64,000 nt of DNA from assembly GCA_040381015.1 (NCBI GenBank), contig JBEIIB010000006.1, forward strand, positions 1-64,000. Reading direction: 5' to 3'. Source of the DNA: Archangiaceae bacterium (GTDB lineage: Bacteria > Myxococcota > Myxococcia > Myxococcales > Myxococcaceae). Below are positions 1 to 64,000 of this stretch, piece after piece. Position numbers and translations under genes: made by a program. The notes below the pieces were generated by a model that saw nothing but the letters and a program-made list of their open reading frames with translations, was not told the origin of the DNA and did no database searches. Position 1 is the stretch's first letter; every line of letters starts with the position of its first letter.

Positions 1-111
1 CACAATCGCTTCTACCGCACCACCGACGAGCGCGATTCCGCCCTCCGCCATACCTTCACCCGCTTTCAACGCTGCCCGCGCCTCATCGCCAATCACGTTG
101 CCCGCTTCCAA
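1..111 (+). CDS. 3' end of an unidentified plus-strand gene entering the window (..HNRFYRTTDERDSALRHTFTRFQRCPRLIANHVARFQ*)
   Basis: Frame 1 is open from base 1 to a TGA at 109-111 and has strong GC3 bias. No family recognised. Confidence 0.3.
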
Positions 112-405
112 TGATCCACACTCACCGAGAAACTGTTTAGCCCACCGGCGAAGTCTTGCGTCCTGTCGACTCCCGACCTTTCGAACAGCCCGGTCCCTGG
201 TCTTGTCCCTCCTGACTGGTTGCAGCCCGGTGGTTTCGGGCGAGCCGACGCTCATGGTCACCACCAGCCCCATGACGATGGATGCCGTCTCGAGGACCGT
301 TCGGGTACGGGTCGTCGCGACGAACGCCGATGGCACGCTCGGCCAGGGCGAGGTGAAGCTTACGACCTCGGGGCTGGCGTCTCTCGCTGCGGCCAATAGC
401 GCCGG

Positions 406-1464
406 TCACTGAGCGGGTGAGGGGGCTTCTTCCTCCTCGACGTCCGTGCGCTTCACCGAGCTGCACAGCGTCGTCGGGGCGAGCCGCGTCGACGCCGTGA
501 GCTCGGCGCTCTTCGCGCGCTCGAGGGCGGCTGGCAGCTCGTCTTCGAGGCTCCGGAGTTCACCGCACAGGGCCACCCGGCTGCGGGCGAGCTTCGGAGT
601 GGGCTTGCGCTTGTACGAGGTCGCCTCGCGCTCGAGCTGCTTCTGGCTCGCCGCGTGTCGCGCCACCAGCAGCTTCACGTGCGCCGCGTGACGTCGCTTC
701 ATCGCTTCGGTCTGCGCCTTCACGACATCGGCCGCCGCGTCGGGGCTCTCCTGCGTGGCGTCGCCGTTGAGCAGCGGGAGATCGACCGTGAGCTCGAGCG
801 ACGACCGCGGCTGGCTCTGAAGGGCGGCTTCGAGGCACCGCTCCACTTTGTCGGCCAGCGGGTCCGATGCGGTGACGACGTCGATGGGCGCCCCGGGCAG
901 GTGTTTGAGGACCAGCTGCGGGGGCGCGTTCATCCCGAGGACCTCGAAGCACGCGCAGGCACCCGTCACGGCCGCCCGGAGCGCGTTCACTTCGGGCAGC
1001 AGCTCCACTGACGGGGCTGGCGCTCCTTCTGGCGGCGTGACGACCAGCACGTGGACCAGCGGGGTCGAAGCGGCGCCAGTGAGGCTGAGGTCCTTCACGC
1101 GGGCTTCGAGGCAGGCCACTCCTTCCGGCGTCACGTTGCGTGGCGTGACGCGGGCGCTCACGGTGGCGGCGACCGTCACCTCGAGCTCGGCGGTGGCGTT
1201 CGCCTGGTCGCGGCTGGTGGGGGACGCCAGACACGCCCCGAAGCGCGGGCGCTCGAGCTCGAGGAACGCCTCGAGCGTCTCTTTCGTCAGGCCGCGGGGC
1301 GGGGCCGGCTTCGTACAGGCGCTCACATCGAATGGCAGGGCTCGAACCCGTACTGCGTTGGTGCGTGGCGCAGGAACCGCGGGTTCGACGGGCTTCACCG
1401 GCTCGAGCACGGGCTTCGCCGTCACGCACGACGTCAGCACGAGCAGCCCCACCAGCGCACGCAT
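406..1464 (-). CDS. hypothetical lipoprotein
   Basis: 352 aa ORF. N-terminus MRALVGLLVLTSC is a signal peptide with lipobox (LTSC). No catalytic motif recognised. Confidence 0.5.
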   Translation of the reverse strand: MRALVGLLVLTSCVTAKPVLEPVKPVEPAVPAPRTNAVRVRALPFDVSACTKPAPPRGLTKETLEAFLELERPRFGACLASPTSRDQANATAELEVTVAATVSARVTPRNVTPEGVACLEARVKDLSLTGAASTPLVHVLVVTPPEGAPAPSVELLPEVNALRAAVTGACACFEVLGMNAPPQLVLKHLPGAPIDVVTASDPLADKVERCLEAALQSQPRSSLELTVDLPLLNGDATQESPDAAADVVKAQTEAMKRRHAAHVKLLVARHAASQKQLEREATSYKRKPTPKLARSRVALCGELRSLEDELPAALERAKSAELTASTRLAPTTLCSSVKRTDVEEEEAPSPAQ

Positions 1465-1578
1465 GCCGAAGGTCTACCCCGTCCCTCGTGGAAGGGAACT
1501 TCTGCGCACATGGGGAAGCCGACGCTCTGGAACCCGACGTGGCGCGTGGTGTCGAGAGCAGCCACGGAGGCCGTAACC

Positions 1579-2868
1579 ATGTCGACGACGGCGTTGGCCA
1601 TTTCGGTGCGGTGGGGAGATCGGCTGATCAGCTCGCACGTGCTCCGAGCGCACGACCGGCGGGTCTTCTCGCTCGGCAGCGCGCCCGGCAGCGACGTGCC
1701 CGTCTCTCGCGCAGGCCAGGCCTCGTTCTCGTTCGGCGGCGACGGACCCGTGGTGCACTTCACCGACGGCGTCAGGGGGCAGGTGCTTCGCAACGGCGAC
1801 ACCGAGCTGCCCATGTCGGACGTGATTCACCGCGGCCTCGCGCATGAGGAGAAGGAAGGGTGGACGTTGCCGCTCGGCCGCCGCGACGGCGTGGTGCTGG
1901 AGTTCGGCAACGTCGCGGTCGAGGCGTGGCCGATGAAAGCGCCCCTGCGCGTCGGCCTCATGAACGCCGTGTGGGACTACCGGTGGCTCAACGTGCTGAT
2001 GGCCACGATGATGTTCGCGCTGCTCATCGTCCTGCGCTTCGAACTCTTCGCGATGGAGGGGGCTGACCTCGATGACGACGGCGTTTCGGCGTCGGCCGTG
2101 ACGTTGCGGCGCGTGCTGGTGACGGCCGAGCAGCCCCAGAAGCAACCGCGCGTCGTCGAGCAGGCCCCCGAGAAGGTCCCGCAGCAGAAGCAGGCGGTCG
2201 CCATCGGGAGCCCGAAGAAGGGCCCCACGCCGGTGACGCGTGGTGTGGGCGGTCCGCGTGCCGTCGGTCCCGACCTTCACACGATCTTCGCCGGGCTGGG
2301 CGGGCAGGGCGTGATGGGAAACGGTGGGCTCGCGAAGGAACTCACCGACGCGCTCGGCAACGTGGTTGGCAACGCCGACGGGCTTGGCGGCATCAGGCTG
2401 CGCGGCAACGGCGGGGGTGGCGAGCTCGGAGGTCCGCTGCGCATCGGCGGCATCGGCCTGAAGGTCGGTCCTCCTGGCGGTGGTCCGGACTACTCGCTGA
2501 AGAAGACGGAAGGCGAGGGGCCGAAGGTCTTCGACACGCCGCCCGAGATCACCTGCGCCGCGGTGGGTTGCCTCGACAAGGAGCTGATTCGTCGCGTCGT
2601 CCGCGAGCACCTCGGCCAGGTGCGCTATTGCTACGAGCAATTGTTGCCGCGCATGCCGAACCTGAGCGGTCGCGTCGTCGTGAAGTGGCACGTGACCGGC
2701 GGTGGCATCGTCGATTCGTCCGAGGTGGTCTCGTCGACGGCACAGACCGCGGACCTCGGCAGCTGTCTCGCGGGCCGCGTGCGGACCTGGCGGTTCCCTG
2801 CGGCGCAGCAGGCCGAAGCGGGCTTCGCCGTCTCGTACCCGTTCGTCTTCAAGCTCTCGGGGCAGTGA
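1579..2868 (+). CDS. PglI/GltG-like protein: N-terminal FHA-like region, TM helix, Gly/Pro-rich linker, AgmX/PglI-type (TonB-C-like) C-terminal domain
   Basis: The ORF is open from 1051, but the minus-strand lipoprotein occupies positions up to 1464, so the start is probably ATG 1579 (MSTTALAISVRW) or ATG 1510. Hydrophobic segment LNVLMATMMFALLIVL. Long GxGG-rich linker. C-terminus ..IRRVVREHLGQVRYCYEQ..GRVVVKWHVTGGGIVDSSEVV..LGSCLAGRVRTWRFP is typical of the myxobacterial AgmX/PglI C-terminal domain. Confidence 0.6.
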   Translation: MSTTALAISVRWGDRLISSHVLRAHDRRVFSLGSAPGSDVPVSRAGQASFSFGGDGPVVHFTDGVRGQVLRNGDTELPMSDVIHRGLAHEEKEGWTLPLGRRDGVVLEFGNVAVEAWPMKAPLRVGLMNAVWDYRWLNVLMATMMFALLIVLRFELFAMEGADLDDDGVSASAVTLRRVLVTAEQPQKQPRVVEQAPEKVPQQKQAVAIGSPKKGPTPVTRGVGGPRAVGPDLHTIFAGLGGQGVMGNGGLAKELTDALGNVVGNADGLGGIRLRGNGGGGELGGPLRIGGIGLKVGPPGGGPDYSLKKTEGEGPKVFDTPPEITCAAVGCLDKELIRRVVREHLGQVRYCYEQLLPRMPNLSGRVVVKWHVTGGGIVDSSEVVSSTAQTADLGSCLAGRVRTWRFPAAQQAEAGFAVSYPFVFKLSGQ

Positions 2869-2872
2869 CGCC

Positions 2873-3661
2873 TCAGAACGCGGGGCCCACCGTGAAGCGC
2901 ACCATCGGCTGAGGCGCCCACGAACCGACGCCCGGTCGCTGGAACCCGGGCAGCAGAATCACGGCGCTCTGCGGCAGCACACCGAGCACTCGAACGCCCG
3001 AGTCGGGGATTGGCTGGTGCCACACCTGCAGCCCCGCGCCGATGGACAGCGCCAGCGCACCCTTCGGTCGGAACACGTAGCCGAACATCGCGCCTGGACC
3101 GACGAGCAGCGTCGACGCCGGCGAGAACCAGAACACCGAGCCCTGCACCGCGAGGAACGGGCCTTCGAGCAGGTGATCGCCCACGTAGAAGCGCAGGCCG
3201 AGGTCGAAGCCCACCTGCGGAATGAGGCTGGCGCCCAGCACGCCGAACACCGTCATCGTCTTCGATACGGCCTTCTCGAGCTCGAACGACAGGTGCGTCG
3301 CGAACAGGCTCAGCGGAGCGAAGTGCAGAATCGCGGTGCGCTCGGGCTCGGTCGGCGACTCATGCGGGAGAGGCGACGCCACCGGGACCTCGATGGGGAC
3401 GTCACTGGTGAAGAGGGGCGGCGTCGACGGCTCCCGAACGCCGGCGTCGACCGGCGCAGCGATGACGATGACGGGCGGGGGCGGGAGCGGCGTCGTCGGT
3501 GCGTCGGAGTTCACCAGCGGCGGCGGCGTCGCCTGGGTCAGCAGCACGGCGAGGACGAGCGCTCCCACGTGGCTCGACTCGAGCGTCTTGCGCGTCTGGG
3601 GACTGATGACGTCAACAGAAGAGAAGCTCGTCTTCGGTCTGGCCGTCGAGGGGCGCTTCAA
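2873..3661 (-). CDS. hypothetical outer-membrane (beta-barrel-like) protein with Pro-rich N-terminal linker
   Basis: 262 aa. Hydrophobic signal-like segment VGALVLAVLLTQA. Pro-rich tract. Alternating amphipathic C-terminal half ending in an aromatic residue (..FTVGPAF), as in OM barrels. The start may be downstream of the annotated Met. Confidence 0.45.
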   Translation of the reverse strand: MKRPSTARPKTSFSSVDVISPQTRKTLESSHVGALVLAVLLTQATPPPLVNSDAPTTPLPPPPVIVIAAPVDAGVREPSTPPLFTSDVPIEVPVASPLPHESPTEPERTAILHFAPLSLFATHLSFELEKAVSKTMTVFGVLGASLIPQVGFDLGLRFYVGDHLLEGPFLAVQGSVFWFSPASTLLVGPGAMFGYVFRPKGALALSIGAGLQVWHQPIPDSGVRVLGVLPQSAVILLPGFQRPGVGSWAPQPMVRFTVGPAF

Positions 3662-3694
3662 ACGAGGCCTCGCCGGCGCTCTGCCGATCCTGCA

Positions 3695-5113
3695 TCAGCT
3701 GGAGGTGACCTTCGCTTCGCGCTGTGGGTGCACGCCGAGCTCGTTCATCAGCCGGTGCAGGTACGTGCGCTGCAACCCGAGGTCGCGCGCGGCCTGGCTG
3801 ACGTTGCCGTTGGTTCGCTGGAGCGTCTCGGCGACGAGCTCGGTCTTGAACTGCAGCACCTCGTCGTGAAACCCGGCACGCCGTCGGGTGCGGGCCGAGA
3901 GGATGGCGAGCTCCCGCGGCAGGTGCGCGAGCGACAGGCCTCCCAGGGCGAGCGCGCGTCGGAGCACGGCCTCGAGCTCGGCGACGTTCCCGGGCCAGGC
4001 GTAGCGCTCGAGCGCGGACAGCACCGAGGGCGAGAGGCTCAGCGACGTGCCCAGCTTCGACAGCAGCGACGTCGCCAACGCCGCGACGTCCTGGGGGCGC
4101 GCGCTCAGCGGGGGCAGCATCACCTGCACGACGCCCACTGCTGCCGCGACGTGTGGCTCGATCGGCCCTCGCGTGGTGCTGACCCAGAAGACGTCTGGCC
4201 TCGACTGCATCAGCTCGACCAGCTCGTCGATGGTGGCAGAGGGCGCGAGCTCGAGGTGCTCGAGGACCATCGTGCCCGTGAAGCCCTTCCGCAACAGGCC
4301 CTTCACCGCCGGCACGCCCTCGCGCGCCTCGACGCTGACGAAGGGCGTGCGCAGAAAACCGCCTGCGCGGTGGAGGTGCCGGGAGAGGTGCGTCGCGCCA
4401 GCGCCCTGCGGACCGGTGATGAGGGTCGGGAGGCGCTTCGAGGCAGACCGGTCGACCACCGCGGCGATCGACCGCATCGCTTCGGAGTCACCGATGAGCG
4501 GCGACTCGGGGCACGAGACCTCGAGGGCCTGCCAGGCGCGCTGCAGCGCCTCGGCGTCTGCTTCACTGGAGCGTGAGAAGTGGATGAGCTGCTCGACGAG
4601 CAGCTGCATGAGGTCGGCGGCGATGCGCACCTCACGCACGTTGAGCGACGGCGTCTGACGAAGCTGCGCGAGCGCCTCGTCGAAGCCGGGCGCCCAGCCC
4701 TGCCGCGCCGCGCGGTGCGCCACCGCCTGCTCCTCCTGGAAGACGTGCTCGGCGCGCATGAAGCCGCACGTCGCGATGACGCCCAGGAACTGACCGTCGA
4801 CGACGATGGGCGCTCCGAGCGTCTGCAGCCCGATGTGACAGGGCTTCTGGGTGAAGTCGGCTGAGGACAGCTTCTTCGACGCAAACAGCGCCGTACCCGC
4901 CGAGAGGCACGCCTTCATGCCCTTCTTCCGGTCGGTGCAGATGCGCGTACAGAGCGCGTTGTTTGTCGGCATGTACTGACCGGCAGGAATGCCCTCGACC
5001 CGTGCCTTCGGAGAGACGAACAGGAACGTCAGGCCAAGGCTGTCCTTCACCTTCTCAGTCAGCTTGCGCACCACCGGGTGCCGCGACAGCGCGTCGAGAT
5101 CGAGCTCCGCCAT
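3695..5113 (-). CDS. PocR-sensor / sigma-54-interaction-domain / Fis-HTH transcriptional regulator with degenerate AAA+ motifs (pseudo-EBP)
   Basis: N-terminal PocR-like Cys-containing sensor (CTRIC..C..CHIGLQTLGAPIVVDGQFLGVI). Central region is alignable to EBP AAA+ (PFVSVE; WPGNVAELE). However, Walker A reads GPQGAGAT (no Lys), the ELFGHEKGAFTGA segment is missing, and the Walker B DE position reads EH. C-terminal Fis-type HTH (NVSQAARDLGLQRTYLHRLMNELG). Confidence 0.8.
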   Translation of the reverse strand: MAELDLDALSRHPVVRKLTEKVKDSLGLTFLFVSPKARVEGIPAGQYMPTNNALCTRICTDRKKGMKACLSAGTALFASKKLSSADFTQKPCHIGLQTLGAPIVVDGQFLGVIATCGFMRAEHVFQEEQAVAHRAARQGWAPGFDEALAQLRQTPSLNVREVRIAADLMQLLVEQLIHFSRSSEADAEALQRAWQALEVSCPESPLIGDSEAMRSIAAVVDRSASKRLPTLITGPQGAGATHLSRHLHRAGGFLRTPFVSVEAREGVPAVKGLLRKGFTGTMVLEHLELAPSATIDELVELMQSRPDVFWVSTTRGPIEPHVAAAVGVVQVMLPPLSARPQDVAALATSLLSKLGTSLSLSPSVLSALERYAWPGNVAELEAVLRRALALGGLSLAHLPRELAILSARTRRRAGFHDEVLQFKTELVAETLQRTNGNVSQAARDLGLQRTYLHRLMNELGVHPQREAKVTSS

Positions 5114-5226
5114 GACGATGGTGTATCTCAGGGCGGACAGTCGCTGGAAGGCCCGAGGGCCGGGCAGGGCGGGTCCTCAGCCAGAGGACGACGCCTGTGC
5201 CCATCGACGCGGTCATCAAGGAGCGC

Positions 5227-5679
5227 TCACGACGCCCAGGTAATCTCCCACTCGGCCAGCTCACCCTTCACCATCACCTCGACCACGTCGCCGACCTTGC
5301 GGCCGACGATGGCTTTGCCGAGCGGTGAGCCGGGAGTCACCACGTGAAGAAAGCCGTCGCCATCAGGGCCGGTCAGCTCCTCGCCTGCGCCAGACGGAGC
5401 GACGAACAACGTCTTCCCCGCGTCGCCGTCTTCCACCTCGACGAGCGCGCCCAGCCCGATGAGCGCGCCCTTCTTGAGTGGCACCGGCTTGAAGTCGGCC
5501 GCAGCAGCCCACGAGGCCTCTGCTGCCTGCAGACGCGTCTTCGCGGCCGAGGCGATGTTGACCGCGCGCGGCGCGCCCGACTGCGCATCGACCCGCGCGT
5601 CTTCGGCGTAGCGCAGCGCCTGTTCGTAAGCGGCGCGGAGCTTCGTCTGCAGCTGCATGGCGAGGAAGAGCTTGTCCAT
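5227..5679 (-). CDS. greA: transcription elongation factor GreA/GreB family
   Basis: 150 aa. N-terminal coiled-coil region. C-terminal FKBP-like domain motifs (..LIGLGALVEVED..GKTLFVAPSGAGEEL...SPLGKAIVGRKVGDVVEV). Confidence 0.85.
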   Translation of the reverse strand: MDKLFLAMQLQTKLRAAYEQALRYAEDARVDAQSGAPRAVNIASAAKTRLQAAEASWAAAADFKPVPLKKGALIGLGALVEVEDGDAGKTLFVAPSGAGEELTGPDGDGFLHVVTPGSPLGKAIVGRKVGDVVEVMVKGELAEWEITWAS

Positions 5680-5757
5680 GGCGACAGGGTAGCGACGCTG
5701 GCCGAGTGCTCAAGAAAGCGGCTTGCTCCCGCCGATCAGCTGAGGTGGAACCAGGCC

Positions 5758-6771
5758 ATGCCCGCTACCGACTGGAAAGAAGTCGTCGCCCCGAACGAGA
5801 AGGCGCTGTTCGACGGCCTCGCCGCCCAGCTGCGAGAGGTGCAGCGCGAGAAGGCGAAGTCGTACGGGAGCATCAGCCGCGGTCTTCACGCGAAGGGGCA
5901 CGTCGGGCTCAAGGCTGAGGTGACGGTGCGTGACGGCTTGCCCACCTGGGCGCGCGTCGGCCCGTTCGCTGCGCCCGGCACGCTCAAGGCCTGGCTGCGT
6001 CTGTCGAACGGCGGGACGGCACATCAGAGCGACAAGGCGCCTGACGTTCGTGGGCTCGCGCTCAAGGTGACTGGCGTCGGCGGGAAGAAGCTCATCCCTG
6101 GCATGGAGGACGCTCCCACGATGGACTTCCTCGCCATCCTCACCCAGTCGATGCCCTTCAAGGCGCCTGAGACGTTCGTCGGCGTGGTGCGTGCGGCGAA
6201 CGGCCCCAAGCTCCTCATTCTGCCGCGCATCCTCGGCATCCTCGGCTTCGACACGTTCCGGGTCCTCGGGACGATGCAGAAGGGCATGGCCAACCGCGTC
6301 GAGTCGTACGTGGAGCAGACGTTCTTCTCCGTGCTCCCGATTCGGTGGGGCGACGCGGCCGTGAAGTACAGCTTCCTGCCCGTCAACCCGCCGAAGCCGG
6401 CGACGCCGGTGACGAGCGAGCACACCCGCTTCGCCGACGATGTGCGCGCCCGCGTCTCGGCGGCGCCGCTGAAGTGGACGTTGCGTGTTCAGCCTTTCGT
6501 GAGCGAGGCCGAGACGCCCATCGAAGACCCGACGAAGGTGTGGGAATCGCCGTGGACCGAGATCGCCGACGTCACCATTCCGGTGCAGGACCCGGCGAGT
6601 GAAACCGGCAAGGCCCTGTCGAGCCTGGTCGAGACCTTCTCGTTCGACCCCTGGCACGCGCCGGTCGAGTTCCGTCCGCTGGGAGCGATGATGCGTGCCC
6701 GCGGCGCCGCGTATCGAGACAGCAATATCGAGCGAAAGGCAGCGCACGAGCCGACGCCCGAGCAGTGGTGA
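5758..6771 (+). CDS. catalase-related haem protein (small catalase-like / catalase-related peroxidase family)
   Basis: Start chosen at ATG 5758 (MPATDWKEV) with GAGGTGGA 8 nt upstream. The longer ORF from 5344 overlaps greA on the other strand. Distal-His-like RGLHAKGH motif. C-terminal R..AAYRDS proximal-Tyr-like motif. Size about 337 aa. Confidence 0.7.
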   Translation: MPATDWKEVVAPNEKALFDGLAAQLREVQREKAKSYGSISRGLHAKGHVGLKAEVTVRDGLPTWARVGPFAAPGTLKAWLRLSNGGTAHQSDKAPDVRGLALKVTGVGGKKLIPGMEDAPTMDFLAILTQSMPFKAPETFVGVVRAANGPKLLILPRILGILGFDTFRVLGTMQKGMANRVESYVEQTFFSVLPIRWGDAAVKYSFLPVNPPKPATPVTSEHTRFADDVRARVSAAPLKWTLRVQPFVSEAETPIEDPTKVWESPWTEIADVTIPVQDPASETGKALSSLVETFSFDPWHAPVEFRPLGAMMRARGAAYRDSNIERKAAHEPTPEQW

Positions 6772-6800
6772 CGCGCTGACGGAGTGCCATACTGCACGCC

Positions 6801-7661
6801 GTGACTGACGCATTGAGGCTGACCGACGTTCGGCGACGGTTTGGAAAAGCCATCGCCCTCGACGGACTCTCGCTCGCGGTACGGCAGGGCGAAATCTACG
6901 GCTTCCTGGGCCGCAACGGCGCGGGCAAGACGACGACGCTGCGCATCCTCACCGGGGTGCTGCACGCCGACGCGGGAACCGTGGAACTCCTCGGCCAGCA
7001 GCTCAAGAAGGTCCCCGTCGAGTTGAAACGCCGCATCGGGTCGGTCTCGCAGGAGCAGCACTTCTACCCGTGGATGACGGGCCGCGAGCTCGGCCGCTTC
7101 GTGAAGGGCTTCTACCCGACGTGGGACCAACCCGAGTTCGAGCGCCTTTCGAAGCTGCTCGACGTCGCCCTGGACAAACGCGCGCAGGAACTCTCGGGTG
7201 GAACGCGCACCAAGCTCGGCCTCGCACTCGCCCTGGCTCCGAGGCCCGACCTGTTGTTGCTCGACGAGCCCACCACCGGCCTCGACCCCGTCGCGCGCCG
7301 CGAGTTCAACGATCTCGTCTCGACCATCGTGAAGGAGCGCGGCTGCACGGCCTTTCTGTCATCGCACCTCGTCGACGAAGTGCAGCAGGTGGCCCACCGC
7401 GTCGGCATCATCCAGTCGGGCAAGATGCGCATCGAGGGTGAGGTGCCGTGGCTGCTGCAGTCGGTGAAGCGGGTGAAGCTGCCCGAGCCGTTGGAAGCGT
7501 TGCCGCCCGGGTTCCAGGTCGTTCGTGGAGACGTGCTCCGCGGCACCCCCGCTGACTGGGAAGCGACGCCGTGGCCTGAGGGCACCCTCATCGAGCTGCT
7601 CAGCCTCGAAGACGTCTTCCTCGCCTTCGCCCGCACCGATGCCCTCGCCGCCGCCGCATGA
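6801..7661 (+). CDS. ABC transporter ATP-binding protein (ABC-2 type exporter ATPase)
   Basis: Walker A GRNGAGKTT. Signature LSGGTRTKL. Walker B LLLLDEPTTGLD. H-loop SSHL. Stop overlaps the next start (ATGA). Confidence 0.9.
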   Translation: MTDALRLTDVRRRFGKAIALDGLSLAVRQGEIYGFLGRNGAGKTTTLRILTGVLHADAGTVELLGQQLKKVPVELKRRIGSVSQEQHFYPWMTGRELGRFVKGFYPTWDQPEFERLSKLLDVALDKRAQELSGGTRTKLGLALALAPRPDLLLLDEPTTGLDPVARREFNDLVSTIVKERGCTAFLSSHLVDEVQQVAHRVGIIQSGKMRIEGEVPWLLQSVKRVKLPEPLEALPPGFQVVRGDVLRGTPADWEATPWPEGTLIELLSLEDVFLAFARTDALAAAA

Positions 7662-9472
7662 GGCGCATCGCCCTCAAGGAACTGCGCGAGCACGGCTGGG
7701 TTCTCTCGGTGCTGTTCGTCCTCTTCGGGCTCGGCCTCGCCGTGTCGCTCAACCGGGGTGACGAAGAAGGCGGCCGGTTTTCGGCGCTGACGTTCTTCCT
7801 GCTCCGCTACGGCGTCGTCGCCGCGCTCGTCGCCGGCAACCGACTCGTGGTGCGCGAGTACACCGGGAGGACGCAGCTGTTCCTCGAGGTGCTGCCCATC
7901 AGCCGGCTGCGCGTGGCGATGGCGAAGTGGCTCTTCGGGTGGGGCTGGGTGTCGCTGGCCGCCGTCTCAGCGTGGGGCGCGACGTGGTGGTGGCAGGCGC
8001 GCACGGTGCCAGTGCCGCTCGAAGACGCGCTTCACGCGCTGGTGCCTGCGCTGCTGTGGCTGACTGCGGTCTGGTCGACGTGCTTCGTCGCGGCCCTGCT
8101 CGGGCGCTACCGCCTGCTGTTCTGGGTCGTCTTCGGGCTCCTTCTCTACGCGCTCGATGAGGTCGGCCAGGTCCAGGTGATGGAAACGCCGCCGTTCCAC
8201 ATCGTGTCCGAGACGCTGGCCGTCGCGAACGCGTGGCCCGCCGCCACCGACGTCATCGCCTGTCTCGTCATCACGGTGCTCGGTCTGGGCCTGGGTCTGC
8301 TCTTCGCGACGGCAGGGGAGGGCAGCATCGCCGCGACGCTGTCGGGCCGCATGACGTCACGCGAGCGAATCCTCTCGTTCAGCGTCGTGCTCGTCGGCGT
8401 CATGCTCTTCAGCGTGCTCACGCGGCATCGAGACCGCCCCGCGTTCGCGCTCGAGTCGGTGACGCCGAAGGACTCTCCCGTCGGGCCCATCGGCGTGCTG
8501 CCCGGTGATGGGGTGAGTGACGAGGTCGCGCAGGCGCTGGTCGAGTCGGTGGCCGTCGACGTCGTCACCTTCGTGCAGGCGATGCGGTACCCGAAGCTGG
8601 CCGGCGTCTACGTGGTGTCTCAACGCGGCCTCGACCCCGACGTGATGCTCCGGGTCCCGCTGGGAGAGAAGGACGGCGTCGTCTACCGCGCGAACATCGC
8701 CGACCCGCGCTTCGACTCCATCAACCTGCGCTACCGCATCCTCCACACCATCGTGGGCGACGTGACGGCATCTCGCGCCCTCGAAGAAGACCGGCACTGG
8801 TTGCTCGACGGTTTCGCGTCGTACTGGGCGGTGCGGGGAGACGCTGACGCGCGCGCGCTGTTGCGAAAACGCGCCGCCGCGTCTCACATCGGGTTGACGG
8901 TCGAGGCGGTGCGTCGATGGAACGAGACGTTCGAAGCGGCCGGTGACTGCTTCGGCATGGGCATCAGCTTCACGCTCGTCGATGCGCTCATCGACGAGCT
9001 CGGCGAGGCGCAGGTCATCGAGCTGGCCCGGAGCACCTTCGTGAAGCCGCACCGCGACCTTCGCGACATGCTCTTCGAGAAGAAGCTCGTCGCGTTGCTG
9101 GCGGAGAAGAAGGTGCCCTTCGAGGCGCTGGTGGCGCGCGCCGATGCCGCTCGTCGCAACGCCGGTGGTTCGCTCGGCTACGAAGGCCGGCTCGAGCTGG
9201 TGCCTCAGGGTGGTGGCCAGACGCGGGTGAAGTTCACGCTGAAGAAGGACGGCGAGCCGGTGAAGCGCTGGCGTGGCCTGACGGCGTCGACGGGCCCCTG
9301 GCAGCAGGGCATCGGTTACAGCGAGGCGGCCCGGGTCGACGCGCGCAGCGGCGAAGCGTTGGCGACGTCGACGTTCTCGCCGGGAGAGCGGCTCTTCGCC
9401 GCCATCGAGGTCGACGACCCCGAGCTCAAGTGCAGCGCCCGCGTGCTGCAGTCGTGGCAGGTGCTGCCGTGA
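7658..9472 (+). CDS. ABC-2 family permease fused to a C-terminal extracytoplasmic domain (degenerate metalloprotease-like paralog)
   Basis: N-terminal MRRIALKELREHGW followed by 6 predicted TM helices. C-terminal domain of about 330 aa aligns with the HExxH region of the next gene but reads HTIVGD (no HExxH). ATGA-coupled to the ATPase. Confidence 0.7.
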   Translation: MRRIALKELREHGWVLSVLFVLFGLGLAVSLNRGDEEGGRFSALTFFLLRYGVVAALVAGNRLVVREYTGRTQLFLEVLPISRLRVAMAKWLFGWGWVSLAAVSAWGATWWWQARTVPVPLEDALHALVPALLWLTAVWSTCFVAALLGRYRLLFWVVFGLLLYALDEVGQVQVMETPPFHIVSETLAVANAWPAATDVIACLVITVLGLGLGLLFATAGEGSIAATLSGRMTSRERILSFSVVLVGVMLFSVLTRHRDRPAFALESVTPKDSPVGPIGVLPGDGVSDEVAQALVESVAVDVVTFVQAMRYPKLAGVYVVSQRGLDPDVMLRVPLGEKDGVVYRANIADPRFDSINLRYRILHTIVGDVTASRALEEDRHWLLDGFASYWAVRGDADARALLRKRAAASHIGLTVEAVRRWNETFEAAGDCFGMGISFTLVDALIDELGEAQVIELARSTFVKPHRDLRDMLFEKKLVALLAEKKVPFEALVARADAARRNAGGSLGYEGRLELVPQGGGQTRVKFTLKKDGEPVKRWRGLTASTGPWQQGIGYSEAARVDARSGEALATSTFSPGERLFAAIEVDDPELKCSARVLQSWQVLP

Positions 9473-17673: not shown

Positions 17674-19070
17674 GGCGTCGGGGGCACGGCAGACTTCCCG
17701 GTCCGGCGGAAGTGGGCCTCGAGCACGGCCACCGCGCAGCTGGCGAGCCGGGTGCTGTCATCGTCGGCGCGGCTGGTGAGCATGATGGGCACCTTCGCTC
17801 CGACGACGAGCCCCGGGCCTTCGGCGTGCGCCACGAAGGCGAGCTCCTTCGCGAGCATGTTGCCCGCCTCGATGTTCGGCACCATCAACACGTTCGCCCG
17901 GCCCGCGACGAGCGAGGTGATGCCCTTGGTGCGCGCCGCCTTGAGCGACAACGCGTTGTCCATCGCGAGGGGGCCATCGACGATGCCGCCGACGATCTGC
18001 CCGCGCTCCGCCATCTTCGAGAGCACCGCTGCGTCGAGCGTCGACTGCATCGCCGGGTTGACGATCTCCACCGCCGACAGCACGCCCACCTTCGGCTGCG
18101 CGAAGCCCAGCGCCTGCGCGAGGAAGATGGCGTTCTGCACGATGTCGACCTTCTCCTCGAGGGTCGGCGCGATGTTGATGGCGGCGTCGGTGACGAGCAG
18201 TAGCTCTGGCAGCCCGGGTACGTCCATCACGAAGACGTGGCTGATGCGGCGCACGCCACGCAGCCCGCCGTCTTTGCGCACCACCGGCTTGAGCAGCTCG
18301 TCGGTGTGCAGCTTGCCCTTCATCACCGCCTGCACCACGCCCTGGTTGGCGAGCGCCACGGCCTTCTCGGCGGCACCGACCGCGCCGACGGCTCCGATCA
18401 GCTCGAGCCCATCGAGCGAGGCGTTGAGGGTCTTCGCCACGGCACGAATCTTCTCCACGTCGCCGATCAACACCGGCCGAATGAGCTCGTGCTTGAAGCC
18501 GAGCAGCGCACCGCCGAGCGAGGCTTCGTCTTCAGGGCACACCACGGCGGTGGCCAGCGGCTCCAGCGGCTCGCAGGCCTTCATCAGCCGCTCGATGTGC
18601 TGGTGGCGCACGACGGTGATCGCCGGCAGTTCGTCGTCGGACACCTCGATGCGCGTCGAGGGCGCAGTGACCTCGGCCTCGCCCACCGCGATGATTCGGC
18701 CGTCGGCCGTGGAGACCTGCGTGTCGAAGGTGACGCGGCCCTCGCTGTGCTTCGACTTCACGGTGACCTTCGCGGTGACGGTGTCACCAACCCGCGCGCG
18801 GTCGGGGAAGCGGAAGCTCTGGGCGAGGTAGCGCGTCCCGGGTCCGGGGAGCCGATTGCCCAGCACTGCCGACACCTGCGCGCCAGCCCACAACGAGGGC
18901 ACCACGGCGTCGCTCTTCCCGTCGCCGTCAGGATCGAACGTCGGCAGGACCAGCGGGTTCGAGTTCCCGCTCGCGCTCGCGAAGACCCAGAGGTCGTTCG
19001 CGGTCACCTGTCGCTGAATCGACGCGGTCGCGCCGATGACGAGCTCGTCGTACGTGGTGTTCCTGGCCAT
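17670..19070 (-). CDS. pta: bifunctional MaoC-like (hotdog) dehydratase / phosphate acetyl(butyryl)transferase
   Basis: N-terminal approx 135 aa is a MaoC-like hotdog fold. The C-terminal approx 320 aa is PTA_PTB (..GVLSAVEIVNPAMQSTLDAA..GGIVDGPLAMDNALS..VLMVPNIEAGNMLAK..). Confidence 0.85.
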   Translation of the reverse strand: MARNTTYDELVIGATASIQRQVTANDLWVFASASGNSNPLVLPTFDPDGDGKSDAVVPSLWAGAQVSAVLGNRLPGPGTRYLAQSFRFPDRARVGDTVTAKVTVKSKHSEGRVTFDTQVSTADGRIIAVGEAEVTAPSTRIEVSDDELPAITVVRHQHIERLMKACEPLEPLATAVVCPEDEASLGGALLGFKHELIRPVLIGDVEKIRAVAKTLNASLDGLELIGAVGAVGAAEKAVALANQGVVQAVMKGKLHTDELLKPVVRKDGGLRGVRRISHVFVMDVPGLPELLLVTDAAINIAPTLEEKVDIVQNAIFLAQALGFAQPKVGVLSAVEIVNPAMQSTLDAAVLSKMAERGQIVGGIVDGPLAMDNALSLKAARTKGITSLVAGRANVLMVPNIEAGNMLAKELAFVAHAEGPGLVVGAKVPIMLTSRADDDSTRLASCAVAVLEAHFRRTGKSAVPPTP

Positions 19071-19126
19071 TCGCCGACGCTACGTCGGGCAGCCCGTTCG
19101 CTTCAGTGACTTTTTGGGAGCGCGCT

Positions 19127-20265
19127 TCAGAAGTCCCACGAGAACGCGCCGCCAGCCCCCGTGGGGAGCAGCCACGCCGACGCCTTCGGGCCACGGTACG
19201 ACTGGTACTTGTTCGGGTCCTCTCCGATGAGGAAGAGCACGGTCGCGGTGACGGCGCCCGCGAGGCCGAGCCCACCCGCGACGTACGAGATGGCGAGCTG
19301 GCTGTTGATCTTGTTCCGCAGGTCTTCGGCCTTCTTGCGCACCTCGGGGTCCTCCCTCTCGACGAGCGACGAGCGAAGGCCAGCGAAGGAGTTCTCCTGC
19401 GAGGTGTCGCCGTACGATGCCTGCGCCTGCCCCTGCATGATGCCGAAGGTCGCGATGCCAGCGACCGCCACACCCGCCGCGATGAACGCGCCGATGCGCA
19501 GGCCCCACTGCTTCTTCTCGTAGCCGTCGATGAAGTCGGGGCTGGGCATCAAGCGCACGGCCTCTTCCGTCACCTGGTCAGGCGCCACCTTCACCTGCTT
19601 CTGGACCGACGTGAACCCTTCCTTCTCGATGCGAAGCACGTGGGGGCCACCCGGCACCTGCAGCCGCTGCGTCATCGGCGTGGTGCCCAGCTGCGTCCCG
19701 TCGACCTTCACCACCGAGCCGTCCTCCGACGCGATGACGACGATGAAGCCCTGACGGCCGGTCAAGAGCGGCGAGATGAGCGCGGCGATGTTCTCGGTGA
19801 GCTTGCTGACGAGGTCGGCCTCGGAATTGCCCTTCACTTCACGTGAGCTGACCCGCTTGCCGGACTTGGTGTCGATGATGGAGAGGTCGAGCGTCAGGCC
19901 GGTGGTGGCCTTCTTCGCGTCGGTGAGGCGTGTGAGCCGGCCGTTCACCATGAAGTCGACGCCGAGCTGCTCGGCGACGTTGCTGTTGCAGGAGTCATCG
20001 TTGCAGCCCAGCAACTGGCGCTGCCGGTCGAGCGAGAGCAGGGCGCGCACCTGGTCCGACGTGGTGACGATGAAGAGGCCCGTGCGGTCGATCTCGGTGG
20101 CGACCGAGCCCGCCATCATCGCCGCGAGCGACTCGTTGCCGGCTGACGTCTGGAAGTCGGGCACCGCCATCTTCGGGTTGGCCTTTCCATCGGCGACGCG
20201 GGCCACGTCAGTGAGCGTCGGCGCAGCCTGGCTGAGCAGTGTGGCAAGTGTAGCGGCGAGCAGCA
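19127..20265 (-). CDS. secreted PEGA-domain protein with C-terminal TM helix
   Basis: Only the C-terminal approx 379 codons of the 978-codon ORF look genuine. They start at MLLAATLATLLSQAAP (signal peptide; ATG near 20263-20265). PEGA-like GFIVVIASEDGSVVKVDGTQLGTTPMTQRLQVPGGPHVLRIEKEGF. Hydrophobic segments near the C-terminus. The upstream 600 codons are Arg-rich antisense-type sequence. Confidence 0.65.
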
Positions 20266-20329
20266 TCGTTCGACCCCCGAATGAAGAGCAGCAACACCCT
20301 AATCCAACGCAACCCCGAACTTCAGTTCC

Positions 20330-22180
20330 TTGCGCACAGAGCCGGCACCCGAGGGTTGCGGCGCAACTCTTGCGCCGTCCACCGGGACGACGCAACGGCC
20401 GGCGGTCGGCGCGCGGCGTGCACTGCTGCCGAGGGTGCGCTCCATCGCCGACATTCTCGACGCGCACTCGGGCGATTCCACGCGGTTGGTGCAAATCCTC
20501 CTCGAGGTGCAGCGGGAGTCCGGCAACTGGTTGCCGGCAGGGGTTCTGACCGAGGTCGCCCGCGGCCTCGGCTTGCCGCGCGCGAAGGTCGAGGGCGTCG
20601 CCGGCTTCTACGCGTTCCTCCACCTGGTTCCGGTCGGCCGCTTCCGGGTGCTGGTGTCGGACAACATCACCGATCAATACGCGGGGAGCCGGGAGCTGTC
20701 GGGCGAGCTGTGTCGACGCCTGGGCGTGGAACGCGGGCACGTGCGCAGTGACGGTCGGGTCTCGGTCGACTTCACGTCGTGCACGGGACTGTGCGACCAG
20801 GCGCCAGCCCTGCTCGTCAACGGCGTCGCGGTGCCCCACGTCGTCGGAGCGCGCGTGGCCGAGGTGGTGCGGCTGATCGAAGCGAACACACCAGTCGAGT
20901 CGTGGCCCGTGGACTTGCGGCACGTCGAGGACGGCGTTCGCCTGGAAGGGCCGGTGCTGCGCGCGGTGGTGGAGCCGGGTGCGGCGCTGGAGAAGATGCT
21001 GCGGTCGTCGCCTGCCGAGGTGCTTCGCGTCCTCACCGAGTCGAAGCTGCGTGGCCGGGGCGGCGCCGGCTTCCCGGTCGCCACCAAATGGGACACCTGC
21101 CGAGAGGCGCCGGGTGACAGCGTGGTGGTGTGCAACGCCGACGAAGGAGAGCCCGGCACGTTCAAGGACCGGTTGCTCCTCGCGCATCGGGCCGACCTCG
21201 TCCTCGAGGGCATGACCATCGCCGCGCGCTTCACCGGCGCGACCGCGGGCTTCATCTACCTGCGCGGTGAGTACGCCTTCCTCGCGCCCCACCTCGAGGA
21301 CGTCATCGCTCGCCGCCGGGCTGCGAAGCTTCTCGGCACCTCCATCGCTTCGGAGCGCGGCTTCGACTTCGACGTCGAGCTGCACCTCGGCGCCGGGGCC
21401 TACGTCTGCGGCGAAGAGACCGCGCTGCTCGAGTCGCTCGAAGGCAAACGCGGCGTGCCCCGGCATCGGCCTCCGTTCCCTGTCACCCACGGTTACCTCG
21501 GCAGGCCCACCATCGTGAACAACGTCGAGACGTACGCCGACGCCGCCGTGGTGTTCGCCAACGGGCTCGACGCGTGGCGCGCGCTGGGCACCGAGCAGTC
21601 GAGCGGCTCGAAGCTCCTCTCGGTCGCTGGCGACGTCGACCGGCCCGGCATCTACGAGGTGCCGTGGGGCACGACGCTGCGTGACGTGCTGTCGCTCGCG
21701 GGCGCGCGCAACCCGAAGGCGGTGCAGGTCAGCGGGCCCTCGGGAGTGCTGGTGGGGCCGGAGCAGTTCGACCGCCGCCTCGCGTTCGAAGATCTGCCGT
21801 GCGCTGGCGCCATCGCCGTCTTCTCGGAAGCGCGCGACCTGCTCGAGGTCGTCGTGAACTACGCCCGCTTCTTCGCGCACGAGAGCTGCGGCTTCTGCAC
21901 GCCGTGCCGCGTGGGCACGCACGTCGCCGTGAGGAGCCTCGAGAAGCTGCGCGAAGGTCTCGGCTCCCAGACCGAGCTGCAGGAATTGGCGACGCTGACC
22001 CGGCTGCTGCGTGACACGTCTCACTGTGGCCTCGGGAGCACCGCACCCAACGCGTGGCGGCACTACCTCGACACGTTCGGCCTCGACGTGACCCGCCGCT
22101 TGAGCGCGACGTTTCAGCCTGCGTTCGACGTCGGCGCGGCGCTCCAGGGCGCGCGAGCCAGCCGGGGAGGCTCGACATGA
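20330..22180 (+). CDS. hoxF: NAD(P)-linked hydrogenase diaphorase subunit HoxF (NuoE-like N-terminus fused to NuoF-like FMN/NADH/4Fe-4S domain)
   Basis: NuoF motifs GAGAYVCGEETALLESLEG (FMN) and ESCGFCTPCRVG..SHCGLG (4Fe-4S). N-terminal NuoE-like segment has only the distal CxxxC (SCTGLCDQAP). The ORF opens with TTG 20330; an in-frame GTG at 20435 is an alternative start. Confidence 0.85.
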   Translation: MRTEPAPEGCGATLAPSTGTTQRPAVGARRALLPRVRSIADILDAHSGDSTRLVQILLEVQRESGNWLPAGVLTEVARGLGLPRAKVEGVAGFYAFLHLVPVGRFRVLVSDNITDQYAGSRELSGELCRRLGVERGHVRSDGRVSVDFTSCTGLCDQAPALLVNGVAVPHVVGARVAEVVRLIEANTPVESWPVDLRHVEDGVRLEGPVLRAVVEPGAALEKMLRSSPAEVLRVLTESKLRGRGGAGFPVATKWDTCREAPGDSVVVCNADEGEPGTFKDRLLLAHRADLVLEGMTIAARFTGATAGFIYLRGEYAFLAPHLEDVIARRRAAKLLGTSIASERGFDFDVELHLGAGAYVCGEETALLESLEGKRGVPRHRPPFPVTHGYLGRPTIVNNVETYADAAVVFANGLDAWRALGTEQSSGSKLLSVAGDVDRPGIYEVPWGTTLRDVLSLAGARNPKAVQVSGPSGVLVGPEQFDRRLAFEDLPCAGAIAVFSEARDLLEVVVNYARFFAHESCGFCTPCRVGTHVAVRSLEKLREGLGSQTELQELATLTRLLRDTSHCGLGSTAPNAWRHYLDTFGLDVTRRLSATFQPAFDVGAALQGARASRGGST

Positions 22181-22890
22181 GCGCGACGTTCACCCTCGAT
22201 GGAGTGGCGATTCCGTTCGAGCCCGGCCAGACGCTCATCGAGGCCGCGCGCGCGAAGGGCGTCTTCATTCCTTTCCTCTGCGCCCACCCGGAGTTCCCTG
22301 CCCACGGCTCGTGCCGCGTCTGCACCGTGTTGGTGAACGGCCGGTCCATGGCGTCGTGCACCACGAAGGCCGCCGAGGGCCTGGTCGTCGAGAGCAACAC
22401 CAGCGCGCTCGAGGGCGACCGACGGGCGCTGGTGCAGATGCTGTTCGTCGAGGGCAACCACTTCTGCCCCGGGTGCGAGAAGTCGGGAAGCTGCACGCTC
22501 CAGTCGCTCGGCACCGAGCTTGGTGTGACGTCGGCCGGGTTCGCCCACGAGTCGCCGACCCGCCCCGTCGACGCGTCACACCCCGACATCCTCCTCGACT
22601 TCAACCGCTGCATCCTCTGCGAGCTCTGTGTTCGCGCCTCGGCCGACGTCGACCACAAGGACGTCTTTGCGCTCTCGGGCCGCGGGCTGAGCAAGCACCT
22701 CATCGTGAACGCCGAGTCGGGCCGCCTCGCCGACACCGGCATGTCCACCACCGACAAGGCGATGACGGTGTGCCCGGTGGGCGTCATCTTGAGGAAGCGG
22801 GTTGGCTTTCACACGCCCATCGGTGAACGCCCGCACGACCTCGAGTCGCCCCGTCAGCACGTGGAGCACCCGAAGGGCAGGGCGCCATGA
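22177..22890 (+). CDS. hoxU: hydrogenase diaphorase subunit HoxU (NuoG-N-terminal-like 2Fe-2S / 4Fe-4S protein)
   Basis: MSATFTLDGVAIPF..GSCRVCTV (2Fe-2S ferredoxin-like), HFCPGCEKSGSC, CILCELCVRA (4Fe-4S). ATG overlaps the hoxF stop (ATGA). GGGGAGG RBS. Confidence 0.85.
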   Translation: MSATFTLDGVAIPFEPGQTLIEAARAKGVFIPFLCAHPEFPAHGSCRVCTVLVNGRSMASCTTKAAEGLVVESNTSALEGDRRALVQMLFVEGNHFCPGCEKSGSCTLQSLGTELGVTSAGFAHESPTRPVDASHPDILLDFNRCILCELCVRASADVDHKDVFALSGRGLSKHLIVNAESGRLADTGMSTTDKAMTVCPVGVILRKRVGFHTPIGERPHDLESPRQHVEHPKGRAP

Positions 22891-23426
22891 CGAACAGAGT
22901 GCGCATCGCGACCACGTCACTCGCGGGCTGCTTCGGCTGTCACATGTCGCTGCTCGACATCGACGAGCGCATCGTGCCGTTGCTCGCGCGCGTGCAGCTC
23001 GACCGCTCGCCATTGACGGACCAGAAGCACGCCGGGCCGTGCGCGGTCGGGCTCGTCGAGGGTGGCGTCTGCAACGAAGACAACCTGCGGGTGCTGCAGG
23101 AGTTCCGTGCGCAATGCACGGTGCTGGTGGCGGTCGGCGCGTGCGCCATCAACGGGGGGCTGCCCGCCCAGCGAAACCACTTCGAGGTCGGCGAGCTGCT
23201 GCGGCAGGTCTATTGCGAGGAACCCGGGCTCGCGCGCCGTGGCGTTCCCAACGACCCCGAGCTGCCGCTGCTGTTCGACAAGGTCCGGCCGCTCCACGAG
23301 CTGGTGAAGATCGACTACTTCATCCCCGGGGGCCCGCCGCCCGCCGAGGCGTTCTGGACGTTCTTGAACGACCTGTTGGACGGGCGCGAGCCACGGCTGC
23401 CGCCGGGAGCAATCCGGTATGACTGA
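22887..23426 (+). CDS. hoxY: [NiFe] hydrogenase small subunit HoxY (NuoB-like)
   Basis: SLAGCFGCHMSLLD..CAVGLVEGGVCN..AVGACAINGG are proximal-cluster Cys motifs of group 3 hydrogenase small subunits. ATGA overlap with hoxU. Confidence 0.9.
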   Translation: MTNRVRIATTSLAGCFGCHMSLLDIDERIVPLLARVQLDRSPLTDQKHAGPCAVGLVEGGVCNEDNLRVLQEFRAQCTVLVAVGACAINGGLPAQRNHFEVGELLRQVYCEEPGLARRGVPNDPELPLLFDKVRPLHELVKIDYFIPGGPPPAEAFWTFLNDLLDGREPRLPPGAIRYD

Positions 23427-24855
23427 CACGCTCCGAAGAATCGCCATCGACCCCGTCTCTCGCGTCGAGGGTCACGGGAAGGTGACGTTGCTCCTCGACG
23501 ACGCCGGCCACGTGCACGAGGCGCGGCTGCACATCGTCGAGTTCCGCGGCTTCGAGGCCTTCATCGTCGGACGGCCCTATTGGGAAGTGCCCGTCGTCGT
23601 GCAGCGCCTCTGCGGCATCTGCCCCGTCTCGCACAACCTCTGCGCGTCGAAGGCCCTCGACGCCGTCGTCGGCGCAGTCCCTCCTCCCTCCGCCGTGAAG
23701 CTGCGCCGCCTCATGCACGCGGGCCAGATGCTCCAGTCGCACGCGCTGCACTTCTTCCACCTCGCCTCGCCCGACCTGTTGTTCGGCTTCGACAGCGACC
23801 CCTCGAAGCGCAACCTGATGGGCCTCGTCGAGTCCCACCCCGAGATCGCCAAACAGGGCGTGATGCTGCGCAAGTTCGGCCAGCAGGTGCTCGAGGCCGT
23901 CTACGGCAAGCGCATTCATGGGACGGGCGCCATTCCAGGTGGCGTGAACAAACACCTGGCGCTCGCGGATCGCGACACGTTCCTCGCGCAGCTCCCACAG
24001 GTGAAGACGTGGGCGCTCGAGGCCGTCGCGCTCGCGCGGCAGCTCACCGAGTCGAACATGGCGCGGCACGTGGGCTTCGGCAGCGTGCCGTCGAACCTCC
24101 TGGGCCTGGTCGCCGCCGATGGCTCGCTCGACCTCTACGACGGCGCGCTGCGCGCGAAGGACGCCGAAGGCCGCGTGCTCTTCGGTGGCTTCGACGGGTC
24201 GACGTACCGGCAGCTGATTCGAGAAGAGGTGCGGCCGTGGTCGTACATGAAGTTCCCCTATCTCTCGGCCATGGGCCCCGAGGCAGGTTGGTACAAGGTA
24301 GGCCCGCTCGCGCGGCTGCAGGTGTGCGACCGCCTGTCGACGCCCCTGGCCGAGGCGGCGCGGCGGGACTTCATCGCCAGCTCGCCGAAGACGATTCACG
24401 CGCCGCTCGCGTCACACTGGGCGCGGCTCGTGGAGCTGTTGCACTCGGCCGAGGAGATCGAGCTCCTGCTCCATGACTCGGACCTGCTGCACGGCGACCT
24501 CGTCTCGACGGGGCAACGCCAACGCGAGGGCGTCGGTGTCATCGAGGCGCCGCGCGGCACGCTCATTCACCACTACGAGGTGGACGAGGACGACCTGGTG
24601 ACGCGCTGCAACCTCATCGTGTCCACCACCCACAACAACCAGGCCATGAACGAGGCGATTCGCTCGGTCGCGCGCCAGTACCTCGATGGGCGCAGCGTGA
24701 CCGAAGGCCTGCTGAACCACCTCGAAGTGGCGGTGCGGGCGTTCGACCCGTGCCTGTCGTGCGCGACCCACGCCATGGGCCAGATGCCGCTCGAGGTGAC
24801 GCTCGTCGACGCCGCGGGCGCCGTCGTCGACGTGATGCGCAGGGACGCGTCATGA
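23419..24855 (+). CDS. hoxH: [NiFe] hydrogenase large subunit HoxH
   Basis: N-terminal RLCGICPVSH (RxCGxC). C-terminal DPCLSCATH (DPCxxCxxH) Ni-Fe ligands. Confidence 0.9.
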   Translation: MTDTLRRIAIDPVSRVEGHGKVTLLLDDAGHVHEARLHIVEFRGFEAFIVGRPYWEVPVVVQRLCGICPVSHNLCASKALDAVVGAVPPPSAVKLRRLMHAGQMLQSHALHFFHLASPDLLFGFDSDPSKRNLMGLVESHPEIAKQGVMLRKFGQQVLEAVYGKRIHGTGAIPGGVNKHLALADRDTFLAQLPQVKTWALEAVALARQLTESNMARHVGFGSVPSNLLGLVAADGSLDLYDGALRAKDAEGRVLFGGFDGSTYRQLIREEVRPWSYMKFPYLSAMGPEAGWYKVGPLARLQVCDRLSTPLAEAARRDFIASSPKTIHAPLASHWARLVELLHSAEEIELLLHDSDLLHGDLVSTGQRQREGVGVIEAPRGTLIHHYEVDEDDLVTRCNLIVSTTHNNQAMNEAIRSVARQYLDGRSVTEGLLNHLEVAVRAFDPCLSCATHAMGQMPLEVTLVDAAGAVVDVMRRDAS

Positions 24856-25298
24856 AGTCACGCGCGCTCGTCTTCGGCTGGGGCAACCCCTCTCGTGGTG
24901 ATGATGGGCTCGGGCCCGCGTTCGTCGGCGAGGCCAAGCGGAAGCCTGGCGTGGAGCTCCTCGTCGACTACCAGCTGCAACCGGAGCATGCCCTCGACCT
25001 CGTCGGCCGCGACGAGGTCCTCTTCGTCGACGCCAGCACCACCACTCCCGAGCCCTTCGAAGTGTTCGAGGTCAGCCCGGGGCCGGCGGTGACGTTCACC
25101 ACCCACCACCTGTCGCCTGGCGCGCTGCTGGCCATCTTCGAGCGCATCACGGGAAGGCCCGCGCCGCGCTCGAGGGTTCTGGCGATTCGCGGCTGGTCGT
25201 TCGCGCTGGGGGAAGTGCTGAGCGAGCGGGGGCGGGCCAACCTCGACGCGGCCCTCGCGTGGTGGAACACGGAGCACCACGAGCGGCTCGCGCACTGA
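24852..25298 (+). CDS. hoxW: hydrogenase maturation endopeptidase HoxW/HycI family
   Basis: MKSRALVFGWGNPSRGDDGLGPAF matches the GxGNxxxxDDGxG signature. ATGA overlap with hoxH. Confidence 0.85.
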   Translation: MKSRALVFGWGNPSRGDDGLGPAFVGEAKRKPGVELLVDYQLQPEHALDLVGRDEVLFVDASTTTPEPFEVFEVSPGPAVTFTTHHLSPGALLAIFERITGRPAPRSRVLAIRGWSFALGEVLSERGRANLDAALAWWNTEHHERLAH

Positions 25299-25308
25299 GG
25301 CGATGACG

Positions 25309-26130
25309 CTACCTGCGACGCGCGCGCACGAACGGCAGCGTCGCCACGAAGCAGAGCGCGAGCAGCAGCACGATGGCCGCGCCCGACGGCGCGTTCAGTC
25401 GCGTCGAGACCAGCACCCCGCCGACGCCGCTCACGGTCGCCACGATGACGCTGGCCCACGTCAGGCCCGCCACGCTGCGCGCCACGTTCCGCCCGGCAGC
25501 CGCGGGCACGAGCAGCATCGCCTCGACCATCAACGCGCCCAACACCTTCACCGACGCCACGATGACGAGGGTGAGCAGGGTCACCAGGCCGTACTCGAGT
25601 GCGGCCGATGGGAGTCGCCGGGCCGCGGCGGTGCGGACGTCGAGCGCGTCGACGAGCAGCGCGTTGTGCCATCTCGCCAGGACGGCGAGGACCACGGCCA
25701 GCGTCACGCCCAGGACGGTGAGGTCGACCCGATTCACCGTGAGCACCGAGCCGAACATCACCGCTTCGAGTTGGTGCACGTTGAAGCGCTTCGTCACGAC
25801 GACGAGGAGCAGCACGCCGAGCCCGAGCGTGAAGGCGAGCAGCACGCCGACGAGCGTGTCGGACGGCAACGACGAGCGACGCCGAACGAAGACGAGCCCG
25901 ACGCCACACAGCAGCGAGAAGCCGAGCACGCTCGCCCAGGGTGCGTCGACCGGCTCGCCCAGCAACACGCCGAGCGAGACGCCCGTGAGCACCGCCTGGC
26001 CGAGCGCCGCCGAGAAGAAGGCGAGCCGCCTCGTCATCACCAGCGGGGACAACAGCCCGAGCATCGGCGCGGCGAGCAGCACCGCCAGGAGCGCGCGCTG
26101 CACGAAGTCGAGCGAGAGGGCCTGCGTCAT
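25309..26130 (-). CDS. metal ABC transporter permease (ZnuB/MntB, ABC-3 family)
   Basis: 273 aa, 8-9 TM helices, typical ABC-3 permease composition. Start overlaps the upstream ATPase stop. Confidence 0.85.
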   Translation of the reverse strand: MTQALSLDFVQRALLAVLLAAPMLGLLSPLVMTRRLAFFSAALGQAVLTGVSLGVLLGEPVDAPWASVLGFSLLCGVGLVFVRRRSSLPSDTLVGVLLAFTLGLGVLLLVVVTKRFNVHQLEAVMFGSVLTVNRVDLTVLGVTLAVVLAVLARWHNALLVDALDVRTAAARRLPSAALEYGLVTLLTLVIVASVKVLGALMVEAMLLVPAAAGRNVARSVAGLTWASVIVATVSGVGGVLVSTRLNAPSGAAIVLLLALCFVATLPFVRARRR

Positions 26131-26741
26131 GCCGCGCTCCCGGACAGCGAGGCGGTGCGCGTGGCGAGCTGCCCGACCGCCTCGAGGTCATGCGAGATCC
26201 ACAGGGTCGCGAGGCCCGTCGTTCGAGCGTCCCTCAGCGTCGTGAGCAGCCGGGCTCTGGCCGCGGCGTCGAGGCCGGCTTCGGGTTCGTCGAGGAGCAA
26301 CAGCGAAGGCTTCGTCGCCAGCGCGTCGGCGAGCAGCACGCGGCGCAGCTCACCTCCCGACAACTCGGACAGTCGAGCGCCGAGGAGGGCCGAGCACCCT
26401 GTGAGCTCGAGGGCCTGCTCCACGGCCCGCCGCGTGGCACGAGGGACGCCCAGCCACGAGGGCCGTGAGGTGCGTGAGGCGGCGAGGAACTCGAGCACCG
26501 TGACGGGCGTGGTCGCGAGCCCTTCGAAGCGCTGCGGCACGATGGCGAGCGTCTGGTTCGTGGCCAGCTCCAGCGTGCCTGTGAATGGCACCAGCCCCAG
26601 CACGCAGTCGAGGAAGGTCGACTTCCCGCTGCCGTTGGGACCGACGAGCGCGAGCACCTCACCACGAGACAGCTCGAGCGACAGCGGCCGTAACCGGCCC
26701 GGCACCGTGACCGCGCCTGCCACGAGGAGCCGCTCACTCAT
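26127..26741 (-). CDS. metal ABC transporter ATP-binding protein (ZnuC-like)
   Basis: Walker A GPNGSGKST. LSGGELRRV signature. LLLLDEPEAGLD Walker B. Genuine start MSERLL at 26739-26741. The longer ORF extension is antisense-like. Confidence 0.85.
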   Translation of the reverse strand: MSERLLVAGAVTVPGRLRPLSLELSRGEVLALVGPNGSGKSTFLDCVLGLVPFTGTLELATNQTLAIVPQRFEGLATTPVTVLEFLAASRTSRPSWLGVPRATRRAVEQALELTGCSALLGARLSELSGGELRRVLLADALATKPSLLLLDEPEAGLDAAARARLLTTLRDARTTGLATLWISHDLEAVGQLATRTASLSGSAA

Positions 26742-27571
26742 CGCGTCATCACCTGGACGATGGCGTCGAGGTTTCGCTGCAGCTCTGCTTCGAAGCGCGT
26801 TGGCGTGAAGTCGCCCGTCGCGACGTGGCTCACCACCACCACGCGCGCCCCGGCCTCTTCGAGCACCTTCGCCATCGCTGGTGGAAACGTCTCTTCCGAG
26901 AACACGACGCGCACCTGTCTGGCCTTCAGGCGCTGCACGACGTCGCCGAGCTCCGAGGCCGAGGGGAGCAGTCCATGCGCGGGCTCGACGACGCCGGCCA
27001 GCTCGAGGCCGAGCTCCTGGAGCAGGTAGGCGTAGCCGTCGTGCACCGTGACGACGCGTCGCTGCTTGACGGTCGAGAGCGCTGACACGGTGGCCGCCCG
27101 CATCGCCCGCAGCCGCCTCGCGAAGGCCGCGGCGTTTCGCTCGAGCGCCGGTCTCCACTCGGGTCGCAGCTGCGCCAGGGCTCTCGCCAACGTGTACGAC
27201 TGCAGCGCCCCGTTCCCCATCGACAGGAAAGTGTGCGAGTTGGGTGCGGTGCCGCCGTGAGTTAGCAACAGCGGCGTGCCTTCGTTCATCCTGATTCGGG
27301 TCAGCTTCTCGTTGCCGGCGGCGCGCACCATCTCGTCGAGGAAGGCGTCGTGGCCCAGGCCATTCTCCACCAGCACGTCGAGCGTCTTCAGCGTGGCGAC
27401 GTCTTGTGGCCGCGGCTGGTAGCTCCCGATGTCGACGTCGCCTGGCACCACCGCGACCAGCTCGACCGGCAGCCCCTCGGTCACCCGCGCCGCCCAAGAG
27501 TAATAGGGGTGGAGCGTCACGCCCAGCTTCAGCGGCGCCGCGGCCACGATGAGGCAGAGGAGCGCGCTCAT
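26738..27571 (-). CDS. metal ABC transporter periplasmic substrate-binding protein (TroA/ZnuA superfamily)
   Basis: Starts MSALLCLIVAAAPLKLG (signal). TroA-like fold motifs (..VVVSHVATGDFTPT.., ..HDGYAYLLQELGLE..). Confidence 0.8.
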   Translation of the reverse strand: MSALLCLIVAAAPLKLGVTLHPYYSWAARVTEGLPVELVAVVPGDVDIGSYQPRPQDVATLKTLDVLVENGLGHDAFLDEMVRAAGNEKLTRIRMNEGTPLLLTHGGTAPNSHTFLSMGNGALQSYTLARALAQLRPEWRPALERNAAAFARRLRAMRAATVSALSTVKQRRVVTVHDGYAYLLQELGLELAGVVEPAHGLLPSASELGDVVQRLKARQVRVVFSEETFPPAMAKVLEEAGARVVVVSHVATGDFTPTRFEAELQRNLDAIVQVMTR

Positions 27572-27815
27572 GGCCTCGAGCCCCCCGTGCCCCCGGGCTC
27601 CGGCAACGGCGCCCCGTCGACGCTCGCCCCGGGAATTCGACGGGACGCGGCGCACGCGAGCAGGCCAGACGAGAGAGCCGCGAGGTGGCGCATCGAGAAC
27701 GGCGTTATGCCGCAACTGCCCCGCGATGCCACCCCAGTGACAGGCGCGACACTGACGGACCGTCGCGAGGTCACCGTAGGAGACGCGCGGCGACCTTGGG
27801 GTACACTGTTGGCTC

Positions 27816-29471
27816 GTGACTGTTCTCGAGCCCGGCACCACATTTGCCGACAAGTACCTGATCGACGGAGTGCTCGGCAAAGGCGGCATGGGCGCGGTGT
27901 ATTCGGCGACCAACCAGTCCATCGGCCGGCGCGTCGCCATCAAGGTGCTCGTCGCGGACCTCGCCGATCGCGATGACATCAAGGCGCGCTTCTCGCTCGA
28001 GGCGCGCGCTGCGGCCGTCATCAACCACCCCGGCATCGTCGACGTCCTCGACATGGGTGAGACCGAAGACGGCGAGCCCTTCATCGTCATGGAGCACCTC
28101 GAGGGGGCGACGCTGAAGGCCGTCTTCAGGAAGCACGGCGTCTTCGCACCGGAGCAGGCGGTCGGCGTCCTGGTGCCCCTCCTCGACGCGCTCGCCGCCG
28201 CCCACCAGGCAAACGTCATTCATCGAGACATCAAGCCCGCGAACGTCTTCCTCTGCACGAAGCCGCAGCGACTGGTGAAGCTGCTCGACTTCGGCATCTC
28301 CCGTTTCGGGCAGAGCACCGGACTGACGCACTCGGGGACGGCCGTCGGCACGCCGAAGTACATGGCTCCGGAGCAGGTGCTCGGCGAGAAGACCATCGGG
28401 CCCTCGGCCGACCTCTACTCCGTCGGCGCACTGCTCTACGAGCTGCTCGGTGGCCGCGCGCCGTACGACGCCGACAGCGACATCGCGACGCTCGCCAAGC
28501 TCCTCAAGGAAGAGCACCAGCCGTTGATGCAACTTCGCCCCGACCTGCCCGCGCAGTTGTGTGACTTCGTCGATGCGCTGCTCGTCAAAGAGCCGGAGCG
28601 CCGCGCGAAGGACGCCGCGAAGGTGAAGGAATCACTCCTCGCCCTCGTGAAGGCGGGCGAGCTCTCCAGCCTGTTCGACATCGCGCAGGACGCAGCGGTG
28701 CGCAGTCAGTCAGGCGGGACACCTCGCCCTCCGACGGGGCCCGCGCGACTGCCTGCCACGTCTCCCGGCCGCCGGAACTCCGTCAACCGCATGCCCGCCG
28801 CTCAGGTGACGCTCGACGACGACGCGCCAGCGACCCGACCCTCTGCGAAGCGGGGCCCCGCCAGGACTCCGCGGACGCCGCCTCCCGTCGTCCTGAACCC
28901 GACGGCCCCGGCGCTCGAGCCGGTGGGAGACCCGCCGCGACGCTCGGGTGTCATGGCGGCCGCCGTCATCGTGACCGTCGGCCTCGTCGGCGGTGCGAGC
29001 CTCTTCCGCGTGCTCGGCAAGACGGGCCAGGCTCCAGCCGCGCCGGTGGTGGTCGAGACGCCCCCGAAGCCGTCGACGCCGCAGGACAGCGCGCCCGTGA
29101 AGACGCCCGCGAACGCCCTGGGGACTCCCATCGTGGTCACCCTGGCGGCTGACCCTGCGAGCGCGCGCTTCGAGGTCGACGGCGAGAAGCTCGACGGCAA
29201 CCCCGTCACGCTGACGCGCGAGCAGGGCAGCGAGGCGTCCATCGTCACCACTGCGCAGGGGTTCGAGCCGAGGTCCTTTCTCCTCGTCTTCACCGAGAGC
29301 CGCGAAGAACGCGTCACGTTGACCCTCGTCGCTGCCGTCGCACCGGCGACCGCGGACCCGGCTGATGGAAATCAGCCTCGGAACACCAGGAGCGGCACCC
29401 GGCAGCCGCCGCCGCCCATCGGCAAGAAGAGCGGCAAGCTGACCGTCGACGAGACGAACCCGTACGAGTGA
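27816..29471 (+). CDS. Ser/Thr protein kinase with Pro-rich linker, TM helix and extracytoplasmic C-terminal domain
   Basis: GKGGMGAVY..AIK (ATP site), HRDIKPANVF (catalytic loop), DFGIS, GTPKYMAPE. Hydrophobic segment VMAAAVIVTVGLVGG. Confidence 0.9.
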   Translation: MTVLEPGTTFADKYLIDGVLGKGGMGAVYSATNQSIGRRVAIKVLVADLADRDDIKARFSLEARAAAVINHPGIVDVLDMGETEDGEPFIVMEHLEGATLKAVFRKHGVFAPEQAVGVLVPLLDALAAAHQANVIHRDIKPANVFLCTKPQRLVKLLDFGISRFGQSTGLTHSGTAVGTPKYMAPEQVLGEKTIGPSADLYSVGALLYELLGGRAPYDADSDIATLAKLLKEEHQPLMQLRPDLPAQLCDFVDALLVKEPERRAKDAAKVKESLLALVKAGELSSLFDIAQDAAVRSQSGGTPRPPTGPARLPATSPGRRNSVNRMPAAQVTLDDDAPATRPSAKRGPARTPRTPPPVVLNPTAPALEPVGDPPRRSGVMAAAVIVTVGLVGGASLFRVLGKTGQAPAAPVVVETPPKPSTPQDSAPVKTPANALGTPIVVTLAADPASARFEVDGEKLDGNPVTLTREQGSEASIVTTAQGFEPRSFLLVFTESREERVTLTLVAAVAPATADPADGNQPRNTRSGTRQPPPPIGKKSGKLTVDETNPYE

Positions 29472-29498
29472 GCGAAGACTTCGGCTAGCCTCTCGCCC

Positions 29499-30662
29499 GT
29501 GCACTGGACCCGTTGGCTGCTCGCGCTGGCTCTGCTGTCGTCGCCGCTCGCATTCGCACAGGCCGCCGCTGCGAAGAAAGAGGCCGCGGCGAAGAAGAAC
29601 CAGGCCGCCGACCACTTCAAGAAGGGCGTCGCGCTGTTCAAGGAGGGTGACTTCGCCTCGGCGCTCGCCGAGTTCCGCGCTGCCTACCAGGCCGTGCCCA
29701 GCTTCGAGGTGCTCTACAATCTCGGCCTCACCGAACGTCGGCTCTTCAAGTACGGCCAGGCCGTGAAGACCCTCAACCGCTACCTCGACGAGGGCGGCAA
29801 GAAGGTACCGGCCGAGCGCCGCGAGAGCGTCGAGAGCGAGCTGTCGCAGATTCGCGCGCTCACCTCGAAGATCACCGTGACCGTCGAAGGCGCTCCGGCG
29901 AAGGTGTTCGTCGACGGCGAAGAGGTGGGGACCACGCCCCTCGCCGACCCGATTCTGTTGGGGCCCGGCAAGCACACCATTCGCGCGACGCGCGACGGCG
30001 AACCCGACTCCGAAGAGACCTTCGAGCTCGCGTCGGGGTCGACGAAGGACGTCACGCTCGCGCTCCGGTCGGAGGCCACGGGGCCCGTGGCGATCACCAT
30101 CGAGACCGACCCGCGCGACGCCGTGCTGATGCTCGATGGGAAGCTCGCCGGTCTCTCGCCCACGAAGGTCGAGCTGAAGCCGGGGTCTCACGAGCTCATC
30201 GCCGAGCTCGACGGCTTTCAATCCACGCGCACCGACGTGCTGGTCGAGGCCGGCAGGCCCCGCACCGTGAAGCTCAAGCTGGTGGCAGGAGGCGCCGCGA
30301 CCCCTGGTGGTGGGTCGCGAGGCCGTTTCCCGGTGGCTGGGCTCATTCTCTTCGGCGGCGGCGTGGTCGCTGGTGGCCTCGCGGTGCTCTTCGCGGTGCA
30401 GTCCACCAACGCGTCACGGCAGGTCTCCGAGTTCTACCGCATCGGCGGGCCGTGGGACCCGATGCGCGTCGCGGTGGAGCAGGGCGGCAAGCGCGACCAG
30501 ACCCTCGCTGGCGTCTTCATCGGCGTCTCGGTCGCGGCGATTGCAGGTGGCGTCATCGCGACCCTCGTCAGCCTCGCGAGCCCCACCGAGGAGCCCGAGG
30601 CGCACCTCTTCATCTTTCCATCCTCCAACGGAGCGCTCGCGACATGGTCAACCCGCTTCTGA
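29499..30662 (+). CDS. secreted TPR-like / tandem PEGA-domain protein with C-terminal TM
   Basis: Signal peptide MHWTRWLLALALLSSPLAFA. TPR-like N-terminus. Two PEGA-like units (..VTVEGAPAKVFVDGEEVGTTPL..GPGKHTIRATRDG..; ..ITIETDPRDAVLMLDGKLAGLSPTKVELKPGSHELIAELDGF). Confidence 0.7.
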   Translation: MHWTRWLLALALLSSPLAFAQAAAAKKEAAAKKNQAADHFKKGVALFKEGDFASALAEFRAAYQAVPSFEVLYNLGLTERRLFKYGQAVKTLNRYLDEGGKKVPAERRESVESELSQIRALTSKITVTVEGAPAKVFVDGEEVGTTPLADPILLGPGKHTIRATRDGEPDSEETFELASGSTKDVTLALRSEATGPVAITIETDPRDAVLMLDGKLAGLSPTKVELKPGSHELIAELDGFQSTRTDVLVEAGRPRTVKLKLVAGGAATPGGGSRGRFPVAGLILFGGGVVAGGLAVLFAVQSTNASRQVSEFYRIGGPWDPMRVAVEQGGKRDQTLAGVFIGVSVAAIAGGVIATLVSLASPTEEPEAHLFIFPSSNGALATWSTRF

Positions 30663-32224
30663 AGCGAGCGCACGCGTTGGCGTTCGGCGCCGCGCTGGTG
30701 CTCGGCACGGCCGCGGGGTGCTCGTTCTATTCGCCCACCGTCGTGGACTGCGCCATCACGTGTGGTGAGAGCGGCCCCTGCCCCGGAGGGACGAAGTGTC
30801 GCGATGGGTTCTGCCGCCTCGAGTCGTCGATGGGCGACTGTGCCTGTCAGTTGGGCGACACGCGCGAGTGCGGAGGTGGCCGCGGCGAGTGCAAGAAGGG
30901 CACTGAGGTCTGCACCTCTGGGCGCGTGTGGAGCGGCGTCTGTGTTGGCGAGGGCCGCCCGTCGGTCGAGGTGTGCAACAACAGGGACGACGACTGCGAT
31001 GGGCTGGTCGACGATGAGGTGACGGACCCTCAAGCGTGCTCGCTGACCCTGGGCGTCTGCGCAGGGAAGAAGAACCGCTGCGAGTCTGGAGCGCAGCTGG
31101 TGTGTGAGGTCTCCGACTACGGGTCTGCCTATCAAGTGGCCGAGGCGCGCTGCGATTCGCTCGACAACGACTGCGACGGCTTCACCGACATCCGCGCGCT
31201 GTCGGTGCTGACCAACGAAGCCTCGCCGACGGCTCCGTTCCGGCTGCTCGCGATGCCGCAGGGCTTCGCGCTGGTCTACGAGCGGCGGCCCGCTGCTGGA
31301 ATGCCCGAGCTCATCGTCGCTCGTTACGACGAGGCCATCGTCTTTCAACGCAGCCACGTCGTGGCGCGGCCGGCCCCGGCGCAGTTCTGGGCGCGCTCGC
31401 TCGGTCAGTCCGTCTTCGTGGCGACGACGAGCGGAGGCGGCGTCGGGCTGACGCGGGTGAACACGCTGCTGGCCGGCGACTCGGGCCTCGAGGGCTTCGA
31501 GCCGCTGGTCGACGCGGGCTTCTCGAGGGGGCTGCGCCTCGGCGTGGGCGAGCAGGCGGTCGGCACGTTCCTCGCGGAAGAAGACCTGGTGGCCCGCATG
31601 CTCATCTGGCAACTCGACGGCGGGCTCTCGCAGGTGCGCGACGTGAACTCCGGGCCCGGCGTTCCAGCGATCGTGAACCTCAACTCCGTCAACGTGAGCG
31701 ACCGTGGGCACTTCGTCATCTACAGCGCTGACGAGGACGCGGATGACGGTGGTGTGCGGCAGCTCACCCGGCTGGACGACGGCCGCGTCTGGGCCCCGCC
31801 GTATGCCGGCGATCTCGATGCCGAGCTCCACGAGTGGGATGCAGGCGTGTCGTCGACCTACGCCTACTCCGACACCAGCACGTCGTTGTCTGGGGTGTAC
31901 TTCCTCCCCGACCTGACGAGGGGGCTCACAGAAGTGGCGGCGGCAGGGTCCTTCCTTTCGCAGCAGTGGGGCGCGGCGGCGTCGTTCCGAACGCCAGCAG
32001 GCGACCTGACCCTGGCGATGCAGGAGCGTGTACCCGGTGGTGGGCAGCAGATCGTGTTGGGTACGTCGGTTCCGGTCGGTGACACCTTCGGCTTCCGGCT
32101 TCGCAACCTCGATGGCGGAGCGGGTGTGCCGGCGGTGGTGGCCTCGTCGGTGGAGCAGGGGTGGCTGTTCGTCGGCTGGCGCGACATGACCTCGATTCGG
32201 GTGCGGAAGGTCTGCGCTCCCTGA
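30644..32224 (+). CDS. lipoprotein with myxobacterial cysteine-rich repeats
   Basis: MVNPLLKRAHALAFGAALVLGTAAGC (lipobox). Repeated C..G.C / DDCDG patterns (CNNRDDDCDGLVDDE; CDSLDNDCDGFTD). The ORF is open from 30452; start taken at ATG 30644. Confidence 0.65.
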   Translation: MVNPLLKRAHALAFGAALVLGTAAGCSFYSPTVVDCAITCGESGPCPGGTKCRDGFCRLESSMGDCACQLGDTRECGGGRGECKKGTEVCTSGRVWSGVCVGEGRPSVEVCNNRDDDCDGLVDDEVTDPQACSLTLGVCAGKKNRCESGAQLVCEVSDYGSAYQVAEARCDSLDNDCDGFTDIRALSVLTNEASPTAPFRLLAMPQGFALVYERRPAAGMPELIVARYDEAIVFQRSHVVARPAPAQFWARSLGQSVFVATTSGGGVGLTRVNTLLAGDSGLEGFEPLVDAGFSRGLRLGVGEQAVGTFLAEEDLVARMLIWQLDGGLSQVRDVNSGPGVPAIVNLNSVNVSDRGHFVIYSADEDADDGGVRQLTRLDDGRVWAPPYAGDLDAELHEWDAGVSSTYAYSDTSTSLSGVYFLPDLTRGLTEVAAAGSFLSQQWGAAASFRTPAGDLTLAMQERVPGGGQQIVLGTSVPVGDTFGFRLRNLDGGAGVPAVVASSVEQGWLFVGWRDMTSIRVRKVCAP

Positions 32225-32259
32225 AGGTCGTGAACGGCTGGGCTCGGAGTGACGCCGAC

Positions 32260-33030
32260 TCAGGGGTCGTCGATGAACTCAGCCACTTCTGCCGCGAGGC
32301 GAGCGCGATCGGCGTCGTGGGGCAGAATGTGGAAGCCACGCTGGAGCACCAGGAAGCGGGAGCCCGGCATGTCGGCATGCAGCGCCTCGATGCTCTGGAA
32401 CTGCACGACATGGTCCTGCACGGCCGCCGCGATGAGCGTCGGAGCAGTCACTCGCGGCGCTGCTCGCCGCGCCAACCGCTGCAGCTCGAATAAGTCGAGG
32501 AGCCTGCCAAGCGGGTACCTCGGCAGCACCGGTGATTGCGCGCGCGCCGCCTCGTCTTCGAGGTCGGTCGTCTTCTTCTCGAGCCATCGCGCGGCGAAGC
32601 CCTGCACGACGCCCGGGCCCAGCCGCTCGAGCAGCCGGCCAGCGCGCTGCCGAACCCGCATCACCGGCGCCAGCAACACCAGCTTCGACGCCCGCGCGCC
32701 GTGTCGCTCGGCCACCAACAGCCCCAGCAACCCGCCCATCGAAAGGCCCGCGATGCAAACCCGAGGGAAGCGGGCGAGTGAGTCGAAGGCGTCCTCTGCA
32801 GCGGCCAGCCAGTCCCGCCACGTGACCCAGAGCATGTCTTCGGGAACGGTGCCGTGGCCCGGGAGTCGGGGGGCGCGAACGAAGAAGCCGCGGGCGGCGA
32901 GCGACTCCGCCAGCGGGCGGACCTCCCACGGGCTCCCCGTGAAGCCATGGAGCAGCAGCACCGCGGTCGTCGCGTCAGATGGGCCGAGGTCGAACGATGA
33001 CGTGCGAGCGGGGTCGAGAGGGAAGGACAC
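32260..33030 (-). CDS. alpha/beta hydrolase (carboxylesterase/thioesterase family)
   Basis: HGFTGSPWE, nucleophile elbow GLSMGG, His-containing C-terminus. 256 aa. Confidence 0.85.
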   Translation of the reverse strand: MSFPLDPARTSSFDLGPSDATTAVLLLHGFTGSPWEVRPLAESLAARGFFVRAPRLPGHGTVPEDMLWVTWRDWLAAAEDAFDSLARFPRVCIAGLSMGGLLGLLVAERHGARASKLVLLAPVMRVRQRAGRLLERLGPGVVQGFAARWLEKKTTDLEDEAARAQSPVLPRYPLGRLLDLFELQRLARRAAPRVTAPTLIAAAVQDHVVQFQSIEALHADMPGSRFLVLQRGFHILPHDADRARLAAEVAEFIDDP

Positions 33031-33128
33031 GGCGGGCGAGCCGATGGTGACAGGCCCTCGTGCCAGCGCAACACGTTTGCGTTGCGAGTGTTCACCTCGT
33101 GCGGTCGCCGGGGTAGACCGTCGGCATC

Positions 33129-33419
33129 ATGAGTGAAACGCCGAAGCCGCCCGAGATTCAGCTTCAAATCCAGCTCGACGACGACGTGGCCAACGGCCGC
33201 TATGCGAACATGGCGCTCGTCAACCACACCGAGACCGAGTTCACGCTCGACTTCATCTACGTGCAGCCGCAGCAGCCTCGCGCCAAGGTGCTCTCGCGCA
33301 TCATCACCAACCCCAAGCACATGAAGCGCCTGTTGATGGCGATTCAAGAGAACCTCGCCAAGTACGAGTCGAAGTTCGGGCCGGTGGAGATCATCGACCC
33401 CGGCACTCCCGTTCACTGA
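33129..33419 (+). CDS. small conserved protein of DUF3467 type
   Basis: 96 aa, MSETPKPPEIQLQIQLDDDVANGRYANMALVNHTETEFTLDFIYVQP. Pattern recalled as DUF3467. Confidence 0.6.
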   Translation: MSETPKPPEIQLQIQLDDDVANGRYANMALVNHTETEFTLDFIYVQPQQPRAKVLSRIITNPKHMKRLLMAIQENLAKYESKFGPVEIIDPGTPVH

Positions 33420-33430
33420 TGAGGGCGTGA

Positions 33431-34261
33431 ATGGTGGTGATCGCCGGCGCGTCGCAGCGGTTGATGCGGTCGATGAGGTCTGGAGGACTGTGGTGTGCGC
33501 TCGTCCTGGTGATGGCGGCGGCTGGTGCGCAGGCGGCCTGTGAAGACGGAATTCGACTGTTCCCCGCGCCCGGCGCGACGGTGCCGACCAACGTGCAGTT
33601 CGTGCTCGAAGGCGTGTTGGCCGAGCAGGAGCGCGTGTCGAAGCTCGTCGGCTCGTCCGAGCTTGCGCTGCTGGGCGGTGGAGACCCGGTCGGCGTGACG
33701 GTCGAGAAGGGCTGGTCGTCGACGATGAATCGGGTCGCGGTGAAGCTGAAGCCGACGCGGCCGCTGCAGCCCAACACCGAGTACACGCTCACCATCGGCC
33801 GTGCCTTGCCCCTGGTGAAGCTGCTCAACGATACCTGGGGTGACAACACCGCTCGGTGGCACACGGGGCCCTCGGCCGACACCGTGGCGCCGAAGTTCCT
33901 CACCAAGCCAGCCGTGTCAGAGGGGTTCTACCAGCGCACCCGCGATGGGCTGACCCGCACCTTGAAGCTGCGCACGCAGGTCAACGACATCGGCGCGTCC
34001 TACCTGTTGCTGACGATGGTGCGCGCCCGTGGCGTGGCCGCGAAGCAGCAATACGCGGTGCCAATCGACGGCGAGGGCGTGGTGGTCGGACACGACGTCT
34101 GCTCGGGCAGCTTCGGGTTCGACGACGGGCGCGCGTATCGCCTGGCGGTCGAGTTGTTCGACGCCGCTGGGAATGCCGCGTCGAAGCCCTTCAACCTCGA
34201 GCTGTCGGCGCCGCGGCCGACAGGACCTGCGCCTGAGCTGGAGAAGCAAGAGGGCCGCTGA
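33431..34261 (+). CDS. secreted hypothetical protein
   Basis: Signal-like LWCALVLVMAAAGAQA. Beta-rich composition. No motif recognised. Confidence 0.5.
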   Translation: MVVIAGASQRLMRSMRSGGLWCALVLVMAAAGAQAACEDGIRLFPAPGATVPTNVQFVLEGVLAEQERVSKLVGSSELALLGGGDPVGVTVEKGWSSTMNRVAVKLKPTRPLQPNTEYTLTIGRALPLVKLLNDTWGDNTARWHTGPSADTVAPKFLTKPAVSEGFYQRTRDGLTRTLKLRTQVNDIGASYLLLTMVRARGVAAKQQYAVPIDGEGVVVGHDVCSGSFGFDDGRAYRLAVELFDAAGNAASKPFNLELSAPRPTGPAPELEKQEGR

Positions 34262-34643
34262 GTCAGCTCAGCGCGTTCCACCATCGGGAACCGAGGGCCA
34301 GGCGATGAGACTGGCGTCGAGCGCGGTCGGTCGGAGCTCTTTCACGCGCGAGCCGACCTTGCGGGTTGGCCCGTTCCAGCACAGCTGGGTCCGCTCCAGC
34401 GGTACGCCAGGCAGCTCGTTGAGGACGCGAAGAAGGGTGAGGAGGTGCGTGTGCAGTCGAGGCAACAGGTGCCCGGGCGAGTGCACGGAGGCGTTGGTGC
34501 TCCGGCGGTCCAGAAACGCCAAGGCGCCTGACACGCGCACCCAGTGTCTGGGGTGAAACCACCTGAAATGGCTGGTGTTTTCGTCGCTCTCTCAGAAGTT
34601 GGCAAGGCGCTCGCATCGCAGTCCCGGCGAAGGGGAACTCACC

Positions 34644-35057
34644 GTGCGCGCTCTGCTCCTCACACTCGTCGTCGTGCTCTCGGCCGCATGCTCGGGGGAG
34701 TACTCCGCGACGCCCGAGGAGCTCGCCCGCTACGAGTTCTTCGCCGAAGTGAAGGTCAACCCGACGGCGCCGGTCGCCGGCCGCATGGTGAACCTGAACC
34801 TCGAGCTGTCGAGCCGCTCCAACCAGCTGGTGGTCGTCGACGTGATTCTCCGCGCGGTGCGCGCTGACGGCAGCGTGATGAGCGAGCAGGTGTGGCCGCG
34901 GGTGACGTTCCACCCTGAAGAAGTGTGGAACCTGACGCAGGGTTTCCTGTCGCGCACCGACGAGCGCGGCACCTTCGACGTCGTCATCGAGACCCGCGAG
35001 TCGGCGTCGGGCAAGGTGCGCTGGACCGGGCCCGGCCCGACCTACGCGTTCCGTTAA
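34644..35057 (+). CDS. small hypothetical lipoprotein
   Basis: GTG 34644 (VRALLLTLVVVLSAACSG, lipobox LSAAC) preceded by AAGGGGA 8 nt upstream. The ORF is open from 34575. Confidence 0.5.
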   Translation: MRALLLTLVVVLSAACSGEYSATPEELARYEFFAEVKVNPTAPVAGRMVNLNLELSSRSNQLVVVDVILRAVRADGSVMSEQVWPRVTFHPEEVWNLTQGFLSRTDERGTFDVVIETRESASGKVRWTGPGPTYAFR

Positions 35058-36676
35058 GGCAGCGCGTAGTCCTTGAACCGCTCGCGCAGCTGACGCTTCA
35101 GCACCTTCCCGGTCGGCCCCAGCGGCAGCGAGTCGATGAACTCGATCGCGTCGGGCAGCCACCACTTCACCAGCTTCGTCTCGAGAAACGCCTGGAGCTC
35201 GGCCTTCGAGACGTCCTTGTCCTTGTGTTTCACCACGACGAGGAGCGGGCGTTCGACCCAGCGGGGGTGGGGAACGCCGACGGCCGCGGCTTGCGCGATG
35301 GCGGGGTGCAGGGTGGCGGCGTGCTCGACGTCGATGGAGCTGATCCACTCTCCGCCCGACTTGATGACGTCTTTGCTGCGGTCGGTGATCTGCATGTACC
35401 CCTCGCCGTCGATGGTGGCGATGTCACCGGTGGCGAACCAGTCTCCGTCGTGGTGCGAGCGGTCGTCGGAGTGGAAGTACGCGCTCGCCACCCAGCCGCC
35501 CTTCGCCTGCAGGTGGCCTGACGTCTTGCCGTCGTGAGGCACGATCTTCCCGTCGTCATCGACGAGGCGCAGATCGACGCCGAAGATGGGCCGACCCTGC
35601 TTGAGCTGAATGGCGAGGCGCTGCTCCTTCGAGAGGGCCTGGTGCGTGGGGAGCAGCACGCACGCCGTGCCGAGCGGCGACAGCTCGGTCATGCCCCAGG
35701 CGTGCAGCACCCGCGCGCCGTGCTCTTCCTGGAAGGCGGTGATCATCGAGGGCGGGCAGGCCGAGCCGCCGATGGTGACCTTGGTGAGCGTCGCCATTCT
35801 GACCTGCTTGGTCTTCGCGGCGGCCAGCAGCCCGAGCCACACGGTCGGAACGCCGAGCGCGCTGGTCACACGTTCGGCCTGAATGAGCTCGAGCAGGCTC
35901 ACGCCGTCGAGCGCGGGCCCCGGCAGCACCAGCTTCGAGCCCACCATCGCCGCGGCGTAGGGCACGCCCCATGCGTTGACGTGGAACATCGGCACGACGG
36001 GAAGGGTGACGTCCTGCGCCGAGATGGCGAGCGCGTCGGCCATGCAGATGGCGTAGCTGTGCAGCACGGTGCTGCGGTGCGAGTAGAGGACGCCCTTGGG
36101 CATCCCGACCGTGCCCGACGTGTAGCAGAGCGAGCTGGCCGTGTTCTCGTCGAGGACTGGCCACGAGAAGGTCGTCGGCTGGCCCGGGAGCAGCGACTCG
36201 TACGCGCGCAGGCCTGTGATGCCGGTGTCTTTCGGCAGGTGCGCTTCGTCGGTCAGCGCGACGAACTGCTTGATGGGCGTGGGCACCGACGCGAGGTGCT
36301 TCGCGAGCGGCGCGAAGGTCGTGTCGAAGCACAGCATCACGTCGCCTGCGTCGTTGGCGATGTACGCGAGCTGGTCGGGGGGCAGCCGCGGGTTGATCGT
36401 ATGGAGCACCGCGCCCATGCCCGACACTGCGAAGTAGAGCTCGAGGTGGCGTTGGGTGTTCCACGCGAGGGTGGCCACGACGTCACCGGGCTTGATGCCT
36501 GCGGCCGTCAACGCGTTCGCGAGCTGGCGGACCCGATCGGCGAGGCCACTCCAGGTGGTGCGAACGATCGGCCCTTCGACGGTGCGGGTGACGATCTCGA
36601 CCGAGCGGTGAAAGCGCGCGGCGAACTCGAGCTGCGACGAGATGAGCAGGGGCTGCGTCATCATGAGGCCGTTCAT
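35054..36676 (-). CDS. long-chain fatty-acid--CoA ligase (AMP-dependent synthetase/ligase)
   Basis: AMP-binding signature YTSGTVGMPKGV. Gate motifs ..GWFATGDIA.., ..VIKSGGEWISS... 540 aa. Confidence 0.9.
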   Translation of the reverse strand: MNGLMMTQPLLISSQLEFAARFHRSVEIVTRTVEGPIVRTTWSGLADRVRQLANALTAAGIKPGDVVATLAWNTQRHLELYFAVSGMGAVLHTINPRLPPDQLAYIANDAGDVMLCFDTTFAPLAKHLASVPTPIKQFVALTDEAHLPKDTGITGLRAYESLLPGQPTTFSWPVLDENTASSLCYTSGTVGMPKGVLYSHRSTVLHSYAICMADALAISAQDVTLPVVPMFHVNAWGVPYAAAMVGSKLVLPGPALDGVSLLELIQAERVTSALGVPTVWLGLLAAAKTKQVRMATLTKVTIGGSACPPSMITAFQEEHGARVLHAWGMTELSPLGTACVLLPTHQALSKEQRLAIQLKQGRPIFGVDLRLVDDDGKIVPHDGKTSGHLQAKGGWVASAYFHSDDRSHHDGDWFATGDIATIDGEGYMQITDRSKDVIKSGGEWISSIDVEHAATLHPAIAQAAAVGVPHPRWVERPLLVVVKHKDKDVSKAELQAFLETKLVKWWLPDAIEFIDSLPLGPTGKVLKRQLRERFKDYALP

Positions 36677-36870
36677 CGGGGCTCCTGGGCGAAAGGAACC
36701 CCCGATGTACCCCGGGCCCTCGACCGCGGGGGACGGTTTGAGGTGACGCGCCGCACCAGCGGCAGGAGGCGCTCGACGATGGTCGCGCCTGGCGCGGATT
36801 CCGCCCCGATGGTGACGGTGAACGCGCAGCGCATGGGGGAGGCACGCGCAGGCCGTTCGTCCCGCAGGTC

Positions 36871-37235
36871 GTGTTGCCGTCGACAGTGCCGCCTGACGCA
36901 GACCGCGCTCTTCGATGCCCGGCGTGCGCGCCGGTGAACGAGCCGCGCAGCTCGCCTGCGATCGTCACGCTCGTGCGTCGCGGAGACGAGGCGCTGCTCG
37001 CCAACTCGGGCCGGTTCCCCGTTGCGTTCTTCAGCAGGCTGGCCGGCTTTCCGAGGTGGGAGGGTCGCTCGAAGAGACGCTGGTGCGCGAGGTCCACGAA
37101 GAGGTGGGCCAGGTGCGGCTCGGAGTTCGTCTCGTCATCGAGCGCTTCTCGGAAACCCGGTCGCCGTTCGCGCCTTCTCGAGCATTCGACGGAGCGGCGC
37201 CTCATCAGCGCGAGCCAGCGCGTCGTCCCAGGTGA
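36871..37235 (+). pseudogene. NudC-like (NADH pyrophosphatase-type) NUDIX gene relic, frameshifted and N-terminally truncated
   Basis: Frame of 36871 reads CPACAPVNEPRSSPAIVTLVRRGDEALLANSGRFPVAFFSRLAGF (compare E. coli NudC CPKCG..YPR..P.IIV.IRR.D.ILLA......G....LAGF). The Nudix box continues in the +1 frame (SEVGGSLEETLVREVHEEVGQVRLG) after a CC run near 37050. Restoring one base gives LAGFPEVGGSLEETLVREVHEEVG, a canonical LAGFvE.GEsLE.A..REv.EE.G box. No room for the NudC N-terminal domain upstream. Confidence 0.45.
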
Positions 37236-37701
37236 GCCACTGCGCGCCATGCGATTCGGCCGGGTCGTGCTTCAACGCGTCGGGGGCCTCGGCGACGACG
37301 AGGTAACGCACGTCGAGGTGACGGTGCTCCGGGTCGCCTCTTCGCGCGGGAATGACGTGAACGTCGACGTCGAGTGGACGTGGCGCGTGGGGGTGGAGTG
37401 CGACGTGAAGCCCCGTCTCTTCACGCGCCTCTCGCAGCGCCGTCGCTTCCATCGAGCCGCCATCGGCCGCGTCTGCGTGCCCGCCGGGTTGGAGCCATCG
37501 GTGGAGCTTCGCGTGGAGCAGCAGACAGACGCGCGCGCCGTCGGGGGTCACGACGACAGCGCTGCCGGTGAAGTGGGCGGGCCACTGGGTGCGCGAGAAC
37601 GGCTCGGCGAGGGTGGACGCGAAGTCACGCATCGCTGAGAGATCGAGGCGCTCCTTGTCGTCGAGTGGCCGGTGCGCTGCGAGCAGGTCGATCAGGGTCA
37701 T
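37135..37701 (-). CDS. NUDIX hydrolase
   Basis: ..VCLLLHAKLHRWLQPGGHADAADGGSMEATALREAREETGL.. (REUxEExGU-like box), ..YLVVAEAP..HGAQWLTWDDAL. High GC3. ATG overlaps the stop of the upstream lipoprotein gene (ATGA). Confidence 0.8.
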   Translation of the reverse strand: MTLIDLLAAHRPLDDKERLDLSAMRDFASTLAEPFSRTQWPAHFTGSAVVVTPDGARVCLLLHAKLHRWLQPGGHADAADGGSMEATALREAREETGLHVALHPHAPRPLDVDVHVIPARRGDPEHRHLDVRYLVVAEAPDALKHDPAESHGAQWLTWDDALARADEAPLRRMLEKARTATGFPRSAR

Positions 37702-38933
37702 GGGGTGAGCGGGAGCGGAACGACGCGCAGCTCTCGCGCGGTCGTGCCCAAAAGGAAGAGGAAGTCGCGGCTCGCGCCCACCAGGTCTGGCGGGAGCAGG
37801 TCGAACGACGTGCCGTCGCGGCGCTGCGTGAGGAGCACGATGCGCCGTGGGCCAGCGTCTGGGGAAGTGAGGAGGATCGGCGGGAACCCCCCAGCCAGCT
37901 CAATCACCTCGGTCTGCGCGGGCTGGAGTCCGGGCGGCAAGGGCACCGTGAGCGCGACGCCCGCGTCAAGCACGACGGGGCGTTTGACGAGACTGATGGA
38001 CGTGAACTCGCCAAAGGGGGCGAGGGGCGTCGTTCCCCTGTCGACCAACCAGAGGTACGACGAATCGAGCCCGAGGAAGCGGGCGTCATCTCCGTTCACC
38101 ACGCAGCGGCTCTGATCTCCTGGTCGTGCCGTGACTTCGCAGATCGACCCCGGCGTGACGCTGAGCACCCGAGGGCGCTCCGACCACCGCGCGCCCGACG
38201 AGAGCCCGTGGTCCCGCCGTTCCAAAGTCCCGGCGTCGAAGTCGTAGCGCGAGGGGCCGACGATCGCGCTGAGCTCGTCGGCCGAGCTGCCAGCCCCGGC
38301 CAGGAGCAGGGTCGCCGTCGCGGTCAGCACCAGGCCGGCGTCAGGCTGGTCCTCATACCTGCGGATGTCGGAGCGCCCGATCGCCCAGGCGACGTTGCCC
38401 ACGGTGAGCAGCCGCTCGACGCCAGTCAGCGTAACCGACTGACCATCGCGCGATGCCAGGAAGCCACCGTCTCGAGTCGCGCAGAACTGGGTGCCCGTGG
38501 TGGTCCGCGCCGGGCGAACACAGGGCTCGGGAAACCGCAGCAGGAAGCCCGCGTCGCCTTGACGATCGGTGCCGACGAAGACCGGCAGCTGGACGACGCC
38601 AAGGGTCGGTTCGACGAACACCTGCAGGAAGTGAGTCCCTGCAGCGAGGGCCGGAAGGGCGACCTCGAGCTCGACCGTCCCCCCGACCTGGATCAGCCGC
38701 GTCACCTCGACCGGCACCCGCGTCCCCGACGGGGTGGTCAGCAGTGGCTGTGCGCTCAGCGCACCCTCGGGGAGGGGGCACGCGGTGCCCGTCAGGACGA
38801 ACGAGAACGCCTGCGGCACACCTGCGCTCATGAGGAGCGCGGCAGGGAGAGGAGGGCGAGGGAAGACCAGGGTGCAGTCCCCGGTCGAAGGAGGACACGA
38901 GGTCAGCAGCAGGGCGAGCCAGAGGTGCTTCAC
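37698..38933 (-). CDS. hypothetical lipoprotein
   Basis: MKHLWLALLLTSCPPSTGDC (lipobox LLTSC). 411 aa. Translationally coupled to the downstream NUDIX gene. Confidence 0.6.
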   Translation of the reverse strand: MKHLWLALLLTSCPPSTGDCTLVFPRPPLPAALLMSAGVPQAFSFVLTGTACPLPEGALSAQPLLTTPSGTRVPVEVTRLIQVGGTVELEVALPALAAGTHFLQVFVEPTLGVVQLPVFVGTDRQGDAGFLLRFPEPCVRPARTTTGTQFCATRDGGFLASRDGQSVTLTGVERLLTVGNVAWAIGRSDIRRYEDQPDAGLVLTATATLLLAGAGSSADELSAIVGPSRYDFDAGTLERRDHGLSSGARWSERPRVLSVTPGSICEVTARPGDQSRCVVNGDDARFLGLDSSYLWLVDRGTTPLAPFGEFTSISLVKRPVVLDAGVALTVPLPPGLQPAQTEVIELAGGFPPILLTSPDAGPRRIVLLTQRRDGTSFDLLPPDLVGASRDFLFLLGTTARELRVVPLPLTP

Positions 38934-39289
38934 GAGGCGTTCATAGACACGCGGCGAGCCGCAGGGAACGTCAGGGGCTCAACGAGGTGACGCCGCAGGC
39001 TGGCCGAGGTGATGCGGACTCGGGCTGGTGAGCTGATGAAGCTGGCGGCGCCAGAACGGTGCGGGCGGGGACTCACGCGGTGAGGCGCTGCGTGAGCGTG
39101 CAGAGAAGGAAGGTGACTTGACCGGTCGTTCGGACACATGGGAGCTCAGTCTCAGACCTTCCCCGCACCCCGGCGGGCCCCAACGCCCCCTCGACGCCCT
39201 TCCCGTTTTCAGCTGTGTTCGACTCGTTCTTACGAGGCGCGCTGACCTTCGACGCCGACACCGTGAGCGATCCTCCGAAGGGCTCGCCC

Positions 39290-39655
39290 ATGTTGTTCAG
39301 GTTTCATCAGGATGTGCGCCGGGAGTTCAGTGGCTCCCGGAGTGTCGAGGAGCAGCGCGTCGCCTATCCTGATTGCGGGCGGCTGTACCTGCGAACGCTG
39401 ACCAACGCGACCCGGTGCTCGTGCGGCCAGGCCTTCGTCGTCGTCTTCACGGAGCGCGTGGACTTCCGCGACGGGTCCGACACGCAGGTCGAGCTCGCGG
39501 TCGCACTCTGGCCCGCAGAGCTCGAAGGCCTCGAGGGCGCGTTCCAACCACTCACGCTCACGAAGCTCGTCCGTGGCAGGGCCTTTCTCGTGAAGAGCAC
39601 TGGAGACGCGCCGCGGTGGGTCGCCTCGGGCTTCTCCATCGGCCCGCACGACTGA
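39290..39655 (+). CDS. hypothetical protein
   Basis: ORF 39215..39655. Strong GC3 from the ATG at about 39290 (MLFRFHQDVRREFSGS..). Contains CSCGQ. No family recognised. Confidence 0.45.
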   Translation: MLFRFHQDVRREFSGSRSVEEQRVAYPDCGRLYLRTLTNATRCSCGQAFVVVFTERVDFRDGSDTQVELAVALWPAELEGLEGAFQPLTLTKLVRGRAFLVKSTGDAPRWVASGFSIGPHD

Positions 39656-39803
39656 GTTCGTCTCTTTCGCGCGACGGCCGACTCAGGGGCTCGACCTCTT
39701 CAATCACTGCACCACCAACCACCGGCCCACGCGGCGAACGAGACCGCCCAGGCAGCCGGCGCGACCGTTCGGCCAGAGCCCCTGCCGTCGCGGGGCCGCC
39801 TGG

Positions 39804-40928
39804 GTGACGCTGCACCCCATGAAGCGGCTCTCGCGGTGGTCCCTCTTCCTCGTCGCTGTGCTGGCCCTGCAGGTGCTGCGGGTCGAGGCGTGCGTCAGCA
39901 CCTCGCAGGCCGATGCCGAGGCGCGCCTCGCGTACCTCGCGCGCAGAATCGACGACGGCTCGTTCCCCGGCCTCGCGCCCGGGCCGCCCTTCGACGGTGA
40001 GTGGAAGGTCGGCACGCTGTCGATGTCGTCGCTCGCCGCGCTCAACCTCGCGCACGCCCGCCCCACGACGCGCCCGGCGCGCGCCGCGATGGTGTCGGCC
40101 TGGGCCGCGCGCATGCTGCGCGACGACGTGCGCGCGTTCGACGCCGCGAAGTGGCGCTCCGACGCGCTGGCGACGCTGACGGGCCCCGAGGGCCATGCCG
40201 GCTACCTGGGGCACCTGGCGGTCGTCTTCGGGGCCCGATGCGCGCTGACTGGCGTCGTCGAGCCGCTGCACGCGCAGGTCGTCGACGCGCTGGCCCGCCG
40301 GGTGGATGCGTCCGAGAGCGCGCTCCTCGAGACGTACCCCGGGGAGACGTACGTGCCCGACAACGTCGCCGTCGCCGCCGGCATCGCGATGTTCAACGCC
40401 TGCGCCGGCACGGGGGCGCATGCGCCGACGCTGGAGCGCTGGGTGCGGACGATGCGAGCGCGCTGGCTCGACGAGCGCACCGGTGTGCTGGTGTTCGCGC
40501 CGGGGCAGGGCGCGAGGGGCTCGGGCGCGGCGTGGAACGCCATCTTCCTCCCGTTCGTCGACGAGGCCTTCGCGCGGGAGCAGGCCGAGCAGACGTGGCA
40601 CACCTTCGGAGACGAGGCGCTCGGCGGGTGGCTCGCCGGCGTGCGCGAGTGGCCCGTGGGTGAGACGCGGGGCGGCGACGTCGACTCCGGCCCCCTCGTC
40701 TTCGGCGTCTCGCCCTCCGCGACGGGCTTCATGCTCGCCGCGGGGCTGCACCAGGAGCAGCTCCTGGCCACCATCGAGCTCGCCGGGTTCTCGTTCGGCG
40801 TGGAGGAGCGGCGGTACCTTCTCAGCCCGCTCGTCGGCGACGCCATCATCCTCGCCGCGAAGACGGCAGGCGCGAGGCGGGGCCGAGGCTTGTCGGTGGG
40901 CGCTGCCGACGGCGCGCCTGCTCCGTGA
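39804..40928 (+). CDS. secreted hypothetical protein
   Basis: MTLHPMKRLSRWSLFLVAVLALQVLRVEA signal peptide. 374 aa, Ala/Gly-rich. No motif recognised. Confidence 0.5.
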   Translation: MTLHPMKRLSRWSLFLVAVLALQVLRVEACVSTSQADAEARLAYLARRIDDGSFPGLAPGPPFDGEWKVGTLSMSSLAALNLAHARPTTRPARAAMVSAWAARMLRDDVRAFDAAKWRSDALATLTGPEGHAGYLGHLAVVFGARCALTGVVEPLHAQVVDALARRVDASESALLETYPGETYVPDNVAVAAGIAMFNACAGTGAHAPTLERWVRTMRARWLDERTGVLVFAPGQGARGSGAAWNAIFLPFVDEAFAREQAEQTWHTFGDEALGGWLAGVREWPVGETRGGDVDSGPLVFGVSPSATGFMLAAGLHQEQLLATIELAGFSFGVEERRYLLSPLVGDAIILAAKTAGARRGRGLSVGAADGAPAP

Positions 40929-41209
40929 GGACGGGGTGCCGGCCAACTGCCGTCGGTCGGTTTCGAAGGTCAGCGCCTCGTGTTCGAGCGGCGGTGGGCC
41001 GTCCATCACGTCGCCGCGAGGCCCGACGCGCACGTGTCCGATGGCGTGGCTGACGAAGGCCCTGCGGCGCCCATTCGCGAAGCACCTGCGCCCATCCTTC
41101 GCCGTGGCGCCAGGCTTGTCGTCGCTCCGCACCACCCTGCCGGTCGCCTCACCGGCGGAGCAGCTCATCATTCGCTCGCGCAGGCACGCGCCTTGCGAAG
41201 CGGGTCACC

Positions 41210-43312
41210 ATGCGACGAGCGTGGTGGTTGATCCTCCTGGCGGCGTGCGGCGATCGGCTCGTGGTTCCCGTGGGTTCAGGCGAGCTGGGCCTGCCAGACG
41301 CCGTTCAGTTCCCCGCGACCGCCCTCAGTTTCCCGAGGGAGCAGGCCATTCCAGTGGTGAACCGTGGGCGCGCGCCGAAGACCGTCACGCTCTCGACCGC
41401 GGCGCCGTTCAGCGTGCCGACGGCGGTCCTCGAGGTGCCCGGCGGGGCGGAGGTCGCGCTCTCCATCGCCTTCACGCCCGTCGCGCTTGGCGTGGCGCAG
41501 GGCACGCTCGAGGTCGACGGCGTCTCCATTCCGCTCGAGGGCCTTGGCGTCACGGCGCCGGAGTGTGGCGCGGCCGGTCCGTGCGAGGTGGTGCGCTTCG
41601 ACCCGAACACCGTCTCGTGCGTGCGGGGAGCGAAGGCGAACGGTACCGCCTGCGAGGACGCGCTCGGGTGCATCGAGGCGGGCGCGTGCGAGGAGGGGCG
41701 CTGCCTCGGCCGCGCGGCCCGCTGTGACGACGCCGACGCGTGCACCACCGACGCGTGCGCCGTCGGCCGGGGCTGCCGGCACGAGGCCGTCGAGTGCGCC
41801 GCCTCCACCACCCCCTGCCTCGCGCCGCGCTGCGACCCGCGCCTTGGCTGCACCACCTCGCCGGTCCAGGACGGCACGCCCTGTGGTGCGGTGAGCTGCG
41901 AGCTGGCCAACGTCTGCCTCGCGGGCGCCTGCCGCACGGTCGTTCCACCCGAGGGCTTCACCTGCGCGCCGGAGTCTGCCTGCCGCGGGGAAGGCGTCTG
42001 TCGCGCCAAGCAGTGCGTGACACCACCCCAGCGAGACCTGAAGCCGCGCTGGACGTACACCTCGAACGACGGCGACCTCCGCTTCGAGGGCGTCACCGAC
42101 GCGCAGGGCCACTGGTACTGGCTCGAGTGCGGCGCCGGCGCGATGCCGCAGCCCGGCCATCGGTGCTCTGCCGTCTCGCGCACCGCCGACGGGCTCGAGC
42201 GCTTCCGCACCGACGTCACCGGACCCGGCGTGCTGCGCGGGACGACCTCGCACACGCAGCTCCTCGCGGACGGCCGCTTCATCTTCGTCACCAACGAGAC
42301 CACCCTCGTTGCGGTCGACGCGACCTCGGGCGCGCTGGTCTGGCAACGCACGATGACCAGCCTGCCTTCGACCGGCTTCAGGGACATCGCCGAGCTCGCA
42401 GAGGACGGCCACGGCCAGCTGTGGACAGTGGTACGCAGCGCGCAGAACCGCCAGCGGCAAGACGCCCTCGTGCGCCTCGACGCCTCCACCGGTGCCGTAC
42501 GCGGAGAGTCGATTCAGCAGGCGAGCCTGCGTGGCCTCGTGCTCGACGACGCCGGGCGTGCGTTCGCGCTCCGGCGCCCCCCTGACGGGCTTCCAGGAGG
42601 CTTCTCTGCGCTCGTCCGGTTCGAGCCCGACGGCTCCGAGCGCTTCGCCGTGCAGCTGCCCATCGGCCAGCTCCCGGTGATGGTGCTGGGCGGTCGCGTG
42701 GTGCTGCAGGACGACTCGGTGCGCAGCGCGGTCGATGGCCGTGAGCTCGAGCCGCCGCTCACGGCCGACTGGACGGCCTGGCAGTGGACCGGCGTCGGCG
42801 CTGACGCGACGAGCCGCGTGCGCGTCACCCAGTCCACCTACGACTTGCTGCCCTCGACCATCGCGCTGCACGTGACGACGCGAGGGCAGCGCCTGAAGGC
42901 CTTCGAGGTCGTCGCGAGCCGCGCGAGCGATCTGTACCTCACGGCGGGCGGCGAGGCCCTCTTCCTGACCGCCGACGAGCAGGGCCACGCGTCGGCCGCC
43001 ACCGCGACCCATGTTCGGCAGGTGCACCCGCGCGGGCTCGAGCTGATGAGCTGCAACCTCGTGGACGAGGCCTTCTGGCGCGGCGGCGCTGAGGGCCCGC
43101 TCGGGCCGCTGCAGTTCGGCCGGGAGACGGGCTTCAATGGCCGATGGCTCGCGGTGCGCTCCCTGCCCATCGACTGTCCGGTCTGCGACGCCGATTTCTG
43201 GGCGCCGCCTCGGCTCGCCTTCTACGACCTCGGTCGTCCGGGCCCGGGCGTCGGCCCACGCGGCTGGGTCGGCCCACGGGGAACGCCTGGCGGAAGTCAG
43301 CGAGCGCGCTGA
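41210..43312 (+). CDS. lipoprotein with myxobacterial Cys-rich repeats and a C-terminal beta-propeller-like region
   Basis: MRRAWWLILLAACG (lipobox). Repeated CxDADACTTDACAVGRGC / C..PRC.P..GC units. C-terminal half has repetitive beta-strand-like segments. Confidence 0.65.
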   Translation: MRRAWWLILLAACGDRLVVPVGSGELGLPDAVQFPATALSFPREQAIPVVNRGRAPKTVTLSTAAPFSVPTAVLEVPGGAEVALSIAFTPVALGVAQGTLEVDGVSIPLEGLGVTAPECGAAGPCEVVRFDPNTVSCVRGAKANGTACEDALGCIEAGACEEGRCLGRAARCDDADACTTDACAVGRGCRHEAVECAASTTPCLAPRCDPRLGCTTSPVQDGTPCGAVSCELANVCLAGACRTVVPPEGFTCAPESACRGEGVCRAKQCVTPPQRDLKPRWTYTSNDGDLRFEGVTDAQGHWYWLECGAGAMPQPGHRCSAVSRTADGLERFRTDVTGPGVLRGTTSHTQLLADGRFIFVTNETTLVAVDATSGALVWQRTMTSLPSTGFRDIAELAEDGHGQLWTVVRSAQNRQRQDALVRLDASTGAVRGESIQQASLRGLVLDDAGRAFALRRPPDGLPGGFSALVRFEPDGSERFAVQLPIGQLPVMVLGGRVVLQDDSVRSAVDGRELEPPLTADWTAWQWTGVGADATSRVRVTQSTYDLLPSTIALHVTTRGQRLKAFEVVASRASDLYLTAGGEALFLTADEQGHASAATATHVRQVHPRGLELMSCNLVDEAFWRGGAEGPLGPLQFGRETGFNGRWLAVRSLPIDCPVCDADFWAPPRLAFYDLGRPGPGVGPRGWVGPRGTPGGSQRAR

Positions 43313-43455
43313 GCCCCGGCCCTCGCCGCGTGAAGCCCGCGAAGGTGCGCTCCGCGCAGGCCTGCCAGCGCGTGCGGGACCGCAGAAGTCGCGCCTTCAC
43401 GCCACCACGCATGCAGGAGGGCGCCGTCGGCGACGCTGGTTATGGTGCCGACGCC

Positions 43456-43998
43456 ATGATCGCCTCGACCCGCTCACTCCTCGTCTCGTTCGCACTGCTC
43501 ACCGGGTGCACTGCCAGCACGACGGAGCGCCTCAAGCTGTCTCCCCTGGCGACGGTCCCGAAGGTCGAGCTCAGCCGTTACCTCGGCACCTGGTACGAGA
43601 TCGCCAGCTTCCCGCAGCGCTTCCAGCGCGGGTGCACGGGGACGACGGCGAACTACACGCTCCGGGAAGACGGGGAGATCGACGTGCTCAACCGCTGCCG
43701 CAAGGAGCGCCTCGAAGGTGAGGAGAGCGTCGCGAAGGGCCGCGCGCGCGTGGTGGACTCGACGACGAACGCGAAGCTGCAGGTCAGCTTCTTTCGTCCC
43801 TTCTGGGGCGACTACTGGGTCATCGACCTCGGCGCGGAGTACGAGTTCGCCGTCGTCGGCCACCCCGGCCGCGACTTCCTCTGGGTCCTGAGCCGCACGC
43901 CGACGATGGAGCCCGCGATGTACGAGGACATCGTCTCGCGGTTGAGAGCGCACGGCTACGAGACGGACCGGCTGGTGAAGACGCTCCAGCCGGGCTGA
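43456..43998 (+). CDS. blc: bacterial lipocalin (Blc-like outer-membrane lipoprotein)
   Basis: MIASTRSLLVSFALLTGC (lipobox). ..LSRYLGTWYEIASFP.. lipocalin SCR1 motif (GxWYEI). ..TDRLVKTLQ C-terminus. Confidence 0.85.
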   Translation: MIASTRSLLVSFALLTGCTASTTERLKLSPLATVPKVELSRYLGTWYEIASFPQRFQRGCTGTTANYTLREDGEIDVLNRCRKERLEGEESVAKGRARVVDSTTNAKLQVSFFRPFWGDYWVIDLGAEYEFAVVGHPGRDFLWVLSRTPTMEPAMYEDIVSRLRAHGYETDRLVKTLQPG

Positions 43999-44046
43999 TC
44001 GGGCTCAACCCGCCGGCGGCCGCCAGTGCGCTCCGAAGACCTGCCG

Positions 44047-46539
44047 TCACTGCGCGGGAATGCGGAACGTGCCTTCCTTGCAGCCGACCTGCACCTCGTT
44101 GATGAGGTTGGGCGCGGTGGGGTCGAACACGAAGCTCTGCACCGCGAACTCCCGGCGCGCGCCGGGAATGAGCGAGGCGAACGCCATGCGGCGCTGGCCG
44201 GGGGCGTAGAGGGTGCAGGCGTTCCAGCTGAACTTCGAGGTGTTCTGCAGGAAGACGGCCCAGACCGGGTCGGTCTGCAACTTGAGCAGTCCGGTCATCG
44301 AACCCTTCCCAGCAGCCGGTGCGCCCGTCGCGGCCGCCGCGGGAGCGCTCCCCGTTGCGTCGAGTGACGCGAAGCGCGCGCCCGTCGCCTTCGCGGCGTC
44401 GGGATCGAGCAGCACGCGACCCAGCTTGCCCTGCACCTCCATCACGGTCGCCGTGCCGAGCTTCAGGCGCTTTCCGTCGTTCTGCGTCGGGCCGACGATG
44501 ACGAGCTCCTGGCCGGCGACGAGGCCTTCAGGCTTGCCGGCGCGCACGTACAGCTTGTCGCCGTCGGCGAAGAGCTCGACGGCCTTCTTCACGTCGAGGC
44601 TGTTGCTGGGCGCCGCGACCTCTTTCACGTCACCGATGGCGACGAAGCGGTCTCCCGACGCGCCCGTGGCCTCGGCGTCGAGCGCGAGCCGCGACATCTT
44701 CGGGAACACCTCCATCACGGTGCCGGTGCCAACGCGCGTGCGCTTTCCATCGGCGCCCGGGCCGCTCACGATGACGAGGGTCTGGCCCACGACGAGACCG
44801 TCCGGAGTGCCCGCGCGGGCATACGTCTTGTTCGCGTCGGTGAAGAGCTCGACGGCCCGCTTCACCTCGATGCTCACCGGGCCACCCGGCTTCGAAGGCG
44901 CGGTGACCTTCACGTCGCCCAGCGCAGCGAAGCGGGCTCCCTGGGCTTGAGCCGCGGCCGCGTCGAGCGCCACGCGAGCCATCTTCGGGAAGAGCTCCAT
45001 CACGGTGCCGCTGCCGACCTGCTGCCGCTTCCCGTCACTCCCGGGCGCGCCGATGATGATCAGCGTGCCGCCGACGACGAGGCCGTCTCCCTGGCCCGCG
45101 CGCACGTACGTCTTGTCACCGTCGACGAAGAGCTCGGCGGTCTTCTTCGCCTCGACGACGTCTCCGGTCGCCGCCTGCACCGTGTCGGTGATGGGCGGAA
45201 CGATGACGGGCGTCGGGTCCTTCGGTGGCTCGGGCGGGCGCTCGTCAGGCGGTGGCGTCGGACCGCCTTTCACCACCTCGACGGGCTTCAGCGGCGCGAC
45301 CGCCACCGGCGTCTGCTCGATCGTCACCGTGCTGCTGCGCATGGAGGAGATGGCGTACCCGCCGCCGAGGAGCACCAGCGCAGCGGCGAGGACGGCGCCG
45401 ATGATGACGGGCGCTTTCGACGGTGGAAGGGCTGCGGCCTGGAGTTGTGCGGTGGTCATGGGGGCTCCCTGGTCTGGTGAAGGTGCTGCGGCAGGCGAGG
45501 TGCGCTCGACGGCGCGGTGCGTGGCGGTCGGCTTGACGAGGGTCGGCTCGATGGGGTCCGAGACCGGCAGGCTCCGAAGGGTGGACACCCGCGTGAGCAG
45601 CGCCTGCGTCGACTGGTACTCCGACGCGCAGAACTGCTTCACGAAGTCACCGATCTGCACCTTCGACGGCATGCCCGACAACTTGAGCAGCTCGTCGAGC
45701 AACGCGCGGGCGAAGTCGTCGGTGGTGGGGAAGCGATGGTCGGGGTTCGCCGACAGCGCCTTGAGCACCACGGTCTCGAGCGAAGCGGGCACTTCGGGGC
45801 GCAGCGGCGAGATCGGCTTGAGCGCGGGTGTCGCCATCGCCACCACCATCTCGGTGAGCGTCCCGCGCGGCACGAAGGGGCGGTTGGCGAGCAACTCCCA
45901 CAGGCAGATGCCCAGCGCATATTGATCGGCCCGGTGGTCGACGTTCTCGCCGCGCGCCTGCTCCGGCGCCATGTAGCCGAGCTTGCCCATCACTGACGGG
46001 GCGCCCGTCATCTTGCTGCGCGCTTCCGACTTGGCGATGCCGAAGTCGATGACCTTCACCTCGCCCTCGTACGACACCATGAGGTTCTGAGGGCTGACGT
46101 CGCGGTGCACGATGTTCATCGGCGAGCCGTCGACGGCAGTCTTGCGGTGCGCGGAGCCGAGGCCTTCGGCGGCCTGCTGCACGAGGTAGACGCTGACCGG
46201 CACCGGCAGCACCTGGTTCGAGTCACGCACGTGCTGATGGAGCCGCGCGAGATCGATGCCCGCCACGTACTCGAGCGCGAGGTAGAGCGTGCCGCCCTCG
46301 TCACCCATGTCGAACACCTGGGCGATGTTCGAGTGCTGCAGCTGCGTCAGCACCCGGCCTTCATGGAGGAACCGCGAAACGAACGATTGGTCCTTCGCGA
46401 TGGCGGGCAGCACCGTCTTCACGATGCAGAGCTTCTCGAAGCCTCCGGTGCCGGTGAGGCGCGCGAGCCAGACCGAGCCCATGCCGCCTTCACCGAGCTG
46501 TTCGAGGAGCTCGTATCGTCCCAACTTCTGAAGCGCCAT
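44047..46539 (-). CDS. Ser/Thr protein kinase with TM helix and three tandem approx 95-aa extracytoplasmic repeats
   Basis: GEGGMGSVWLA..IVK, HRDVSPQNLM, DFGIAK, GKLGYMAPE. TM segment APVIIGAVLAAALVLLGGG. Three repeats KxAVELFxDGDKxYVRAG.PDGLVVGQxLxIxGPxxDGKRxxVGxGTVMEVFPKM.R..LD..A.GA.GARF. Confidence 0.9.
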   Translation of the reverse strand: MALQKLGRYELLEQLGEGGMGSVWLARLTGTGGFEKLCIVKTVLPAIAKDQSFVSRFLHEGRVLTQLQHSNIAQVFDMGDEGGTLYLALEYVAGIDLARLHQHVRDSNQVLPVPVSVYLVQQAAEGLGSAHRKTAVDGSPMNIVHRDVSPQNLMVSYEGEVKVIDFGIAKSEARSKMTGAPSVMGKLGYMAPEQARGENVDHRADQYALGICLWELLANRPFVPRGTLTEMVVAMATPALKPISPLRPEVPASLETVVLKALSANPDHRFPTTDDFARALLDELLKLSGMPSKVQIGDFVKQFCASEYQSTQALLTRVSTLRSLPVSDPIEPTLVKPTATHRAVERTSPAAAPSPDQGAPMTTAQLQAAALPPSKAPVIIGAVLAAALVLLGGGYAISSMRSSTVTIEQTPVAVAPLKPVEVVKGGPTPPPDERPPEPPKDPTPVIVPPITDTVQAATGDVVEAKKTAELFVDGDKTYVRAGQGDGLVVGGTLIIIGAPGSDGKRQQVGSGTVMELFPKMARVALDAAAAQAQGARFAALGDVKVTAPSKPGGPVSIEVKRAVELFTDANKTYARAGTPDGLVVGQTLVIVSGPGADGKRTRVGTGTVMEVFPKMSRLALDAEATGASGDRFVAIGDVKEVAAPSNSLDVKKAVELFADGDKLYVRAGKPEGLVAGQELVIVGPTQNDGKRLKLGTATVMEVQGKLGRVLLDPDAAKATGARFASLDATGSAPAAAATGAPAAGKGSMTGLLKLQTDPVWAVFLQNTSKFSWNACTLYAPGQRRMAFASLIPGARREFAVQSFVFDPTAPNLINEVQVGCKEGTFRIPAQ
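44305..45147. repeat. three tandem coding repeats (about 270-285 bp each) inside the kinase gene
   Basis: Protein-level repeats at aa 465-559, 560-650 and 651-745 of the kinase, with long identical peptide stretches (VELF.D..K.Y.RAG, DGKR, GTVME.FPKM). Confidence 0.6.
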
Positions 46540-46557
46540 GTGGTGGTCCTCAGTCTT

Positions 46558-48069
46558 CTACGCCTTCGACGATTCACCACCTGCTTTCTGCACCTGGCGC
46601 TTCACACCCTGGGTCACGGCCCACGCGGCGAGGCCGATGCCGAAGATGACGCTGACCCAGATGGTGAGTGAGGGAACGGCGTAGAGGCTCCCGCTCCCCA
46701 GGGGCAGCGAGAGGCCTGCCAGGCCCGCCAGCACGGCATCGAACGCGGGGTCGCTCGCGTGACCGAGCTTCACCAGCATCAGGCCAGACGACGTGAAGCC
46801 GACGTAGAGCATCCAAGCGGAGGCGCAGAGGTAGAGGAACGCAGCCGCGAGGCCCACCGCGCTCGGTCTCGGCGTTCCCTCGAGCGGCTTCACGGCGAGG
46901 CGGAAGAGGCCGGCGACGGTGAGCGCCGCGAAGAAGACCAGAATGGCGCCGACGTTCGCGAGCACCGTGCGGAGCTCGTGGGTGAAGAGCACCAGGAGCG
47001 AGAGGGCTCCCTGGAGCAGCACCGCCGCGGTCGGCGCCTGGCCCTCTGTCCCCGCGAGGAACGAGGGCAGCACGCCGTCCTTCGCCATCACCGCGTACAC
47101 CCGCGGGCCGACGAGCGTCATGGCGCTGATGGCCGAGATGAAGAGCACCAGGGTCACTGCGCTCATCACCTTCGCCGCGCCCGCACCGAGCAACTTCGCC
47201 ATCACGGCCTGGCCGAGCGTCACGGTGTCGAACTGGGCGGCGCCCGAGGTGAACGCATCGTACCGGAACACCACCGTGCCCTGCTCAGGGGTGAGGTTGG
47301 CGACGAAGATGAAGTTCACCACCAGGTACAGCAGCGCCACGACGAAGCAGCCGATCATCATCGCGCGCGGCACGGTGCGCTCGGGCTCCTCGAAGTCGTC
47401 AGCCGCGTACACCGCCGCGTTCCAGCCCGAGTAGGCGAACGCGATGTAGAAGAGGCTCGACGCGAACCCGCTGAAGCTCTCTCCATCAAACGACGGCGGC
47501 GTCCACGTCGGCCACGCAGCCGAGCCCGCGAACAGGCCCACCAGCACGAAGCCCATCAGCAGCGCGACCTTCACCGCGACGAGCCCGTTCTGCACCCGCG
47601 CCGACAGGTGCAGCCCGAGCGCGTGGAGCAGGGTGAGGAGGATGATGAGGCCAGCTCCGAAGAGGCGCGGGTCGAGCACGGGGAAGAGGACCCGCGCGAA
47701 CGCTCCGGCCGCGAGCGCGTCGAGAGCGATGGGCGCCGAGAAGCCGACGAGCAGCGAGCCCCAACCTGCGACGTACCCGAGCGCCGGGTGCAGCAGCGTA
47801 CCGACGTACCGGTACTCGCCGCCGCCAGACGGAAGGAAGCGGGCGATCTCTGCGTACGCGCGCGCTCCGGCGAGCGCGAGGACTCCACCCACCACCCAGG
47901 CGAGCAGAATGGTGCCGGGCTTCATCGACTGCGCCATGAAGCCGGTGGAGAGGAAGACGCCGGCGCCGACCATGTTGGCGATGACGAGGCCGACGCCCGA
48001 CCACAGCCCGAAGGAACGAGTGGTGCTCACGAAGCGGCGGGGTGTACCGCAGCACCGCGCTGAATACAT
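46558..48069 (-). CDS. APC-family amino acid permease
   Basis: ..GLWSGVGLVIANMVGAGVFLSTG..LLAWVVGGVLALAGARAYAEIARFLPSGGGEYRYV.. matches the APC signature. 12 TM helices. Start chosen at MYSARC (48067-48069). The upstream ORF extension is low-complexity. Confidence 0.85.
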   Translation of the reverse strand: MYSARCCGTPRRFVSTTRSFGLWSGVGLVIANMVGAGVFLSTGFMAQSMKPGTILLAWVVGGVLALAGARAYAEIARFLPSGGGEYRYVGTLLHPALGYVAGWGSLLVGFSAPIALDALAAGAFARVLFPVLDPRLFGAGLIILLTLLHALGLHLSARVQNGLVAVKVALLMGFVLVGLFAGSAAWPTWTPPSFDGESFSGFASSLFYIAFAYSGWNAAVYAADDFEEPERTVPRAMMIGCFVVALLYLVVNFIFVANLTPEQGTVVFRYDAFTSGAAQFDTVTLGQAVMAKLLGAGAAKVMSAVTLVLFISAISAMTLVGPRVYAVMAKDGVLPSFLAGTEGQAPTAAVLLQGALSLLVLFTHELRTVLANVGAILVFFAALTVAGLFRLAVKPLEGTPRPSAVGLAAAFLYLCASAWMLYVGFTSSGLMLVKLGHASDPAFDAVLAGLAGLSLPLGSGSLYAVPSLTIWVSVIFGIGLAAWAVTQGVKRQVQKAGGESSKA

Positions 48070-48112
48070 GTGTCCTCGCCTCGTCCGTGCCGTTCGGAGA
48101 TTCTGCGCGAAC

Positions 48113-49672
48113 ATGCACGCCAGGCTCGCAGTCCTCACGGTGACCGTCTTCGCGTCGTTCGGGTGCTCCGCAGCGTTTCTGGCGGCGAAGCGTGGGCAGG
48201 ATGCGCTCGACCGCGGCGACGTCGAAGCGGCGATGGCGGAGTACTGGTCGGCCTGCCGGCAGAGCGACGACAAGGACTGGTGCGAGCGCGCTGACCGGCT
48301 GTACCTCGACTTGAAGGTGACGCTGCTCACCGAGGCGACGCCGGTGTGCGGTCAACGCGGCCAGGAGCGGAGGTGCTTCGACATTCTCAACCGTGCGCGA
48401 CGCATCAAGGATGACCCACAGCTCGCCGCGCTCGCTGACGCGTCGGGAGGGACGTGGCTCGAGGCGTGCCGCGCGTCACCGGTGAACACCCCCATCGACG
48501 CCGTCGTTCGCGTGCGCTGCATCAGCACGGTGAAGGCCGACGTGAACACGCCGGCCTACGAGCAACAGCTGACCCGGGAGCGACAGCAGCTCGCGCAGTT
48601 CGTCGGCGCGCAGGCGAAGGTCGCGTCGGACAGCGGGCTGAAGGCGAACGCGGTCGGTCTGGGTTCGCTCGCGCGGTGCTTCTCGAAGGACGCCGTGTTG
48701 CCCGTGCCGCTCGACGTGCTCAATCGCGAGTTGCTGGTGAGGCTGCCGGTGTCTGCGGCGCTCGCGAGCGATGGGTTGGTCTCGGCGTCAGGCGCCTGCG
48801 CGGACCTGCAGCGGCTCTCGAAGGGCCGGCTGCTGTGTGTCGCCACCGGCGCCGAGGTCGGCGTTCGCGTGGGCCTCTCTCGCAGTCAGATGAGCCATGA
48901 GTGGAACGACACGCTCCACGATGTCACCTACGTCGCGCGCCGGGAGCGCTACGACAACCCCGAGTGGTACCGGCTCGAAGGCCGCCGCGTCGAGTGTGAA
49001 CGAAACGCGCGGACCGCGAGGCAAAACGCGAAGTTGGCGGCCGATGACTGCTCGCTCGCGCAGAGCGACCTGAGCCGCGCGCGGTATTGTCAGAACTGCG
49101 AGGCCAGGCGAAACGAAGAGGCGTTCTGCCGCCGCAAGTCGACGATGGAGGACCTGCGTCGTGACGCGGAGCGCGAGCTCGACGACGTGGAGTCGCACCA
49201 GCGCCGAACCGACCGGGAGCTCATCAGGGAGATCACCGACGTCTACCGGTACACCCGCCGCACGCACACGTGGCGGCAGAACTTCCGTGTCGTCATCGCT
49301 GCCGCTGGGTCGCAGCTCCGCTCGCGTGACTTCACGGTGACGCTCACGCGCACGGGCGTCGACCAACCCGACTTCCAGCCGGCTGGCGTGAGTGGCTCGA
49401 CGGCGCGCGTGCCGAGTCAGGACTCGCTGGACGCTGACGGTTTCGAGGAACTCGAAGAGGCGCTCGGAGCCTGGGTGAACGAGTCGCTGGGCACGCTGGC
49501 GCAGGCGCGGGAGGCGACCTGTTCGCCGGAGCAGGGCCGCCCGCAGCAGCTCGAGTGCAGGGTCGGCGCAGCGTTCCTGCGTGGCGAGGAGCCGGGCCGG
49601 TTCTACGTCGCCGAGTTGGGGAGAGATGCAGACCGCGTGGCGAAGTACCCCGCAGCGCCGTGTTCGCCGTGA
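48113..49672 (+). CDS. hypothetical lipoprotein (Cys- and Arg-rich, coiled-coil-containing)
   Basis: MHARLAVLTVTVFASFGCS (lipobox). 519 aa. The ORF is open from 47633; start taken at ATG about 48113. Divergent from the permease. Confidence 0.55.
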   Translation: MHARLAVLTVTVFASFGCSAAFLAAKRGQDALDRGDVEAAMAEYWSACRQSDDKDWCERADRLYLDLKVTLLTEATPVCGQRGQERRCFDILNRARRIKDDPQLAALADASGGTWLEACRASPVNTPIDAVVRVRCISTVKADVNTPAYEQQLTRERQQLAQFVGAQAKVASDSGLKANAVGLGSLARCFSKDAVLPVPLDVLNRELLVRLPVSAALASDGLVSASGACADLQRLSKGRLLCVATGAEVGVRVGLSRSQMSHEWNDTLHDVTYVARRERYDNPEWYRLEGRRVECERNARTARQNAKLAADDCSLAQSDLSRARYCQNCEARRNEEAFCRRKSTMEDLRRDAERELDDVESHQRRTDRELIREITDVYRYTRRTHTWRQNFRVVIAAAGSQLRSRDFTVTLTRTGVDQPDFQPAGVSGSTARVPSQDSLDADGFEELEEALGAWVNESLGTLAQAREATCSPEQGRPQQLECRVGAAFLRGEEPGRFYVAELGRDADRVAKYPAAPCSP

Positions 49673-49771
49673 GCTGACGCCAGCTCCGCCCTCTCGCGTC
49701 GTCGGGTACGAGTTCACCTCCACTCGAAAAGCCGGCTCCTCGCGCTCGAGCCGGTCGCCTATCATCGGCGG

Positions 49772-52618
49772 GTGCGGCTGCGTTGTCCGGAGTGTCTGAC
49801 GATCGTGACTGTCGACGACGCGACGCCGGCCGAGCGGCTCCCGACGCATTGTTCCCGGTGCGCGATCAATCGAACGATGCAGGCTGAGGCTGCTCCGGCC
49901 CCGCGCCTTCAGGTCGTCACGCGACTTCGGTGTGCGCGTTGCGAGAACACGTGGGACTGGCCCGCGCAGGAACTCGAGGCGACCGGCGCGAGGGTGCAGT
50001 GTGGCCGCTGTCACCTGATGTTCGAGCCCGGAGCGCGTGACGGAGAACCGTCTGACTCCGCCCCGGACGAGCGCGTCGTCCTCGGAACGCCTCGTGCGTC
50101 TGCGCAGACGCTGGTGTTTTCATCCGAGCCCCCGCCAAGGAAGGTGATGGTCTTCGGGACACCGTCAGAGCCTCCCGCAGGGCCATCAAGAACCAATCAA
50201 ACGATGTTCTTTGGGCCGCCTGCTGCTGCACCGCCGCCCGCGTCGGATGAGGGAGGACGTCCGTCAGCGACCGGCAGGGGCAACAGGTTCGGCGCAGAGC
50301 CGCTACCACCGCGGACGAGGGCCATCTCTTTCGGGGTCGGTGGGGTGCTCCAACTCGACGCCTCGCGGCGCCCGCGACCAGCCTCAGTGAAGGACCCGCG
50401 TGTCGGCGATCGTGGTGACGAGTGGCGAACCATCGACGCGACCTGTCCCGACTGCCAGGAACGCTACGAAGTGTCGTACTCGGAGGTGCCCGAGGGTGGA
50501 CGCCTCGTTCAGTGCGGTCGGTGCCGAAGTGCCTATCGTATCTTCAGGCTCGGCGAGCAGCCTGCCGAGGCACCTCGACAACGCCTCGTTCGCTGTGGCC
50601 TGTGTCAGGCCTCGTGGGAACTCACAGCGCAGGCCATCTCGAGTGACGCCGAGGTGTCGTGCCCGGGGTGTGGCCATCGCTTCCGCCCATCACTCGGCCC
50701 ACCAACTCCTGCAGTCGAGGCGGCCGAGAGCTACCGCGGTCATGTCGGACGCGTCACGTTTGGCACGCCACACAACCAGGTGATGATTTTCGGATCGCCG
50801 CAGCCGAGTCTCCCAGGCGCCGAGGGCCGACGCGACGAGCTGCGCTTCAGGCTGCCACTGCCACCCCCTGCGCCGCGCGACCCGGTGCAGCGCGTTCAAT
50901 GCGGCAACTGTAAGGCGTCATGGGATCGCACGCCCGACGAGCTCGCCGCGGGGTCGTTTTGTGCGGAGTGCCAGCACCCGCTCGGCGGCCACCCGGGTCC
51001 TCCGCGGGCAGTCAGGACGGTCCGTCAGGTTCCCGACCGGAATGAACGTGAGCTGGTGCGATGCGAGGCGTGTGGCACCACGTACCTCGTCGACGCGCAC
51101 GTCGTTGCCAGGGCCGCCCAGGTGCAATGCACCCAGTGTCTGCATGTCTTCGCCGCGCATCGCCCGGGTTCGACGCATCGTCTGCCGCCGAACGTGCCGT
51201 CAGAATTCTTCGATGATGAGCCGATCGCGGAGGCGCCGCCGCCGGCCCCACCGGCGGCCCCGCCGGGTCCTCCGCCTCCGGCCGCGGGGGAGCCGGGTCT
51301 GACGGCGCCTCCGTTTCGTCCTCGCCGGGGGTTCATCGGCGTCACCGCCGCGCGCGCCGGAAGGCACCTTCAGGACCATGGGCGCCGATTGCCCATCGAT
51401 GTCTGGCTCGCGCTCGCCGATCGCCTGGTGGCAACGCTCGACGCGGTGCCCAATCACGCTCCGCAGTTCTGGGCGCGGTGGACCGGCCCACACGCTTTCG
51501 GCGTCGACCTCGACGGTGAGTTCGTCGCCTTCGACGACTCGCAGCAGCGGACCAGACTTCACGAAGACTGGGTGCACCCGACGTTGCGCGGGTTGGGGGA
51601 CTACGAGGTTCTTCAGCCGGTGCGGGTGTGGGCGGTCTGCCGAGCGCTGGTGTGGCTGCTCGACCCCTTCCCGTTCTTGATGGACGCCCCTCACCGTCGC
51701 GAGGAGCGCGTGTTCGAGCACCCGCAGTTGCCGCCAGCTCTTCACGCGGTGCTCGACTCGGGACTCGGGTTGACGGGGCCTGCCGAGCTCCCGGCGCTTC
51801 GCGAGGCCATCACGAAGGCGATCGACGTGAAGCCTGCCTCGAGGGAGCGCGTGAAAGCGGTGATGCTCTCGGTCGGGTGCGAGGTCCCCGAGCCGGACGA
51901 GCTGCCGCCAGCGCTGAGGAACGGGGTGCTTCACGTCCAGCTCGATCAACTGCTCGAGCACGCAGTCCCCATCGCCAGCTTCCCGGCCGACCCGCGCGCG
52001 GTGATGTCCAACCCACTGGCGATGCCGCTGCGGCCCACGCGCACGCTCGAGCTCACGATGCGCACCGACGGTCGTCTGATTCGGCGGGTCCCGGTCACGG
52101 CCGCACTCGGCTTCCCTGAACGAATCGCGCTCCCGCATGGCACCCTGCTCCGCGCAGGCGATCGCGTCCAGCTCGAGCTCTCTCACCCTGAACAGCGGGC
52201 GTTCAAGGTCAGCCTCGAGGCGACGGTCGGCGCTGACGGGTTCGCGACGCCCCTCGTCGACCCGCGGACGAAGGCAGAGCTCGACGTGTTGCAGTCCTCG
52301 CTCGACGCCGAAGCGGTCGGGCCAGCGCTGGTGCCCCCACGCCCCCAGCCTGATTGGCGCCAGGTCGAGGCGCGCTTCTGGAACCCGGAGCCCCCGGGGC
52401 CGGCGCAGCGCATCAGGACGATCCAGACCCGGCTCTGGCTCCTGTTTCTCGTCCTGGTGGTGTCGTCCGTGTTGTCGATTCCCATCATCCTCGTCGCCGG
52501 CGTTCTGGCGTTGCTCGGGGTGGTCACCATGAAGGCGCTCCTGTGGACCAGCGCCATCACCATCGGCGTCCTGGCAGTGCTCCTGGTGTTCAGCTTTGCG
52601 AACCAGTCGACCGAATGA
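49772..52618 (+). CDS. large protein with six MJ0042-family zinc ribbons, Pro-rich linkers, a C-terminal domain and C-terminal TM helices
   Basis: Six paired-Cys ribbons: MRLRCPEC..CSRC; LRCARCENTWDWP..VQCGRCHLMF; TCPDCQERYEV..VQCGRCRSAYRI; VRCGLCQASWEL..VSCPGCGHRFRP; VQCGNCKASWD..FCAECQHPL; VRCEACGTTYLVD..VQCTQCLHVF. Poly-Pro/Ala linker (PPPAPPAAPPGPPPPAA). Two hydrophobic helices at the C-terminus. GTG start. Confidence 0.7.
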   Translation: MRLRCPECLTIVTVDDATPAERLPTHCSRCAINRTMQAEAAPAPRLQVVTRLRCARCENTWDWPAQELEATGARVQCGRCHLMFEPGARDGEPSDSAPDERVVLGTPRASAQTLVFSSEPPPRKVMVFGTPSEPPAGPSRTNQTMFFGPPAAAPPPASDEGGRPSATGRGNRFGAEPLPPRTRAISFGVGGVLQLDASRRPRPASVKDPRVGDRGDEWRTIDATCPDCQERYEVSYSEVPEGGRLVQCGRCRSAYRIFRLGEQPAEAPRQRLVRCGLCQASWELTAQAISSDAEVSCPGCGHRFRPSLGPPTPAVEAAESYRGHVGRVTFGTPHNQVMIFGSPQPSLPGAEGRRDELRFRLPLPPPAPRDPVQRVQCGNCKASWDRTPDELAAGSFCAECQHPLGGHPGPPRAVRTVRQVPDRNERELVRCEACGTTYLVDAHVVARAAQVQCTQCLHVFAAHRPGSTHRLPPNVPSEFFDDEPIAEAPPPAPPAAPPGPPPPAAGEPGLTAPPFRPRRGFIGVTAARAGRHLQDHGRRLPIDVWLALADRLVATLDAVPNHAPQFWARWTGPHAFGVDLDGEFVAFDDSQQRTRLHEDWVHPTLRGLGDYEVLQPVRVWAVCRALVWLLDPFPFLMDAPHRREERVFEHPQLPPALHAVLDSGLGLTGPAELPALREAITKAIDVKPASRERVKAVMLSVGCEVPEPDELPPALRNGVLHVQLDQLLEHAVPIASFPADPRAVMSNPLAMPLRPTRTLELTMRTDGRLIRRVPVTAALGFPERIALPHGTLLRAGDRVQLELSHPEQRAFKVSLEATVGADGFATPLVDPRTKAELDVLQSSLDAEAVGPALVPPRPQPDWRQVEARFWNPEPPGPAQRIRTIQTRLWLLFLVLVVSSVLSIPIILVAGVLALLGVVTMKALLWTSAITIGVLAVLLVFSFANQSTE

Positions 52619-52689
52619 AGCGAGCGACCTCGGTCAGGTGCTTGAAGAACCCGCTGTGCACCGCGCCGTCGTCCTTCGACGCCCTGGGG

Positions 52690-53655
52690 TCACTTCACCT
52701 GCGTCGGAGGCGGAGCTGTTCCGCGATACGCGAGCACGCCTTCGACCAGCGGGAACGCCGCGACCTGTCCGCCGACGGCCCAGACCCCACCTGAGGGATC
52801 GATCCACGCCGCGTGGAGATCGTCGAACACGCCCGGCCCTTCGTCGGTGACCCAGCCCTTGTCGGTGCGCCTGATGACCGAGCCGTTCGCTCCGACAGCC
52901 CAGCCGCCCGTCTCCGACAGACGGACGCCGATCATCTGCTTCAGCTCGGGTGGCGAGACGTCGACCCAGCCCATGCCTTCGTTCTCGAGCACCACGCCGG
53001 TGCCAAAGCCTCCGACGGCCACGAGGCGTGACGCGGTGCCGTGAAGCGTGAAGAGCGTGCGGTTGGTCGGCGTGGAAATCGTCTCGACGGCCGCTCCGTT
53101 CCAATGCAGGCACAGGCCCTTCGAGCCGACGAACCAGACGTCGTCCGCCGCACGTCCCCAGACCTTGAACAGCGAGTTCGTCGTCGCGACGCCAGCCGGG
53201 AGCGGCACGTCTCTCCAGCTCGTGCCATCGAAGCGCCAGGCGAAGGCGTTGGCGTTCCCGTCTCCACCGACGGCCCAGACGTCGGTCGGTGAAGCGCCCC
53301 AGAGGCCGAAGACCGTCGCCATCGTCGGCGCGGGCGGCGGCAGCGCCTCGAAGCTCGACTCCACGCGACGGAGCGTGAGGCCTCGGCTGCCGCCGAAGAA
53401 GACGGGGCCCGTCTCGAAGCCGAACACCCACCAGAGATCGCCTTTCACGCCGGTGTCGAAGCGCTTCCACTGCGCGCCCTCGAGGTGCAGCACTTCGGGG
53501 CCACCGCCCGGGTCGCCGCCGACGGCCCACACGTCGCTGGGCGAACGTCCCCAGACCGAGATCAACGCTCCCGGCTGGTTCCTGAGCGCGACGGACCAGC
53601 GCGCGTCACAGGCGCACAGCAGGAGCAGGAACAGCGGAACGACCCGGCGCTTCAT
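52690..53655 (-). CDS. lipoprotein with repeated VW.VG..G beta-propeller-like blades
   Basis: MKRRVVPLFLLLLCAC (lipobox). Seven or more repeats of ..DVWAVGG../..DVWFVGS../..GGWAVGANG... Confidence 0.6.
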   Translation of the reverse strand: MKRRVVPLFLLLLCACDARWSVALRNQPGALISVWGRSPSDVWAVGGDPGGGPEVLHLEGAQWKRFDTGVKGDLWWVFGFETGPVFFGGSRGLTLRRVESSFEALPPPAPTMATVFGLWGASPTDVWAVGGDGNANAFAWRFDGTSWRDVPLPAGVATTNSLFKVWGRAADDVWFVGSKGLCLHWNGAAVETISTPTNRTLFTLHGTASRLVAVGGFGTGVVLENEGMGWVDVSPPELKQMIGVRLSETGGWAVGANGSVIRRTDKGWVTDEGPGVFDDLHAAWIDPSGGVWAVGGQVAAFPLVEGVLAYRGTAPPPTQVK

Positions 53656-53764
53656 CTTTGACGACCACCAGACCCGAGCGACCTGAAGTGGTCAATCGTC
53701 CTCACGCGCTCGCGCGAGCGGCGTGTGTCCCGGTCCGGACCGATGACCCACACGTGACGTGACG

Positions 53765-55150
53765 TCAGAAGCAGAGCTTGCTGCAGTTCGTCTTGCCGCT
53801 GCGCTCGCACGAGAGCCCTGAGAAGGCCTGCTTGAGCACTTCCCATTCGGCCTTGACGGGGTCGAGCTTCCACACGTCGTTGACGGTTCCGCAGTCGGAG
53901 CGGCCACCGAACATCAGGAAGCCATTTGCTCCGGCGTTGACGAAGACGTGGCCCTCACGACGCTCGGGAGACATCAGGTCGGCCGTCGTGAAGTTCGAGG
54001 GGAAGTCACAGAACCCGTTGCCCGCGGTGAGCAGGGTGTCGCCGGTGCGCACGCGGTCCCACCGATTGGCGGCGAGGTTGATGGCCCACAGCTCGTTCGT
54101 TTCGCCGAGCTGACCGTCGTCATGGCCGCCGAAGACGAGAATGCGGTTGCGGTCAGGGTCAGCCGCCATCGCGGGCCGAATGCGGCCAAGGGGCTTCGTG
54201 CCTGCCAGCGCCAGCGTGGTCCACGCCCGCGTCGAGAGATCGAACGCCACGACGTCGGTGAAGAACGGGCCGAGGAAGGCGTTCGCGTCGCCACCCGAGA
54301 ACGCGACGAGCCGGTTGCGCGGAAGGTCCAGCACCATGCCGTGGAAGAGCCGCGCAGGAGGGACCCCTGCGGTGGGGACCAGCTCGGTCCATGTGTTGTC
54401 GGTGAGGGCCAGCGCGAAGACGCGACCGTTGGGCACGAAGGTGCCGCCGTCGTTGCTGGTGTTGCCACCGAAGACGATGAAGCGGTCGCCCGTCGGATCG
54501 TACACGGCCGTCGCGCTCGAGAGTGGGGGCGGCGGCGCGCCGAGCGTGGTGAGCGGGCTCCAGAGGTGGGTGCCGTCGGCTTCGAAGCGCAGCGCGTGCG
54601 TGTCGTTGTACGTCGTGTACAGGCCCGACGCGCCGGCGCGGTAACGCCCTCCGAAGACGATCAACCGCCGGCGCTTCGTGTCGAAGGCCGTCGCGTGACG
54701 CGAGCGCGGTGACGGGCCCACCTCGGTGGACAGGCGCCAGGTGTTGCACCCGGGAGAGTAGAACCACGTCTCGTCCGAGAACGCCGGTCGGCCCTGGCAG
54801 TTCACCGCGACGCCCGGGTCTCCGCCGAACACGACGAGTTGGTTCCCGACGGCGTCCCAGGCTCCGCCGAAGTCGCTGCGGCCTGTCGGCGAACTGGTGG
54901 ACGCTTCACAGCTGCCCGCGTCTGGCACGACGCCCGCGTCCACTACCGCGCAGGCCCCGCTCGTGCAGCCCGAGACGCAGACCGCGCAGGTGCCGCCCTT
55001 TGCGCCGCAGGCGTCGTTCGTGCTGCCGAGCCGACAGACGCCGGTCGCGTCGCAGCACCCTTCACACGTCGAAGCGTTGCACGGCGGTTTCGTGCCGCAG
55101 CCGCTGAGCACGAGGAGCAGCGTCGCGAGGAGGAGAAATGCAGTCTTCAT
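53765..55150 (-). CDS. Kelch-repeat (galactose-oxidase-like beta-propeller) lipoprotein with Cys-rich N- and C-termini
   Basis: MKTAFLLLATLLLVLSGC (lipobox). Cys-rich CNASTCEGCCDATGVC. Repeated ..LVVFGG../..LIVFGGR../..FIVFGGN../..ILVFGGHDDG../..FLMFGGRSD.. Kelch blades. Confidence 0.75.
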   Translation of the reverse strand: MKTAFLLLATLLLVLSGCGTKPPCNASTCEGCCDATGVCRLGSTNDACGAKGGTCAVCVSGCTSGACAVVDAGVVPDAGSCEASTSSPTGRSDFGGAWDAVGNQLVVFGGDPGVAVNCQGRPAFSDETWFYSPGCNTWRLSTEVGPSPRSRHATAFDTKRRRLIVFGGRYRAGASGLYTTYNDTHALRFEADGTHLWSPLTTLGAPPPPLSSATAVYDPTGDRFIVFGGNTSNDGGTFVPNGRVFALALTDNTWTELVPTAGVPPARLFHGMVLDLPRNRLVAFSGGDANAFLGPFFTDVVAFDLSTRAWTTLALAGTKPLGRIRPAMAADPDRNRILVFGGHDDGQLGETNELWAINLAANRWDRVRTGDTLLTAGNGFCDFPSNFTTADLMSPERREGHVFVNAGANGFLMFGGRSDCGTVNDVWKLDPVKAEWEVLKQAFSGLSCERSGKTNCSKLCF

Positions 55151-55163
55151 CGTTGGTCTCTCT

Positions 55164-55664
55164 TCATGGTCCGAAGGGCACGACGGTTCGGGAGTCCGTG
55201 GCGGAGCGGCCCGCGCTATCGGTCGCGGTGAGTTCCATGGTGACGCGCTTGCCCATGACTTCCGCCGGGTCGGGCACCAAGGCAGTCATGGCGTACCACT
55301 CGAAGAACGAGCGGTTCTTCACCATCGTCACGCGGTAGTCGGTCGACGTCAGGAAAGGCCCATCGGCCAGCCTCACCGTCACCGAGAGGCGAATGAGCTT
55401 TGGATCGAGGGGCGCGCGGATGCGGGCGGAGGCCCAGAGGTGAAAGCCGCCTTGAGGCCCTGCGATGACCCGGGCGCTCTGGCCGTCGCTGAGTCGCTCG
55501 AAGCTCTGGGTTCCTGTCCCGAGCTCGAGCAGGGGAAGCGCACCACCATCTTCGGTCGTCATCGGGCCAGCATCGGCTTCCGGCAGCGTGAGGGTCGGTG
55601 GCGTGCAGCCAACCAGCGCCGCCAGAGCCGTCGTGACCATGATGCTTCGGAACCCAGCCTGCAC
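55164..55664 (-). CDS. small hypothetical lipoprotein
   Basis: ..MVTTALAALVGCTPP (lipobox). 166 aa. Confidence 0.5.
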   Translation of the reverse strand: MQAGFRSIMVTTALAALVGCTPPTLTLPEADAGPMTTEDGGALPLLELGTGTQSFERLSDGQSARVIAGPQGGFHLWASARIRAPLDPKLIRLSVTVRLADGPFLTSTDYRVTMVKNRSFFEWYAMTALVPDPAEVMGKRVTMELTATDSAGRSATDSRTVVPFGP

Positions 55665-55812
55665 GCTGTGCGCCTATCGCCAGCGGCCACGCAACGCAAT
55701 CAGAGCCCGGATGCCCCCGGCCTCGCGCACTGCGCTGACGCGAGCGTCCACGCCAGACCCGGACGTCGACGAGCTCCGTGAAGCAGGCCCGCTCGTGCTA
55801 CGTCGCGACGAC

Positions 55813-56988
55813 ATGTTCCTGCCCGTTCTTGCCGCCGTGCTCGCTCAGGCTCCTGCTGCTGCTCCCGCTCAGGCACCCTCGTCGGAAGCGCTCGACTTCA
55901 CGAAGCAGGTGAAGGTGCTCTTCCGCGTCGTCGCGTGCGCCGGTGACGAGCCGATTCCCGCCGCGTTCGACGCGAAGGTCATCGAGGCGCACTGCAAGGA
56001 GCTCAAGCGCCGCGCGGACGCGTACAAGAAGACGTGGGTCGGCGAGGCGATGCCCTTTCTTCAGGCGCTCAAGCCGGCCGGGCTGCCCACGACCGTCGTC
56101 TACCCGTTCGGTGGCGGCGACCTCATCTCGGCGCTCACGACGTACCCCGACGCCACCGACATCACGACGATGTCGCTCGAGCACGCGGGCGACCCGCGCC
56201 GCATCGACACCGTCACCTCGAAGGAACTCGCCCAGTCGCTCGCGCTCATCCGCTCTACCTCGTCGGGTCTGCTCGTCGCCAACGACTCGAAGACCGAGAA
56301 CCTCATGAAGGGCCAACGCGGAGAGCTGCCCGGCCAGCTGTCCTTCTTCCTCATCGGCCTCGCGGTGCACGGCTTCGAGCCGGTCTCGCTCAAGTACGTC
56401 AAGCCGAACGCCGACGGCTCGCTGCGCTACCTCTCGGCCGCCGAGCTGCAGGCGTCGGAAGAGAAGAGCGCGAAGCTGCTCCACAAGGCGTGGGTGTCGC
56501 CCGACTTCTCCGAGGCCTTCGACAACCTCGAGCTCGTCTTCGTGAAGAAGGGTGAGGACCCGAAGACGAAGGCGCGCGTGCACCGCCACTTCGCGCAGAA
56601 CCTGGCCGACTCGAACTTCGACCCGGGCATGCAGAAGTTCCTCGAGGGGAAGGGCCGCATCGTCGCGATGACGAAGGCTGCCAGCTATCTGCTGTGGCGC
56701 GACCACTTCTCACTCATCCGCAACTTCCTGCTCGGGCACATGGAGTTCATGGTGAGCGACTCGACGGGCATTCCCCCGGTGTTCGCGAAGAAGGCGGGCT
56801 TCGAGCAGCAGGCCTACGGCAAGTTCCAGGAGTCGTTCCTCGGCGCGAACCCGCAGTACAACGCCGACTTCCGCGAGCTGTGGAAGACGGCGAAGGCGCT
56901 GCCATTCCGCTACGGCTACCTCGACAAGAACCTCTCGAAGCACATGCTGGTGACGTTCAAGAAGTCCGTCGAGGCCGCGAAGCCCTGA
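55813..56988 (+). CDS. secreted hypothetical protein
   Basis: MFLPVLAAVLAQAPAAAPAQA signal. 391 aa with mixed composition and good GC3. The ORF is open from 55465. Confidence 0.55.
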   Translation: MFLPVLAAVLAQAPAAAPAQAPSSEALDFTKQVKVLFRVVACAGDEPIPAAFDAKVIEAHCKELKRRADAYKKTWVGEAMPFLQALKPAGLPTTVVYPFGGGDLISALTTYPDATDITTMSLEHAGDPRRIDTVTSKELAQSLALIRSTSSGLLVANDSKTENLMKGQRGELPGQLSFFLIGLAVHGFEPVSLKYVKPNADGSLRYLSAAELQASEEKSAKLLHKAWVSPDFSEAFDNLELVFVKKGEDPKTKARVHRHFAQNLADSNFDPGMQKFLEGKGRIVAMTKAASYLLWRDHFSLIRNFLLGHMEFMVSDSTGIPPVFAKKAGFEQQAYGKFQESFLGANPQYNADFRELWKTAKALPFRYGYLDKNLSKHMLVTFKKSVEAAKP

Positions 56989-56989
56989 C

Positions 56990-57772
56990 GTGCTGACCCT
57001 CGTCGTCGCCGTCGCGTTGACGCAGACTCCGGAGCCGCTGTCGCCGGCGATGGCGTCGATTCGCGCGACGACCGAGAGCGAGTTCGCCGACCAGCTCAAT
57101 GAGGACGGGCGGCACGTTCGCTTCGGCACGAAGGACCAGGGCGCGGTGCACGTCTGGAAGCCGCGCGCGTACAAGGCCGCCACTGCGGTCACCGTCATCT
57201 ACCTCCATGGGTTCTTCACCGACGTCGACCGCGCGGTGCTCGAGCATCAGCTCTTCACGCAGTTCCGTGACTCGGGCCGCAACGCGCTCTTCATCGTGCC
57301 TGAGGCGCGCAGCGGGCGGACCGACCCCGTCTTCTGGAGCGACGTGAAGGCGCTGCTGACCCTCGTGGAGCGGCGCACGCGCATCAAGCCTCCGGAGCGG
57401 CTCGTCGTCGTCGGCCACTCCGGTGCGTACAAGACGGTCGTCGACTGGCTCGAGCACGAGTCGCTGGAGCAGGTGGTGCTCGTCGACGGGCTCTACGGCA
57501 ACGACGAAGAGTTCCGAGACTGGGTCACCGCGGCGGAAGAGAAGACCCGCCAGCTCGTGCTCGTCGGCTTCGACACCCAGCAGCGCACCGAGTGGTTCCT
57601 CAAGAAGCACCCCCACGCCGTGAAGCTCGACGACCTGCCGTACCTCTACGACGAGCTGCCGCAGAGCGTGCGCAAGGCGAAGCTCATCTACTTTCAGTCG
57701 GAGCGCTTCGATCACATGGGCATGGTGACGACGGGCCGTCTGGTGCCGTGGTTGCTCCACGTGTTCCGGTAG
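56990..57772 (+). CDS. hypothetical alpha/beta-hydrolase-like protein
   Basis: GTG start 1 nt after the previous stop. ..TVIYLHGFFTD.., ..LVVVGHSGAYKTV.. (GHSxA elbow variant). Confidence 0.5.
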   Translation: MLTLVVAVALTQTPEPLSPAMASIRATTESEFADQLNEDGRHVRFGTKDQGAVHVWKPRAYKAATAVTVIYLHGFFTDVDRAVLEHQLFTQFRDSGRNALFIVPEARSGRTDPVFWSDVKALLTLVERRTRIKPPERLVVVGHSGAYKTVVDWLEHESLEQVVLVDGLYGNDEEFRDWVTAAEEKTRQLVLVGFDTQQRTEWFLKKHPHAVKLDDLPYLYDELPQSVRKAKLIYFQSERFDHMGMVTTGRLVPWLLHVFR

Positions 57773-58024
57773 CCGTCAGCGTTGCGTTCAATTGCGGGGC
57801 GGGAGCAGCCGAGTTCGAAATGGCCCACGACGGAGAGCCCGAGCGCGCCGATGGCCACCATCGCGTCGCGGCCTCGAGCAGCGTTGGCCCGGCGTACGCA
57901 CGAATCGCCGAGAGCACCCTATCGTGTCTGGCGAGCGGCTCAGGTCGTCGAGCACCTCGGCGCCTGCGATTGCGTCGACGATCCGTCGGCCCGCGCGCAT
58001 GCCGTGGCGCTCCAGGGTCGGCGT

Positions 58025-58993
58025 TCAGATCGTCAGCAGGAAGACCGTCAACATCACCGCCACGAAGACCAGCAGCAGGCCGGCCGTGAGGACCAGCTTG
58101 TTGAGCGCCTCTTTCTCGTCAGGCGTCTCGGCCCCGTCGCGCATCAGGTGCAACACGTTCCACAGCATGTTGCTGCCGAGCTTCCCCTCGCGGCCCTTGC
58201 GTCTCGCCCTGGCCTCTTCTTCTTCCTTCTTCTCCTTGATCAGCCGTTCGTGTGCTGCGCTGATTGCGATGGATGTCGCCGCGTTGGGGTTGTGTGGGTC
58301 GCGCACGGCCGGGCCATCGAGCACGAACTCCTTCTTCTTCGCCTTCAGCTCGTCGGTCGACTTCGAATCGAGCAGCGTTCGACCCAGGGCGAGCCCGTCC
58401 TGACCGGTGGTGCGGTCGACGAGCTCCTTGAACCCGTTGTCCGTCAGCGCCTTCTCGAACTGCTTGAGCGCCTTCGCCTGGTCTTCGGGCCGCATGGCGG
58501 TGACGGGCGTGTTCGGAACGTGGGCGTCGGGGTGGGCAAGCTCGACGAAGCGCTCGGCGTAGGCCGCGAAGAATTCCATCAACCGTTCGGCGTTCTCGGC
58601 TTTGGGGAGCCGTTCGTCGACGAGCTGCTGCTTCATCAGGAGCAGGTCCGAGCCGAAGCGCTGGCCGAGGCCGTTCGGGTCGAGCGACTTCGGGTTGGGA
58701 AGGAGTGCCTTCACGTCCCGGACGGGCGTCGCGCCACCACCGAGCGCGTCACGCAGCGAGGCGCCGAGGCCATCTTTGAAGACGTCCGTCAGCTCGGGGT
58801 TGGCGAGCAGCTGTTTGACTTCGGTGACCTCGTTTGGCCTCAGCGAGCCAGCCTGCGCGGTCTCCAGCAGCGACGTCGCGGCCACGCGGGCCTGGGGCCC
58901 ACCGGAACGAACGGTCCTGAGAAGGTCGGTCACCGCCATCGCGCCAGCAGTTTGACGCAGAGTCGGGGCACGACGAAGGGGCATACGCGCCAC
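58025..58993 (-). CDS. hypothetical protein with C-terminal membrane anchor
   Basis: 322 aa. Lys/Glu-rich helical stretch. C-terminal VLTAGLLLVFVAVMLTVFLLTI. Alternative start MAVTDLL (about 58939) would give more room for the divergent promoter. Confidence 0.5.
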   Translation of the reverse strand: MARMPLRRAPTLRQTAGAMAVTDLLRTVRSGGPQARVAATSLLETAQAGSLRPNEVTEVKQLLANPELTDVFKDGLGASLRDALGGGATPVRDVKALLPNPKSLDPNGLGQRFGSDLLLMKQQLVDERLPKAENAERLMEFFAAYAERFVELAHPDAHVPNTPVTAMRPEDQAKALKQFEKALTDNGFKELVDRTTGQDGLALGRTLLDSKSTDELKAKKKEFVLDGPAVRDPHNPNAATSIAISAAHERLIKEKKEEEEARARRKGREGKLGSNMLWNVLHLMRDGAETPDEKEALNKLVLTAGLLLVFVAVMLTVFLLTI

Positions 58994-59014
58994 GCCGGGG
59001 CTACAGTGTCTGCC

Positions 59015-59386
59015 ATGAGTGACAGTGACGGTGACGGCCCCGGCTCCGAGAAGCGACGGTTTGCGAGAACCGCGCTGTCACTGCTGGTGCAGTACCGCTT
59101 CAACACCTTCGAGGACTTCCTGGCCGAGTACTCGGTCAACCTCTCGGCGGGCGGTATGTTCATTCGCACCGACGACCCCAAAGAAGAGGGCAGCATCATC
59201 TACCTGCAGTTCTCCCTCAAAGACGGCAGCCGGCTCGTCGAGGGCATGGGGCGCGTCGTGCGGGTGAATCCTCCGGGAGTGCCGGGACGTACCGCAGGCA
59301 TGGGCATCGAGTTCTTGAACTTCGACGAAGAGTCGATGGCGCTCATCGGTGAGATTCTCACCAGCAAGCAGCCGAAGAAGAACTGA
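59015..59386 (+). CDS. PilZ-domain protein (c-di-GMP-binding type)
   Basis: EKRRFARTAL (RxxxR) and NLSAGGMFIRTD (DxSxxG) PilZ motifs. 123 aa. Confidence 0.8.
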   Translation: MSDSDGDGPGSEKRRFARTALSLLVQYRFNTFEDFLAEYSVNLSAGGMFIRTDDPKEEGSIIYLQFSLKDGSRLVEGMGRVVRVNPPGVPGRTAGMGIEFLNFDEESMALIGEILTSKQPKKN

Positions 59387-59391
59387 GTCCC

Positions 59392-60819
59392 GTGACACTT
59401 CGCACCCGCCTGCTGTTGGCCTTCCTCGCGCCGACGCTGGCGCTGCTCGTCTTCGGTGGGTTTCTGCTGTTTCGCGCCAGCCGCAACGTGCTGGAGCAGC
59501 AGCTCGGTGAGTCGTTGGCTGCCGTCGCCGCGACGGTGGCAGCGCAGGTGAGCCCGGAGCGGGTGCTCTCGCTGACACCAGAGGATGCGCAAGGCGAAGG
59601 CAGCCGCACGTGGCGGTCGCTCAAGAGGACGCTCGAGACGGCGCAGCAGGCCTCGGGCACGCGGCGCATCTTCGTGTTCGACGCCGAGCGGCGCGCGCGG
59701 CTCGATGTCGGCGGAGGCCTGCCTCCGGGTGCAGAGGTGCCTGACCTCGCTCGTGACGCGCTGGAGCTCGAGCAGGTGTTCGCAGGCAAACGCTACGCGT
59801 CGCAGGTGTTGTTTCGCGGCACCGATGGCGCCTTCTACAAGACGGGCTACGCGCCCATCGAGCAGGACGGGCACGTCGTCGCGGTGGTGGCGGTGGAAGG
59901 GAGCGCGGCGTTCTTCGGCTCGCTCGCCGACCTCCGCAATTCGTTCATCGGGCTGGCGGTGCTGACGCTGGTGCTGCTCGCCGTGGCGGCGGTGTTGTCG
60001 GCGCGACAGGTCTCGGGGCCGCTGGAGTCACTCGTCCGCGCCGCGCAGGCCATCGGGCATGGCGATCTCACCACGCCGGTCACGACCGAGGCGAAGACGG
60101 TCGAGGTGTCGGCGCTCTCGCTGGAGCTGGAGCAGATGCGCGCTGGCCTCGAGAGCCGCGACCGCCAATTGAAGATGATGCTGGGTGGTGTCGCGCACGA
60201 GGTGAAGAACCCGCTCGGCGGAATCGAACTCTTCACCGGCTTGCTCGACGAAGAGCTGCGCGGAGCGACGCCGAGTCTTCCCGATTCCCTCGAACACCTC
60301 GGCCGCATTCGACGCGAGCTCGACTATCTGAAGCGCATCGTCGAAGACTTCCTGGCGTTCGCGAAGGAGCAGAAGGTCTCGCGCGTGGCGTTCGACGCGA
60401 ACCAGTTCGTCGAGAGCGCAGTCGCGCATCTGCAAGGTGAAGCGAGCGGGCGTGGCGTGAAGCTCGAGATCGACGTGCCTGCCTACCGGCTCGAAGGTGA
60501 CGAGAACCTGCTGACCAGCGCGCTGGTGAACCTGGTGAAGAACGCGCTGCAGGTGTCGAAGACGGGCCAGACCGTGAAGGTCGTCGGTCAGGTCGATGGG
60601 AAGCACGGCGTGCTCGAGGTGCAGGACGAAGGCCCGGGGATTCCGGCCGAGCTGCAGGCGCGCATCTTCGAGCCGTTCTTCACGACGCGAGAGAAGGGGA
60701 CCGGACTGGGCTTGCCACTCGCGCGGAAGCTCGTCGAGGCGAACGCCGGCACGCTGACGCTCGAGTCGCAGCCCGGGCGCACGGTGTTCCGGCTGACGTT
60801 GCCGCTCGCAGCGGGTTGA
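59392..60819 (+). CDS. sensor histidine kinase (2 TM, HAMP, HisKA, HATPase_c)
   Basis: TM1 LLLAFLAPTLALLVFGGFLLF, TM2 FIGLAVLTLVLLAVAAV. H-box GGVAHEVKNPLGGI. N box LVNLVKNALQ. G1 VQDEGPGIP. G2 GTGLGLPLA. GTG start 6 nt after the PilZ stop. Confidence 0.9.
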   Translation: MTLRTRLLLAFLAPTLALLVFGGFLLFRASRNVLEQQLGESLAAVAATVAAQVSPERVLSLTPEDAQGEGSRTWRSLKRTLETAQQASGTRRIFVFDAERRARLDVGGGLPPGAEVPDLARDALELEQVFAGKRYASQVLFRGTDGAFYKTGYAPIEQDGHVVAVVAVEGSAAFFGSLADLRNSFIGLAVLTLVLLAVAAVLSARQVSGPLESLVRAAQAIGHGDLTTPVTTEAKTVEVSALSLELEQMRAGLESRDRQLKMMLGGVAHEVKNPLGGIELFTGLLDEELRGATPSLPDSLEHLGRIRRELDYLKRIVEDFLAFAKEQKVSRVAFDANQFVESAVAHLQGEASGRGVKLEIDVPAYRLEGDENLLTSALVNLVKNALQVSKTGQTVKVVGQVDGKHGVLEVQDEGPGIPAELQARIFEPFFTTREKGTGLGLPLARKLVEANAGTLTLESQPGRTVFRLTLPLAAG

Positions 60820-60852
60820 GCGGTACGTGCTCGGTGTCCTACACTGTAAGAC

Positions 60853-61121
60853 ATGAGCCGCCGCCTCTCTGGGAGTTTGACGATTCGCATCCCCGCGATG
60901 CTCGAGCGACGCCTCGAACGCACCTCGCGAAGACGTGAGACCACTCCCTCCGAGCTCGCTCGTCAGCCCATCGAAACGGGCCTGGACGAGTCGGAGGGCC
61001 GTGACAGTCCCACAGCCGGTGAGTTGGTCGGTCATCTGCTCGGGAGCATCTCGAGCAAGAAGGTGCCGGCGGGCCGCGATGCCAAACGAGCTCTTGCCTC
61101 AGCCGTGAGCGACCGGCGCAA

Positions 61122-61125
<4 letters not shown>
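60853..61125 (+). CDS. ribbon-helix-helix antitoxin (VapB/CopG-like)
   Basis: 90 aa. LTIRIPAMLERRLERTSRRR is a typical RHH beta-strand plus helix. Stop overlaps the toxin start (ATGA). Confidence 0.7.
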
Positions 61126-61569
<444 letters not shown>

Positions 61570-61575
61570 TAGCCC

Positions 61576-63627
61576 TCACTCCTCCACCAACTGCACGAAC
61601 GACTGGTACTTGTTCTCGATGACGTTCACGTAGTCGACCGGTTCCTGGCAGCGACAGAACCCTCCGCGCACCCGCCTCGCGTACTGCGGCCGCGCCAGCA
61701 GCCCCATCGCCTTCTCGACGTTGTTCGCCCACGTGTCGGGGTTCAGCTGCAACTCCACCGCGAGGCGGCGCGCGTCTTCCACCCGTCCATACCCGGCGTT
61801 GTACGCAGCCAGGGAGAACCGCACGCGTTCATCCAACGGGAGCGACGGCGTGAAACGCTTGAGCAGCCACGCCATGTACTTGATGCCCGCGTGCGTCCCG
61901 CTCTCGGCGTCGTAGAGCTTCGAGAAGCCCATCTCTTTGCCCGTCGCGGGCATCACCTGGAACAAGCCCCGCGCGCCGACCCACGACGTCGCCTTCGCGT
62001 CGAAGCGGCTCTCGCGCCACGCCTGCGCCGACATCAGCCGCCAATCGAAGCCGTACTGCGTCGCGTAGCGCTTGATGAGCCCGTCGTACGGCGAGAGCGA
62101 GCCCGTCTTGAACGAGTCTTGCGTGCGCGCGACGACGGCCTGCTTCTTGTTTTCGAAGCAGCGCTTCTTGATGACGTTGTACTCGAGCCCCCGGTACGTC
62201 TTCTTCACGAAGGCGTTGAGCGCGGCGAGCAGCTTCGGGTTGTCCTGCCGTGCTGCGAACGCGATGGGCCGCTCGCTCGAGAGCGTCACCGCCGCGCGCA
62301 CGTCGTTTCGGGTGAGCAGCTCCGCATCCAGAAAGTGGCTGTCGGCGACGGTGAGGTCCTGCGCGCCCGTCGCGACGTCGGCGATGAGGTCTTCCACTTC
62401 GAGCTCTTCGTCCGCTGGCGCGATGGTGAAGCCGTACTGGTCCGCCAGCGGCGCGAGGGTGGCCACATATGAAGACGAGGCACGCACGGCGACGCGACGT
62501 CCCGCGAGCTGGCTCAATGACGTGATGGGCACGCCAGCGTCTGCGCCCCGCCGCTCGACGAGCACTTCCTTCACGAAGAGGTACGGCGTCGAGAAAGCCA
62601 CTTCGCGCTGCCGCTCCGGAGTCACGGTCAACGACGCGGCGATGATGTCGGCCCGGCCCTCCTTCAACATCGGAATGAGCGCGTCGTACGAGGGCGCCAC
62701 CACCACCTCGAGCCGCACCTTGAGCTGCTTCGACAACAGCTTCGCGAGCTCGTAGTCGAACCCGAGCCGCTCGCCTTTGTGCAGGTAGAAGCTCACGGCG
62801 TTGTTCCGGGTGAGCAGGCGCAACGTGCCGCGCTTCACGATGACGTCGAGGTCTCCGGTGCTCGTGCCGAGCTCGTGCATGAACGAGCGCTCCATCAGAA
62901 ACGCGTCGAGCTGCGCGCGCAGGGCCGTCGCGTCGTTCCGCAGCGCCAGCGCGATGGGCCGGCCCGGAGCGACGGCGAACGGCGCGACGAGCCCCTTCGT
63001 GTAGTTCGTGATGGCCTCGAACCGACGGCTGTCGACGACGGTGAAGCGCTTGACGCCGCGCGACACCTCCCACGCCAGCTGGTCGGGAGGAAAGGTGCCC
63101 TCGACCTGCTCGATGGTGACGGCGATGCCCCTGGCCTTGAGCGCCTCGAGCGATTCGACGAACGCGCTGCCTTTCGCGACGTGCACGGTCGCGCCTGCGA
63201 GCTCTGCCACGCTCTTCGGCACCCCCCCATCCCCCGCGCGCGTGACGAGCAGCTCATCCACCACCTCGGTGGGCCGGGTGAACGACACCAGCTTCTGCCG
63301 CGCCGCCGTCACCGTCAGGCCCGCCGCGATGACGTCCCCCCGCCCGTCCAGGAGCGCGGGAATGAGCTCGTCGAAGCGCTCGATCGCGACGCGCTCCAGC
63401 GTCAGTCCATGCCGCTCCGCGAAGGCCTCGAGCAGCTCGAGCTCCGCCGCTTCGGGCGTGGCCTGCGGAGGCAGGAAGCCTTCGGTGAACAACCGCACCA
63501 GCACGCGCAGGCGCCTTTGGGGACCTGCGTCGGGCGCCTTCGTCACGCCCCCATCGGCTGCCGACACGCAGAGCCCCACGACGAGTGCGGTCAACATGAC
63601 GCTGATGGTACTCGCCGCTGCTCCCAT
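61576..63627 (-). CDS. mltF: membrane-bound lytic murein transglycosylase F-like (two SBP_bac_3 domains plus SLT domain)
   Basis: Two periplasmic solute-binding-like domains (..LRVLVRLFTEGFLPP..; ..LRLLTRNNAVSFYLHKGERLGFDYEL..). C-terminal lytic transglycosylase motifs (..AQAWRESRFDAKATSWVGARGLFQVMPATG..AYNAGYGRV). Start at signal peptide MGAAASTISVMLTALVVGLC. The upstream ORF extension to 63969 is not considered coding. Confidence 0.85.
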   Translation of the reverse strand: MGAAASTISVMLTALVVGLCVSAADGGVTKAPDAGPQRRLRVLVRLFTEGFLPPQATPEAAELELLEAFAERHGLTLERVAIERFDELIPALLDGRGDVIAAGLTVTAARQKLVSFTRPTEVVDELLVTRAGDGGVPKSVAELAGATVHVAKGSAFVESLEALKARGIAVTIEQVEGTFPPDQLAWEVSRGVKRFTVVDSRRFEAITNYTKGLVAPFAVAPGRPIALALRNDATALRAQLDAFLMERSFMHELGTSTGDLDVIVKRGTLRLLTRNNAVSFYLHKGERLGFDYELAKLLSKQLKVRLEVVVAPSYDALIPMLKEGRADIIAASLTVTPERQREVAFSTPYLFVKEVLVERRGADAGVPITSLSQLAGRRVAVRASSSYVATLAPLADQYGFTIAPADEELEVEDLIADVATGAQDLTVADSHFLDAELLTRNDVRAAVTLSSERPIAFAARQDNPKLLAALNAFVKKTYRGLEYNVIKKRCFENKKQAVVARTQDSFKTGSLSPYDGLIKRYATQYGFDWRLMSAQAWRESRFDAKATSWVGARGLFQVMPATGKEMGFSKLYDAESGTHAGIKYMAWLLKRFTPSLPLDERVRFSLAAYNAGYGRVEDARRLAVELQLNPDTWANNVEKAMGLLARPQYARRVRGGFCRCQEPVDYVNVIENKYQSFVQLVEE

Positions 63628-63744
63628 GCGCAGGTGCGTTCGCCGCTGTCGCCCGGTCGTCAGTCGCGTAGGGTCGCCTGACCAGGTTTGTCCGGGTGCC
63701 GACCTCGAGCGGACGAGCGGCATCGTCTGGCGGTGGAGGAGTGC

Positions 63745-64000
63745 GTGAGTCTGTGTCTGGCGTGTGGCTTCTGTTGTGACGGCACGCTCTTCAACCGGGT
63801 GCCGCTGCTCGAGGCCGAGGTGCCGCCGCTGAAGGTGCGCCTGCAGGTCGTCGATGGGCAGCACCACGCGCGCCAGCCGTGCCCCGCGCTCGACGGAACC
63901 GCGTGCCGGGTCTACGCCGAGCGGCCCCTGACGTGTCGGCGCTACCGGTGTCTGTTGCTCGAGGCCCACGAAGCGGCGGAGGTGTCGTTGGTTGGCGCCG
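63745..64000 (+). CDS. 5' part of a YkgJ-type CxxCxxCC cysteine-cluster (putative Zn/Fe-chelating) protein, running off the window edge
   Basis: Open frame V S L C L A C G F C C D G T L F N R V P L L..C P A L D G T A C R V Y A E R P L T C R R Y R C L L L E.. with the CxxCxxCC...C..C....RP..CR.Y.C pattern. GGAGGA just upstream of GTG 63745. High GC3. No stop before base 64000. Confidence 0.45.
   Translation, partial: MSLCLACGFCCDGTLFNRVPLLEAEVPPLKVRLQVVDGQHHARQPCPALDGTACRVYAERPLTCRRYRCLLLEAHEAAEVSLVGA

Follow-up and report, generated by a model that had tools for sequence, protein, structure and literature searches.

The window, i.e., the whole 64-kb stretch of DNA that was analysed, carries on its forward strand, between 20435 and 25298, five co-directional ORFs arranged head to tail, hoxF, hoxU, hoxY, hoxH and hoxW, free of frameshifts and stops. 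A MAG that bears the label Myxococcaceae bacterium EUL_206 shares ca. 99% identity with it. The features considered here are the following:

ackA: 16588-17673, minus strand; Pfam Acetate_kinase
pta: 17670-19070, minus strand; MaoC-PTA fusion gene, Pfam PTA_PTB
intergenic region: 20267-20434, plus strand; presumed hox promoter and leader, between hoxF and a divergent PEGA-domain gene
hoxF: 20435-22180, plus strand; 581 aa, NAD(H)/FMN diaphorase subunit, a NuoE-like and NuoF-like fusion
N-terminal NuoE-like domain of HoxF: 20435-20989, plus strand; thioredoxin-like ferredoxin fold with a degenerate [2Fe-2S] site
Ser75 and Asp80 of HoxF: within 20657-20674, plus strand; at the positions of Cys ligands 1 and 2
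Cys116 and Cys120 of HoxF: within 20777-20794, plus strand; at the positions of Cys ligands 3 and 4
hoxU: 22177-22890, plus strand; 237 aa, Fe-S subunit resembling the N-terminal part of NuoG; one [2Fe-2S] and two [4Fe-4S] sites
hoxY: 22887-23426, plus strand; 179 aa, short small subunit with the proximal [4Fe-4S] cluster only
codon 149 of hoxY: 23331-23333, plus strand; GGC (Gly) where relatives have TGC (Cys), in the PGCPP motif (Cys179 of Cupriavidus necator)
hoxH: 23419-24855, plus strand; 478 aa, [NiFe] large subunit
C-terminal extension of HoxH: 24772-24852, plus strand; 27 residues after His451, AMGQMPLEVTLVDAAGAVVDVMRRDAS
hoxW: 24852-25298, plus strand; 148 aa, HoxH-specific maturation endopeptidase

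The genes are tightly packed, with 4-nt ATGA overlaps at the F/U, U/Y and H/W junctions. A preliminary description of this DNA had placed such an overlap at every junction, but Y/H is an 8-nt overlap (ATGACTGA). Upstream, the PEGA-domain gene starts on the minus strand with an ATG at 20266, and the hox promoter presumably lies within 20267-20434, where no sigma-70-like consensus was found. The GTG at 20435 is a more likely start for hoxF than the TTG at 20330, because the Pfam match (PF01257, residues 40-181 of the long ORF) begins only at residue 40 and because the myxobacterial orthologs (71-79% identical) are 575-581 aa long. The hoxFUYHW order is kept in ca. 80 related loci, mostly from Betaproteobacteria, with HoxH identities of 63-83%. 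Compared with the 99%-identical strain L001, hoxH shows five synonymous and no nonsynonymous differences and hoxF seven and three, respectively; the operon is thus under purifying selection.

[quoted passage not shown] The Pfam content agrees, with 2Fe-2S_thioredx, Complex1_51K, SLBB and NADH_4Fe-4S in HoxF, Fer2_4, NADH-G_4Fe-4S_3 and Fer4 in HoxU, Oxidored_q6 in HoxY and NiFeSe_Hases in HoxH, while HoxW matches the hydrogenase maturation protease model TIGR00072 (72.7 bits, cut-off 47.45). Identities to the SH of C. necator (Ralstonia eutropha) H16 are 42% for HoxF and HoxU, 48% for HoxY and HoxH, and 36% for HoxW, the last with the protease encoded after hoxH. These matches uphold both the hoxFUYH-W gene set and the group-3d-type NAD(P)-linked [NiFe] hydrogenase with its endopeptidase that had been proposed from the sequence.

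HoxH has both Ni-Fe motifs, RLCGICPVSH (residues 63-72; 23605-23634) and DPCLSCATH (residues 443-451; 24745-24771), and the hoxH gene call of a 99%-identical contig bears a precomputed match to Pfam PF27537 (HoxH). The next solved large subunits are 7T2R_D of HydABCSL (507 bits) and MvhA (407 bits), with the sulfhydrogenase SHI (ca. 120 bits) and Frh (ca. 110-118 bits) far weaker. In 5XF9_D, the mature chain stops at the His that corresponds to His451 in the alignment, and the 27-residue extension that follows His451 here has a homologous counterpart in C. necator HoxH; we infer that HoxW would trim this tail once Ni has been inserted. A protease gene follows hoxH in almost all related loci. 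Regarding the other maturation genes, no HypA-F homolog was detected in the 64 kb, either by tblastn with the E. coli Hyp proteins (E<1e-4) or by Pfam scans of the other ORFs, picked by a GC3 screen, as the preliminary description had also noted. Unlike the window, many betaproteobacterial relatives have hypABFCDE adjoining the operon, and here the Hyp proteins would have to be encoded elsewhere in the genome.

The cofactor motifs of HoxU are intact, with every Cys/His motif aligned to 5XF9_B. In CILCELCVRAS a Ser replaces the Cys needed for a second ferredoxin cluster, exactly as in 5XF9_B (CILCGLCVRAS), and the H. thermoluteolus SH and the window share the same HoxU cluster complement. With a Ser at the end of the motif and not Cys-Pro, the additional [4Fe-4S] of cyanobacterial HoxU is missing.

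HoxY is where the window departs from all the relatives checked. It keeps Cys15, Cys18 and Cys86, but the position of the fourth [4Fe-4S] ligand is Gly149, so that PGGPP stands where PGCPP was found in 93 of the 93 relatives checked. Among 76 aligned HoxY sequences this position is Cys in 75 and Gly solely in the window; Cys149 is present in the 99%-identical L001 and L082, and PGCPP also in 18/18 further relatives (82-99% identical). The operon had been called complete, and this holds for the set of five genes but not for hoxY as written, which lacks one of the four Cys of group 3d small subunits, although its fold and length are otherwise typical. The loss of Cys149 had gone unremarked before.

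Two origins are conceivable for the change, an error of sequencing or a defect peculiar to this strain. If Gly149 is real, the enzyme of this strain would probably be crippled, and with the protein as written its electron relay may not be assembled. One could go further and regard C149G as a genuine inactivating mutation in an operon that is being lost, the hydrogenase being a non-functional relic in this strain. We consider this possible but rather unlikely. The residue is an established [4Fe-4S] ligand (PGCPP in 5XF9_C, Cys179 in C. necator), invariant in all other sequences examined, and the window is not riddled with errors, having 49 substitutions of its own (34 of them synonymous) over 12.9 kb against 53 in the sister strain. 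The exact HoxY sequence is also found in a deposited 72.6-kb contig, and the lack of hyp genes within the 64 kb would fit a relic. However, the five reading frames are intact, and the only other amino-acid changes of the operon unique to the window are two conservative ones (HoxF D155E and HoxU E11A). Moreover, the change is a T>G straight after GGG (GGGTGCC in relatives, GGGGGCC here), a typical context of short-read substitution errors, and a MAG consensus can fix a minority or erroneous base. Base 23331 should be checked before this sequence is cloned for biocatalysis or used to infer the H2 metabolism of the genome.

HoxF retains intact FMN/NAD motifs (GRGGAGFP and CNADEGEPGTFKDR) as well as an intact motif for the N3-type cluster (ESCGFCTPC...SHCGLG). 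The N-terminal domain is different. Aligned to the cluster-bearing NuoE-like chains 7P5H_C, 9BOV_C and 8A6T_C, which have C-C-C-C, its four ligand positions read Ser75, Asp80, Cys116 and Cys120 (S-D-C-C), in agreement with the earlier reading that only the distal CxxxC was kept. The absence of a separate hoxE, also reported before, was confirmed in that the tblastn and Pfam searches described above for hyp revealed no hoxE or second NuoE/NuoF-like sequence across the 64 kb. By the alignment, the N1a-type [2Fe-2S] is probably absent, and the domain would be a cluster-less structural remnant of the N1a module of complex I, as it is in the enzymes of Cupriavidus, Rhodococcus and Hydrogenophilus. 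The implication that a Cys-depleted HoxF with no hoxE is an oddity does not stand, since S-D-C-C occurs in 118 of the 121 closest HoxF homologs and since precisely this combination defines the Ralstonia/Rhodococcus/Hydrogenophilus SH subtype (PMC3189943, PMC11647496). SHs without HoxE are devoid of the HoxF [2Fe-2S] and of one [4Fe-4S] in HoxU (PMC11647496; PMC3189943); loss of the former has already been described for C. necator, Rhodococcus opacus and H. thermoluteolus.

The same conservation might be read as the mark of a functional site near the FMN, either a non-canonical [2Fe-2S] or metal site (Cys2-Ser-Asp) or a CxxxC redox switch, with a role in regulation or in protection from ROS that the Cupriavidus-type enzyme lacks. 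The four residues are nearly invariant in a domain that averages 60% identity, they fall in its two longest conserved blocks (SDNxTD and TSCTGxCDQxP), and in other proteins both Ser and Asp can serve as ligands of Fe-S clusters. Reactivation or ROS release might be adjusted by such a site, and the S-D-C-C subclade (myxobacterial, betaproteobacterial and the Hydrogenophaga pseudoflava SH) would then differ in mechanism from the Cupriavidus and Hydrogenophilus enzymes. Nevertheless, we find both the site and the proposed function improbable. When the HoxF sequences with Ser-Asp were sampled at 50% identity, the fourth ligand turned out to be dispensable, with C, G, S or A at that position (SDCC 10, window included; SDCS 3; SDCG 2; SDCA, SDSA and SDAC one each). 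The V-D-C-S HoxF of H. thermoluteolus, which is cluster-less (PMC11647496), and the C-A-C-S HoxF of C. necator conserve the third Cys and the xGxxDQxPA loop just as well; therefore, conservation of the loop needs no cluster. Nor is any spectroscopic report of an additional cluster known for SHs without HoxE.

Judging from these sequence comparisons, the product of the operon is very probably a cytoplasmic HoxFUYH heterotetramer, a [NiFe] hydrogenase of group 3d and of the HoxE-less SH subtype, made together with HoxW. Soluble NAD+-reducing hydrogenases are well known for this set of subunits, for having lost the N1a-type cluster and for lacking HoxE. A NuoF-like subunit (FMN, NAD(H), [4Fe-4S]) and a NuoG-N-terminal-like one are co-encoded with the hydrogenase (Pfam, NCBIfam), the nearest reference of HoxH by bit score is a group 3d enzyme, the NuoE-like domain with incomplete N1a ligands is fused in HoxF, and hoxW lies downstream of a hoxH with a C-terminal extension. 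It is highly improbable that the enzyme is really of group 3c (Mvh/Vhu-like) or of the electron-bifurcating HydABCSL type and not a simple NAD-linked 3d, as the best NCBIfam models (VhuA for HoxH, 408 bits; VhuG for HoxY, 124 bits) and the second-best solved large subunit (the bifurcating Acetomicrobium HydABCSL) might suggest, given that the Vhu scores fall well short of their curated thresholds (800 and 450), with a HoxH-specific NCBIfam model missing from the matches, that 5XF9 scores above 7T2R and Mvh for every subunit, that the partners are NuoF/NuoG-like with no Hdr or MvhD domains in the window by Pfam scans, and that no cluster-bearing HydC/NuoE is encoded as a subunit of its own, HoxU having 237 aa against the 692 of HydA.

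Among the known systems, the H. thermoluteolus SH (5XF9/5XFA) also lacks HoxE and has a cluster-less NuoE-like domain fused in HoxF, but it comes from a thermophile and its ligand pattern is V-D-C-S, while the window falls in a subclade apart from it, a large one whose members are mostly betaproteobacterial and myxobacterial. The C. necator SH is encoded in pHG1 by hoxFUYHWI-hypA2B2F2, with the same F-U-Y-H-W order, and its HoxF is a fusion of Nqo1 and Nqo2 without cluster N1a (PMC3189943). However, it has HoxI and adjacent hyp genes, neither of which is in the window, a C-A-C-S pattern in HoxF and a HoxY with an N-terminus 30 residues longer. The SH of H. pseudoflava (HpSH), with the same subunit set and neither HoxE nor HoxI, has been purified as an active HoxFUYH with HoxW (PMC12809855). 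Its HoxF N-domain shares with the window the motifs VLFSDNITD and SCTGLCDQGPALLVN, as read by machine from an OCR-damaged supplementary alignment (PMC12809855). It differs in that its HoxY has the PGCPP context where the window has Gly, and its host is a betaproteobacterium, whereas the window belongs to an uncultured myxobacterium. The HoxEFUYH of Synechocystis, Allochromatium and Thiocapsa (Hox1) has the same group 3d HoxYH core and NuoF/NuoG-like diaphorase, but the cyanobacterial and purple-sulfur enzymes have a [2Fe-2S]-bearing HoxE as a subunit of its own, a HoxF [2Fe-2S] and an extra HoxU [4Fe-4S], and react with ferredoxin (PMC7363133, PMC11647496); the window lacks HoxE and presumably these HoxF and HoxU clusters, with Ser and Asp at HoxF ligands 1 and 2.

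By homology to 5XF9, H2 would be cleaved or produced at the Ni-Fe site of HoxH, and the electrons would go through the single [4Fe-4S] of HoxY to the two [4Fe-4S] and one [2Fe-2S] of HoxU, and then through one [4Fe-4S] of HoxF to the FMN, where NAD+/NADH would bind. NADP(H) is probably a poor substrate; for HpSH, the kcat is 137 per s with NAD+ and 2.1 per s with NADP+, and this enzyme yields H2 from NADH without O2 (PMC12809855).

Upstream of hoxF, and divergent from it, lie pta and ackA, with the PEGA-domain gene between the two units. This linkage, not mentioned in the preliminary description, is found in only ca. 9 of the ca. 80 non-myxobacterial loci, recurring in those of Dechloromonas, Azospira and Rhodocyclaceae; homologs 47-53% identical lie on the opposite strand upstream of hoxF in L003, L043, L054, L056, L068, L069, L072 and L073. 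To our knowledge, Myxococcaceae are not polyphosphate accumulators, in contrast to 'Candidatus Accumulibacter' (Rhodocyclaceae), whose Hox is HoxFUYH-type and, we assume, of the same subclade, its family supplying many of the closest non-myxobacterial homologs. The Accumulibacter Hox is induced anaerobically and H2 is made after acetate addition, proposedly to regenerate NAD+ (PMC8407102). This precedent, together with the pta-ackA linkage, suggests that the enzyme might mainly vent excess NADH as H2 in an oxygen-limited, acetate-forming metabolism; H2 uptake to NADH would be possible when H2 is available.

Since a close functional analogue has already been purified, the consequences for enzymology are small, and the ecological value is modest. 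Myxococcaceae and Archangiaceae are usually regarded as strict aerobes. An SH-type hydrogenase under purifying selection is found in several uncultured populations of both, and its association with pta-ackA suggests H2 use, or disposal of reductant as H2, under oxygen limitation.

The hydrogenase genes are five co-directional open reading frames whose G+C content matches that of the genome (66-74% across the whole window). The features of the operon and of its divergent upstream flank are as follows:

20330-25298, plus strand: the five co-directional ORFs, in the order hoxF-U-Y-H-W
ORF 1, plus strand: hoxF, with Pfam domains 2Fe-2S_thioredx, Complex1_51K, SLBB and NADH_4Fe-4S
ORF 2, plus strand: hoxU, with Pfam domains Fer2_4, NADH-G_4Fe-4S_3 and Fer4
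ORF 3, plus strand: hoxY, with Pfam domain Oxidored_q6
ORF 4, plus strand: hoxH, with Pfam domain NiFeSe_Hases
ORF 5, plus strand: hoxW, matching TIGR00072 (hydrogenase maturation protease) above its curated threshold
Start at 20266, minus strand: PEGA-domain gene, divergent from hoxF
16588-19070, minus strand: acetate kinase and MaoC-PTA fusion phosphotransacetylase genes, divergent, upstream of hoxF

An ATGA overlap had been described at every junction; this holds for F/U, U/Y and H/W, but hoxY and hoxH overlap by eight bases (ATGACTGA). The start of hoxF appears better placed at GTG 20435 (giving 581 aa) than at TTG 20330, since residue 40 of the long ORF is the first one covered by the NuoE-like domain match, and the myxobacterial orthologs measure 575-581 aa. 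A scan of 20100-25500 returned no promoter-like site and one terminator-like match, inside hoxY, on the wrong strand and below chance expectation. HoxW had no match at E<0.01 among solved structures, so that its assignment rests on TIGR00072 and synteny.

Two contigs are ca. 99% identical to the window: JBBAQZ010000018.1, of a MAG labelled Myxococcaceae bacterium EUL_206 (here L001), and L082, from an ENA metagenome. A myxobacterial origin is supported by the neighbouring genes, which code for major-vault-protein-like, PEGA-domain and Kelch proteins, Ser/Thr kinases and sigma-54 activators. HoxY was found at 82-99% identity in MAGs labelled Myxococcaceae, Archangium, Archangiaceae or Myxococcales, and some 75 more distant loci, mostly from Betaproteobacteria (Dechloromonas, Thauera, Azospira, Rhodoferax, Gallionella, Sideroxydans, Methylotenera), encode HoxH homologs at 63-68% identity; nearly all of these loci keep the order hoxF-U-Y-H-W. 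In a rough, unbootstrapped NJ tree rooted with C. necator, the Myxococcaceae clade branches deeply, beside the betaproteobacterial radiation as its sister, and is not nested within it. The window contains two segments that the L001 contig lacks, at ca. 29244-31994 (ca. 2.75 kb, containing a PEGA/TPR gene at 29472-30662) and ca. 36808-37135 (ca. 0.33 kb).

Among solved structures, every structural subunit has its best match in a chain of the Hydrogenophilus thermoluteolus NAD+-reducing soluble hydrogenase (SH), 5XF9 (486 bits for HoxF, 254 for HoxU, 230 for HoxY and 630 for HoxH). The runners-up for HoxH were the bifurcating HydABCSL (507 bits), MvhA (407), a sulfhydrogenase (ca. 120) and Frh (ca. 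110-118). The best NCBIfam matches, VhuA and VhuG, could suggest group 3c, but they reach only about half and a quarter of their curated cut-offs, respectively, and no HoxH-specific NCBIfam model was among the matches, so we have discounted them; the structural ranking and the partner subunits point to group 3d. The identification as a HoxE-less, group-3d-type hydrogenase made in the preliminary description is supported. The motifs for the Ni-Fe site of HoxH, the FMN/NAD sites and N3-type cluster of HoxF, and the [2Fe-2S] and two [4Fe-4S] clusters of HoxU are intact. By homology to 5XF9 and to the Cupriavidus and Hydrogenophaga enzymes, electrons would pass from the HoxH Ni-Fe site through the HoxY [4Fe-4S] cluster to the two [4Fe-4S] and one [2Fe-2S] clusters of HoxU, and onward by the [4Fe-4S] cluster and FMN of HoxF to the NAD+/NADH couple. 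HoxH carries a 27-residue extension beyond His451, the residue aligned to the one at which the mature 5XF9 chain stops; this tail is homologous to the C-terminal tail of C. necator HoxH and would be cleaved by HoxW. The megaplasmid operon of C. necator H16 runs hoxF-U-Y-H-W-I-hypA2B2F2, with identities to the window proteins of 42% (F), 42% (U), 48% (Y), 48% (H) and 36% (W). This kind of enzyme is already characterised structurally and biochemically, and the window adds an uncultured myxobacterial member to it.

Searches across the 64 kb agree with the preliminary description in that neither hoxE nor any Hyp homolog was found. Likewise, no hoxE was found in the some 75 related loci, in many of which hypABFCDE adjoins hox. 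For the HypF encoded beside hoxFUYHW in betaproteobacterial relatives (loci L005, L010, L011, L014, L016, L024, L031, L035 and L041), the alignment to the 750-aa HypF of E. coli spans only ca. 330-390 residues, which suggests that this hydrogenase subclade is accompanied by a truncated HypF.

When the HoxF N-domain is aligned to NuoE-type proteins that carry the cluster, Ser75 and Asp80 fall at the first and second ligand positions of the N1a-type [2Fe-2S] cluster, and Cys116 and Cys120 at the third and fourth, exactly as first read from the sequence (S-D-C-C). What did not stand was the implication that such a Cys-depleted HoxF is odd, as it is the norm of the family in published enzymes, reference sequences, the clade itself and a purified enzyme. 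The HoxF of R. eutropha has been described as an Nqo1-Nqo2 fusion without cluster N1a, for want of most of the Cys (Lauterbach et al., PMC3189943). According to a paper of 2024, H. thermoluteolus, R. opacus and R. eutropha have HoxFUYH enzymes with no HoxE, no [2Fe-2S] cluster in HoxF and one [4Fe-4S] fewer in HoxU (PMC11647496). The four positions read V-D-C-S in 5XF9 chain A and C-A-C-S in C. necator, in contrast to S-D-C-C in the window. Among the best 120 database homologs plus the query, 118 have S-D-C-C and three S-D-C-G; among representatives at 50% identity, SH-like HoxF patterns are diverse (SDCC, SDCS, SDCG, CDCS, NACS, VDCS and others), and C-C-C-C is kept in more distant NuoE-NuoF fusions. 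The SH of Hydrogenophaga pseudoflava has the same motifs, there VLFSDNITD and SCTGLCDQGPA (read by machine from a supplementary alignment, with some letters dropped; PMC12809855). This enzyme, a HoxFUYH form with HoxW but no HoxI, has been purified and is active with NAD+ (PMC12809855). By homology, then, the HoxF N-domain would be cluster-less. No other conserved block of this domain is as long as the two ligand-bearing motifs, which leaves a small possibility that the S-D-C-C site has a function; we consider this unlikely, as position 4 varies among the "SD" sequences and the loop is just as conserved in enzymes described as cluster-less.

Only two points, neither of them noted in the preliminary description, seem to us worth carrying forward: a defect in one codon of hoxY, and the linkage with pta-ackA, which recurs in other loci. 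Codon 149 of hoxY (23331-23333) is GGC (Gly) in the window and TGC (Cys) in relatives, so that the PGCPP motif reads IPGGPPP and the fourth Cys ligand of the sole [4Fe-4S] cluster is gone; the position aligns to the motif Cys of 5XF9 chain C and to Cys179 of C. necator. Gly is found here in the window alone among 76 aligned HoxY, and again among the 93 relatives checked, with Cys retained in both 99%-identical strains, L001 and L082, and in 18 of 18 further close relatives. This may be a real loss-of-function allele, in an operon the rest of which is under purifying selection (hoxH differs from that of L001 by five synonymous and no nonsynonymous changes). Alternatively, it may be a sequencing artefact: the T>G change sits after a G run (GGGTGCC in relatives, GGGGGCC in the window), a typical context for short-read errors. 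Against this, the load of unique substitutions in the window is normal and the exact HoxY protein of the window is found in a deposited 72.6-kb contig. A window riddled with errors is discarded by its 49 unique substitutions (34 synonymous, 14 nonsynonymous), in line with the 53 in the sister strain. HoxY of the window also differs from that of L001 by D110C, but replacement of Cys149 by Cys110 as ligand is rejected by L082, which has both, and by a few betaproteobacterial HoxY with Cys at that column that retain PGCPP. Two HoxY alleles coexist among the 99%-identical strains, F99/C110/N122/I142 (window, L082) and V/D/D/V (L001). They differ by four amino acids within 44 residues, and one of the codons, GAC/TGC, differs at two bases.

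In loci of Azospira, Dechloromonas, Rhodocyclaceae and others (L003, L043, L054, L056, L068, L069, L072 and L073), homologs of pta-ackA (47-53% identity) likewise lie divergently upstream of hoxF. A PHA synthase gene lies downstream in L054, and a few kb downstream in Dechloromonas hankyongensis. In "Candidatus Accumulibacter" (Rhodocyclaceae) the hox genes are induced anaerobically, and H2 was released once acetate had been added, with NAD+ regeneration as the proposed role (PMC8407102). Given this precedent and the pta-ackA linkage, the most plausible physiology would be that of a redox valve passing electrons from NADH to H2 under O2 limitation; the context would favour H2 evolution, during acetate-forming metabolism, as the preferred direction.

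Several other neighbours deserve mention. Downstream of hox and convergent with hoxW, a ZnuABC-type transporter (25309-28219, minus strand; ABC-3 permease, ATPase and ZnuA-like binding protein) ends with its stop codon 10 bases from that of hoxW; we have set aside a role for it as a nickel importer, its linkage to hox being found only in near-identical strains and its family being of Zn/Mn type. Between pta and hoxF, the PEGA/DUF3280 protein (19127-20266, minus strand) has a hypervariable segment at residues ca. 279-308, where L082 has ca. 17 substitutions within ca. 30 residues relative to the window and L001, with flanking genes ca. 99% identical. Finally, an ORF of ca. 740 aa (14278-16497, minus strand) matches the shoulder domain of the eukaryotic major vault protein (PF11978, 105 bits) plus a vault repeat; its place beside ackA is conserved in L001, L082 and L083, three related strains.
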